Origin: Chitinophaga sp.
GTDB taxonomy: Bacteria; Bacteroidota; Bacteroidia; Chitinophagales; Chitinophagaceae
Assembly (NCBI GenBank): GCA_039593235.1
Contig: JBCNPS010000001.1
Span: forward strand, 1-46,344
DNA length: 46,344 nucleotides
Direction of reading: 5' to 3'
The position numbers and the translations under genes are program-made. The first letter of the stretch is position 1. The number at the start of each line of letters is the position of its first letter. The notes beneath the pieces were generated by a model that saw only the letters and a list, made by a program, of their open reading frames with translations, was not told the DNA's origin and did not search any database. This document shows, one piece after another, positions 1 to 46,344 of this stretch.

Positions 1-108
1 CTCCAGCCAGAGGCCGCCGCCCTTGGTGAAGAGGATCACCGGCACACGGCGCCCTTCGTGTTCGCGGATCAGGCCGTCGACGATCTTCTGCATGTAGGCC
101 AGGGAGAA
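1..108 (-). other. hemE: Foreign fragment of uroporphyrinogen decarboxylase (Pseudomonas-type), probably a chimeric contig end
   Basis: The reverse strand translates without stops as [36 protein letters not shown], which I recognise as gammaproteobacterial HemE. It is much more GC-rich than the flanking DNA, and the similarity ends abruptly at about position 109. Confidence 0.85.
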
Positions 109-111
109 CAT

Positions 112-459
112 ATGAGTACAACACCATCAACAGCCACCGTATTACGCTTTATTAATGCGTTGAATGAGGAGGATTTTGAAACGGCCCGCAACTGTGTAAC
201 GGATGACCTTACGTTTACCGGTGTGATGGGAGTGCGTAATGGCGCTGATGCCTATTTTAACGACATGAAGCGGATGAAGTTGAAATATAACATCAGGAAA
301 GTATTTGGAGATGATAATGATGTATGTCTTTGGTACGACATTGTTATGGATAACAAACCCATATTGAGCAGTGGCTGGTACCAGCTGGAAAAGGGACGTA
401 TAAAGTCATTCCAGGTAGTATTTGATCCGCGGCCGTTGCTCGAAGCTGCGCCGAAATAA
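112..459 (+). CDS. SnoaL-like / NTF2-fold protein
   Basis: 115 aa from ATG112 (MSTTPS...). The 'V.RFI.ALN.EDF..AR....DDLTF.G' start and '[13 protein letters not shown]' end are typical of SnoaL_2 proteins. The ORF-track extension to position 58 lies in the foreign segment. Confidence 0.75.
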
Positions 460-468
460 TTTTCCATA

Positions 469-500
469 CAGCAGCGCGTATACCCGGCGCTGCTGCTTTG
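469..500 (+). terminator. Possible intrinsic terminator
   Basis: Stem CAGCAGCGC (469-477) / GCGCTGCTG (487-495) just after the stop codon, with a weak U tract. Confidence 0.4.
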
Positions 501-604
501 CCCATTTTTATTTTCCTCATTGCGTAAGTATTTTTCCCAATTGCGTAACCTTGCATCCCCCCTTGCCGGTAGTTTTGTGCCGCTAAACACAACTAACTAC
601 TATA

Positions 605-3022
605 ATGAACCATCTTTACGCAATAAAAGCTATTTTCCGCCGCCATTTCCACCCCGCGATAGTCATAATTGGCCTCTTGATGCCTGCACTGGCACCGGCG
701 CAAAAACAGGGAGCCGGCGCTGTAACCGGTACTATCCTCAACAGGGAAGGCCATCCGGCGGCAGCTATTACGGTGGCTGTTCCGGCATTGAATAAAGGAA
801 CTACTACCAATGAGGAAGGACATTTCCTACTGTCCGATGTTCCTGCGGGCAGTTACCTGTTGCGTGTTTCGGGAGTGGGCGTAAAACAGGAGGAAAGGAA
901 AGTAAACGTTCGCAGCGGAAGAACCACCGTGGCGGATTTTACCCTGGTGCAAATCACCGGCGAGTTACTGGAAGTAGCTGTTACAGAAAAGAAGAACCGG
1001 TATAAAGCAGATATTCCGTCTTCTTCACTGCGGTTAAATGAGCCGTTGAGAGAAATTCCCCAGAATGTACAGATCATCACCTCCCGGGTATTGGCCGATC
1101 AGCAAATGCTGACAATGGCCGATGGTGTGCAGAAACTCGTGAGCGGCGCTACCCGTGTTGAACACTGGGCGGATCTTTATACCCGGATCAACACCCGTGG
1201 CTCCCGCGCCAGTGCTTTCCGCAACGGGGTGAACGTTACTTCCGACTGGGGCCCGCTCAGTGAGGATATGAGCATGGTAGATCATATTGAATTTGTAAAA
1301 GGGCCGGCCGGCTTTATGATGAGCAACGGAGAGCCCAGCGGGATTTATAATGTGGTCACTAAAAAGCCAACAGGCGCGGGGTTTAACGGGGAAGCCTCCT
1401 TTACTCTCGGTAGCTTCGACCTGTACCGCGCTTCCCTGGACCTGGACGGGAAACTGGAAAAGACCGGGAAATTGCTGTACCGCCTGAATGTAATGGGACA
1501 AAATAAAAGCTCGTTCCGACCTTATGAATATAACAACCGTTACCTCATAGCGCCGGTTATCACTTATAAGATCAGCGATCAAACTACCCTTACTGCTGAA
1601 TGTACTTACCAGCATGTAAAGATGTCGGACCCGGGAAGCGCTTACTCTTTTTCTACAGAAGGATATGCCGGACTGCCAAGGGATTTCACCCTGGTAAGTT
1701 CCGGTCTTACCCCCACTAACATCAACGATCATAGCGCCTTCGTGAATTTGCAGCACCAGATCAGCAACCAGTGGAAGCTCACCGCACAGTTGTCCTACTT
1801 TAACTATGCGCAACGCGGGGCTAACATATGGCCGGACGCCGTAAATCCCGATGGAACCATTATAAGAGGAATGGGGAGCTGGGACGCCAAAAGCCAGTAT
1901 AAATTCGGACAGGCCTATGTGAACGGCGATGTACAAACAGGTAAGATCCGCCACCGCATTCTCGGCGGACTGGACATGGGCACCAGGAATTTTATGGCGG
2001 ACTTTAACCAGTATTTCCTGCTGGATTCTGTTGGGGGAGAATTTGATTCACACCATCCCAATTATGGACCGCCTAATAACGGGTATCCTGTATGGGATTG
2101 GAGCACACCACTGGAACAACGTAATCCCAACATCAATGACCAGTCATACACGGGCTTGTATTTGCAGGATGAACTGGGCTTCCTGGATAACAGGATCCGG
2201 TTAACGCTGGCAGGCAGATATACCTATGTAAAGCAGAATGAAGGCGGTCCGTGGTACAATGCAAAAAAGTTTACACCACGTGTAGGCTTGAGCGTTACTA
2301 TAGATAAACAAACATCCGCTTATGCACTCTATGATCAGTCGTTTATCCCGCAAACAGGTTTCCTGAGAGACAGCAGCCAGATCAAACCCAAAACAGGCAA
2401 CAACCTGGAAGTAGGTTTGAAAAGAGATTGGATGGACAGCAAATGGAGTACTACCTTATCCGTTTATCGCATTATCCGGAAAGACGAGCTGAGATCGGAT
2501 CCCAATAACCAACAGAATGAGCAATTCTCTGTAGTACTGGGGCAAACCAAAACACTGGGAATAGAATTTGATATGAAAGGAGAGTTGTTGCCGGGATTAA
2601 ACCTGCTGATCAACTATGCTTATACTGATTCCAAAATTGACGAAGCCACCAAAGCTATCCCTGAACTCAAAGTGGGCGACCGGGTTCCCGGTTATGCCAC
2701 CCATAATGTGAATGCCTGGTTGAGCTACAAGCTGGAGCAGGGCGCATTGAAAGGACTGGGTGTTTCAGGGGGCTTTAGTTATTTGAAGGATCGCGACAGC
2801 TGGACCTGGACCGGCCATGATAACATCGCCGGTTTACCGGACTACTTCCGTTTGGATGGCAGTCTTTTCTGGGAAAAAGGTAAAGTACGGGTAACTGCCA
2901 ATATCTATAATATCCTGGATAAATATCTTTATAACGGCACTTATGAAGACTGGGCGCAATACTATACCTGGCAAACAGAGGCCGGGCGGAATTTGAGGTT
3001 TAATGTGGCTTATCGCTTCTGA
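605..3022 (+). CDS. TonB-dependent siderophore receptor with N-terminal carboxypeptidase-regulatory-like domain
   Basis: Signal peptide, 'GTTTNEEGHFLL..VPAGSY.L' domain, plug motifs 'EIPQNVQII' and 'IEFVKGPAG', beta-barrel ending in 'VAYRF'. Confidence 0.9.
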   Translation: MNHLYAIKAIFRRHFHPAIVIIGLLMPALAPAQKQGAGAVTGTILNREGHPAAAITVAVPALNKGTTTNEEGHFLLSDVPAGSYLLRVSGVGVKQEERKVNVRSGRTTVADFTLVQITGELLEVAVTEKKNRYKADIPSSSLRLNEPLREIPQNVQIITSRVLADQQMLTMADGVQKLVSGATRVEHWADLYTRINTRGSRASAFRNGVNVTSDWGPLSEDMSMVDHIEFVKGPAGFMMSNGEPSGIYNVVTKKPTGAGFNGEASFTLGSFDLYRASLDLDGKLEKTGKLLYRLNVMGQNKSSFRPYEYNNRYLIAPVITYKISDQTTLTAECTYQHVKMSDPGSAYSFSTEGYAGLPRDFTLVSSGLTPTNINDHSAFVNLQHQISNQWKLTAQLSYFNYAQRGANIWPDAVNPDGTIIRGMGSWDAKSQYKFGQAYVNGDVQTGKIRHRILGGLDMGTRNFMADFNQYFLLDSVGGEFDSHHPNYGPPNNGYPVWDWSTPLEQRNPNINDQSYTGLYLQDELGFLDNRIRLTLAGRYTYVKQNEGGPWYNAKKFTPRVGLSVTIDKQTSAYALYDQSFIPQTGFLRDSSQIKPKTGNNLEVGLKRDWMDSKWSTTLSVYRIIRKDELRSDPNNQQNEQFSVVLGQTKTLGIEFDMKGELLPGLNLLINYAYTDSKIDEATKAIPELKVGDRVPGYATHNVNAWLSYKLEQGALKGLGVSGGFSYLKDRDSWTWTGHDNIAGLPDYFRLDGSLFWEKGKVRVTANIYNILDKYLYNGTYEDWAQYYTWQTEAGRNLRFNVAYRF

Positions 3023-3081
3023 TATCTTCCGTAAAATATATACAAGATGAGATGATTGGCCCTGCTATGCCTGGTGTTTTT

Positions 3082-4371
3082 TTAATGTATCCAATGGCGC
3101 TGTATATCTTCCATCGATTGCCCTTTTGTTTCCGGTACCAGTTTATATACCGTTATAAAAGCAAATACACAGCATAAGGCGAAGCACCAGAATGTTTGCG
3201 GTGTTCCTGCAGTTGCCAGCATAACAGGCGTGAGCTGCCCCATGATAGCATCGGCGGTCCACATCACCATAATACTGAGCGACAGCGCTTTTGCGCGGAT
3301 ACTGTCGGGAAATATTTCGGCTGCAATTACAAATTTCAGCGGACCGATAGAGAACGCAAAACAAGCCAGGAAGGCGAGCACACAAAGTAGGAGATAGATA
3401 CCGTTAACAGCGCCGGTGTAAAAACAGACCCCTGTAAGCAACAGGCTGACAGCTGCTCCGGCTGTTCCCCATAAGTAAAGCGGGCGCCTGCCCAGGCTAT
3501 CTACTTTCCAGATGGCAATGAACGTAAAGAGTACATTGGCTGCGCCAAAGAACAACTGGCTGATAAGAGAGCTGTCGAGTGTAAGGCCGGATTGATGCAG
3601 GATGGTAGGGCCATAATAAATAATGGCGTTGATACCGCTGAACTGCGAGAATAACGGGAGCAGGATGGCTATCAGTAAAGCACGGCGGTACCGGGGCGCC
3701 AGTAACTGCGTATATCCGGCAGCGTTAGCTGTTCCGGCAGCATGTTGCTGCTTTGTCCATCGCGGGCTTTCCGGGAGAAAGATGATCCCCAGTAAAAAAA
3801 GCAGTGCAGGGAAAATGCCTACGCCAAACATTTTACGCCATACTTCCAGGTGGCTGATCAGCAGCCATCCGTTTTGAGAAGGCGTTGCGGCATACTTCAG
3901 CAGCAGTGCATTACTGGCATAAGCGCAGAAGATGCCAACGGTAACGGCCAGCTGGTAATAGGTAACCAGCCGGCCCCGCAAATGATCGGGGGCAATTTCT
4001 GAAAGATAGAGCGGCACTACGCTGGAAGCTATGCCCACGGCCATGCCGCCAAGAATGCGCGCCGCAATAAGCCAGGAAAATTGAGGGATAAAGGTGCAGC
4101 CCAATCCCGTAAGTACAAATAACGCGGCCGACAGGAACAATAGCTTTTTCCTGCCAAAACGGTCGCTGAGGTCACCGGCGAAGATGACCCCGGCAATACA
4201 GCCGGCCAGCGCTGATGATACAAACCATCCCAGCTGTGCCGGCGATAACGAGAACCGGTGTTCCACAAACGGGAGTATGCCGGACACCACCGCCATATCA
4301 AAACCAAAAAGGAAGCCGCCCAGGGAAGCTACCAGGGTAATGAAGGTGAGATGTTGATGCTGTTGCTGCAT
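3082..4371 (-). CDS. Sugar porter family MFS transporter
   Basis: GGFLFGFD, DRFGRK, YLSEIAP...RG, PESPRW, QFSGINAIIYY and PETKG motifs. Confidence 0.92.
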   Translation of the reverse strand: MQQQHQHLTFITLVASLGGFLFGFDMAVVSGILPFVEHRFSLSPAQLGWFVSSALAGCIAGVIFAGDLSDRFGRKKLLFLSAALFVLTGLGCTFIPQFSWLIAARILGGMAVGIASSVVPLYLSEIAPDHLRGRLVTYYQLAVTVGIFCAYASNALLLKYAATPSQNGWLLISHLEVWRKMFGVGIFPALLFLLGIIFLPESPRWTKQQHAAGTANAAGYTQLLAPRYRRALLIAILLPLFSQFSGINAIIYYGPTILHQSGLTLDSSLISQLFFGAANVLFTFIAIWKVDSLGRRPLYLWGTAGAAVSLLLTGVCFYTGAVNGIYLLLCVLAFLACFAFSIGPLKFVIAAEIFPDSIRAKALSLSIMVMWTADAIMGQLTPVMLATAGTPQTFWCFALCCVFAFITVYKLVPETKGQSMEDIQRHWIH

Positions 4372-4372
4372 A

Positions 4373-6169
4373 TCAGGTGGATGCTATTTGGTTAAAAACC
4401 GGGTGCGATGATTTTAAAAACGCTTTGATCAGTTTCACAGGAGTTGCATTCTTGCTGCTGATTCGGCAGCTTGCCGCTGCGGCCGGTATCACAAAAGTTT
4501 CTGCATAGCAGTAGGTGGTCGTATACCCGTTGGCGGTAGTAACCGTTACTGCGTCGCCTTCTACCAGCATCATCACCAGGCACAGGCCATTGGTGGTAAT
4601 ATCAACACTGCCGCTAAATTCCAGCCGGTGTACATTATAAAAGTGTGCGGCGTGAGTGGGAAGGTGTACCAACTGGTAATTTTCCCTTTTATCTATTACC
4701 TCGGGCGCCGACACCAGTTGCTCTTTCACTGCTTTACCCTGCCTGCTGAAGTCAAGGTTATGAAAGGCGTGGTCGATATTGATAGCCCTGGGTTTTCCAT
4801 CCAGCCCGGGCCGTAGCCAGTCGTACATCTTAAACGTGAAAATGTACGGCGTAGCGCTGATTTCCAGTACCAGGTTATCAGCGCCTGCGCTGTGTACGGT
4901 ACCATTGGGTATCAGGAACAGGGTATGCTTATCTGCTGCATGCTGTTGTACAAAATCCGTTATTTCTACGGGAATACCAAGATCCCGGCTGTTTTCCAGT
5001 TTGGTTTTAAATGTTCCCGGATCAATCCCTTCCTGGAAACCAAGATACACCGTAGCGCCGTCTTTACAATCCATGATGTAATAGGTTTCATCCTGTGTAA
5101 ATGTTTCCCCGAAGTGAGCCCGGATATATTCCATTGTTGGATGACATTGAATGGAAAGGTTGCCGCCGTCGAAAGTATCGAGGAAGTCGAACCGGATAGG
5201 GAATTGATATTGAAAGATGTTTGCATGATTCCCAAGTATGGCGGTATGTTGTGCATACATCATCCATTCGAAGGGAATTTCCATCAGGCAGCCATCACTT
5301 TCAAAGAGCACCCCGTTTTCGGGAACAATCATCTCAAAAGACCATGCATAATTTATCTCCTCTGTATTAATGCCGTTAATATGCGTTTTCAGCCACTGTC
5401 CGCCCCAGGCGCCAGCTTCAAACCAAGGCCTCACCCGGAAGGTGTTGTGGGCCAGCCGGGAAACGCCTTCCTGCAGATCATGATTAAATATCCATGCTAT
5501 ATGATCCGGCCATTGGGTATCTGCCATGATCCGGATGCGTTGCTGCAGGGTTTGTTTGTAATTATTAAGCACTACCCAGTCTACAAAGTAAAAGCGCTTG
5601 TACATTTCAGCGCTGCCACCGGCGGTGGTAGCGCCGAAGTTAGTAATAGTCCCTGCGCGCATACGGTACTGGAGCTCGTTTTTGGGAAGATCCAGGTATA
5701 TGACCGGGGCGGTGGGATGAGCGAGCGCCGCCCCGCTTCCGTATATGATATGCAGGTCATAAGGGCCTTCAGGGAACACTGTCGTCATCTTCTCCTCAAC
5801 AAAAAAATCATTGATGTGCAAGGAGGTTTTAGTGCCCCATACATCGCCTTCGTTACCAATAAAAGGGGCCACCAGGTCTTGTATCTGCCGGCTGTCTTTT
5901 AAGCAGCACTGGATATTATGCCATCTAACGTTAACGCCTGTACGGGCCAGTTCCAGCTTCAGGGAAGTACAGATCTTATCCCAGAAAATACCTGCATATC
6001 CATCTATCACTACCACCGGATGCTGAACTATCCAGTTGGCCAGCGAGGTGTAGCCGGTCTGTATCTTGCCATTGCCGAGCGGATGGACCGGGTACCTGTT
6101 GTAGGTATCCGGGGAAGGGGGTGCTGCGTGTTCCGGCAGCAGGGGCTGTGCTGAATCTCGCCAGATCAT
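4373..6169 (-). CDS. Class I mannose-6-phosphate isomerase-like cupin protein with an extra N-terminal domain
   Basis: PWF..GAWGG, FPIRFDFLD, LSIQCHP, QDETYY and IPNGTVHS...VLEIS metal-binding cupin motifs, plus an approximately 240-aa N-terminal extension. Confidence 0.75.
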   Translation of the reverse strand: MIWRDSAQPLLPEHAAPPSPDTYNRYPVHPLGNGKIQTGYTSLANWIVQHPVVVIDGYAGIFWDKICTSLKLELARTGVNVRWHNIQCCLKDSRQIQDLVAPFIGNEGDVWGTKTSLHINDFFVEEKMTTVFPEGPYDLHIIYGSGAALAHPTAPVIYLDLPKNELQYRMRAGTITNFGATTAGGSAEMYKRFYFVDWVVLNNYKQTLQQRIRIMADTQWPDHIAWIFNHDLQEGVSRLAHNTFRVRPWFEAGAWGGQWLKTHINGINTEEINYAWSFEMIVPENGVLFESDGCLMEIPFEWMMYAQHTAILGNHANIFQYQFPIRFDFLDTFDGGNLSIQCHPTMEYIRAHFGETFTQDETYYIMDCKDGATVYLGFQEGIDPGTFKTKLENSRDLGIPVEITDFVQQHAADKHTLFLIPNGTVHSAGADNLVLEISATPYIFTFKMYDWLRPGLDGKPRAINIDHAFHNLDFSRQGKAVKEQLVSAPEVIDKRENYQLVHLPTHAAHFYNVHRLEFSGSVDITTNGLCLVMMLVEGDAVTVTTANGYTTTYCYAETFVIPAAAASCRISSKNATPVKLIKAFLKSSHPVFNQIAST

Positions 6170-6173
6170 AATC

Positions 6174-9146
6174 TTATTTTTTTGCTACGCGGATCATTAT
6201 TATTCCTTTACCGGGAACAGGGAAACTTTCCGGGAGTATACGCTTATTTGTTTCCAGTAAATCGCTTTCTGAAATATTTAAAGCACTGGAATTATTTTTT
6301 GAAGATAGTATAGCCGTGGCCGTATGAGCAGATGCATTTACCAGTTGCATGATAACGCCATTACCATCCGCTGCCGGATAAAGATTCTCCACGTATATAT
6401 TATCGCCGCCGATGTTAAAGAACAGGCTTTCCGATGGAACACCGTTTGCGGCTGTAACCACCGGGGGCTGATGATTTTCCAGCCCTTTGTTATTCGCTAT
6501 AGCTGCATCAAATGCGCCATGTACCTGCAGGTAGTAATGAAAAACAGTGATCCCTTCCTGGTCCCTGCGGAAATTGGTATGCCACAGGTTGTTCATTACC
6601 CAGGATGAGATGAGTGGTTGCTGTTCCATAAATGAAATCCAGCGGGGTGAGTTATGCAGGCCGCCGAGTAAACCGGCTGTGGGATACTGTCCTATTTCAA
6701 ACAGGGGGGCGTCGGGGCTCGACCAGGTAACGCCCGTATTTTTCCCCGATACATCTACCCAGCGCTGCTGCGTATACCAGTTCCTGTTAGTATGGGGCAA
6801 CTGATCAGCTTCGGCGGTAATACTACCCCAAGGTATATTGTAATGTACCTGCGCACCGGGGATACGGAAGGGGAATACAAAGTGTACGCTCTCTTTGCTG
6901 CCAACAGCCGTTTTATCTATTGTATTCACCAGTGCCACCTGGTCTATCCCCGCAGCCAGCTGTATTTCCCGGGTGAGCGAACGGGCGCCGGGCGCGGTAC
7001 TGGTAACAGACAGGCTTACTACCAGTGGTCCTTTTTCCTTGATATGGATATTTGCCGGGCCGCTGTACTGTATTTTTTCGGCAGAATCGCCGGGCATATA
7101 GGTGTATTGATTCAGTCCCGCGGAATCAGCAAGATTGCCGTTATATCCCTTTTTAACGAGTTGCGTGATATTGCCGGTTTGCGGGTCTACCCGGATGGAG
7201 TAAATGTCGTTATCCAGGCTGTTGTTCGTAACAGTAGCCCTGTGCGCAGGTGTGCCTGCGGCGCGGGGATGAATGGTGAACCGCTGCTTGGAAAAAGGTG
7301 GCAGCGCTGTGGCGAGGAAAGCAAGTTCGCCGGTGCTGAGCCTTTGTGAAGGCAGTTTCCGGCCATTCATATCTTTTACCAGGTTACCGGCGGTGCTGAG
7401 TGCGGCCGGAACACGCACCAGGGCGGTACGGGTATGACCAAGTGTATTGTACACGTCTATAGCTTCTGCCGTTGTATTAGTATATCCGTTACCGTTAGTA
7501 CTGCTGTGCAGCAATGCTTCTGAACGTGCCTGCGCGTTCAGCGCAAAGGCCTGTTTATATTGCCATTGAGCGATGGCTTTTGGATCCTGCGGATTGGATA
7601 CACTGTTGAAAGCGCCCCAGGTATGCTCGTTGAACATAATAAGATCGGTCCAGGTAAGGCGGAACGAATCTGCAGGGTAGCCGGTTTTACCGCTGATTGC
7701 CCAGATAGCGCCTGCCTGCTGCAGCCGGTCGGAGGCGTTCCTGTTAATGGCGGTTTCTTTTGCGCCGGAAGCGATGCCATCTGTCCAGTATTCGGTATAG
7801 TCGCCTGCAAATACAGGGATCTTATCTTTCCACCCGGCTTCAAAATCCTGGAAAAATTGTTTAACGGAGGTAATAATCAGTTTGGGAGATGTGTAACGTT
7901 CGTTCCATGCCTTTACTGCGTCCGGCAGTTCGGGGTCTATGGGTGCATTATCGCTCATAGCCCAGGTGAGGAGCGTCATGTTGTAGGGGAAGTGGTTATG
8001 TTCCAGCTGGGAGAGATAATCAAAAAGGTAGGGGTTGAGAAAATTTTCACTTGGCTTACCGGTGTAATAAGGCTTGGGATCTTCTATGGTGAAGAAGTTG
8101 GGTATTTTGCTTCCTTTCAGCGTATAGCCGATAGAGTAGGGCGATGATTGCCAGAAGAGGACCTGTTGTTTGCCGGAGGCGTCCTGCCAGTAAAAGGGTT
8201 TATCGCGCCATTGTCCGGAGCTGCCGATACGGTCGTTGGCATTGGGGGCGCTGAGGAAATACCGGATACCTGTGATGGCGGCCTGGCTTATCAGGCCCCA
8301 GGAGGCACCTGGCACATCGCCCTGGAACATGGTGTTGATGTGGATGTCATAATCTTTTGCAAGGTGGGCGCCGGTGGCAAACAGTTGCAACAGCTGTGCG
8401 GAGGAGGTAGCGCTGGTGTTGGTATTGGCATAGGCGCCGTCCAGGTTGATCCATCCTTTTTTAACGGCGTCGCGGAATCGCTGTTTCTTTTCATCGCTGG
8501 CGGCGGCCAGGTATTTATCTACCACCCAGAGGGCTTCTGTATTCCATTTAAAGCGGGCTTCGGCCGGATAATTGGCCGTGCGTGCGGCTATCTTAATGGC
8601 TTCATCGATATTGTTCATATGAATGGCCAGCACTTTTGCCTGTACGTTGGTATATCCTACGTCTACATGGGAGTGCGGCATGATATATACATTCCACTGC
8701 TGCCGGGTAGGCGATACAATACAGCGGGCGGTGTAGGTTTGTCCGCCGCTGGCAACACGAACTAACAGCTGGGCGTCTTTATTTACCGGCGCGTCGGGCA
8801 GGGGCAGTTCCACTTCGGGAATGCCGTCCTGGCTGGCTGCCAGTGTGAGACTGTCCTCCCGGCCGTTAAAATACATATGTACCACTGCGGGCTGATAGCT
8901 TTTGCCACCGTGAAAGCGCATCCTTACCATGCGGGCGGGCGTACCGTGATGGTTCAGGTATGCTACAGTTGGTTGCAGTTCAATACTGGTGAAGGGGGAA
9001 GGCTGTTGTAGCAATGCAGGGGGCTTTACAATGGTTAGCGAACGGAGCAGCATATCATTGTACGTAGTGGAAAGTTCCGCCCCCCGGGCGTTTACACAAC
9101 TTATAATCCCACAACACAAAAGAAGTTTGACTACAATATGTTTCAT
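6174..9146 (-). CDS. Secreted glycoside hydrolase, GH38 (alpha-mannosidase)-like
   Basis: HSHVDVGY metal motif, DVPG nucleophile-region motif, EHTWG middle domain, C-terminal beta-sandwich (WVMNNLWHTNF). Signal peptide from MKHIVVKLLL (ATG 9146). Confidence 0.8.
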   Translation of the reverse strand: MKHIVVKLLLCCGIISCVNARGAELSTTYNDMLLRSLTIVKPPALLQQPSPFTSIELQPTVAYLNHHGTPARMVRMRFHGGKSYQPAVVHMYFNGREDSLTLAASQDGIPEVELPLPDAPVNKDAQLLVRVASGGQTYTARCIVSPTRQQWNVYIMPHSHVDVGYTNVQAKVLAIHMNNIDEAIKIAARTANYPAEARFKWNTEALWVVDKYLAAASDEKKQRFRDAVKKGWINLDGAYANTNTSATSSAQLLQLFATGAHLAKDYDIHINTMFQGDVPGASWGLISQAAITGIRYFLSAPNANDRIGSSGQWRDKPFYWQDASGKQQVLFWQSSPYSIGYTLKGSKIPNFFTIEDPKPYYTGKPSENFLNPYLFDYLSQLEHNHFPYNMTLLTWAMSDNAPIDPELPDAVKAWNERYTSPKLIITSVKQFFQDFEAGWKDKIPVFAGDYTEYWTDGIASGAKETAINRNASDRLQQAGAIWAISGKTGYPADSFRLTWTDLIMFNEHTWGAFNSVSNPQDPKAIAQWQYKQAFALNAQARSEALLHSSTNGNGYTNTTAEAIDVYNTLGHTRTALVRVPAALSTAGNLVKDMNGRKLPSQRLSTGELAFLATALPPFSKQRFTIHPRAAGTPAHRATVTNNSLDNDIYSIRVDPQTGNITQLVKKGYNGNLADSAGLNQYTYMPGDSAEKIQYSGPANIHIKEKGPLVVSLSVTSTAPGARSLTREIQLAAGIDQVALVNTIDKTAVGSKESVHFVFPFRIPGAQVHYNIPWGSITAEADQLPHTNRNWYTQQRWVDVSGKNTGVTWSSPDAPLFEIGQYPTAGLLGGLHNSPRWISFMEQQPLISSWVMNNLWHTNFRRDQEGITVFHYYLQVHGAFDAAIANNKGLENHQPPVVTAANGVPSESLFFNIGGDNIYVENLYPAADGNGVIMQLVNASAHTATAILSSKNNSSALNISESDLLETNKRILPESFPVPGKGIIMIRVAKK

Positions 9147-9172
9147 ATGTACAAACATACGTACATAATTTA
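9146..9172 (-). promoter_or_regulatory. Putative GntR operator overlapping a TAnnTTTG promoter box (copy 1)
   Basis: TATGTACAAACATACGTACATAATTTA is 24/27 identical to 15716-15742. It contains the TATGT-N4-ACATA palindrome and a minus-strand TATGTTTG. Confidence 0.7.
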
Positions 9173-9442
9173 GTATTCCGATGTGTCAGGCTGGGAAGAA
9201 TGGCGGTATTTGTGAAAAAATATCGCGGTGTTTCCTCTTGTTAGTATTCCGGGGCGCCAGGTGGGAAGTCTTACTGTATGGCTCCTCCGGGGATAACCCA
9301 TATATAACCTATATGTAAACCTAATTTGCGCCATTGGTAAGCCTTATCTATAAGATATGGATTATCCTTGTTTCATGAATGGATATTTTGGAGATGAGCA
9401 GTAAGTATATCTTACCTGTGGCAGGGGGTATAAAGCAACAAA

Positions 9443-9550
9443 GGGGCTGTCTCATAAATAACTTTTGCCCGTTTTTATTCGGGTACCTGATGGAAAGATT
9501 TTTCGTTTACACGATTCTCAGACCCATCAAGCTAGTTATGAGGCAGCCCC
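9443..9550. mobile_element. MITE/REP-like 108-bp element with terminal inverted repeats
   Basis: GGGGCTGTCTCATAA (9443-9457) and TTATGAGGCAGCCCC (9536-9550) are 14/15 complementary. No transposase is encoded. Confidence 0.55.
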
Positions 9551-9574
9551 ATCATTCAAAATAAAAAATACCTT

Positions 9575-11083
9575 TTAGAATCCGGGGTTATTGGGCAATA
9601 AATTCGGATTCACATCACTTTCCTGTTTAGGCACAGGGAACAGTAATTGCTTCGCTGCGAAAGTAGCGCCAAATACGGTTTTGTGTCCAACAAAATCATC
9701 CCAGTTGCCGGTTACGTCGTTGTGCACTTTCCGGGTTCGGATCATATCAAACCACATTTTGTTTTCAAAGCATAGTTCAAAATACCGTTGCAGCCATACT
9801 TCATGTTCAAAATTGGCTTGTGACAGAGCGCCTATAGGCGCCAGTTTAGCGCGGGCCCGGATGGCATTTACGTATTTGATGGCATCTGCATTCGGAGCGC
9901 CTTCCGCCCGGTTGGATGCCTCTGCATACATCAGGTATACATCTGCCAGGCGGTAAAGTGTATAGTTAAGATCGGATTTTGCGGTGCTTACAACAGCAAG
10001 CGAATCAAACCATTTGTAAATGTACCGGCCTTTAAATGTAAACGTATCAGTGGCAGGTTCTTTCTTCTTGTATTTGGTATAGAAGAATTGTCTTTCCTGT
10101 ACACGTTTATCTCCTGCAGGGAATGATGCAATAAACTGTGGGGTAGGATATACGGATCCATACTCATCAGAATACTTGGAGATACCTGCATAGTTTGGAA
10201 TGGTAAGTGGTGTAAGCGGGTTAATGCTTGGTACGGAGGCTGCATACTGTACCTGGAAAATGAACTCCCCGAGATTTTTATTATTGGGGTTGATCATATT
10301 GGTGTATTCCGGGAACAGGAAATAGCCGCCGTTCGCAATCACGGATTTGGATGCGGCGGCGGACAGTGCATAGTATTGGTTACCCCCGTTAATGGCCGCA
10401 CCGGCATAAGTAAGATATACATCTGCCAGGAGCGACTGAACAAGACCCATAGATACTTTACCGGTTCTGTCTGCCCAGGGCAGCGTTGATTTTGCCGCGG
10501 TTTGCAGATCGGGGATAATGATCTCGTCATAAATAGCCTTTGCCGCTGTGCGGGGCAGGTTCAGGTTCAGGTCTTTAGGTACCTCGGTCACTTTGGGAAC
10601 CGCGCCGTATAGCCGTACAAGATGGAAGTAATAAAGTGCCCGCAGTGTATGCGCCTCTGCCAGCATATTGGTTTTATCTGCATCTGATACTGCTGCCTGG
10701 GGCAATTTCTCTATAGCCAGGTTACAGGCGCCTACTCCCATGTATAAACGTTGCCACCAGGTATCCACATAGAAGGAAGTGGTATTATAGCTAAGGTTCT
10801 GGAAAGTGGCAAACCCGGTTTGACCAAGATCGCTGTTGGCCTTTCCGGTCATAAATTCCATCAGGTTGTAAACATTACCACCATAGGAAGAGGGCTGCCC
10901 CTGTAAAAATCCCTGGAGGTATTGGTAAGAACCATTTGCCAGCGCACGCGCCACTTTAGGATCGGACAGATCGGCATCCGGCGGAAGAAAATTCGTGGGT
11001 TTTTGTTCCAGGAATTTTTTGCAGGAACAGGCGAATAACACCAGCAGCGCAAGTATGATATGTTTAGTCGTTTTCATTTTCAT
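9575..11083 (-). CDS. susD: RagB/SusD family nutrient-binding lipoprotein
   Basis: Lipobox (LFACSC), EA..LRALYYF.LVRLYG.VP, YRLADVYLMYAEA, ELCFENKMWFDMIRT and NPGF motifs. Adjacent to SusC. Confidence 0.93.
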   Translation of the reverse strand: MKMKTTKHIILALLVLFACSCKKFLEQKPTNFLPPDADLSDPKVARALANGSYQYLQGFLQGQPSSYGGNVYNLMEFMTGKANSDLGQTGFATFQNLSYNTTSFYVDTWWQRLYMGVGACNLAIEKLPQAAVSDADKTNMLAEAHTLRALYYFHLVRLYGAVPKVTEVPKDLNLNLPRTAAKAIYDEIIIPDLQTAAKSTLPWADRTGKVSMGLVQSLLADVYLTYAGAAINGGNQYYALSAAASKSVIANGGYFLFPEYTNMINPNNKNLGEFIFQVQYAASVPSINPLTPLTIPNYAGISKYSDEYGSVYPTPQFIASFPAGDKRVQERQFFYTKYKKKEPATDTFTFKGRYIYKWFDSLAVVSTAKSDLNYTLYRLADVYLMYAEASNRAEGAPNADAIKYVNAIRARAKLAPIGALSQANFEHEVWLQRYFELCFENKMWFDMIRTRKVHNDVTGNWDDFVGHKTVFGATFAAKQLLFPVPKQESDVNPNLLPNNPGF

Positions 11084-11132
11084 AATTTTTAATCACTAAA
11101 AAGATTATCACATCAACGGGTATACGATTTCA

Positions 11133-14100
11133 TCAGAAATCAAGATTCACACCCAGGTTCCACACGCGGGGGCGGGGATAAGGGAAGAAGTCGATGTTCT
11201 GTGAGAAACCGGTGTTGGCGCCATAACCAAAATTGAAGGTGTCTACTTCAGGATCATAACCGGTGTATTTGGTAATGAGGAAAAGGTTTTGCACGCTTGC
11301 ATAAATGCGGAATTTGCGGATCTTGCTTCTCTCCATCCAGGCCTGGGGGAAAGTGTAACCAAGTGTGAAGTTTTGTCCCCTGATATAAGAGCCATCTTCT
11401 ACCCACCAGGTATCGAAATGGGAGTCCTGCGTAAATTTATAGCTGCGTACCTGTGCAACGTGGGTGTTCTGGTTTTCAGGGGTCCAGGCATTCAGTACGG
11501 TAGCAAGACTATTGGCCAGTGTTTGCCGGTCTTCCGTGGAGTGTTTAAATGCAGCGGCTGTATTTACGCCCTGTACAAAACGGATATCGAAAGTAAAGTC
11601 CCATCCTTTGTATTTGAGGGTGCTGCTGAAAGTACCTGTCCATTTCGGATAAGCGCGGCCTATGATATTATATACCGGGTTGCCGTTTGCATCATATTCA
11701 TACTTCCTGTCGCCGGGCAGCAGGGAGTACTTGGCTGCTTCAGCCGCTTCATCAGTGCCCCAGGTGCCCAGCCTGTTCATGCCATAGAAAGAACCAATAG
11801 GCTCACCTACACGCAGTACGTTGGTTTGACCCAGGAAATTAGGGCCTGGGAAGATATCCGCATTGCCATCGTTGAGGGTGAGGATCTCATTTTTATTGGT
11901 TGCAAAAACGAAGGTGGTCGTCCAGGTTAAATTTGGTTTCTGAATGTTTGTGGTGCTGAGGTTTACTTCCAGACCGGTATTCCTTACCTCGCCTATGTTT
12001 TTATATACGTTGGGAGTATACATACCAGCGGACCATGGAATAGGGGTGGCCAGCAGCAGGTCGGAGGTTTTACGGTTGTAATAATCCACATTCAGGTTGA
12101 TGCGGTTATCCACCATTACCAGTTCCACGCCTGCATCTATCTGGTTGGAGCGTTCCCATTTCAGATCGGGGTTGCCTATATAACCTGGTACCAGCGTAGG
12201 CTGGTTGGCGCCGCCTATAACAGTTTGATCAGGACGGTACTGTGGAGAGTATTGGAACTGACCAATTTCCTGGTTACCGGAAGTACCATAGCTGGCGCGG
12301 ATCTTCAGGTTATTGATGGTTTTGCTGTTTTTCAGGAAATCTTCCTCTGAAACGCGCCATGCGGCTGCTACAGAAGGGAAGAAGGCGAACTGGTTGTCTT
12401 TACTGAATTTAGAAGAACCATCGTACCTGGCAGTGGCGGTAAAGAGGTATTTATTTTTCAGGTTATAATTAACACGGCCATAGTAAGAGTTCATAGACCA
12501 TGGCTGGGTTTCTGAAGTGATGTTGTTACGTACCGAACCTGCGGCCAGGGAGTTCCACTGGAAGTAATCAGACAGGAAATTCTGTGTTTCCGCCAGGGCA
12601 TTTTCATTACTGTACTCCAGGAAGGAAATACCTACTACAGCGTTTAAGCTGTTGTTATTATTGAACTGTTTGTTATAGGTAAGATAATTTTCCGACTGCC
12701 AGTATTTGCGATAGTCAGTGGTGACCCTGGCTACACCTCCCTGGTCTTGCGACAGGTGGGGAAGATCACCGGCAGAATAGAAATTAGCTTTATTGCTGAT
12801 CTGATCGTAACCAAAATCTGTTTTGAAATTCAGGTCTTTGGTGATCTGGAACTGCATGTAAAAATTGCCCAGAGTATGCATCTGGTTATTGAGGGTATAC
12901 CTGTTCTGTGCAATCTGTACGGGGTTCGGACCACCTTCCAGGCCCGGTATATCATAGTTACCGGCCCAGCTGCCGTCGGGATATCTTACCGGCACAATAG
13001 GGACTTCTTCCGTCACCATCCTGGGTACGTTTAAGGAACCGTTACCATCGGATACCAATCTTTGTGTGCTGGATACGATGTTAAGGGCGCCGCCAATTTT
13101 CAGCCAGTCTTTTACCTGGTCATCAAAAGTAGCCCTGGCGGAATATCTTCTGAACCAGGATTCTATCATTAAGCCATTCTGATCGAGGTAACCGAGAGAG
13201 GCGCTATAGAGCAGTTTGTCGTTACCGCCCTGGAAGTTCACCTGGTGGCTGGTAGACACGGCCGGTTTGTAGGTTTCCTTTTCCCAGTTGGTGTTGTACA
13301 GCGGTTTATCGTTTTCATCGAACAGCAAAGGAAAATGTTCATGATCCAGTATAGCTGTCGGGGTCCAGGTGCCGTGATCCGGGTCGAACTTGGTAGCATT
13401 GGCAAAAGCTTCGTTATATACTTTTACAAATTGTTCAGAGTTCAATGTTGGAAGATGGCTGGCCAGTGTGCTTACGTTTACATCTCCCTGGTAGCTTACC
13501 TGTGTAGGACCTGCCTTACCGCGTTTGGTGGTGATCATAATTACACCGTTGGCGCCGCGTGCACCATAAATGGCGGTGGAGGAGGCGTCTTTCAGTACTT
13601 CAATGGAGGCGATGTCGTTAGGGTTGAGGGCATTTGCATCTACACCCGCCACACCATCTACTACATACAACGGATCCACAAAAGAGTTGATAGAACCAAT
13701 ACCACGTACCCGTACTTTAGCCGCCTGGCCGGGCGCGCTACTGTTGATGTTTACATCCACACCCGCCACTTTACCCTGTAAGGCCTGGGAGATGTTGGGA
13801 ACGGGTTTGTCCATCACCTGTTCGCCTTTGAGGGAGGCTACCGCACCGGTGAGGTCAGATTTTTTCACCGATCCGTAACCAATTACCACGAGGTCGCTCA
13901 GGGTATTTACCTGCACTTCCAGCGATACGTTGATGGTGGTTTGATTTCCTACCACAACTTCTTTGGTACCGAACCCTGTAAACGAAAATACCAGTACCGA
14001 GTTTTGATTAGGCACTGTTAGGGAGTACACACCGTCTACATTGGCGATGGTTCCGCTGGAAGTGCCTTTAATGGCCACCGTAGTGTTGGGAATCACAGAT

Positions 14101-14201
14101 CCGTCAGCGGCACTGGTAACCTTGCCGCTTATTTTAATCTGGGCCATTGCATGCATGGAAAATAGCAGGCATGCAAGCACATAAAATAGTTTTGCTTTCA
14201 T
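11133..14201 (-). CDS. susC: SusC/RagA family TonB-linked outer membrane transporter
   Basis: VVIGYG...KSDLTGAV, PLYVVDG, IEVLKDASSTAIYGARGANGVIMITTKRG, NPDLKWE and terminal 'GVNLDF'. Confidence 0.96.
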   Translation of the reverse strand: MKAKLFYVLACLLFSMHAMAQIKISGKVTSAADGSVIPNTTVAIKGTSSGTIANVDGVYSLTVPNQNSVLVFSFTGFGTKEVVVGNQTTINVSLEVQVNTLSDLVVIGYGSVKKSDLTGAVASLKGEQVMDKPVPNISQALQGKVAGVDVNINSSAPGQAAKVRVRGIGSINSFVDPLYVVDGVAGVDANALNPNDIASIEVLKDASSTAIYGARGANGVIMITTKRGKAGPTQVSYQGDVNVSTLASHLPTLNSEQFVKVYNEAFANATKFDPDHGTWTPTAILDHEHFPLLFDENDKPLYNTNWEKETYKPAVSTSHQVNFQGGNDKLLYSASLGYLDQNGLMIESWFRRYSARATFDDQVKDWLKIGGALNIVSSTQRLVSDGNGSLNVPRMVTEEVPIVPVRYPDGSWAGNYDIPGLEGGPNPVQIAQNRYTLNNQMHTLGNFYMQFQITKDLNFKTDFGYDQISNKANFYSAGDLPHLSQDQGGVARVTTDYRKYWQSENYLTYNKQFNNNNSLNAVVGISFLEYSNENALAETQNFLSDYFQWNSLAAGSVRNNITSETQPWSMNSYYGRVNYNLKNKYLFTATARYDGSSKFSKDNQFAFFPSVAAAWRVSEEDFLKNSKTINNLKIRASYGTSGNQEIGQFQYSPQYRPDQTVIGGANQPTLVPGYIGNPDLKWERSNQIDAGVELVMVDNRINLNVDYYNRKTSDLLLATPIPWSAGMYTPNVYKNIGEVRNTGLEVNLSTTNIQKPNLTWTTTFVFATNKNEILTLNDGNADIFPGPNFLGQTNVLRVGEPIGSFYGMNRLGTWGTDEAAEAAKYSLLPGDRKYEYDANGNPVYNIIGRAYPKWTGTFSSTLKYKGWDFTFDIRFVQGVNTAAAFKHSTEDRQTLANSLATVLNAWTPENQNTHVAQVRSYKFTQDSHFDTWWVEDGSYIRGQNFTLGYTFPQAWMERSKIRKFRIYASVQNLFLITKYTGYDPEVDTFNFGYGANTGFSQNIDFFPYPRPRVWNLGVNLDF

Positions 14202-14375
14202 AACAAGTCTTTAGTGATGAGGTAATAATAGCCGGTAAATGTTTTCAGTTGATAGCGATCAAGGGGATGCTATATGTAGCCCCTGTGATAACAAGCGAGA
14301 TTTGGTTTTAAGATGATGGTAATTATATGTTTCTTAATAAGATCCGGTTGATAAATAAATAATAAATGAGCAGCC

Positions 14376-15698
14376 TTAATTGTTTAGTTTCTGTTGATGA
14401 ATTGCCCATTTTTTCAGAAGCGTAATGGCGTCCAGTAAAACACCCGCTTCCCCGCGAAAATCTCCCGATCCTTTAGGTGCGCCCGTTTGAACATCGTACC
14501 ATTCGAAGAAACCGTTATGTGCAATGACACGGTCCGTCATGGGTTTGAGTTCTGCTACAGCCTCCTCTATAAATCCGTTTAAAATAAGCGCCTGTATCAT
14601 CCGCCCGCCAAACCAGGTCCAGTCGCCCCCGTTCTGGTACACATAAGGGTGCATATTCGGAAACTCTTTCGCCGGGTAAGGCGGATATACCGTGACACCT
14701 ATAGTGGCGAACTTTTCTTTGGAAGCGGCCTGTGTCATTTGCCTGTTGATGGCCGCTATTTCCCCGGATGTATGGAACCCGGCCAGTATTGCACAGGCAG
14801 TGCCTCCCGTGTAAAGGATTTCTTTTTCATTAAATGAGGGAGAAAACGGGCTTCCGTTCAAATAAAGATGTGGTATGTATTTCTGCGCCCGGTTATCCCA
14901 TAAGTATTTGCGCACATTGCTCCGTATATCAGCCGCTACTTTGCTCCAGTTGCGCTGCGCCTGATAGTTTTTTGGTTTTATTGCCAGGAAATCCTGTATA
15001 GCGATCACAAACATCGCATTGTCATAAATATCGACCGCCCATTTCGTTTTTTCGTTAATGGCCACTCCCCAGCCGGTTTCGGGCTGTACATCGCCCCAGT
15101 CGATGGTAGTGGCGCCTTTGATCAGTCCATATTTTTCCGACCAACGCTCTTTCAGCAGATAGGCCATAGCGGCTTCCATCCGTTGCAAAATCGTTTTATC
15201 ATTTACGGCCAAAAAAAGGAAGTCCCTGTCGCCGGTAACAGTTACGTATTTTCTAACCGCCTGGATTAAAGATGATTCCTGGTCGGTTTCCACGGTGTTT
15301 TTATGTGCCGCCCACTGCGGCGCAAGGTCGGAGTACCTGTACTGGTAGCCCACATTGGCCTTTTCCTTTGGGATAACGCCGTCGGGTATATTTCCATCCT
15401 CTCCCTGCATACGGAAGAAAAGCAACAGCATTTCCTTTACCTGGTTGGGTGGTAACACCTGCAGCGAGCCATTAATAAAAGTATTGAAATCCCTGATCCA
15501 TACTTCCCCATAGGAAGTACCGGCAGAGAAACCGGTGAGCAGCCGTAATGCCCTGGCCTGTACGGTATCCAGCCTGCTGTCTGCCATCACAGTTGCCGCC
15601 AGGGTTCCGGGGCTGGATTGGGCAGCCAGGCTTTCCGGAAGGAAAACAGGCGCAACGATACCGGCAATAATGGGAATTATAGAAAAGTATTTTTTCAT
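14376..15698 (-). CDS. Secreted (alpha/alpha)6-barrel glycoside hydrolase (GDE_C / GH100-like superfamily), family uncertain
   Basis: YGEVWIRDF, TIDWGD, YQNGGDWTW and FFEWYD motifs of six-hairpin glycosidases. Signal peptide from MKKYFS (ATG 15698). Confidence 0.65.
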   Translation of the reverse strand: MKKYFSIIPIIAGIVAPVFLPESLAAQSSPGTLAATVMADSRLDTVQARALRLLTGFSAGTSYGEVWIRDFNTFINGSLQVLPPNQVKEMLLLFFRMQGEDGNIPDGVIPKEKANVGYQYRYSDLAPQWAAHKNTVETDQESSLIQAVRKYVTVTGDRDFLFLAVNDKTILQRMEAAMAYLLKERWSEKYGLIKGATTIDWGDVQPETGWGVAINEKTKWAVDIYDNAMFVIAIQDFLAIKPKNYQAQRNWSKVAADIRSNVRKYLWDNRAQKYIPHLYLNGSPFSPSFNEKEILYTGGTACAILAGFHTSGEIAAINRQMTQAASKEKFATIGVTVYPPYPAKEFPNMHPYVYQNGGDWTWFGGRMIQALILNGFIEEAVAELKPMTDRVIAHNGFFEWYDVQTGAPKGSGDFRGEAGVLLDAITLLKKWAIHQQKLNN

Positions 15699-15715
15699 AA
15701 TGTGGCCCCGGATAT

Positions 15716-15742
15716 TATGTACAAACATATAAACATAATTTA
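15716..15742 (-). promoter_or_regulatory. Putative GntR operator overlapping a TAnnTTTG promoter box (copy 2)
   Basis: TATGTACAAACATATAAACATAATTTA in the divergent intergenic region between the PUL and gntR. Confidence 0.7.
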
Positions 15743-15944
15743 ATAATTGCAAGAAAAGTTTTTAACATTTCTTTAATAGCGGTATTGCCTGCTAATTAAT
15801 TGATTATTTGATGTTTATGTAAGGACGTTTTAGGCGGTAGGCATACTTTGTGGGAATAGTGTTTTTCCGGTCCGGGCATACATACTCCCAAAATAAGGCA
15901 GTCTAAAATTGTTTTTCTTGTTTATTTCCAGTTGCTTTGCAGGC

Positions 15945-16676
15945 ATGAATTTGAGTATAGATCATAAAAATCCTTTACCACTTCATATACAGGCGGAAAA
16001 CCTGTTGCGGAACATGATAAAAGATCCACAGTACACCGGTGGAAAATTTTTGCCAAACGAGGTGCAGCTGGCAAAACAACTGGCCATTTCCCGATCTACT
16101 TTACGTCATGCCTTAAACAAACTCGTATACGAAGGACTACTGACCAGGAAAAAAGGAGTGGGCACTAAAGTGGCGGAAGCTGCTATCAGTTCCAAATCAA
16201 AGAACTGGCTGAGCTTCACTCAGGAGATGACCGCGCGCGGTATCATCATCAAAAATTTTGAACTGCATGTTACCTGGGTGTTGCCCGATGAAACCATCGC
16301 CAATTTCTTTGAGATCAGTCCAAATAAAAAAGTGCTTAAGCTGGAACGCCTGAGAGGAAAAGCGGAAGGCCCCTTTGTATATTTCATTTCCTATTTTCAT
16401 CCCCGGGTGGGGTTAACCGGCGAAGAAGATTTCAAACGCCCTTTATACGATATCCTGGAGAAGGATTACATGACAGTGGCCACTTTGTCGAAAGAGGAAA
16501 TCAGTGCAAAATCGGCCGACAAATTTATTGCCTCCAAACTGGAGCTCGAAACCGGTCATCCTATCCTGTTGAGGAAACGGTTTGTATATGACCAGGGCGA
16601 ACGCCCCATTGAATATAACCTGGGGTATTACCGGGCCGACAGTTTCGTGTATACCGTGGAAAGCAGAAGAGAATAG
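15945..16676 (+). CDS. GntR family transcriptional regulator, HutC/UTRA subfamily
   Basis: PLHIQ...LPNEVQLAKQLAISRSTLRHAL..LVYEGLL.RKKGVGT wHTH, followed by a UTRA domain (SFTQEM...PIEY...YYRAD). Start at ATG 15945. Confidence 0.92.
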   Translation: MNLSIDHKNPLPLHIQAENLLRNMIKDPQYTGGKFLPNEVQLAKQLAISRSTLRHALNKLVYEGLLTRKKGVGTKVAEAAISSKSKNWLSFTQEMTARGIIIKNFELHVTWVLPDETIANFFEISPNKKVLKLERLRGKAEGPFVYFISYFHPRVGLTGEEDFKRPLYDILEKDYMTVATLSKEEISAKSADKFIASKLELETGHPILLRKRFVYDQGERPIEYNLGYYRADSFVYTVESRRE

Positions 16677-16697
16677 TTTACACATTTCACCAAATAC

Positions 16698-16732
16698 AAC
16701 GGCTCAGCATTCATACCGAATACTGAGCCGTT
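16698..16732. terminator. Hairpin between convergent genes (probable bidirectional terminator)
   Basis: AACGGCTCAGcATTC / GAATaCTGAGCCGTT stem. Confidence 0.55.
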
Positions 16733-16756
16733 CCGTTTTACGGCTGCAGGCAATGG

Positions 16757-17641
16757 TTATGGTTTAGGGGCGGCCGCCACATCTTTTGTAACTACCGGCC
16801 ATACGCCTGGCGCCGGGAAGCTCACTCCTTTGTTGGAGCCCCTTACACCTGCATCCTGTCCGAAGTAATACAGCGGCCATCCCTTGTAGGTTAATTGTTT
16901 CTTACCGGCAACAGTGATGCTGCCAAATAATGTTTTATCGAGAATAGAAGGTACTACGATCTGGTCTGTTTCATAAATAGGCCAAACGGCATTGTTGGAA
17001 AAATCAGCTTTTGTGAACTTGTTGATGTTAAAGCTGTCTTTATTGAAAGAATAAAGTGTAAGTCCTTTGGCATCACTGAAGTACAACGTTTTGCCGGTAC
17101 CAACGGTATGGTCTGCCAGGTAGTTTTTGCCATCGGCGCCTACCAGCTGCGCATTGATCAGCTGTATGGTGTAATCGGCTTTGGCTACAAACCAGATATT
17201 ACCAACCCCTTCACCGGTTGTTTTTCCGGGCGCTTCACGCACGTTAACGCCACCCACCGCAGGGGCAAAGTAATACAGCGGCCATCCTTTATAAGCAGTT
17301 TGTTTTTTACCATCGTTGGTAGTGATGGTGGTGAAATCTTTAATGTCTAAACCTGTACCCAGCGCGGCCTGTGCAAGATTATCGCCGGCGTAGTAAATTG
17401 GCCATACTGCAGCGCATCCGCCGGTGCAGTTGTTTTTGCCATCAAAGTCGTTCGAAAAATAGTAGAGGGAATTGCCATCCACATCTGTAAGGTGATTTCC
17501 CAAAGTAGCGTCGGCGCTGAGTTGTACTACGGGCTTAGGTGCAGGAGTGTCGGGGTTGTCGTCATTTCCGCCGCAGGCGCTGAAGGAAACAATAACACTA
17601 AAGGCAATCAATGAAAGCAGGGTGTTTTTAAAGCAGTTCAT
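16757..17641 (-). CDS. Lipoprotein with repeated Y-X4-D motifs (COG4315 / Lipoprotein_15 repeats)
   Basis: Lipobox FSAC; duplicated units 'G..LY.F..D...C.G.CA.VWP' and 'KQ..YKGWPLYYF'. Confidence 0.8.
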   Translation of the reverse strand: MNCFKNTLLSLIAFSVIVSFSACGGNDDNPDTPAPKPVVQLSADATLGNHLTDVDGNSLYYFSNDFDGKNNCTGGCAAVWPIYYAGDNLAQAALGTGLDIKDFTTITTNDGKKQTAYKGWPLYYFAPAVGGVNVREAPGKTTGEGVGNIWFVAKADYTIQLINAQLVGADGKNYLADHTVGTGKTLYFSDAKGLTLYSFNKDSFNINKFTKADFSNNAVWPIYETDQIVVPSILDKTLFGSITVAGKKQLTYKGWPLYYFGQDAGVRGSNKGVSFPAPGVWPVVTKDVAAAPKP

Positions 17642-17793
17642 GCAGTTAAAATTTTTAGAAATTTGAAATAATACGCTATTACGGGTTGTTGGTCAGTAAC
17701 AACCTGGTTTGGCAACCGGTACCTATACGTATTCGGTAAAAACAGGGAAAAGGTTGTCTGCCTCCCAAAATATTTTCAGCTACTTTTGTTGCT

Positions 17794-20700
17794 ATGGTCA
17801 ACGAAAGTTTCTATCTGAGGCAATACGAATCACAGGAAAGGGATACCCGGCTGGTGATGGATGTGATGTCTGTATACCTGTACCCGCTGGAAACATTTAC
17901 TATTACTGATGCAGTGAACTGCGTGGAAGAAATGAAAGGGCTCAGGGTCAGTGAAATATTGAAACACCTGGTAGCGGCCGGACTGGTCATTAAAAATGTA
18001 ACAGGTAATTACGCGCTGGTACCGGAAATGAGTTTTTTGCTTTTCCCGGTAACTATAAAACAGCCTGCCTATGCTGCATTGCTGGAAAGAACGAGGCATG
18101 CCGTACACGCATTTTACAGCATGAGCGCACGGCTGCAGGATTTGCAGCAACTGCTTACCGCTTATTTTACCGGCCACCGTTCCCTTTTATCGCTTCCGGT
18201 AAGGAAACTGGAAATGGAGCTTAACGAATACCAGCCTTATCTTTCCTACCTGCTATATTATCCCGCTTACGCAGCGCTGTTGCCTTTTTTCAGCCAGGAG
18301 AGCCTTGACAAAATGGTATCTTTCGCCTTAAAATATAATTTGCTAAAAATGCCGCCGGTGGAAGAACTGGAAAATTTCCGCCGGCAATATGCCGCCGGTT
18401 TCCCGGAGCTGTTGCTGTTGCAGGGGCAGCTTGATTTGCCTGCGGCAGATAAAACAGCGGATGACCTGTATGCACAGGCGGTAATATTATTATATAGCGG
18501 ACAAGCGGCAAAGGCGCTTTCCTGTTTTGAAAAAGGCATCAAACGTCAACGGCAGTACGATAAAAAGCATACCATACCACTGTCCCCCTTGTTTGCCTTT
18601 TATTATGCGTTTACATTGGCGGTATTGCCCGGTGAACAAACCAATCCGCTGATCACTAAAATCATAGCTGCCTATGAGCGGAAGCTGTTCCCTGCCATTA
18701 CCCCTGCAATTTGCCTGCTGCATTTTCACGCAGGCCGGAAAGAGAAGGGGGAGCAGTTGCTGTTGCTGATACTGGAAGGAGGGGAGAGCAACCTGCTGAG
18801 TTACCTGTCTGTATTGTGCTTGCAGCTGCTGCATCCCAAAAGCAAATTGTTACGCACCTTTAGTATAAATGCGTCACGTTTACTATCGCTGGGCATGGAG
18901 CGTCACTACCGGTTACTGACCTACGAATATTTATATTTATTTAAGGGAGATGATTACCAGGGATATGAAAGCGTATTCCAGGAAGCTGGCGCCGTTATCG
19001 CCCATCCGCCTGTGTTTTCACAGATGGAGCAAACGCCGGACTGGGAGCGGTTATTAAACACTTTACTGGGCGCCGATACCTATCTTGCCAGGAAAGAAAA
19101 GAATGCAGCCACTTCCCGGTTAATTTACCTGATAGATTTTGACCGGTATAAGATCCAGCCGGTATTACAAACATCCCAGGGCAGTAATACCTGGAGCAGC
19201 GGCCGCAATGTGGCATTGAAAAAACTAAAGGATGGCAAGGCGGAAGCGATGACAGAACAGGATTTCAGGATAGGCGCCACCGTACAGAAGGAACATTATT
19301 ATAACTACGACGGGGAATCTTATTCATTTGCAGAAACAGTATGGGAAGAAATTGCCGGCCACCCGCTGTTATTTTCTGCGGATGATATTTCCGTTTCTGT
19401 AGAGATTATAAAAGCACAACCAGAGCTGAGTGTTAACAGGTCGGGGCATGGATATACTTTCAGCGCTAACGTAAACGACTATATCAGTGAAACCGTGTTT
19501 GTAAAGGAAAGCAATACCCGCCTGAAGATCATTCATCTTACCGCCCAGCAGCGCCGTTTGCTGCAAACACTGGAACAGATCCCCGTGGTGCCGGCGGCCG
19601 GGAAGGATAAACTGATCCAGGTGCTGAAAAGTATTGGCGCACACCTCACTATTCATGCGGACATGGGGGATATTGCCGCGAATATCAGCAGACGCCCGGG
19701 CGACAGCCGTATTGTGGTACAACTACTGCCGCTTGGCGACGGATTAAAGGCCGGTATTTATGTGAAACCCTTTACCAGCGATCCGCCGTATTGCAAACCT
19801 GGTACAGGAGCGCATAATATTATTGGGATCAGTAACGGGGAGCGATGGCAGGCCATCCGCGACCTGGCCAAAGAAAAAGACAATGTGGTAACCCTGCTGA
19901 ACCTTATCCAGGGCGCTATAGACCAGGACCTCTCCGACGATACCATCATTTTTGAGGACCCGCTGGATTGTTTGCAGTTGCTGGAAATAATTCACCAGCA
20001 TCCTGAACTCGTAAGGGCTGAATGGCCGGAAGGGGAGCGGTACAAAATAAGGCAGCAGGCCGGTTTCCCCCAATTACATATTTCACTGAAAGAAAAAGAT
20101 CACTGGTTTATGTGTACCGGTGAACTGAAGGTGGATGAAGCTACAGTGCTGGCGTTGAAAGACCTGCTGGACACTACGCGCACTGTGAAAAAAAGATTTA
20201 TTGCGCTACAGAACGGGGAATACCTGGCTTTAACGGGTGATTTACGCCGTCGGCTAAACGAAATGGCCAGCGTGGCTAATATTGATCGTGATAATGTGAG
20301 CATTCAGCCATACGCCCTGCCCGTACTGGACGAACTGCTGGAGCATGCCGGCAGTGTTGCTACAGATGCTGCATGGAAAGCTTTCGTAAACAAACGGGCT
20401 GCCGCCATGGCGCTGGATATAACGGTGCCGGTTACACTACAAACCACTTTACGCCCTTACCAGGAAGAAGGCTTCCGCTGGATGACGCACCTGGCTGCCT
20501 GGGGCGCAGGCGCCTGCCTGGCAGATGATATGGGACTGGGTAAAACCATACAGGCTATTGCACTGCTGCTTCACCGTGCGCCGGATGGCCCGGCATTGGT
20601 AATTTGTCCCGCTTCCGTAGTGAACAACTGGAGCAATGAGATCAGCCGCTTTGCACCTTCACTGAATGTGATATTCCTGCACAATGGCCGCCGTTCTGCC

Positions 20701-21819
20701 TTAATAAAAGGCGCCGGCCCTTTTGATGTGGTGATCACCACCTACGGCTTGCTGCAAACGGAAGAAAAATTACTGGCTGCTGTGAAATGGCCCACGCTGG
20801 TGCTGGACGAAGCGCATATGATCAAAAACTTCCAGACAAAAACTTCCAAAGCGGCCATGTTGCTGCAGGCAGGATTTAAGCTCATGCTAACGGGAACGCC
20901 TATACAAAATCATATGGCGGAGATCTGGAACCTGTTTAACTTTCTCAATCCCGGGCTGCTGGGCACACTGGATCATTTCAATAAGCAATTTGTTTTCCCA
21001 TCAGTGAGGAACCCGGAAAGCACTGTGAAGCAGCACCTAAAGAAGCTGATATCCCCGTTTATATTACGCCGTACCAAAACAGGCGTACTGGATGAACTGC
21101 CACCTAAAACAGAAATTGTGAAACTGGTGAGCCTGTCGCCGGATGAAGCATCGTTTTACGAAGCCCTGCGCAGGAAGGCGTTGGAAAATATCAAGGCGCA
21201 GGAAGGTAGCATGGCGCAGCAGCATATCCGCGCACTGGCGGAGATCAGCCGGTTGAGGATGGCGGCCTGTAACCCGCAGCTGGTGGATGATGAAGCCGAT
21301 ATTCCATCTTCCAAATTAATGGTATTCCGGGAAATTGTGGAAGAACTGGTATCGAACAATCATCGTGCACTGGTGTTCAGCCAGTTTGTAAAACACCTCG
21401 AACTGGTAAGGGCGGCGTTGGATCAGCAAGGGATCACTTATCTCTATCTCGACGGCAGCACGCCTATACCGCAACGGGATAAGCTGGTGAAGGATTTCCA
21501 GGCAGGGAGCGGGCAACTGTTCCTGATCAGCCTGAAAGCCGGTGGATTAGGGCTTAATTTAACAGCGGCAGATTATGTGATCCACATGGATCCATGGTGG
21601 AACCCCGCCATTGAAGAACAGGCGTCCGACAGGGCGCACCGTATCGGGCAAACCAGGCCGGTAACCATCTACCGGCTGGTAGCACAATATACGATAGAGG
21701 AAAAGATCATTGCATTGCATAACAGCAAGCGGGATCTGGCCGATCAGTTGCTGGAAGGCAGCGATCAGGCAGGGAAGCTCAGTGCAAAAGAACTGCTGGC
21801 GCTTATTGCAGAACGGTAG
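17794..21819 (+). CDS. SNF2-family (DEAH) helicase/ATPase with long N-terminal region
   Basis: LRPYQEEG, LADDMGLGKT, LDEAH.IKN, LTGTPIQN, LVFSQF, ISLKAGGLGLNL and DPWWNPA.E.QASDRAHRIGQ motifs. Confidence 0.95.
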   Translation: MVNESFYLRQYESQERDTRLVMDVMSVYLYPLETFTITDAVNCVEEMKGLRVSEILKHLVAAGLVIKNVTGNYALVPEMSFLLFPVTIKQPAYAALLERTRHAVHAFYSMSARLQDLQQLLTAYFTGHRSLLSLPVRKLEMELNEYQPYLSYLLYYPAYAALLPFFSQESLDKMVSFALKYNLLKMPPVEELENFRRQYAAGFPELLLLQGQLDLPAADKTADDLYAQAVILLYSGQAAKALSCFEKGIKRQRQYDKKHTIPLSPLFAFYYAFTLAVLPGEQTNPLITKIIAAYERKLFPAITPAICLLHFHAGRKEKGEQLLLLILEGGESNLLSYLSVLCLQLLHPKSKLLRTFSINASRLLSLGMERHYRLLTYEYLYLFKGDDYQGYESVFQEAGAVIAHPPVFSQMEQTPDWERLLNTLLGADTYLARKEKNAATSRLIYLIDFDRYKIQPVLQTSQGSNTWSSGRNVALKKLKDGKAEAMTEQDFRIGATVQKEHYYNYDGESYSFAETVWEEIAGHPLLFSADDISVSVEIIKAQPELSVNRSGHGYTFSANVNDYISETVFVKESNTRLKIIHLTAQQRRLLQTLEQIPVVPAAGKDKLIQVLKSIGAHLTIHADMGDIAANISRRPGDSRIVVQLLPLGDGLKAGIYVKPFTSDPPYCKPGTGAHNIIGISNGERWQAIRDLAKEKDNVVTLLNLIQGAIDQDLSDDTIIFEDPLDCLQLLEIIHQHPELVRAEWPEGERYKIRQQAGFPQLHISLKEKDHWFMCTGELKVDEATVLALKDLLDTTRTVKKRFIALQNGEYLALTGDLRRRLNEMASVANIDRDNVSIQPYALPVLDELLEHAGSVATDAAWKAFVNKRAAAMALDITVPVTLQTTLRPYQEEGFRWMTHLAAWGAGACLADDMGLGKTIQAIALLLHRAPDGPALVICPASVVNNWSNEISRFAPSLNVIFLHNGRRSALIKGAGPFDVVITTYGLLQTEEKLLAAVKWPTLVLDEAHMIKNFQTKTSKAAMLLQAGFKLMLTGTPIQNHMAEIWNLFNFLNPGLLGTLDHFNKQFVFPSVRNPESTVKQHLKKLISPFILRRTKTGVLDELPPKTEIVKLVSLSPDEASFYEALRRKALENIKAQEGSMAQQHIRALAEISRLRMAACNPQLVDDEADIPSSKLMVFREIVEELVSNNHRALVFSQFVKHLELVRAALDQQGITYLYLDGSTPIPQRDKLVKDFQAGSGQLFLISLKAGGLGLNLTAADYVIHMDPWWNPAIEEQASDRAHRIGQTRPVTIYRLVAQYTIEEKIIALHNSKRDLADQLLEGSDQAGKLSAKELLALIAER

Positions 21820-21872
21820 TTCAGAAAAGCGCTGGTTCAGTCGCCATTCACGATGAGACTTTGACCGGTAAT

Positions 21873-22631
21873 TCAAAACGGTGACGGACTGATACTCGTC
21901 CAGCCCCCATCAATAATGAGGCTTTGACCGGTAATATGCCTTGCCTGGTCCGATACAAGGAACAATGCAGCGCTGGCAATATCCTGCGTATAGGCGGGGC
22001 GTCCCATAGGAGTGAGGCCCGACCATGTTTTTTCGTAAGAAGGATCATCCAGCGTGCGTTCTGTGAGCGTGGCGCCGGGCGCAATGGTATTCACTGTTAT
22101 TTTAAAGGCAGATAATTCAATCACTAAGTTTTTGGCGAGCATTTCCAGCGCAGCTTTACTCATGCCGTAAGCTGCGAGATCTTTATGCGCCTGGTGACCG
22201 GTTACGGAAGACGTGAACAAAATGGATCCTCCTTCCGCTTGTTGTTTCATTTGGTTGGCGGCGGTTTGCGCCAGGAAAAATGTACCGCCAAGATTAACCT
22301 GCATTACCCGGTTAAAAGCTTCCGGGGTATAGGTAAAGAAGTCGCCAAAGAGGGTGATCCCTGCGTTGGCGATAACGATATCCAACCGGCCGAATTGTGT
22401 AACTGCTGTATTCACCATCCCGCGGATAAAACTGACATCGCCGGAGTCGCCGGCCAGCGGGATGCAATGCCCCTTGGCGGCGGTAATGGCATCAGTGGCC
22501 TGCTGGGCCAGCGCCGTATCAATATCATTCAGGATAACGATAGCTCCCTGTAATGCCAGTTGTTTGCAGATTTCAAACCCGATGCCCTGGCCCGCGCCGG
22601 TAACAATAGCTACTTTCTTATCAAATGTCAT
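21873..22631 (-). CDS. SDR family NAD(P)-dependent oxidoreductase
   Basis: TGAGQGIG, NAG, YGMSK catalytic motif and ITGQSLIIDGG. Confidence 0.93.
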   Translation of the reverse strand: MTFDKKVAIVTGAGQGIGFEICKQLALQGAIVILNDIDTALAQQATDAITAAKGHCIPLAGDSGDVSFIRGMVNTAVTQFGRLDIVIANAGITLFGDFFTYTPEAFNRVMQVNLGGTFFLAQTAANQMKQQAEGGSILFTSSVTGHQAHKDLAAYGMSKAALEMLAKNLVIELSAFKITVNTIAPGATLTERTLDDPSYEKTWSGLTPMGRPAYTQDIASAALFLVSDQARHITGQSLIIDGGWTSISPSPF

Positions 22632-22641
22632 AAGCCGTTTT

Positions 22642-24360
22642 TTAGTGTGAATCCCTGGTTACTTCGCTGCCGGAGCTGCCTTTGAGAAAATCGAGGTCGG
22701 CGCCAAGATGCGCCTGTTCCACATGTTGCTGGTATAGCTGCACATAACCCCTCGTTGATTGCGGATAAACCGGTTGCCAGGCTGTTTTCCTGCGGGTAAT
22801 TTCTTCGGGAGAAATAGCCGCTTCCAGCTTGCGTTGCTGCACATCCAGCGTAATGACATCCCCATCGCGGAGAATGGCGAGATTGCCGCCAGCCGCCGCT
22901 TCCGGCGATACATGCAGTACTACGGTGCCAAAGCCGGTGCCGCTCATCCGTCCGTCTGAAATGCGTACCATATCAGTAATGCCTTTGGCCAGTAACTTCG
23001 CGGGCAACCCGAGGTTGCCTACTTCAGGCATACCGGGGTAGCCTTTTGGTCCCACATTTTTAAGCACCAGTACACTGTTTTCATCCACGTCAAGTGCAGG
23101 ATCATCGATCCGTTTTTTGTAATCGTCTATGTCTTCAAACACCACTGCTTTGCCGGTATGCTTCATCAGGTGCGGGCTTGCGGCAGAAGGTTTGATAACG
23201 GCGCCCTGTTCGCAGATATTGCCTTTCAATACCACGATGCCCGACACCGCGTTAAAAGGATCATCTATGGATGAAATTACCTCCTTATTATAGCTCACGG
23301 CATTTGTATAGTTTGCTTCAATGGTTTTGCCATTGGCCGTGATACAGTTTTTGTGGAGATGATCCAGCAGGGCATTGATCACAGCGGGTAATCCGCCGGC
23401 ATAATAAAGGTCTTCCATGAAGTAACTGCCGGAGGGCTGGAGATTGGCGATCAGCGGGATGTTGGCCGAAAAGGTATCCATATCCTGCAGGTTCAGTTCC
23501 ACACCTATACGGCCTGCAATGGCCAGTAAATGAAGCACAAAATTAGTGGAGCCGCCAATGGCCGCATTTACACGGATAGCGTTTTCAAAGGCTTCCCTGG
23601 TAAGGATATCTGTTAAGCGCCGGTTTTCCCGCACCATTTTTACGATCTCGTTTCCGGACAGGTGGGCCAGTACTTTACGGGCTGCATCCGGCGCGGGGAT
23701 CGCTGCGTTCTGTGGCAGCGACAAACCGAGTGATTCCACCATACAGGCCATGGTAGACGCAGTACCCATTACAGCGCAATGCCCGTCGCTGCGGCACATA
23801 CCGGCTTCAGCCATAGCCAGTTCTTCGTTGGTCATCCTGCCGGCCCTTACATCTTCACTGAACCGCCAGATATCGCTGGTACCAATACTATGGCCCCTGT
23901 GCCTGCCGGTAAGCATGGCGCCTCCCGATACCACAATGGTGGGAATGTTTACGCTGCAGGCGCCCATCACTAATGCCGGTGTGGTTTTATCACAACCGCA
24001 TAACAGCACTACGCCATCGATGGGATTGGCACGGATAGATTCCTCCACATCCATACTTACCAGGTTGCGGTACAGCATAGCGGTTGGCTTGATCAGCGTT
24101 TCGCCTAACGACATTACAGGAAATTCCAGCGGGTAGCCACCGGCTTCTATCACACCGCGCTTCACCGCTTCCGCCAGTTCCCTGAAATGGGAGTTGCAGG
24201 GGGTAAGCTCCGACCAGGTGTTGCAGATACCTATAACAGGCTTGCCTTCCAGCTCATGTTGGGGAATGCCCTGCTTCTTCAGCCAGGCGCGGTATATAAA
24301 ACCATCTTTGCCTTCACGGGCAAACCAATTAGCGCTTCTTAATGAGTTTTCGTGCTTCAT
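22642..24360 (-). CDS. IlvD/Edd family sugar-acid dehydratase (L-arabinonate/D-xylonate type)
   Basis: GKPVIGICNTWSELTPCN, CGCDKTTP, C.VMGTASTM, GGSTN, GPKGYPGMPE and SDGRMSGT motifs. Start MKHENS (ATG 24360). Confidence 0.88.
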   Translation of the reverse strand: MKHENSLRSANWFAREGKDGFIYRAWLKKQGIPQHELEGKPVIGICNTWSELTPCNSHFRELAEAVKRGVIEAGGYPLEFPVMSLGETLIKPTAMLYRNLVSMDVEESIRANPIDGVVLLCGCDKTTPALVMGACSVNIPTIVVSGGAMLTGRHRGHSIGTSDIWRFSEDVRAGRMTNEELAMAEAGMCRSDGHCAVMGTASTMACMVESLGLSLPQNAAIPAPDAARKVLAHLSGNEIVKMVRENRRLTDILTREAFENAIRVNAAIGGSTNFVLHLLAIAGRIGVELNLQDMDTFSANIPLIANLQPSGSYFMEDLYYAGGLPAVINALLDHLHKNCITANGKTIEANYTNAVSYNKEVISSIDDPFNAVSGIVVLKGNICEQGAVIKPSAASPHLMKHTGKAVVFEDIDDYKKRIDDPALDVDENSVLVLKNVGPKGYPGMPEVGNLGLPAKLLAKGITDMVRISDGRMSGTGFGTVVLHVSPEAAAGGNLAILRDGDVITLDVQQRKLEAAISPEEITRRKTAWQPVYPQSTRGYVQLYQQHVEQAHLGADLDFLKGSSGSEVTRDSH

Positions 24361-24592
24361 AACGGGAGTAGATAATTTTAAAAAGATACAATAAATTATG
24401 GATTTCAAAAATGAAGGACACATGATTATCACATCTTACTACCGGTTATCTTTTTATTAATATTCTTTCTCTACATGATAAGTAGGATGTCCATTTAACA
24501 GATGTTTATCAGACATGGCAATATAAGTTCCGTTTTTATTATGGAATTTTAACATCATAGCATCTGTACCCAATAACCTGTATACTCCACAA

Positions 24593-27367
24593 ATGAAGAA
24601 ACTATCCGGACTGATTCTCTGTATGGGCATTACCCAATGCTGCCTGGCGCAGCAGGCTTCCGTTAAGGGTAATGTATCAGACACACTTAATCATGTGCAG
24701 CTATCCAAATCAGTGGTGGCATTGCTGCAGGCAAAAGACTCCATTTTATATAAGTTTACCAGGAGCGATGAAAAAGGACATTTTGAATTAAACAACCTCA
24801 AGGCAGGGAAGTACCTGCTGATGATCACTTATCCTGCCTTTGCCGATTACGTAGAGCCGTTAACGTTGTCGGATACTTCCCAGGTACAGCTTAATAAAAT
24901 TATGCTGACGCTGAAATCCCGTTTACTGCACGAGGTAGTGATACAGCAAAAGGTGGCCGCCATAAAAATGAAAGGCGATACTACGGAGTTCAACGCCGAT
25001 AGCTACAAAACCGCTCCCAACGCCTCTGTAGAAGAATTATTGAAGAAATTGCCGGGTATACAGGTAAATGGGAAAGGACAAATTACCGCACAGGGGGAAA
25101 CCGTAAAAAAGGTGTTGGTGGATGGAGAAGAATTTTTTGGAGATGACCCTACACTGGTTACCAAGAACCTGCGGGCGGACATGGTGGATAAAGTACAATT
25201 GTATGATAAGAAGAGCGACCAGGCAGCTTTTACCGGTATTGATGACGGGGAACGATCGAAAACCATTAATATACAGCTGAAGGAAGATAAGAAGCGGGGC
25301 TATTTTGGGAAAGTGGCAGTAGGCGCCGGTGACAACGGATTTCACGACAGCCAGGCCATGCTGAATGTATTCCGCGGAAAGAAGAAACTGGCGGTGTTTG
25401 GTATTGTGTCTAACACTGGTAAGGTGGGGCTCGACTGGGGCGACAGGGAAAAGTTCGGCTCCGGCAACGGGGATATTTCCTTTAATGATGATGGCGACAT
25501 GGAATTTACTTTCAATGGAGATGAACTGGACAGCTGGGATGGCCGTTATAACGGCGACGGCTACCCGTTGGTGCAGACGGGGGGATTACATTACTCGGAT
25601 AAATGGGACCGGGACCGGCAGAACGTTAATGCCAACTATAAGCTCATGAAGTTATATATAGATGGACAGAGTGAGGATATTTCCCAGAACATCTTACCTG
25701 ATACTATCTATTATAATCACTCCAAAGATAATTTTCATAACAACATTCTCCGGAACCGCGCCAATGGCAGCTATGAGCGGCAGTTTGATTCCACTTCCTC
25801 TATCAAACTGCAAATAGATGGGGGGCTGGATCATAAGATATCCAACAGGCTTAGTTCCAGCGGGATGGAGCTGAATGATATGGTGGTAAACCGCGGTGAA
25901 CGTAAAACGTCGAATGTATCGGATATCGGGAGTATGAATGCCAATTTGCTGTGGCGTAAGAAGCTGAAGAAAAAAGGACGTACGCTGTCACTGAATCTCG
26001 CGGAGAATTATTCCAGGACCAACGGGCAAGGTATGCTGGATGCCTATACGGAGTATTTTAAACAAGGGAAGCCGGATTCTGTGCAAAATATAGATCAGCT
26101 TAAAACCACGAATAATGAGAAGATCAGCGTTATCAGTAATCTTACTTACACGGAGCCATTGTCTGCAGCATCTTCCCTGTTGTTCAACTATGGTATTAAT
26201 ATAGATAACAGTCATTCCAACAGGAACTCCTATAATCAGCAAACAGATGGAAAGTATACCGCCCTGGATTCCCTGTATAGCAGCGATTATGCATTTAATA
26301 TATTTACACATAAAGGTGGCATCGGGTATGGATATACGAAAAAGAAGATCCGTATTAATATAGGCGGTAACGTAGGACTTACCAGTTTCAGCCAGAAAGA
26401 CATGTTCCGGAATAACGAAGTGAAACGTGATTTTGTTAACTGGTATCCCAGGGCAATGTTCCGGTATAGTTTTTCGCAACAGCGCCGCCTTACGGTGCAG
26501 TATAACGGCTATACCCGGCAGCCGGACATTAATGATCTTCAGCCTATACGGGTGAATGATGACCCGCTTAACCTCCAGATTGGTAACCCCTCATTAAAAC
26601 CATCTTTCAATAATAATTTAAACATCAACTTTTCCGATTATAAGGTAATGACAGGCAGGAATATCTGGGCGTCGGTGTCGTTTGAATCTACCAGCAATGC
26701 TATCAGCGGCAGAAGCGTGATAGATACCTCCGGTGTAACAACCAGCCAGTCCGTGAATGTGGACGGAAACAGGAGCGGGCGGTTTAATTTATATATTGGC
26801 TGGAAAATTAATCCCTGGGATCTGCGGGTAGGTGGTAATACCAGTGGAGGTTTGAACAGGAATGTAAATTATGTGAACGGATTATTGAATGTTACTAACT
26901 CGTCCAATGCAGGACTGGGTATTAATTTGAGTAAGTACAAAGACAAAAAATATGAATATTCCTTTGACGCCAGGGCGAATTTTAATAACAGCGTATCCTC
27001 TGTGAATAAAGCTTTGCGCACCCAGTACTGGACTTACAATATTTCGCCTAACGTAAGCTTTTTCCTGCCACTTAAATTTGTGTTGCATGCGGACATGGAT
27101 TACAATATCCGCCAGAAAACACCCGTGTTTACCACCAATAACAATGTGGCCATCCTGAATGCGTACCTGGCCAAGAAATTTGGTAAGAAGGAGCTGGTGC
27201 AGCTTAATTTCTCCATGAATGATATCCTGAACCAGAATATAGGCTTCAGCAGATCAGTGCAAACCAATACGATCAGCCAGCGGACCTATAGTACCATTGG
27301 TCGTTACGGCTTATTGTCTTTTATCTGGAACTTTAACAAGTTAGGTGCCGCCACCTCTAAAGAATGA
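24593..27367 (+). CDS. Outer membrane beta-barrel protein, TonB-receptor-like, with carboxypeptidase-regulatory-like domain
   Basis: Signal peptide, KGDTTEFNADSY...EELLKKLPG, VLVDGEEFFG, INIQLKEDKK.GYFGK, GNPSLKPSF and a C-terminal barrel strand. Confidence 0.85.
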   Translation: MKKLSGLILCMGITQCCLAQQASVKGNVSDTLNHVQLSKSVVALLQAKDSILYKFTRSDEKGHFELNNLKAGKYLLMITYPAFADYVEPLTLSDTSQVQLNKIMLTLKSRLLHEVVIQQKVAAIKMKGDTTEFNADSYKTAPNASVEELLKKLPGIQVNGKGQITAQGETVKKVLVDGEEFFGDDPTLVTKNLRADMVDKVQLYDKKSDQAAFTGIDDGERSKTINIQLKEDKKRGYFGKVAVGAGDNGFHDSQAMLNVFRGKKKLAVFGIVSNTGKVGLDWGDREKFGSGNGDISFNDDGDMEFTFNGDELDSWDGRYNGDGYPLVQTGGLHYSDKWDRDRQNVNANYKLMKLYIDGQSEDISQNILPDTIYYNHSKDNFHNNILRNRANGSYERQFDSTSSIKLQIDGGLDHKISNRLSSSGMELNDMVVNRGERKTSNVSDIGSMNANLLWRKKLKKKGRTLSLNLAENYSRTNGQGMLDAYTEYFKQGKPDSVQNIDQLKTTNNEKISVISNLTYTEPLSAASSLLFNYGINIDNSHSNRNSYNQQTDGKYTALDSLYSSDYAFNIFTHKGGIGYGYTKKKIRINIGGNVGLTSFSQKDMFRNNEVKRDFVNWYPRAMFRYSFSQQRRLTVQYNGYTRQPDINDLQPIRVNDDPLNLQIGNPSLKPSFNNNLNINFSDYKVMTGRNIWASVSFESTSNAISGRSVIDTSGVTTSQSVNVDGNRSGRFNLYIGWKINPWDLRVGGNTSGGLNRNVNYVNGLLNVTNSSNAGLGINLSKYKDKKYEYSFDARANFNNSVSSVNKALRTQYWTYNISPNVSFFLPLKFVLHADMDYNIRQKTPVFTTNNNVAILNAYLAKKFGKKELVQLNFSMNDILNQNIGFSRSVQTNTISQRTYSTIGRYGLLSFIWNFNKLGAATSKE

Positions 27368-27371
27368 TGTT

Positions 27372-28148
27372 ATGAATAATACCAGTATGAAAATTCGTGT
27401 GTGCCTGGCTGTTATATTATGCGCATTTGCTGTTTTCCCTGCACAGGCGCAGCATACCACTTTTTTAGAGCAGGGCCGGATAGAGTTTGAAAAACGGGTA
27501 AACCTGTTTGCCCGTATGGATCAATTGAGTAAAGGCCAGGATAATTCATGGACAGATATGTTGAAAAAGGGGATGTCGCAATACCAGGTCACGTATTTTG
27601 ATTACTCATTTTCACGCCAAACCTCCCTGTATAAGCCGGGAAGAGATAATCCTGATAACAAGAAACCCATATGGGAATCAGCCCCTGCGGAGGTAAACGT
27701 GGTATATTCCCGGCTGGACAGTATGCAGAGTATTTCGCAGAAGCAGGTATTTGAGCAGATGTACCTGGTGAAGGATTCCATGCGGCAGATCCGTTGGAAG
27801 ATCACCGATGAAACGCGTAACATCGCCGGGTTTGATTGCCGTCGCGCGAATGCACTTATCATGGATTCTATTTACGTAGTGGCATTTTATACGGACGCGA
27901 TTGTTACACCCGGCGGCCCGGAATCCTTCAGCGGTCTTCCCGGTATGATCCTGGGAGTAGCCCTGCCGCATGAGCATATTACCTGGTTTGCCACCAAAGT
28001 ATTGATAGACGATATCAAAAGGGAGGCACTGAAGCCGCCGGTAAAAGGCAAACCTGTAGACAATAAAGGGTTGGTGGAATCCGTTTCAAAAGTATTGGGC
28101 AAGTGGGGAAATTATGGAAGTGCATATATCAGGGCAATTATGTTATAA
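27372..28148 (+). CDS. GLPGLI family protein
   Basis: WKITDETRNIAGFDCRRA...AFYT..I..PGGPESFSGLPGMIL motif and a signal peptide. Confidence 0.9.
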   Translation: MNNTSMKIRVCLAVILCAFAVFPAQAQHTTFLEQGRIEFEKRVNLFARMDQLSKGQDNSWTDMLKKGMSQYQVTYFDYSFSRQTSLYKPGRDNPDNKKPIWESAPAEVNVVYSRLDSMQSISQKQVFEQMYLVKDSMRQIRWKITDETRNIAGFDCRRANALIMDSIYVVAFYTDAIVTPGGPESFSGLPGMILGVALPHEHITWFATKVLIDDIKREALKPPVKGKPVDNKGLVESVSKVLGKWGNYGSAYIRAIML

Positions 28149-28171
28149 TTGCATATTGATTTAAACGGAAA

Positions 28172-28984
28172 ATGACACCCATTTCCCATATTCGTACTTC
28201 ATACGCACCTGTACAGCCATTTGTAGCGCAACCGGAAGAAACGGTTATTTACCGGGAGTTTTCGCCTGACCTCCGGCTGCAGGAGTATGTTTACTGCTAC
28301 TGGGAGCTTAGTACTACTTCCCCGCTTACAACGCCTTTCCATTACCGGGTGGTAGCGGATGGTTGTATGGATATCTTTTTTGAACTGCAGGATCCGCAGC
28401 AGAGTTTTGTTATGGGATTCAGCGATGCCTACACCTGTTTCCCGCTGCAAGGGAATTTTAATTATGCCGGTATCCGGTTTTTGCCGGGCATGTTTCCCCG
28501 TATGTTCCGGGTAAATGCTGCCGAATTAAGCAAGCAGGCAACCGCCCTGGAAAGCGTAGTGCCGGCTGCTGCCCGTTGCCTGGTGAACCATTTTCATGAA
28601 AAAACAAGTATACTGCAGCTGAAGTCCCTGCTGGACGACTTCCTGCTGGAGTATATCAATAAAGCATTGCCGGCAGACAACCGCCTGCTGGAGGCTGTGG
28701 ACCTGATTGTTCAGCAGGCAGGCATGATCACGCTTGAAAAGGAGCTACCCCCGGGGATCAGTTCCAGGCAATTGCGACGCCTGTTTGAGTGCTACATCGG
28801 CGATACGCCAAAAGCATTCGGTAAGGTAGTGAGGTTTCAGAAGATCCTGCAATTCACCCATTCTCCCCTGCATATCCGGAAAAACAAATCCTACCTCGAC
28901 GCCGGTTATTACGACCAGGCCCACTTCATCCGGGAATTTAAAAGTCTTTATGGCCTTACGCCCGCTAAGGTATTCCACAAGTAA
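28172..28984 (+). CDS. AraC family regulator (DUF6597 + HTH_18 type)
   Basis: YREF.P...L..YV.CYWE, VADGCMDI, SSRQLRRLF...IG.TPK and GYYDQAHFIREFK motifs. Confidence 0.88.
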   Translation: MTPISHIRTSYAPVQPFVAQPEETVIYREFSPDLRLQEYVYCYWELSTTSPLTTPFHYRVVADGCMDIFFELQDPQQSFVMGFSDAYTCFPLQGNFNYAGIRFLPGMFPRMFRVNAAELSKQATALESVVPAAARCLVNHFHEKTSILQLKSLLDDFLLEYINKALPADNRLLEAVDLIVQQAGMITLEKELPPGISSRQLRRLFECYIGDTPKAFGKVVRFQKILQFTHSPLHIRKNKSYLDAGYYDQAHFIREFKSLYGLTPAKVFHK

Positions 28985-28986
28985 GT

Positions 28987-29031
28987 TGTCCGTTTTTTAC
29001 AATTTATGATTTACCGGCATACCTAACTTTG
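28987..29031 (+). promoter_or_regulatory. Promoter of the VOC gene with a possible AraC site
   Basis: TAACTTTG box at 29024-29031, preceded by TGTCCGTTTTTTACAAT at an activator-like position. Confidence 0.45.
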
Positions 29032-29053
29032 CAGTCATAAAACTGGAACCTAT

Positions 29054-29503
29054 ATGAAAAGATGGCTGTTAGTATTTATTTTCTTCTTTTTTATATCCAA
29101 TATTTATTCACAGGTAAAACCCGGAAAAATGAAACTGAATGCAGGCATTATCACCGCCAGGTTAGCGGAGAGCAAGAAATTTTATACAGAGATATTAAAC
29201 TTTGGAGTGTCGTTTGAAAACGAATTTTACCTGTTGCTGCATACACCGGACAAGCAGGCGGAGATCAGCTTTTTACTGCCGGAGCATGCGTCGCAGCAGC
29301 CCTTGTTTAAAACAGCTTTTAATGGTAAGGGGGTATACCTGACCATCGAGGTAGATGATGTAGACAAGGTATATGAAGCAATGAAAGCTAAAGGAGTGGA
29401 CATAAAAATAGCGATCCGTAACGAGCCGTGGGGCGACCGGCATTTTGCCATACAAGACCCTAATGGCGTGGGTATAGACGTGGTAACGTATTCCCACCCA
29501 TGA
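29054..29503 (+). CDS. VOC / glyoxalase family protein
   Basis: SKKFYTEILNF, LTIEVDDVDKVY and EPWGDRHFAIQDPNG motifs. The start could be the internal MKLNAG. Confidence 0.88.
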   Translation: MKRWLLVFIFFFFISNIYSQVKPGKMKLNAGIITARLAESKKFYTEILNFGVSFENEFYLLLHTPDKQAEISFLLPEHASQQPLFKTAFNGKGVYLTIEVDDVDKVYEAMKAKGVDIKIAIRNEPWGDRHFAIQDPNGVGIDVVTYSHP

Positions 29504-29607
29504 CGCTGTTAACATAATTTTAAGTTAATGAAACCTTAAAAAGGCAGCCACAGGCACTATACAGGAACCATTTTTGTTTTCAGAGGTTTGAACTAAAAAT
29601 TTTAACC

Positions 29608-29874
29608 ATGGCAAAGCAAAGCAAGGAAGCAGTAAAACAAGAAATCCAGGTATTGGCAATTGGCAACTACAAAAGTTATCCTGATGATTACGAAGTAGCA
29701 TCTGCCACGGTTTCCCGGAATATACAATCATTGGCAAAAGGTTATTGGGACAGCCGGGAATATAAGGAAGTAGAGCGGGATGAGCGACTGGGCATCAATC
29801 TGGAAGATTATCAGCATTGGACAAAAGAAGCATATGATGCATTTATGAAATCCAACCAGCAGTCCTTGAACTAG
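29608..29874 (+). CDS. Hypothetical protein, 88 aa
   Basis: AT-rich translation start, clean ORF, followed by a strong terminator. Confidence 0.7.
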   Translation: MAKQSKEAVKQEIQVLAIGNYKSYPDDYEVASATVSRNIQSLAKGYWDSREYKEVERDERLGINLEDYQHWTKEAYDAFMKSNQQSLN

Positions 29875-29893
29875 TTTCATTCTTTTTAAACCG

Positions 29894-29928
29894 GGCCGCC
29901 TGAAAGTACGCTTTCAGGCGGCCTTTTT
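29894..29928 (+). terminator. Rho-independent terminator
   Basis: GGCCGCCTGAAAG-tacg-CTTTCAGGCGGCC perfect 13-bp stem followed by TTTTT. Confidence 0.9.
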
Positions 29929-30116
29929 ATTATTTGGTAGAAGGTGCAACCATTTATCCCTGCTGATTGTTTATATAAGACGGTGGATTCACTGCCATAA
30001 TATAGTGGGCACTACACCTGCTTTTATTCTACTACACCGTTCCGAGCTGGTGTCCGTTACCCCCTGAATGCAAAGGCTTGTGGCTGAACCTGCCATTAAT
30101 CCTAAATTTTCAGTGC

Positions 30117-30632
30117 ATGAAAAAGCTTATCTGTTTGTTCATGATCCTGGGTGCTGCCTGGCGGTTAACGGCCCAAATTACGCCCGCAGTAGCCGTTTTG
30201 CCCAATGAGGATCTTGTAACACAAATTTTTGGCAAGAACAAAGAATCGTTATTGAATGATTTTTTGAAGATTTCCCCTTTAGAGGAACGGGCGTTTCAAT
30301 CTGCATTCCTGGAATATGAAACGGAGAAAAGTCCGTGGTTAACGGAGCGTATTGCCTTATTGAAAATGTACAACGAAGAGTTTTCCTCTATTGATGAGAA
30401 GAAAATGAACTCGCTTACCAGGCAGTTCATTAATAATGACCTGGAGTTTGGCCGGTTGCAGATGCGGTATTTCCGGAAGTTCAACAAATTGCTGGGAGCC
30501 ACGAGAGCGGCAAAGTTCTTCCAGCTGGACAATTACCTGGAGCAATCTACGCGGGTGTACCTGCAAAACCAGTTACCTTTTATAAAAGCGCTGGAATCTG
30601 ATAAACTGGCGAAGCCACTTACGGCAAGATAA
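30117..30632 (+). CDS. Secreted all-helical hypothetical protein (Spy/CpxP-like pattern)
   Basis: Signal peptide MKKLICLFMILG, L.ISP.E..AF...F.EYE pattern and KFNKLL...RAAKFFQLD end. Confidence 0.6.
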   Translation: MKKLICLFMILGAAWRLTAQITPAVAVLPNEDLVTQIFGKNKESLLNDFLKISPLEERAFQSAFLEYETEKSPWLTERIALLKMYNEEFSSIDEKKMNSLTRQFINNDLEFGRLQMRYFRKFNKLLGATRAAKFFQLDNYLEQSTRVYLQNQLPFIKALESDKLAKPLTAR

Positions 30633-30661
30633 GGGAGCGGATTTTGTCTGAGTCAGACAAA

Positions 30662-31096
30662 CTACGCTTCTTCTACGAAATCTTCGCTACGGGGGATGGC
30701 TTTGAATTTTTCCATGAGTTCAGGGGGAAGCCCGGTGAGCTTGCGTTTACGGGTATCTATCCATGCGCCGTCTACCAGTATAGTGGCGGATTTGGTGCCG
30801 TCGCCGCGGAAAATTTCGTGTTTAATGGACCAGCGGGAGCCGTCAGGCCGGCATTTGGTCATTTCACAGCTCACCCGCACTTTGTCGTTAGGGCCTATTT
30901 CCCGGTGGTAAAACAGCTCTTCCCGGAAAAGGATGGGGCCCAGCTGTTGCTGCATAAACTGAACGGCAGTAAGTCCTACCTGTTCCAGGAGGCTTAACCT
31001 CGCCTGTGCGGCAAAGTCGGCGTAGGCCGAATGGCGCAGGTGCATATTGGCGTCTATCTGTGACCATAATACTGGCCCTTCAAAGAATATGTTCAT
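30662..31096 (-). CDS. Acyl-CoA thioesterase (4HBT hot-dog fold)
   Basis: WSQIDANMHLRHSAY motif, GPILFREE..Y.REI and GAWID. Confidence 0.85.
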   Translation of the reverse strand: MNIFFEGPVLWSQIDANMHLRHSAYADFAAQARLSLLEQVGLTAVQFMQQQLGPILFREELFYHREIGPNDKVRVSCEMTKCRPDGSRWSIKHEIFRGDGTKSATILVDGAWIDTRKRKLTGLPPELMEKFKAIPRSEDFVEEA

Positions 31097-31286
31097 ATCT
31101 AAATTTACGGAAAAGCCATGTAAAAATGGGACCGTAAACAGGGTGTTTCACTACCAGTAATGGCTACACGTAAACAATGATAGCAACCGGATGTCTGCCA
31201 GGGGATTGCTTCTTAATGAAATTTTTCTACAAAAAAAAGTAAAACAAATTTTTTTAGAATCAATTCGTTTTATACTTTCGCGGCAT

Positions 31287-31371
31287 GGAGAGTTGGCAGA
31301 GCGGTCGATTGCGGCAGTCTTGAAAACTGTTGACTGTAACAGGTCCCGGGGTTCGAATCCCTGACTCTCCG
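31287..31371 (+). tRNA. tRNA-Ser, anticodon TGA
   Basis: GGAGAGT/ACTCTCC acceptor stem, D arm TGGCAGAGCGG, anticodon arm GCAGT-CT TGA AA-ACTGT, long variable arm, GTTCGAATCC T loop and G discriminator. Confidence 0.96.
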
Positions 31372-31379
31372 CAAGGAAT

Positions 31380-31417
31380 AGAGCCTTTAGACATTGTCTG
31401 AAGGCTTTGTTATTTTT
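31380..31417 (+). terminator. Terminator after tRNA-Ser
   Basis: AGAGCCTTTAGAC / GTCTGAAGGCTTT stem followed by GTTATTTTT. Confidence 0.7.
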
Positions 31418-31449
31418 GGGAAATAGCGACTGTCTTTTCGTAAATGATT

Positions 31450-31492
31450 TTGACTGTAACAGGTCCCGGGGTTCGAATCCCTGACTCTCCGC
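31450..31492 (+). repeat. Exact 43-bp duplication of the tRNA-Ser 3' half (att-like site)
   Basis: TTGACTGTAACAGGTCCCGGGGTTCGAATCCCTGACTCTCCGC is identical to 31330-31372, 120 bp upstream. Confidence 0.92.
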
Positions 31493-31498
31493 TAGAAA

Positions 31499-31543
31499 CG
31501 ACACAAAATTCATGATTGGATCTTGTGTCGCTTCTTCATTTTT
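31499..31543 (+). terminator. Hairpin after the duplicated tRNA fragment
   Basis: CGACACAA (31499-31506) / TTGTGTCG (31523-31530) followed by a pyrimidine/T run. Confidence 0.45.
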
Positions 31544-31645
31544 GCGGGCATGTTTATTGAGTGTTTTCGATTAAAAAGGGATCAAATTGAATGCTTCCGT
31601 ATTTATATCCCCTATGCAAAAAGGCAAACATCCGGCTTATGTTAA

Positions 31646-32194
31646 TTAGAGTTTGGCCTTTGCATTATTCATTAGTGATAACAATTGAATAATATCCCCG
31701 TCCTCCATAAAGACATAGGACTTCTCATCAAATCGCTCTACCTTTAAAAAGGTGGACCATTGTTTTTTTGAATAAAAACAACCTGCCTGGAAGCCGCCGC
31801 GGCTTTTATATTGAATTTCGGTATATATTTCCGGGGTGGTCGGTATTATCTTATCTTTTATAATGTTCAAAGATTTAATTAGTGCATCAACCTCATCCAT
31901 ATCAAGCATGCCTATTTTTGTATCAGATGAATATGCTCCAGAGTACGCATATTCAAAACGCACTGCCTTGGTAGTTTCTCCGCCAATTAAGTCTGTGAAT
32001 TGCGCAACTTGAATCTGGCAGCCCTTCAGTGAGCCAACATCTATAAATTGTTTTTGTATTAGAGAACCAGATTTGTTTGAAAAAAGTTCTGCTTTGCTCT
32101 TTTGTTCTTTTAGATCTGTATCCGGTTTCGCTGGTTGAGAACAGGCCGAACAGAATGGGGTAATAAATGCTAAAATTAAAATTACTCTTTTCAT
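31646..32194 (-). CDS. Hypothetical lipoprotein
   Basis: MKRVILILAFITPFCSAC lipoprotein-like signal (ATG 32194), last gene of the co-oriented run. Confidence 0.7.
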   Translation of the reverse strand: MKRVILILAFITPFCSACSQPAKPDTDLKEQKSKAELFSNKSGSLIQKQFIDVGSLKGCQIQVAQFTDLIGGETTKAVRFEYAYSGAYSSDTKIGMLDMDEVDALIKSLNIIKDKIIPTTPEIYTEIQYKSRGGFQAGCFYSKKQWSTFLKVERFDEKSYVFMEDGDIIQLLSLMNNAKAKL

Positions 32195-32236
32195 AGATGA
32201 TTGAGGTTTATTTAGAAACAAAAGTGAAAATGAAAG

Positions 32237-33337
32237 CTACTGATCCTGATCTTTTACCTGAACTTTTTCCGAATCATACCAATCGACAGTTTTATGAAGT
32301 ATTTCTTCAAATTTAAAGAGGTCATCAACAGTTAGAATCTCTGTCTTCGTTTCCTTCTTTTGCCCGTCAAAAGTGCCAATATATTTTCGTGAACTGTTAA
32401 AATACAATCTACATATCGTTTTTCGATTATTGTCATCCAGTAGTATTGCAAAATAGGATTGAGCATCCCGATACGCTATTCTGGAAGGTTTTATTCTTTG
32501 GCGGAGAATTGTTTTTACAATCATATAGCCTTCCTTTTCCTCCTCGGTGGTTTCAATCACTGAACCCTTTTCCTCGATGTTTGTTGTCACTAATTCCTTT
32601 TCGGGATCAGATTGCTCTGTATCATTTTCTTTTTTCAGCGCAGATTTAAGCCTTTCTGTTATCAGATCATTGATGTATTGTTGTATTGACTTCTTTGTTA
32701 GCGCACCGAACTGCTCAACAACTTTTGAAGTTAACATTCCTCTGTATATCTGCTTGGAAAATAGTTTGATCAACCCTTCAGAGGGATTTTGAAACTCAAC
32801 ATTTATCAGCGTTTTAAGCTCATTCATATATTTTAGGTCGCTCGCGGTGGTTTGAATGTTCTCTATATTGAAATACGACTTGTGAAATTTTTTTAATTCT
32901 TCGATCTGGTTGTCTTTTATATCCGTAACATTAAATTCAAAGAATGGTTTTTCATCCATTTTATTCTGCTCTGCAAGATCTGTATAGAACCGGTAAATTA
33001 TTCCATTGGATAATAGACCGAATTTAGCAGTTGTAGTATGGAAATACCGGAAAAGCTGGGAGTTGTGCGGGTCCAGGCTTTCTCCCCAATGCTTACATTC
33101 GATGAGTATAGAAGGTTTGCCTTCCTTCAGGATCGCATAATCGACTTTTTCGCCTTTCTTGATCCCTATATCAGCAATAAACTCCGGCATTACTTCAAAT
33201 GGGTCAAATACATCGTAGCCCAGGACTTTAATGAAGGGCATGATAAAAGCATTCTTAGTAGCTTCTTCTGTTTGAATCTGGTTTTTAAGCTTTTCGACTT
33301 TGTCGCCGAAGAGTTTAATTTCAGCTTTAAAATCCAT
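32237..33337 (-). CDS. Stand-alone HsdR-N-terminal-like PD-(D/E)XK endonuclease (COG4748 type)
   Basis: TEEATKNAFIMPF..LGYDVFDP.EV.PE, GEKVDYAI...LIECK, SQLFRYF and NG..YRFYTDL...NKMDEKPF. No helicase motifs. Confidence 0.85.
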   Translation of the reverse strand: MDFKAEIKLFGDKVEKLKNQIQTEEATKNAFIMPFIKVLGYDVFDPFEVMPEFIADIGIKKGEKVDYAILKEGKPSILIECKHWGESLDPHNSQLFRYFHTTTAKFGLLSNGIIYRFYTDLAEQNKMDEKPFFEFNVTDIKDNQIEELKKFHKSYFNIENIQTTASDLKYMNELKTLINVEFQNPSEGLIKLFSKQIYRGMLTSKVVEQFGALTKKSIQQYINDLITERLKSALKKENDTEQSDPEKELVTTNIEEKGSVIETTEEEKEGYMIVKTILRQRIKPSRIAYRDAQSYFAILLDDNNRKTICRLYFNSSRKYIGTFDGQKKETKTEILTVDDLFKFEEILHKTVDWYDSEKVQVKDQDQ

Positions 33338-33370
33338 AGAATTTTTTTGATATTGATGTTGTCAGAAATT

Positions 33371-34366
33371 TTATCCTTCGAATCCTTTTCCAAGGGCATC
33401 AAGCCGTCGCATCTGTAAATTCATATGATGCAGTACAACCTTTTCGTAATCATTAGATCTGTCGCCCAGTTTACTGAATAGTACGAGCATCTCTATAAAC
33501 AGGAAAAACAGAATCCACAGGATCCAGAAAACCAATGCAACATAAGATGCGGATAACATCTGCTTCATGATTGTTAACTCATCTAAAAATCCTGTACTCG
33601 CTTTCATTTCCTTTTCAATTGCAGGTTTGATGTGAAGCAAATCGTTTTCCTTTAGAGTTCTCTGTTGCCGCATAGCACCAATAGTGGAGTCAATGGACGG
33701 TAGCAATGCTATTTTGGGATTTGACACCAGTGTGGTTGCAACAACAACATCACTTATCGTCTTCCATACAGTTGTATCCTTGCCTGAAGATGTTACTGTT
33801 GACACAGGCATCCGCTTTGTTGCCGTTTGCGTGGTAGTGGCAGTTGTTGTTGGATGTTTGCTGATGTCCTCCACGTAATTATTTTTTTCCTGTTCTTTTT
33901 TATTAATCGCCGTGTCCAGTGTGGCGATCTGCTTTCTTAGTTCTTCAGTTTTGGAGGGCAATATCTTGTCTACTTTTTCCGATACATAGGAGATCTTTGC
34001 GATCTCAATGTCTTTTTCAAACAATATCTGATCAATGATCACAGCACCCAGAATAGACATCATGAAAGCCAGACATCCCCTGAAAATTAACAGCAGCCGG
34101 CCCGGATTTATGGATAGGACGATCTGCTTTTCAACCTGTACAATGATAACGGTTGAGAGAATGCCGGCCAACAAGCAACCCGGTAGGCTGAGTGACAGGT
34201 AACGATGAGCAAAAGTAAAACCGATAAAAAACCACAGAATGCAAACGATCAGCATGGCTGCGGTGTACTTTTTCACTGATTTAAAAGCAGCTTCGCTACA
34301 GTTCCGTAGGATGCTGTAGTTGTATCCGGTCATGAAGCAGCCGAAACGGATCCAGAGATGTTTCAT
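33371..34366 (-). CDS. Membrane protein with three N-terminal TM helices, coiled coil and C-terminal TM (DUF4407-like)
   Basis: Hydrophobic segments at about aa 35-55, 60-80 and 90-112, a heptad-rich soluble middle, and 'GFLDEL..M' before the final TM helix. Confidence 0.7.
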   Translation of the reverse strand: MKHLWIRFGCFMTGYNYSILRNCSEAAFKSVKKYTAAMLIVCILWFFIGFTFAHRYLSLSLPGCLLAGILSTVIIVQVEKQIVLSINPGRLLLIFRGCLAFMMSILGAVIIDQILFEKDIEIAKISYVSEKVDKILPSKTEELRKQIATLDTAINKKEQEKNNYVEDISKHPTTTATTTQTATKRMPVSTVTSSGKDTTVWKTISDVVVATTLVSNPKIALLPSIDSTIGAMRQQRTLKENDLLHIKPAIEKEMKASTGFLDELTIMKQMLSASYVALVFWILWILFFLFIEMLVLFSKLGDRSNDYEKVVLHHMNLQMRRLDALGKGFEG

Positions 34367-34377
34367 AGCACTCGGTT

Positions 34378-34944
34378 TTAAAAGTTTTTGTTCAGAATAA
34401 TGTGACTGGAAATTGCCGCAAGACCATTCCTGAATCCGCGCGTATAGCTGATAATAATGCCGTGTCCGACACCCTCGTTAATCTTTGCCTGCTCTTCGAT
34501 TTCTTTGACCTGCCTGATATGGCCTTCGGCAATTTCTTTTTTGACAGTAAGTTCTTCCACTGTATCTATCATTCCACTTCTGCTCCTGCTGGAGATGTGA
34601 AAGTTGATTTGGCGGATAAAGTCTTCGTAAAAGGTTTTTACCTTCCGGATAGATCTTTCCAGGTCATTCTTCAACGCGATCACATTTTGGTCCAGATGGG
34701 TAATGTCCGGATTTATCAAAGCATCGTTATATCCTTTAGATTCATAGTTCTTGTCGAGGAAATCGTATAAAAGATGTATCCCACCATTGAGTGGAGTAAT
34801 AGCCTTTCCGTCAGGCTGTTCTTTCGCCGGTGCGTCCTTTTCAATGAAAGTAGTTTCCGGAATATCGGGCATTGTATTTTCAGTTGCTATAGTGTGGGTA
34901 TGCCCATTTTGACGTTGCCGATTGAAAATGTTGAATAAGCTCAT
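34378..34944 (-). CDS. Hypothetical coiled-coil protein
   Basis: 188-aa ORF with 11-bp gaps to both neighbours; helical, with GYNDAL and SY.RGF.NG motifs. Confidence 0.75.
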   Translation of the reverse strand: MSLFNIFNRQRQNGHTHTIATENTMPDIPETTFIEKDAPAKEQPDGKAITPLNGGIHLLYDFLDKNYESKGYNDALINPDITHLDQNVIALKNDLERSIRKVKTFYEDFIRQINFHISSRSRSGMIDTVEELTVKKEIAEGHIRQVKEIEEQAKINEGVGHGIIISYTRGFRNGLAAISSHIILNKNF

Positions 34945-34955
34945 ACATATTTTTA

Positions 34956-35357
34956 TTAAATAGTGATTGTCGGCACTTTGTATTTATTATGTCCTTTGTT
35001 ATGACAGGACGCGCAGAGCGTGATGAGTAAATGACCGGGGTAATCCCAGGGCAGACGGAATTTTTGCTCGTTTGCTATAAAGTGGTATTGCCGGTGATGG
35101 ACCTGTAAGTCTTTATCGCTACGGCAATGAACACAACAATACATGTCGCGCTGCAGTATTTCCCTACGCCTCGCCTTCCAGTCGGGGTGAAATAAAAGCG
35201 AGCCATAACTGCCATGAGATTTAATATTTAGGAGGCCCTGCTCTTGAGATTTTGCGGGAGGTGATTTTGTAGGAATATCCTCCTGGATATATCTGCGGAA
35301 AAATTGATCTCCCTTAAACTGTAAGTATTTATGCGGCGCGACGTTTGAAGTTGCCAT
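34956..35357 (-). CDS. HNH endonuclease
   Basis: W..RR.EILQRD...CVHC...DLQVHH...LITLCASCHNKGH, a Zn-ribbon HNH signature. Confidence 0.85.
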   Translation of the reverse strand: MATSNVAPHKYLQFKGDQFFRRYIQEDIPTKSPPAKSQEQGLLNIKSHGSYGSLLFHPDWKARRREILQRDMYCCVHCRSDKDLQVHHRQYHFIANEQKFRLPWDYPGHLLITLCASCHNKGHNKYKVPTITI

Positions 35358-35405
35358 AATAACACAGGTTAGAGTTGTTGAAATATAGTCCTGGTCGCAG
35401 TCAAC

Positions 35406-35606
35406 TTATTGCTCCCACTTGCAAAGGGTCCTGGTTGCCATTGCTTTTTCAAGGGACATGCTGATGATTCGATGCTTACAATTACTTAGTCCACGGCAAT
35501 TCGAATTATAATGATATTTTGTAGCATTCTTGCTATCGCAGACATACACCGTTATTGGGTTACAGTAACTATAGCTTGTAAGTAGCCAGACATACAGGAG
35601 TTTCAT
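35406..35606 (-). CDS. Small exported Cys/His protein (Ada-type metal-binding-like motif)
   Basis: Hydrophobic N-terminus, then VYVC...KYH...CRGL.NC...SLEKA...RTLC. Confidence 0.65.
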   Translation of the reverse strand: MKLLYVWLLTSYSYCNPITVYVCDSKNATKYHYNSNCRGLSNCKHRIISMSLEKAMATRTLCKWEQ

Positions 35607-35656
35607 GGCTCTATTGATTCAGGAGACAAGGGGTACAAAGGAACTGGCATTATCGT

Positions 35657-35866
35657 TTAACTTGTATGACAGGGCCTGCAACAATGAAAACAGCCATTCG
35701 AGTTTTGATAGCGTTTCTTTGCTTCACGAACAGCCTCCTGGCAAGTTTCAAATTCTCCCAAATAAGTCCGGTTATACATCGTAGAAAAATACTCACAGGT
35801 AATGACGTGAACTTCATAATCACCGTTTAGCTGGCGGTTGTTGTTTACATAATACTTCTTTTTCAT
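35657..35866 (-). CDS. Small Cys/His-rich hypothetical protein
   Basis: YYVN.N.Q.NGDYEVH..TC...YLGEF.TC.EAV.EAK...NGC.HCC.PCHT; AT-rich start, first gene after the promoter. Confidence 0.75.
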   Translation of the reverse strand: MKKKYYVNNNRQLNGDYEVHVITCEYFSTMYNRTYLGEFETCQEAVREAKKRYQNSNGCFHCCRPCHTS

Positions 35867-35889
35867 AATGGTATTTTAGATTTATGAAA

Positions 35890-35933
35890 CAAAAGTATAT
35901 TTCATTAACATCCTTTTTTTATGGGAAACCGTA
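35890..35933 (-). promoter_or_regulatory. Effector-operon promoter: TACGGTTTCCCATA-N22-TACTTTTG
   Basis: Quasi-palindrome at 35920-35933 and Bacteroidota -7 box at 35890-35897. The same geometry recurs at 36690-36733. Confidence 0.7.
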
Positions 35934-35968
35934 ACCAGATGTTTTCTGTAGAAGTTTTTTTAAGACGC

Positions 35969-36634
35969 TTATATAGCGCCTAAATCCTTGCAATGAGCCA
36001 CCAATTGCTCGTTCTTGGTAAAGCCAAGGGCGTCTTTCATTTGGTTGAGCCTTTTTTCTATACTGCTTAAGCCAGACGGTTTTATCCCGTTGCGTTGAAG
36101 GTGCGCAGGTATGTCTTTCTGCAGCATTCCCTGTGCAAGCAGTGTTATGATCGTGATATCAAATTCCGAAAAAGAGTAGGCGTTCTTTTTATCGAACAAC
36201 TGCCTGATGTGATGTGGAAAATAGCGCCTGTGTTGGGCTATTTCATTGATGGCTTCTTTAAGTGAGCGGGCATCGTTCCGGGCTTTGAGAACAAAACCAT
36301 CTATGTCATACTTGTTATAAAGTTGGTCAATAATAGCTGGCCTGTTTTCTAACGAGAAGATCAGGATATTGAGATCGGGTTGTACTTCTCTGGCGGCGGC
36401 AATTAGATCCATACCATTGGATAGTTCCTGCTTATGACCATCCGGTTCAAAATACAGATCTGAAATCAGGAGGTCGAATGAACTACCTGCCTTAACCGCC
36501 TGTGTTATCTTATACAACGCATCATCGCAATAATAAGCATGTGCTATATCCATGACTGCGAGATCTTCCAGGGTTTTCTGCAGGGAAATATTGACGATTT
36601 CGTGATCTTCAGCAATAAGTACCTTTGTAATCAT
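35969..36634 (-). CDS. NarL/FixJ-type response regulator (REC + LuxR-like HTH)
   Basis: VLIAEDH, DLLISDL phosphoacceptor, ILIFS, GFVLK and C-terminal HTH (II.LLAQG..QKDI...SSIEKRL..MK..L). ATGA overlap with the kinase. Confidence 0.9.
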   Translation of the reverse strand: MITKVLIAEDHEIVNISLQKTLEDLAVMDIAHAYYCDDALYKITQAVKAGSSFDLLISDLYFEPDGHKQELSNGMDLIAAAREVQPDLNILIFSLENRPAIIDQLYNKYDIDGFVLKARNDARSLKEAINEIAQHRRYFPHHIRQLFDKKNAYSFSEFDITIITLLAQGMLQKDIPAHLQRNGIKPSGLSSIEKRLNQMKDALGFTKNEQLVAHCKDLGAI

Positions 36635-38307
36635 GAGGACTGAGCTATTGGGAAAGAAATGTGAATTTTTAATCCTTTAGCAGGATGTTCAAATGTATAT
36701 TGTCCGCCAATTTTTTTAATACGGTTTCCCATATTCTGCAGTCCGTTTCCATACTTAACTTGCGGAGAAATACCGATGCCATCATCTGTATAGAGAATTT
36801 GAACCTGGCCGTTCTGACCTTCAAATTTTAACATCACAGAATTGGCCTGGCTATGCTTTTTCATATTGATCATCAATTCCTGCAGGATATGTTCAACTTC
36901 TTGCTGTATCTGCGCATTGATCCGGCTCCAGAGCAGGGGACCATTGCCGAAGATCAGGACCTTGATATGTTCGGACCCAAAAGATCCTAACAAATCGTCA
37001 ATTTTAACATGAAAGGGAATCTTTGAGATGGTGGGGTTTTCATATGAGATATCGCGGGATCGCTCATACAGTACCTCAATCTTATCGATCAAATCCTCCT
37101 TGTCTAAAGATGCTTTATACTCAAGGTCTGTCATGATGCGGTACAATCCGTTTGCTACCACGTCATGCACCTTTTGGGAGGTTTTGAGTTGATGTTCCTG
37201 TATCGCCTGCCGGGATGCAAATTCTATCTGTTGCCGGCGCCTGCGATACCGGAGGATTAAAACAATTCCGGCAGTAATGAAGAACAGGATGGTTAGCGCC
37301 AATAGAAACCACTGTACCACCAGCTGGGTTTTCTTTTGTGCATTATCCTTTTGCAGCTGAAGATTGTCGGCTTTGTTTTTCGCGGCTTCATACCGGATTA
37401 ATGCGAATTGGTTCTTGGCTGTGTGCTTTGCTGTTTGGATACTATCCGTCAGGTATTGGTAACGGATAAAATAAGGTTTCAACAGATTGGTGGGGCTAAG
37501 CGTAATAAGCTTTGAAAGTGCTTCTACCTCGTCATCGGGACTATTCATTTCCCTGGCGATTTCGTATCTTTTCCTGGCATAATGCAATGCCGAATCAGGC
37601 AAGGAGAGCGAATAATAGTCCGACAGATGCGCATAGCTGGCGTTGAGCCCCCTGATGTCGTTCGAATCCTTACGGATTTGCAGCGCCTGTTGCAGCTCGG
37701 GCCCGGCAGGATAAGCGGAATCTTTCAACCACTTGGTTTTGGCATAGTTGGAAAGTACCCGGGCATACTCTTTTTTCTTGTCCTTACTCTTAGCCAGCAG
37801 GGATTTGTATAAATCGATAGCCTGATCATAGTCGCCTTTCTTCTGGTAAGTAAGGGCTATACTGTTTAAAGCAATGGTTTCGGCCTTCGGATGTTTTATA
37901 TATTTTAGCGCTTTACGATAATAGTCGATCGCTGCTTCATAGTTTTTAAGATTAAGACAAATATTGCCCAATTCATGGTAGTCAGAGCCCAGGCATTCCT
38001 GGTCTTCTTTTTTGTGTTCATCAAGATAAGTAAGGGATTTCAAGAGGCTTTCCTGCCCTCCATAATGGTCTCCCTCATATGCCTGGATGATGCCCATATA
38101 AGTATAGGCCATTGCAATTTCCAAACTATCTGTAGCGCCCGTTGCAACGAGATTAAAATAATAAAAGGCAGAGTCGTTATTTTTATTGAAGAATGACTCC
38201 CCTTTTTCCAGCCTGGGTGCAGAAATCTGTTGCGGAGACTCCCGGTTGGATGTACAGGCTAAAAAACTTCCGAGGAGTATGGGCAGGATGATGATTGAGG
38301 GACGCAC
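36631..38307 (-). CDS. TPR-repeat sensor histidine kinase with lipoprotein-type signal
   Basis: GTG start, FLAC lipobox, TPR repeats (YHELGNICLNLKNYEAAIDYYRKAL; LNSIALTYQKKGDYDQAIDLYK), one TM helix, H box KVHDVVANGL, ELMINMKKHS, DDGIG and GNGLQN. Confidence 0.9.
   Translation of the reverse strand: MRPSIIILPILLGSFLACTSNRESPQQISAPRLEKGESFFNKNNDSAFYYFNLVATGATDSLEIAMAYTYMGIIQAYEGDHYGGQESLLKSLTYLDEHKKEDQECLGSDYHELGNICLNLKNYEAAIDYYRKALKYIKHPKAETIALNSIALTYQKKGDYDQAIDLYKSLLAKSKDKKKEYARVLSNYAKTKWLKDSAYPAGPELQQALQIRKDSNDIRGLNASYAHLSDYYSLSLPDSALHYARKRYEIAREMNSPDDEVEALSKLITLSPTNLLKPYFIRYQYLTDSIQTAKHTAKNQFALIRYEAAKNKADNLQLQKDNAQKKTQLVVQWFLLALTILFFITAGIVLILRYRRRRQQIEFASRQAIQEHQLKTSQKVHDVVANGLYRIMTDLEYKASLDKEDLIDKIEVLYERSRDISYENPTISKIPFHVKIDDLLGSFGSEHIKVLIFGNGPLLWSRINAQIQQEVEHILQELMINMKKHSQANSVMLKFEGQNGQVQILYTDDGIGISPQVKYGNGLQNMGNRIKKIGGQYTFEHPAKGLKIHISFPIAQSS
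36690..36733 (-). promoter_or_regulatory. Intragenic promoter for the response regulator: TATGGGAAACCGTA-N22-TACATTTG
   Basis: Lies inside the kinase codons NMGNRI...YTFE. It has the same 14-mer (inverted) and the same 22-bp spacer as 35890-35933, and the box ends 55 bp before the response regulator ATG. Confidence 0.65.
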
Positions 38308-38374
38308 TAGGGATTATTTCTCTTAAAAGTATCAAATTTCTCAATTTTGAGGAATTATTAATTGACAGGTAACC

Positions 38375-38407
38375 AAAAAAAGTGAGGCAAGAGCCTTCTT
38401 GCCTCAC
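38375..38407 (-). terminator. Intrinsic terminator between the peptide gene and the kinase
   Basis: GTGAGGCAAGA / TCTTGCCTCAC perfect 11-bp stem followed on the minus strand by T7. Confidence 0.85.
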
Positions 38408-38419
38408 GTAGATTATATA

Positions 38420-38563
38420 TCAGGGTTTTCTTGGAGGAATTGTTCCGGTTTCGCCACCGGTATCATCCATAGTAGTAACCTGTTCGCCATTGTTGTGATT
38501 ACCGTTATTGGAATGGCTGGGGCATAAGAATGCCAGGAAAAAGCTAAATATGATATGAAACAT
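38420..38563 (-). CDS. Unannotated 47-aa exported peptide (putative signal precursor)
   Basis: MFHIIFSFFLAFLCPSHSNNGNHNNGEQVTTMDDTGGETGTIPPRKP*. A-rich Bacteroidota start context (AAAAAATAAAATT-ATG), upstream TATCTTTG box and a terminator just after the stop. Below the ORF-track cutoff. Confidence 0.8.
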   Translation of the reverse strand: MFHIIFSFFLAFLCPSHSNNGNHNNGEQVTTMDDTGGETGTIPPRKP

Positions 38564-38795
38564 AATTTTATTTTTTGAATGTTTAAGAAATAGGCTGCCA
38601 GTTGCCGGGCAGCCGGCAGCGGAGTTGAGAATCAGTGAAGAAGCGCTTCTTGCTTTTTAGGGAAGTGTGGGCGTGGATTACGGAAGCTGATGATCGCTTC
38701 CCAAGCCGGTAACCGGCTTCCGCTTTCTTTGCCCGGGTTGAATCGGTTCTGTACAGGGAGCCTCTTAGCTAAGGAGGCGTTACCCGATTGCAAAA

Positions 38796-38803
38796 CAAAG
38801 ATA
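38796..38803 (-). promoter_or_regulatory. -7 promoter box (TATCTTTG) for the peptide transcript
   Basis: Exact match to the Bacteroidota TAnnTTTG consensus. Confidence 0.55.
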
Positions 38804-38830
38804 GATCGGGCTAAATGGTTGATTTACATG

Positions 38831-38905
38831 TAATTCCAATAATTCCGATAATTCCAGGTATTCCATTTGTAATTCCGGGAATGCGGGTTTAATTCCGATT
38901 ATTCA
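38831..38905. repeat. TAATTCC direct-repeat cluster in the divergent promoter region
   Basis: TAATTCC at 38831, 38840, 38849, 38870 and 38890, with variants GTATTCC at 38858 and TTATTCA at 38899. The first four have a 9-bp period. Confidence 0.8.
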
Positions 38906-38922
38906 GTTCTATAATTTTACTT

Positions 38923-39897
38923 ATGGCGACATATTTTCCTGACTATCAGCAGCTGGTCATGCAGGCGTATGAACGAAAGAAGGCAAACAATACACTACCT
39001 CATGGCCTGATGCACCTTACCCCCGGGAAACTCAAAGACGAATGCGTAAAAAGATGTACAAGAGATGTAAACAGGCGGGATGAAAAGATTATCAGGGATT
39101 TTTGCGGGGATTTGAATGAATCAAAAAGCTGCCATGCTATCATGCAGCGATGCGATACGGATAAGTTCAGACCATTGGTGAATTATCTGAAAAGGAAATC
39201 TGAAAGTACAGATGAGAAGAATATCGAGCTCCTGGCCTGGCTAATCGACTTCTCCGGCCGGCCCTGGGAAATGGGAAAAACGATTTCCGGCGATGAGGAC
39301 AAAGGCCCGGCATTAAATGATGCCAGCACTTTAACAGAAAACCAGGCAGCGGCATCAAATTCCCCAGCCAGTCCAAGCTATAAACAGACTGAGAGTGAGA
39401 TAATTCCGGAAAATCCGGCAATTCCAGTTTTGATGGATAGCTCAACGGAAAAGAAAGGCGCAGGTGTTAAGGCCGCAGAAGCCAGTGGTCAAAAAAAATT
39501 TAGAGGGAGATCCGCCAAAACACTGGCAGCCGCGGTTATTTTATCGCTGGCTTTAGGAACAGGCGGCATGTGGTGGTGGAAAGATAAGCCAGGCTCCGGT
39601 GGTAACTGCATGTATTGGCTGGAAGATCATTATGAGTCCATAGCCTGTAACCAGAAAATACCTAATGCAAGGATCATTGCATTAGATACCTTGAAGTTGA
39701 AAAATTTCAGGAAGATAACCAGGCCGGACACCATTACCTACCAGGCCATAGGAAAGGTCTGGTATTCTAAAATTAATGGCAAACTGGAATACTATACTTC
39801 CCGGGGAGAGCATCCGGTGGTCTTTGACCATCAGCTGAAGCCAATTACCATCTATATTATCGATAAGTACATCCGGTCGGGCATGATCACGAAATAA
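38923..39897 (+). CDS. Single-pass membrane protein with helical (possibly HTH) cytoplasmic domain and Cys-containing periplasmic domain
   Basis: About 115-aa helical N-domain (FRPLVNYLKRK...NIELLAWLIDF), low-complexity linker, TM helix TLAAAVILSLALGTGGMWWW and C-domain starting CMYWLEDHYESIAC. Confidence 0.7.
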   Translation: MATYFPDYQQLVMQAYERKKANNTLPHGLMHLTPGKLKDECVKRCTRDVNRRDEKIIRDFCGDLNESKSCHAIMQRCDTDKFRPLVNYLKRKSESTDEKNIELLAWLIDFSGRPWEMGKTISGDEDKGPALNDASTLTENQAAASNSPASPSYKQTESEIIPENPAIPVLMDSSTEKKGAGVKAAEASGQKKFRGRSAKTLAAAVILSLALGTGGMWWWKDKPGSGGNCMYWLEDHYESIACNQKIPNARIIALDTLKLKNFRKITRPDTITYQAIGKVWYSKINGKLEYYTSRGEHPVVFDHQLKPITIYIIDKYIRSGMITK

Positions 39898-40053
39898 ATC
39901 TGAGTCTGTTCATGGCAGCTAAAGCAGCCTATTTCCACAAATATCAGAAAACACAAAAAAAACAACATTTATGTCTCTTCACCGGTGAACACACCACCTA
40001 TTTTTGCAAACTAAAGTTATGCCCGTTGAAAAACACTTATTTATGTTCATAAC

Positions 40054-40875
40054 ATGCAGATAAAGATCCTTTGTACACGATGGGGCCATGAAAACATCCC
40101 CATAGAAGCTTTCCTTGAAAACGTAAAATCCGCAGGATACGACGGCATCGATTCCTGGCTACCCGAAAATAAAAGCGACAGGCTGCTGTTTATCAAATGT
40201 AGTAAGGAACTGGGATTGCCGATAGTTGTACAACAACATCAGGCGGAGGGTGCGGATATACAAACCTTTTGCAGGAGCTTTGAATATCACCTGAATGCGG
40301 CGATGGAATGTGAACCGCTAATCATTAATTCGCATTCAGGGAGAGATTTCTTTACGATCAATGAACAATTGGCGGTTATTGATGCGGCGGAAAATTTTTC
40401 TGCCAGGAATAATATTGTTATCGCACATGAAACGCACCGGGGAAGAATTGGATGCAGCCCTGGCAATGCAAAGGAACTGTTTAAGCTAAGACCTTCCATG
40501 AAAGTAACTGCTGATTTCTCACACTGGGTTTGCGTTACAGAAAGCTATCTTGAAGGGTTCAAAGAAACGGTGAACGAAGCAATCAGGCGCACCGTACATA
40601 TACACGCCCGTGTGGGTTTTCCTGAAGGACCGCAGATTCCTGATCCGCGACTGCCGGAATGGGCGGAGCCGCTGAACTACTTTACCGGCCTGTGGTCCCG
40701 GATTATCCGGGAAAAGGAAGCCGAAGGCGTATCCTTGCTTACCATTACAACGGAGTTTGGACCACCGCCTTATATGTGGACTACTTCGCCCGGTAATACC
40801 CCGGTAGCATCGCAATGGGAAGTGAATTTATTTATGATGCATCTGCTGAGAAATATAATTGCTTCACAACAATAA
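40054..40875 (+). CDS. Sugar phosphate isomerase/epimerase (xylose-isomerase-like TIM barrel)
   Basis: AGYDGID, HETHRGR, DFSHW, HIHARVG and TEFGP metal-binding pattern. Confidence 0.85.
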   Translation: MQIKILCTRWGHENIPIEAFLENVKSAGYDGIDSWLPENKSDRLLFIKCSKELGLPIVVQQHQAEGADIQTFCRSFEYHLNAAMECEPLIINSHSGRDFFTINEQLAVIDAAENFSARNNIVIAHETHRGRIGCSPGNAKELFKLRPSMKVTADFSHWVCVTESYLEGFKETVNEAIRRTVHIHARVGFPEGPQIPDPRLPEWAEPLNYFTGLWSRIIREKEAEGVSLLTITTEFGPPPYMWTTSPGNTPVASQWEVNLFMMHLLRNIIASQQ

Positions 40876-41025
40876 CCCTCCCGTATTCAGCTCCACATTA
40901 TTTTACCTGCTAACGCATTTTTGCTAACTTTATCTCTTACACGTTATGCTGTGTTGATGGGCGGAAATCTTTCCCACCTTTAATAACACCGGTTGCAACC
41001 AATATTTAAGAGAAAAGATAATTCA

Positions 41026-41910
41026 ATGGGTAATAACTTTTTTAAATATCTGAATACAGGTCCAATCGAGGAGAAATGGGGAATTTATGTAACTACGGTG
41101 GGGTATTCAAAAGTAACACCGAATGAACGTTATCCCAAAGAAGAACATCCCCAAAGCCATCAGCTTACATGGAACAGGGGAAGGATTCTGACGGACTATT
41201 ACATGATATTTATTTCTAAGGGAAAAGGAACGTTCTGTTCAGCATTAACCGAGCCGGTGGAAATTGAGGAGGGAACCTGTTTTTTTCTTTTCCCGGGAGT
41301 ATGGCATCGTTACAGGCCGGATATCCGCTCGGGATGGGAAGAATACTGGGTGGGCTTTCATGGGTACTATGTTGATCAACTGATGAAACAGGGCTTTTTT
41401 GATCCTGATCAGCCATGTCTCAAAACAGGGCTGGATAGAGATATGCTGGTATTATTTAAGAAGATGATTGATGTTGTAAATGCCTCGCTTGTAGGTTACT
41501 CACAACAGATTGCAGGTTTAACACTTCAGATACTCGGTTTGGTCAATACCATATCGCTCAGCAAACAATATGATCATAGCCCGCTGGAAAAGGCAATAAC
41601 GAAAGCAAAGTTCCTGCTACAGGAATCACTGGAGCATCCTGTAGATATCCCGGAACTTGCCCGGCAATTGCCTATGGGATATTCGGCATTCAGGAAGAAT
41701 TTCAAGGCAGTAACGGGGCTGTCGCCTAATCAATACCATTTAAATTTACGCATAGAAAGGGCAAAAGAACTGCTTGAATCAACATTGCTTAACGTGGAGG
41801 AAATCGCTGATCAAACTGGGTTCGACAGCATTTATTATTTCTCCAGGATCTTTAAGAAGAAGGTGGGCCTTTCTCCTAATACTTATCGTAAAACATTTGC
41901 CGTTGAATGA
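41026..41910 (+). CDS. AraC family transcriptional regulator
   Basis: Cupin domain (FPGVWHRYRP...GWEEYWVGF) plus double HTH (GLSPNQY...GFDSIYYFSRIFKK..GLSP..YR). Start at ATG 41026. Confidence 0.92.
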   Translation: MGNNFFKYLNTGPIEEKWGIYVTTVGYSKVTPNERYPKEEHPQSHQLTWNRGRILTDYYMIFISKGKGTFCSALTEPVEIEEGTCFFLFPGVWHRYRPDIRSGWEEYWVGFHGYYVDQLMKQGFFDPDQPCLKTGLDRDMLVLFKKMIDVVNASLVGYSQQIAGLTLQILGLVNTISLSKQYDHSPLEKAITKAKFLLQESLEHPVDIPELARQLPMGYSAFRKNFKAVTGLSPNQYHLNLRIERAKELLESTLLNVEEIADQTGFDSIYYFSRIFKKKVGLSPNTYRKTFAVE

Positions 41911-41936
41911 AACTCCGGTAAGTCTGTTTCATCGCC

Positions 41937-42830
41937 TTATTTGCCTTTTATCTTATCGCGGTATTCACCGGGCGATAACCCTGTTTTTGATTTAAAGAAC
42001 GTTACAAAATAGCTGGCAGACTCAAAGTTCAGGTGAAAAGCAATTTCCTTTACCGGTAATACCGTACTGGCCAGCAATTCTTTTGATTTCTGCAATTTTA
42101 TTTCAAGTTGATATTGGGCGGGCGAAAATCCTGTATACTGTTTAAATACTCTTCTGAACCAGGAATAGCCAATGTTTAGTGTTTTAGCGATGGATTCGGG
42201 AGTAACATCATCACCGGTTTTTTCGCGCATCATCATTCTTGCTTTATCAATCTGGGCGATGATGGCTTTATCCCTGAAAGAATTGTTTTTCTCAGCGTAA
42301 AAGATAAAACCCAACAACAGGCTGGTAATGCCGGCAAGTACCTGCTGGTAGGCCGTTTTCTGGTAGTTGGCTGTTTCAATACCCTGGTTGAACAAAGCCA
42401 CGATCTGTTCATTAAACCCTACATTATAGACCGGGCTTTTCCGGGAAAAGAAGAGATTACCGGTTAACTGTTTCATGTAACTGCCATTAAAACCTACCCA
42501 GTATTCATTCCATCCCTGGCCTTTAAGCGGCCGGTAGGTATGCCATTCCCCGGGAAACAGCAACAGGATAGTACCGGCAACCACTTTAGTTAGCTTGCAG
42601 CTTGCCGATTCAAATGAACCTTCTCCTTCTGTAATATACAGCAGGATGTATTCCTGCAACACCCTCCCGGTATTGGGACTGAACCAATATGCCGACGGGT
42701 GGCTTTTAGGAGGGTAGTCACTGTTGGGAGATATCACCTGGAAACCAATAGTAGTGGTGTATAATCCCCACAGTTCGTCTGTTTCATTTACTGTCAGGTA
42801 ATTGACGTTTTGATTCCTTTTATTTTTCAT
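41937..42830 (-). CDS. AraC family transcriptional regulator (paralogue of the convergent neighbour)
   Basis: FPGEWHTYRP...GWNEYWVGF and GFSPAQY...FESASYF..FFKSKTGLSP.EYR. Confidence 0.92.
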   Translation of the reverse strand: MKNKRNQNVNYLTVNETDELWGLYTTTIGFQVISPNSDYPPKSHPSAYWFSPNTGRVLQEYILLYITEGEGSFESASCKLTKVVAGTILLLFPGEWHTYRPLKGQGWNEYWVGFNGSYMKQLTGNLFFSRKSPVYNVGFNEQIVALFNQGIETANYQKTAYQQVLAGITSLLLGFIFYAEKNNSFRDKAIIAQIDKARMMMREKTGDDVTPESIAKTLNIGYSWFRRVFKQYTGFSPAQYQLEIKLQKSKELLASTVLPVKEIAFHLNFESASYFVTFFKSKTGLSPGEYRDKIKGK

Positions 42831-43209
42831 TGGTGTGTCAAAAAGTTAAATGATTCCATCAGAATTTATCACTGCGCCTTTTAGATTCAGGTTACTTTGC
42901 ATTACCAACTTCATTGAAAAACAGGATAGATGATTACTGAAATATTAAAGTTCCGACTGACTTTAAATTGTTTTATGGCGAAATAATTTTGATAGAAAGT
43001 TTTCATATAAAAGTAGCGCTTTTTGTGATGATAGCAACGTTTCATTTCGGCTGCAAAGCAGCAACCGGAGGTTAAATTCACGTTTGAAAAATTAAGTTTT
43101 TATGAATGCATCAACCACCTGTCGGCCTGTCGCCGCACAGAAATAATCGTCGTGTCTAAATTGTAAATAATTCCACTACCAGCGATGTTTAAAACCAAAA
43201 TCTCATGTT

Positions 43210-46200
43210 ATGTTAAACAAGCAATTTGATTCTCTATTGCCTATCAAAGCATCATTTTTATTGCTATTCCTTTTGGGCATCTCACAAATTTCTTTTGCTC
43301 AGCAAAAAATAACGGTAAGCGGTAATGTTGTGTCAGACAGCAGTCAACCCGTTGCCAATGTATCTATAAGAATAAAAGGCGGGACTGCCGGTGGAACCAC
43401 TGATGAAAACGGCTCCTTTAAGATTAGCGTTGCTAAGGGTGCAGTCCTGCTTTTTTCTTCTATAGGTTATGAAGAAAAACAGGTAACAGCCATGAAAGAT
43501 GGAGAGGTACTAACGGTGATGCTTACCCCAAGCAATGCCAGGTTAAATGACATTGTAGTGGTTGGATACGGAACCCGCAAAAAAGAAACCCTTACAGGCT
43601 CCATTGCTTCTGTTAAAGGAAGCGACCTGGTTAAATCACCGGCGGGTAATTTCTCCAATTCGTTGGCAGGCCGGTTACCGGGTTTGGTGGCTATTACCAG
43701 AACAGGCGAGCCTGGAAATGACGGATCCACATTAAGGATACGTGGGGCCAATACACTTGGCGATAATTCCCCGCTTGTTGTTGTTGACGGTATCGCCGGC
43801 AGAAGCCTGGAACGGCTGGATCCTGCCACCATTGAATCTGTTACGATCTTAAAAGATGCGTCTGCAGCTATATACGGATCACAGGCGGCCAACGGCGTTA
43901 TCCTTGTTACCACCAAACGCGGTGCATCCGGTAAGCCCACCATCCAGTTTTCCCTGAACCAGGGATGGAATACTCCTACCGTTCTTCCCAAAATGGCAGA
44001 TGCGCCACTTTATGCACAGTTGCAGAATGAAATTTCCGCTGCTTATCATCCCGGCGACCCATTGCCTTATTCGGCGGAAGATATCCAGAAGTATAAAGAT
44101 GGCTCTGATCCCTGGGGACATCCCAATACGGATTGGTTTAAAGAAACAATCAGGAAAAATTCTCCGCAACGTTACGGCAACTTAACATTGTCCGGCGGCG
44201 CTGAGGCCATAAAGTATTTCATTTCACTCGGATCGAATTTTACCGATGGGATTTTCAGGGACGGAGCTACCAACTATTCGCAGACCAATTTTCAAAGTAA
44301 TATTGACGCAAAAGTTACGAACAACATCCGTTTGAGTTTTGATGTGGTGGGGCGGCAGGAAAACAGGAACTATTCAGGAGGAGGCGCCAATGGAGGAAGC
44401 GCCGATCAGGCACAAAATGTTTTCTGGGCATTAAACAGGTCTTTTCCCACCTGGCCGGCAAGATGGCCTAATGGCTTACCCGGACCGGATATTGAATATG
44501 GCGCTAACCCGGTAGTGCTGGTTACAGATGCCACGGGCTACACCAAATCAAGAAGCTATATTTTTCAAAGTAATGTAAGGCTCGTGGTTACTATTCCATG
44601 GGTAAAAGGACTGTCGCTGACCGGTAATGCGGCAGTGGACAGAACTATTGTCAGTACCAAACAATTCAGGAAGCCGTGGTTCCTCTATACCTGGGACAAA
44701 ACAAGTTTAGATTCCAATGGAACCCCGCTGCTGGTAGCATCCAAAAAAGGGAATACAGATCCGCGACTGCAACAGTGGATGGATAACAATTCTAATGTAA
44801 CGCTCAATGCGCTGTTAAATTATGACAGGGTTTTTGATAAGCATGATATTAAAGTTCTTTTTGCTGCGGAACGTATTGCCGGTGATAACATGAATTTCTG
44901 GGCTTTCAGGAGAAACTATACCAGCGATATCCTTGACGAACTGGATTTAGGAAGTAATGAATTAAAAGACAACGGAGGATCATCCGGCGTGGCGCGAAGG
45001 TTAGATTATTTCGGAAGATTAAGCTATGCCTATGACGCAAAGTACCTCGCTGAATTTGTATGGAGATACGACGGCTCTTATATCTTTGACCCGGCCGGTA
45101 AGCAATTTGGATTTTTCCCCGGGATATCACTGGGATACAGGATCTCTAATGAAAAATTCTGGAAAGATAATATCACTTTTATCAATGAAATGAAAATAAG
45201 AGGCTCCTGGGGAAAAACAGGTAACGACCGGATAGGACCCTATCAATACCTTACTACCTATGGCTACAATGGTGGTTATGTATTTAATGAAAATGTTCCG
45301 CAACAGGCGTTGAAAGCATTGCGTATCCCAAACGCCGGGGTTACCTGGGAAATAGCCAATCAATCCAATATCGGCGCTGATGTGGAACTGCTCAATAATA
45401 AATTGGCTGTAAGCGCTGATTATTTCTACAACCTGCGTACAAACATCCTGGCCTACAGAAACGCTTCTGTGCCAGGTTCTGCAGGATTAAGCCTGCCGCA
45501 GGAGAATATCGGGGAAGTGGTTAACAAGGGCTTTGAATTGCAGGCATCATATCGCGGTAGTACCGGCGATTTCAGGTACCAGGTGTCTGCCAACGGGGCC
45601 TGGGCAAAGAATCATATTAAGTTCTGGGATGAAACACCCGGTGTGCCGGATTATCAGAAGTCTACCGGCAACCAGATGAACGCAAGATTGTATTACCAGG
45701 CAATAGGCGTATTCGTAGACCAGGCAGCGATTGATAAATACCCTCATTGGACAGGCGCCCGCCCCGGGGATATTATATTCAAAGATGTAAATAACGATGG
45801 AAAGATTGATGGCCAGGACCAGGTGAGAAGCAGCAAAACCACCATACCAACATTTACCGGAGGGCTCAATATCGATTTGCAGTATAAGAACTTTTACGCC
45901 ACTGTATTATTCCAGGGAGCGGCTGGTGCGGAAAGATCCTACCGGACCTTTTCCGGGGGGCCAGGTGTCGGAAACTTTATGTACAATCTTGTAAAAGACC
46001 GCTGGACGCCGGAACATCCAAGTGCTGTTAACCCGAGAGTATGGGAGCGTGGAGGCGCATATTGGATGACAGATGGAGAACCTAATAACACCTACTTTGT
46101 TAGAAGCAGCGACTATTTAAGATTGAAAAACTTTGAGGTTGGTTATAACCTGTCATCCGGCATTGCGCAAAAAATAGGCATACAATCGCTGAGGATCTAT

Positions 46201-46344
46201 GTCAGCGCCCTGAACTTTTTGACGTTTACAAAGATGAAGGATTTCGATCCGGAATCTCCGGACGACGCTCCCGGCTCCATTTGGGTAAACAGTGAGGTGT
46301 ATCCTTTGAACAAAACCACCAACGTTGGATTAACAGCAACATTC
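43210..46344 (+). CDS. susC: SusC/RagA family TonB-linked transporter (stop codon just outside the window)
   Basis: Absent from the ORF track because there is no stop. It starts MLNKQFDSLL...AQQKITVSG and contains VVVGYGTRKKETLTGSI and ILKDASAAIYGSQAANGVILVTTKRG. The same frame ends at the window edge with the terminal strand NVGLTATF. Confidence 0.93.
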   Translation, partial: MLNKQFDSLLPIKASFLLLFLLGISQISFAQQKITVSGNVVSDSSQPVANVSIRIKGGTAGGTTDENGSFKISVAKGAVLLFSSIGYEEKQVTAMKDGEVLTVMLTPSNARLNDIVVVGYGTRKKETLTGSIASVKGSDLVKSPAGNFSNSLAGRLPGLVAITRTGEPGNDGSTLRIRGANTLGDNSPLVVVDGIAGRSLERLDPATIESVTILKDASAAIYGSQAANGVILVTTKRGASGKPTIQFSLNQGWNTPTVLPKMADAPLYAQLQNEISAAYHPGDPLPYSAEDIQKYKDGSDPWGHPNTDWFKETIRKNSPQRYGNLTLSGGAEAIKYFISLGSNFTDGIFRDGATNYSQTNFQSNIDAKVTNNIRLSFDVVGRQENRNYSGGGANGGSADQAQNVFWALNRSFPTWPARWPNGLPGPDIEYGANPVVLVTDATGYTKSRSYIFQSNVRLVVTIPWVKGLSLTGNAAVDRTIVSTKQFRKPWFLYTWDKTSLDSNGTPLLVASKKGNTDPRLQQWMDNNSNVTLNALLNYDRVFDKHDIKVLFAAERIAGDNMNFWAFRRNYTSDILDELDLGSNELKDNGGSSGVARRLDYFGRLSYAYDAKYLAEFVWRYDGSYIFDPAGKQFGFFPGISLGYRISNEKFWKDNITFINEMKIRGSWGKTGNDRIGPYQYLTTYGYNGGYVFNENVPQQALKALRIPNAGVTWEIANQSNIGADVELLNNKLAVSADYFYNLRTNILAYRNASVPGSAGLSLPQENIGEVVNKGFELQASYRGSTGDFRYQVSANGAWAKNHIKFWDETPGVPDYQKSTGNQMNARLYYQAIGVFVDQAAIDKYPHWTGARPGDIIFKDVNNDGKIDGQDQVRSSKTTIPTFTGGLNIDLQYKNFYATVLFQGAAGAERSYRTFSGGPGVGNFMYNLVKDRWTPEHPSAVNPRVWERGGAYWMTDGEPNNTYFVRSSDYLRLKNFEVGYNLSSGIAQKIGIQSLRIYVSALNFLTFTKMKDFDPESPDDAPGSIWVNSEVYPLNKTTNVGLTATF

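Follow-up and report, generated by a model that had tools for sequence, protein, structure and literature searches.

Peptide receptors of the RRNPP group (Rap, PlcR, NprR and AimR) use cytoplasmic TPRs to bind parts of secreted propeptides that have been re-imported, and they act through an HTH or phosphatase effector. The three-component peptide systems Agr and ComCDE combine a LytTR regulator with a dedicated peptide exporter, and in pherotype systems the peptide motifs vary. Sensor kinases are also modulated by small proteins, among them CpxP, NlpE and RcsF, and ToxR/CadC-like activators join a single transmembrane (TM) segment and an N-terminal winged HTH with direct repeats at the target promoter. 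According to sections of PMC8534201, small envelope proteins (SafA, UgtL and MgrB) set the activity of the PhoQ kinase in the same cell, and SafA connects two systems via its periplasmic region. Periplasmic TPR kinases occur in Bacteroidota; for the best-studied, FimS of the FimS-FimR pair in Porphyromonas gingivalis, portions of PMC11053733 describe the signal as unknown, and its authors suggest a polypeptide ligand.

Here, we examined a cassette in a 46,344-nt window of a Chitinophaga sp. genome (contig JBCNPS010000001.1), in which all open reading frames (ORFs) were confirmed at the coordinates given by the initial annotation. Its core comprises four genes, encoding a membrane protein, a divergent 47-aa peptide, a lipoprotein-TPR histidine kinase and a NarL-type regulator. 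With a probability of roughly 45%, we read the whole as an in-cell envelope relay running from the membrane protein through the peptide, the TPR kinase and the regulator to swappable genes. A cascade of this kind had been proposed from the window, with a gene-neighborhood survey as a check, and the core genes do co-occur in a shared layout: of 80 loci anchored on the membrane protein, from several Bacteroidota families, 69 carry the whole core, and contig ends cut 5 of the 11 incomplete ones. In a control anchored on the kinase, the peptide, an RNA leader described below and the membrane gene were jointly present beside 22 of 46 kinases (24 of 46 if two filter misses, spotted separately, are added) and all missing at 17, and these 17 kinases without a peptide in cis count against the relay.

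The block is AT-rich, as first annotated (41.4% GC vs 47.2% for the genome), and the flanks of the cassette differ from genome to genome. Its presence is patchy, with the membrane gene, the regulator and the exact operator-promoter shared by 14 of 36 genus genomes, the same 14 for each. Together with tRNA-Ser remnants nearby and phage families matched by two cargo genes, these features would suit control of a mobile element, as had been suggested initially, in an arbitrium-like form with the cargo as passenger DNA. However, no relatives were found in the viral contigs, phage genomes and plasmids searched, no integrase or transfer gene was recognizable by eye among the recurring neighbor clusters, and the regulator's operator also lies 5′ of unlinked chromosomal operons. 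The tRNA-Ser(TGA) (31287-31372, + strand) and the duplicate of its 3′ half (31450-31498, + strand) are on one side of the block and therefore are not flanking att sites; both are context rather than constant parts, and with a tRNA at 12 of 120 loci, the tRNA link first described for this block is incidental. We regard mobile-element control as highly improbable.

The membrane protein (324 aa; 38923..39897, + strand) comprises a helical N-domain (residues 1-110), a disordered linker, one TM segment (200-216) and a conserved, beta-rich, extracytoplasmic C-domain with a CMYW motif; its family forms about 1,800 clusters when grouped at 50% identity. The annotated membrane anchor is thereby confirmed, but the accompanying assignment of DNA binding found no such backing: neither a family profile nor a significant fold match was obtained for the protein, and none indicates DNA binding. 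The best N-domain fold match, at Z 4.4, is not significant, and XRE/POU rows gave Z 2.5-3.1 with rmsd 3.5-4.3; among divergent family members, weak profile matches were to HTH_28, at E 0.008, and to a transcriptional regulator, at E 0.23. We infer that the N-domain likely binds DNA. A direct-repeat array with a 9-bp period (38830..38900, no strand assigned), which the initial annotation missed along with the roughly 230-nt covarying leader, has ATTCC cores at 38833, 38842, 38851, 38860, 38872 and 38892. Of 102 upstream regions, 76 contain at least three such cores (background 0.21), with 9 as the dominant spacing and a lag-9 peak. The repeat unit switches where the N-domain type switches: GACA-type units and a divergent N-domain are found together at loci L118-L120 and L141, where the operator is retained. 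The array is likely the binding site of the membrane protein, and that this protein reads the repeats seems fairly probable, although the ATTCC core resembles half of the operator, and the regulator could bind instead. As the first step of the relay, the membrane protein would turn on the peptide transcript through these repeats. Like ToxR/CadC activators, it is bitopic, with a cytoplasmic helical N-domain, an extracytoplasmic C-domain and repeats at the adjacent promoter; it gives no significant winged-HTH match, and neither of its domains has been assigned to a family.

The transcript of leader and peptide is preceded by a Bacteroidota -7 element, TATCTTTG (38796..38803, - strand), present in 63 of 70 loci and identified with the consensus as given in part of PMC9723704. 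The conserved leader (about 230 nt; 38564..38793, - strand) is likely a structured, covarying and pseudoknotted RNA outside the catalogued families, with P1 (38742-38789), a long stem (38669-38734), a predicted pseudoknot (38659-38703), a self-complementary hairpin (38636-38653) and a final GC-rich hairpin (38593-38614), all on the - strand. In a structure built by hand on the same alignment that was used to score it, 45 pairs were 86% paired, with two-sided change in 34, against 0 of 500 shuffles and 35-47% in slid controls; RNAalifold alone recovered 17 pairs. The folding z of the window leader is -1.17 and that of the opposite strand -2.36, and wobble pairs (G-U, 95 vs A-C, 76) do not fix the strand. 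Against Rfam release 15, the leader gave only chance rows in the window (E 3-9), and a search of six homologous loci returned 0 matches at the gathering score. It lies directly 5′ of the peptide gene in every family sampled and is absent at 6 orphan loci. In the second step, the leader likely either gates peptide output or is set free as a small RNA.

The export-type peptide gene (38420..38563, - strand) encodes 47 aa with a hydrophobic N-terminus and is followed by an intrinsic terminator (38374..38407, or more narrowly 38382-38407, - strand; hairpin and T-run), both as initially annotated; a comparable hairpin and T-run stand 3′ of the peptide gene in the 13 homologous loci inspected. Its C-terminal motif, DTGGETG-T/H/Q-I/V/L-PP, is nearly invariant between families. 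The neighboring kinase (558 aa; 36631..38307, - strand) carries a lipobox Cys18, TPRs, a TM segment (335-351), an H-box (H381) and HATPase_c, and its class matches are UhpB, LiaS and DesK (HisKA_3-type). The lipobox cysteine, conserved in 64 of 64 homologues, and the TM segment place the TPRs outside the cytoplasm. It thereby resembles FimS, likewise a Bacteroidota kinase that senses through periplasmic TPRs, although its score against the NCBIfam FimS model NF053520 is 43.7 bits, far below the cut-off of 600; unlike FimS-FimR, the cassette encodes a candidate ligand next door, and its output is not fimbriae.

A model of the TPR domain with the peptide C-terminus, called for by the initial annotation, favored binding: the complex reached an ipSAE of 0.89 in three runs compared with 0.02 for the best control, a mark attained by 116 of 157 solved pairs and by 2 of 215 mismatched pairs. 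The runs shared at least 71% of contacts, with a partner pLDDT of 55-56, and placed peptide residues 33-47 on kinase N148, R183, N187 and N222 (95-100% conserved); the predicted interface as a whole is not more conserved than the remaining TPR region (0.67 vs 0.65, p 0.32). Six of the top 10 covarying peptide-kinase pairs fall inside this interface, where 0.8 would be expected. On a tree built from non-TPR parts, positions 38/186 (peptide/kinase) underwent 10 joint vs 16 separate changes and positions 39/118 underwent 19 vs 30, while the pair 41/111 (15 vs 17) mostly tracks the tree; a few motif registers in this analysis are probably mis-anchored. The complex model and the covariation draw on the same homologue families and so lack independence from each other, and both are inflated by kin. 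We consider it probable that the C-terminal motif sits in the TPR groove, a prediction with which the co-change agrees, and in the third step of the relay the exported peptide would occupy this groove, likely activating the kinase. The arrangement recalls RRNPP receptors in that a secreted propeptide encoded nearby is predicted to lie, with its C-terminal part, in a TPR groove with conserved Asn, and the kinase matches RNPP_C weakly (22.7 bits, under the cut-off of 26.5). Unlike those receptors, it has its receptor domain outside the cytoplasm, joined to a C-terminal histidine kinase, with neither an N-terminal HTH nor a phosphatase; a re-import step would be unneeded, and the output would pass through a phosphorylated regulator.

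The complex score with its controls and the co-change at the interface, together with all-or-none co-occurrence despite variable flanks and the conservation of a promoter before the leader, speak against mere co-inheritance of neighbors, whereby the peptide would not be a ligand and the leader would be a DNA-level repeat feature. That account, which could appeal to the 17 kinases lacking a peptide in cis, to wobble pairs that leave the leader strand unfixed and to the palindromic nature of several leader elements, is scarcely credible. The binding model and the gene layout would also fit an accessory ligand of the MgrB or CpxP kind that holds the kinase off, the regulon firing once this ligand is lost to envelope leakage or proteolysis. 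There is precedent for small proteins that inhibit a kinase, as in the MgrB-PhoQ pair treated in PMC8534201, and a small periplasmic peptide would make a good leak reporter. Yet MgrB-type inhibitors are, by the same account, induced by their own regulator, whereas the peptide promoter has no operator ahead of it in the clade of the window, and a product equipped with its own promoter array and a long structured leader would more plausibly be inducible than constitutive. We lean modestly toward activation of the kinase by the peptide and judge the inhibitory alternative unlikely. The PhoQ modulators also differ in making TM or PDC contacts, where the cassette is predicted to rely on a linear motif that sits in a TPR groove, and control from upstream falls to a membrane one-component protein.

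The kinase ORF overlaps by 4 nt that of the regulator (221 aa; 35969..36634, - strand), an RcsB/NarL-type protein with receiver residues D59, S94 and K117 present, which bears out the coupling of a TPR kinase to a NarL-type regulator. An operator-promoter unit (TAYGG-N4-CCRTA, 22 nt, TAnnTTTG) lies 5′ of the regulator, dual-coded in the 3′ end of the kinase gene (36690..36733, - strand), and again 5′ of the cargo genes (35890..35933, - strand); as the initial annotation had it, the exact unit is shared by these two sites, and genome-wide it occurs nowhere else. With at most one mismatch, the operator occurs 218 times in 80 loci vs 29 times in one shuffle, and the -7 element is exact at 22 nt from the operator in 95 of 102 cases. 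The 14 genus genomes with the exact unit are precisely those with the regulator, and on this sequence distribution the two are linked. Within the kinase gene, the promoter dictates codons and residues in a clean case of dual coding: a Thr codon is ACG in 76 of 77 (background 13%), an Arg codon is CGT in 86 of 102 (background 15%), and where the operator is inverted the protein motif flips from T-G/E-N-R to T-V-S-R. It is very probable that the regulator binds and activates from this operator; the unit at 36690-36733 likely confers positive autoregulation, and in the fourth step the regulator would raise its own level.

The cassette operator, TACGG-N4-CCGTA, closely resembles the consensus for ComA given in PMC3793909, TTGCGG-N4-CCGCAA, both being inverted repeats with a 4-nt spacer. 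As in ComQXPA of Bacillus subtilis (ComX, ComP and ComA), a peptide gene precedes the genes of a kinase of DesK/HisKA_3 type and a regulator of NarL type, classes that match ComP and ComA. These likenesses raise the prospect of a cell-to-cell signal, either quorum or alarm, in which the peptide or a C-terminal fragment would exit by surface export, vesicles or lysis and activate the kinases of neighbors. Co-change of peptide and kinase would suit such a signal, as would the operator 5′ of the membrane gene in some lineages (13 promoters), which could close an autoinduction loop, and the many family-f26 peptides whose lipobox is followed by acidic residues resembling the lipoprotein export signal (LES) described in part of PMC5080379. 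Nevertheless, only 44 of 70 peptides carry a signal-proximal Cys, and Sec export would place the peptide in the compartment of its own receptor. Quorum triggering, as initially suggested, is weakened because the motif hardly varies from family to family, unlike in pherotype systems, because a survey of recurrent neighbors found no dedicated exporter, protease or importer/permease in the conserved core, and because no operator precedes the peptide in the window's clade. Quorum sensing is less likely than the in-cell envelope relay, and cell-to-cell signaling of any kind seems unlikely. Unlike ComQXPA, moreover, the cassette resides in a Gram-negative host, has a TPR rather than a polytopic sensor domain, and adds an upstream membrane regulator and a structured leader; it contains no gene for the ComQ prenyltransferase, and Trp is absent from the window peptide and the conserved motif. 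It departs from Agr and ComCDE in its NarL-type regulator and exporter-free core.

In the final step, the regulator would switch on swappable stress and defense-type genes. In the window, seven co-directional genes with gaps of 11-50 nt, all on the - strand, follow the operator-promoter: a 69-aa Cys/His-rich protein (phrog_4298; 35657..35866; 41 of 69 core loci), a 66-aa Cys-rich protein (35406..35606; 46/69), a 133-aa HNH endonuclease-like protein (PHROG E 8.5e-13; 34956..35357; 26/69), a 188-aa protein, o188, with no family match (34378..34944; 26/69), a DUF4407 membrane protein with four TM segments (33371..34366; 27/69), an HSDR_N endonuclease resembling the type I restriction R N-terminus (phrog_4225; 32237..33337; 29/69), often with its own operator-promoter, and a lipoprotein-like protein as a rare add-on (31646..32221; 3/69). 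The annotated effector operon, including its HNH, HSDR_N and DUF4407 genes, is thus real but is variable cargo rather than a fixed part: the full set occurs in 17 of 80 loci, and 33 of 69 core loci have none of HNH, o188, DUF4407 and HSDR_N. What survives of the proposed cascade is the co-occurrence, the predicted binding and an operator that tracks the regulator; a fixed effector operon, mobile-element control and quorum triggering are not supported.

The 15-residue candidate ligand, its predicted contacts, the operator and a reporter make the signal of periplasmic TPR kinases directly testable, and the cassette adds an uncatalogued RNA motif and a large membrane-regulator family. The operator also offers a hook for finding co-regulated uncharacterized genes, several of which adjoin Ter, Shango and nuclease genes and could encode new, inducible defense functions. 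Judging from the cargo, a defense or envelope-stress output has slightly better than even odds. A phylum-spanning peptide alarm, in which a new class of membrane sensor and a pseudoknotted, possibly self-dimerizing RNA switch would release the peptide and neighbors would pre-arm Ter, nuclease and anti-phage genes through the TPR kinase, is a long shot. PADLOC models gave no match to the window cargo (best E 0.016). Elsewhere, the operator-promoter precedes TerD/TerB, vWA-PP2C-kinase, nuclease and DUF4236 genes, and one remote target (G033, L160) contains Shango SngA-SngB-SngC in order (E 3e-34, 1e-166 and 1e-196). There, a gap of 364 nt separates the Shango genes from the first gene that follows the operator-promoter.

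The constant part of the cassette is a core of four genes, encoding a bitopic membrane protein (38923-39897, forward strand), a 47-aa peptide (38420-38563, reverse strand), a TPR histidine kinase (36631-38307, reverse) and a NarL-type regulator (35969-36634, reverse). All open reading frames described in the initial annotation were found in the window, whose genes were annotated from Pfam, NCBIfam, PADLOC and PHROGs; the host is Chitinophaga-like, with top named homologues from Chitinophaga, and its genome (86% complete) holds no close paralogues of the 11 genes elsewhere. The kinase retains its H-box (H381), N-box, G-boxes and an invariant lipobox cysteine, and RcsB is the nearest match to the regulator. 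Scanning GTDB with an alignment of the membrane protein yielded 221 relatives, and peptide, kinase and regulator genes occurred together at 69 of the best 80, confirming the expected gene linkage for the four-gene core. Of the other 11 loci among these 80, five were truncated at contig ends and six were true orphans, three of which share a named genome with a full copy (L041 with L087, L044 with L073 and L102 with L067). In two orphans (L041:9880-10000 and L044:6216-6336), what is left of the 3′ end of the kinase gene is fused to the last repeat; their peptide, kinase and regulator genes look to have been deleted, and each genome has a complete cassette at another site.

A kinase alignment served as a second, independent anchor and gave matches in 33 of 400 genomes of the phylum, the window's own excluded. 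These fall in families f1 and f26-f28 of the phylum sample, which from their gene content we infer to be Flavobacteriaceae, Sphingobacteriaceae and Weeksellaceae. Taking 43 of the 45 matches provided 46 kinase reading frames; the peptide, leader and membrane gene all accompanied 22 of them (24 counting two filter misses), none accompanied 17, and the remainder had a partial set. The flanks of the cassette vary between genomes. At three loci (L137, L138 and L142), two or three TPR kinases in tandem, the later copies with degenerate G-boxes, precede a single regulator, and the peptide gene, the leader and the membrane gene are all missing. At two others (L133 and L139), a kinase-regulator pair without the peptide lies directly 3′ of genes for ribosomal proteins (L35/L20-like by sequence); these genomes carry a full cassette as well.

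The core would be joined to its outputs by an operator-promoter unit, WTACGG-N4-CCGTAW followed after exactly 22 nt by TAnnTTTG, the latter being the Bacteroidota -7 box according to the available part of PMC9723704. We counted 218 operators in the best 80 of the 221 loci versus 29 in one shuffle, and one copy sits within the 3′ end of the kinase gene, ahead of the regulator. Among the 102 of 113 kinases with a parsable motif (11 were excluded), the operator was present at no more than one mismatch in 86 and an exact -7 box in 95. At the operator, threonine was encoded by ACG in 76 of 77 kinases, against 13% elsewhere, and arginine by CGT in 86 of 102, against 15%. Where the operator is inverted, the kinase protein reads T-V-S-R instead of T-G/E-N-R; because the protein motif flips with the operator, these residues are dictated by the function of the DNA. 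In the window (36720-36733), kinase residue 526 is methionine, where most relatives have threonine, which alters one operator base; the same variant is frequent among f26 members and in the promoters of cargo genes. The same 14 of 36 genus genomes had the exact operator pattern, the membrane gene and the regulator, and the other 22 had none of these, a tally in which the kinase-internal operator is present by construction and each of the 14 has at least one additional site; a reversed-pattern control gave 1 match in the 36 genomes. A sigma-70 promoter scan remained at chance level (21 versus 22.3), as expected for Bacteroidota. Given the class of the regulator and the position of the site over the -33 region, the regulator would bind the operator and activate transcription. 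The palindrome nearly matches the ComA box, as the consensus stands in the accessible portion of PMC3793909.

Cargo proved to be swappable. The seven genes at 31646-35866 (reverse strand), behind the operator-promoter at 35890-35933, had been taken for the effector operon of the circuit; we rejected them as a fixed effector, since the six genes from o69, encoding a 69-aa protein, to HSDR_N were complete at only 17 of the best 80 of 221 loci, and 33 of the 69 core loci in that set lacked HNH, o188 (a 188-aa protein), DUF4407 and HSDR_N genes altogether. Behind 239 operator-promoters, the recurring genes encode DUF4236, TerB, TerD, vWA, tubulin-like, thermonuclease, EEP nuclease, DUF3892, DUF6232 and DUF6804 proteins; a PLD-domain protein from locus L027 was scanned alongside these families. 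In Pedobacter, Mucilaginibacter and Hufsiella, an operon of unknown genes with a tubulin/FtsZ-like protein recurs behind the operator-promoter (L082, L084, L097, L111 and L112).

Six remote operator sites were inspected. Of these, two lie ahead of DUF4236 genes, one ahead of a DUF4407 operon and one ahead of a TerD-vWA-PP2C-kinase operon; one has no clear target. The vWA-PP2C-kinase triad resembles TerY-P, and PADLOC made no call as such. At L163, L090 and L114, the operator-promoter is followed by operons of the Ter type that include genes for vWA, PP2C and Ser/Thr kinase proteins. At the remaining remote site (L160, G033:C25:98000-106000), the operator-promoter precedes a zinc-ribbon-like membrane protein, and 364 nt further on lie SngA-B-C (Shango) and terD. 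Shango is described, in the part of bioRxiv 10.1101/2022.05.11.491447 available to us, as an anti-phage system with TerB that possibly surveys the membrane. The window cargo itself had no match in PADLOC, and DUF4407 appears in tables only in the accessible parts of PMC9603813 and PMC10719396. From these gene contents, the output is likely defence or envelope stress. One operator-promoter (L159, G033:C20:230500-238500) lies in a prophage-like region with methyltransferase and replication-type genes, without a clear target gene.

Ahead of the peptide gene lies a leader of approximately 230 nt (38564-38793, reverse strand), missed by the initial annotation, for which a pseudoknot is predicted and in which several loops are self-complementary. 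A -7 box, TAnnTT[T/C]G, was found 190-290 nt 5′ of the peptide start at 63 of 70 loci, and the stretch between the two is conserved (42 sequences). We built a structure by hand, with seven helices including the pseudoknot: 86% of cells were paired, with two-sided changes in 34 of 45 pairs, whereas none of 500 shuffles scored as high and slid controls paired at 35-47%. Several of these pairs ranked near the top of an unbiased mutual-information scan, and a crude search recovered the pseudoknot pairing (at least six pairs) in 36 of 46 sequences. Against the structure count the 17 pairs found by RNAalifold alone, the single window sequence, which on the peptide strand is not unusually stable, and wobble counts, which do not fix the strand. 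In every family sampled, a covariance model placed the leader directly 5′ of the peptide and on its strand (47 rows, E up to 0.005, 70 sources); five whole genomes gave one copy each, and the six orphan loci none. Some of the self-complementary loops keep this property when their letters change (GCGC to GGCC, AGCT to GATC), a hint that the leader may dimerise or be bound by a protein. The T-run of the final hairpin is weak, mostly 4-5 T of 8, and attenuation there is possible. The leader, which had no match in Rfam, might act as a riboswitch, bind a protein or be released as a small RNA; a table of 64 structured 5′ regions from F. psychrophilum in PMC9723704, a source available in part, could include a homologue.

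Repeats with a 9-bp period (38830-38900) occupy the gap between the membrane gene and the peptide promoter. At least three ATTCC units were present in 76 of 102 upstream regions (0.21 expected), autocorrelation peaked at lag 9 (88 regions), and the orphan loci lacked the repeats. At L118-L120 and L141, the repeat unit is GACA-type and the N-domain of the membrane protein is a divergent homologue, while the operator sites are kept; because the repeat unit shifts with the N-domain and the operator does not, these two or three lineages point to the membrane protein rather than to the regulator as putative repeat binder. The membrane-protein family comprises approximately 1,800 clusters at 50% identity. 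Fold searches (whole model, N-domain alone at pLDDT 88, and ESM Atlas) and a PDB sequence search gave no clear match, and such blanks do not amount to a new fold.

Common to the peptides are a hydrophobic N-terminus, a low-complexity linker that varies and, at the C-terminus, the conserved motif DTGGETG-x-[IVL]-PP. A cysteine lies within residues 9-20 in 44 of 70, and a clear lipobox is present in many peptides of family f26, together with acidic residues that resemble the lipoprotein export signal in the accessible part of PMC5080379. Modelling TPR residues 26-312 with peptide residues 15-47, a check suggested by the initial annotation, predicted a complex (ipSAE 0.89, 0.88 and 0.89 versus 0.01-0.02 for controls); 116 of 157 solved pairs attained this score, as did 2 of 215 mismatched ones, counts that are only roughly valid for alignments made here. 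Partner pLDDT was 55-56, contact agreement was at least 71%, and confident contacts were confined to peptide residues 33-47. The TPR contact residues N148, R183, N187 and N222 are 95-100% conserved; across the whole interface, conservation did not exceed that of the rest (p = 0.32). In corrected peptide-kinase covariation over 64 pairs, 6 of the 10 strongest signals and 8 of the 20 strongest lay in the interface (0.8 and 1.6 expected). On a tree inferred without the TPR part, joint versus separate changes numbered 10 versus 16 for 38/186, 19 versus 30 for 39/118 and 15 versus 17 for 41/111, with a few motif registers doubtful; covariation and co-change share data with the complex model.

We read the cassette best as a relay within the cell (probability roughly 0.45), wherein the membrane sensor would act on the leader-controlled peptide, the peptide on the TPR kinase, the kinase on the autoregulated regulator, and the regulator on the cargo. 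The main rival readings, both less likely and about equally so, are that the peptide inhibits the kinase and that it carries a signal between cells. The relay would work similarly to SafA-PhoQ and ComQXPA, but on the features tested the cassette belongs to none of ComQXPA, RRNPP and FimS-FimR. The window kinase is not FimS, a kinase with a periplasmic TPR sensor for which, in the available part of PMC11053733, the authors propose a polypeptide ligand of unknown identity. No published description of the cassette system was found in the open-access literature, supplements aside.

Richer in AT than the genome as a whole, the block has a patchy distribution. Its tRNA linkage is incidental, a tRNA being present at 12 of 120 loci; we rejected a tRNA-flanked island, both tRNA-Ser copies lying on one side and the tRNA distance differing among relatives. 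Control of a mobile element found little support, the core being absent from the viral contig, phage and plasmid collections searched. The block appears to be a cassette spread by horizontal transfer that sits in plastic regions, rather than an element able to mobilise itself. Close relatives have tRNA-Ser and duplicates of its 3′ half at scattered positions around the cassette (G004:C8 near 349900, 356100 and 424200; window 31287-31498). DNA contigs from three sequencing runs cover the block, and none of those listed bridges the tRNA-duplication junction. Among the sequencing runs listed, no RNA run carrying the block was found, and one taken for RNA is probably DNA. Beyond the membrane gene, at 40993-42830, two convergent AraC-family regulators with an adjoining TIM-barrel gene probably form an unrelated sugar-use locus, and a long gene downstream runs off the contig end.
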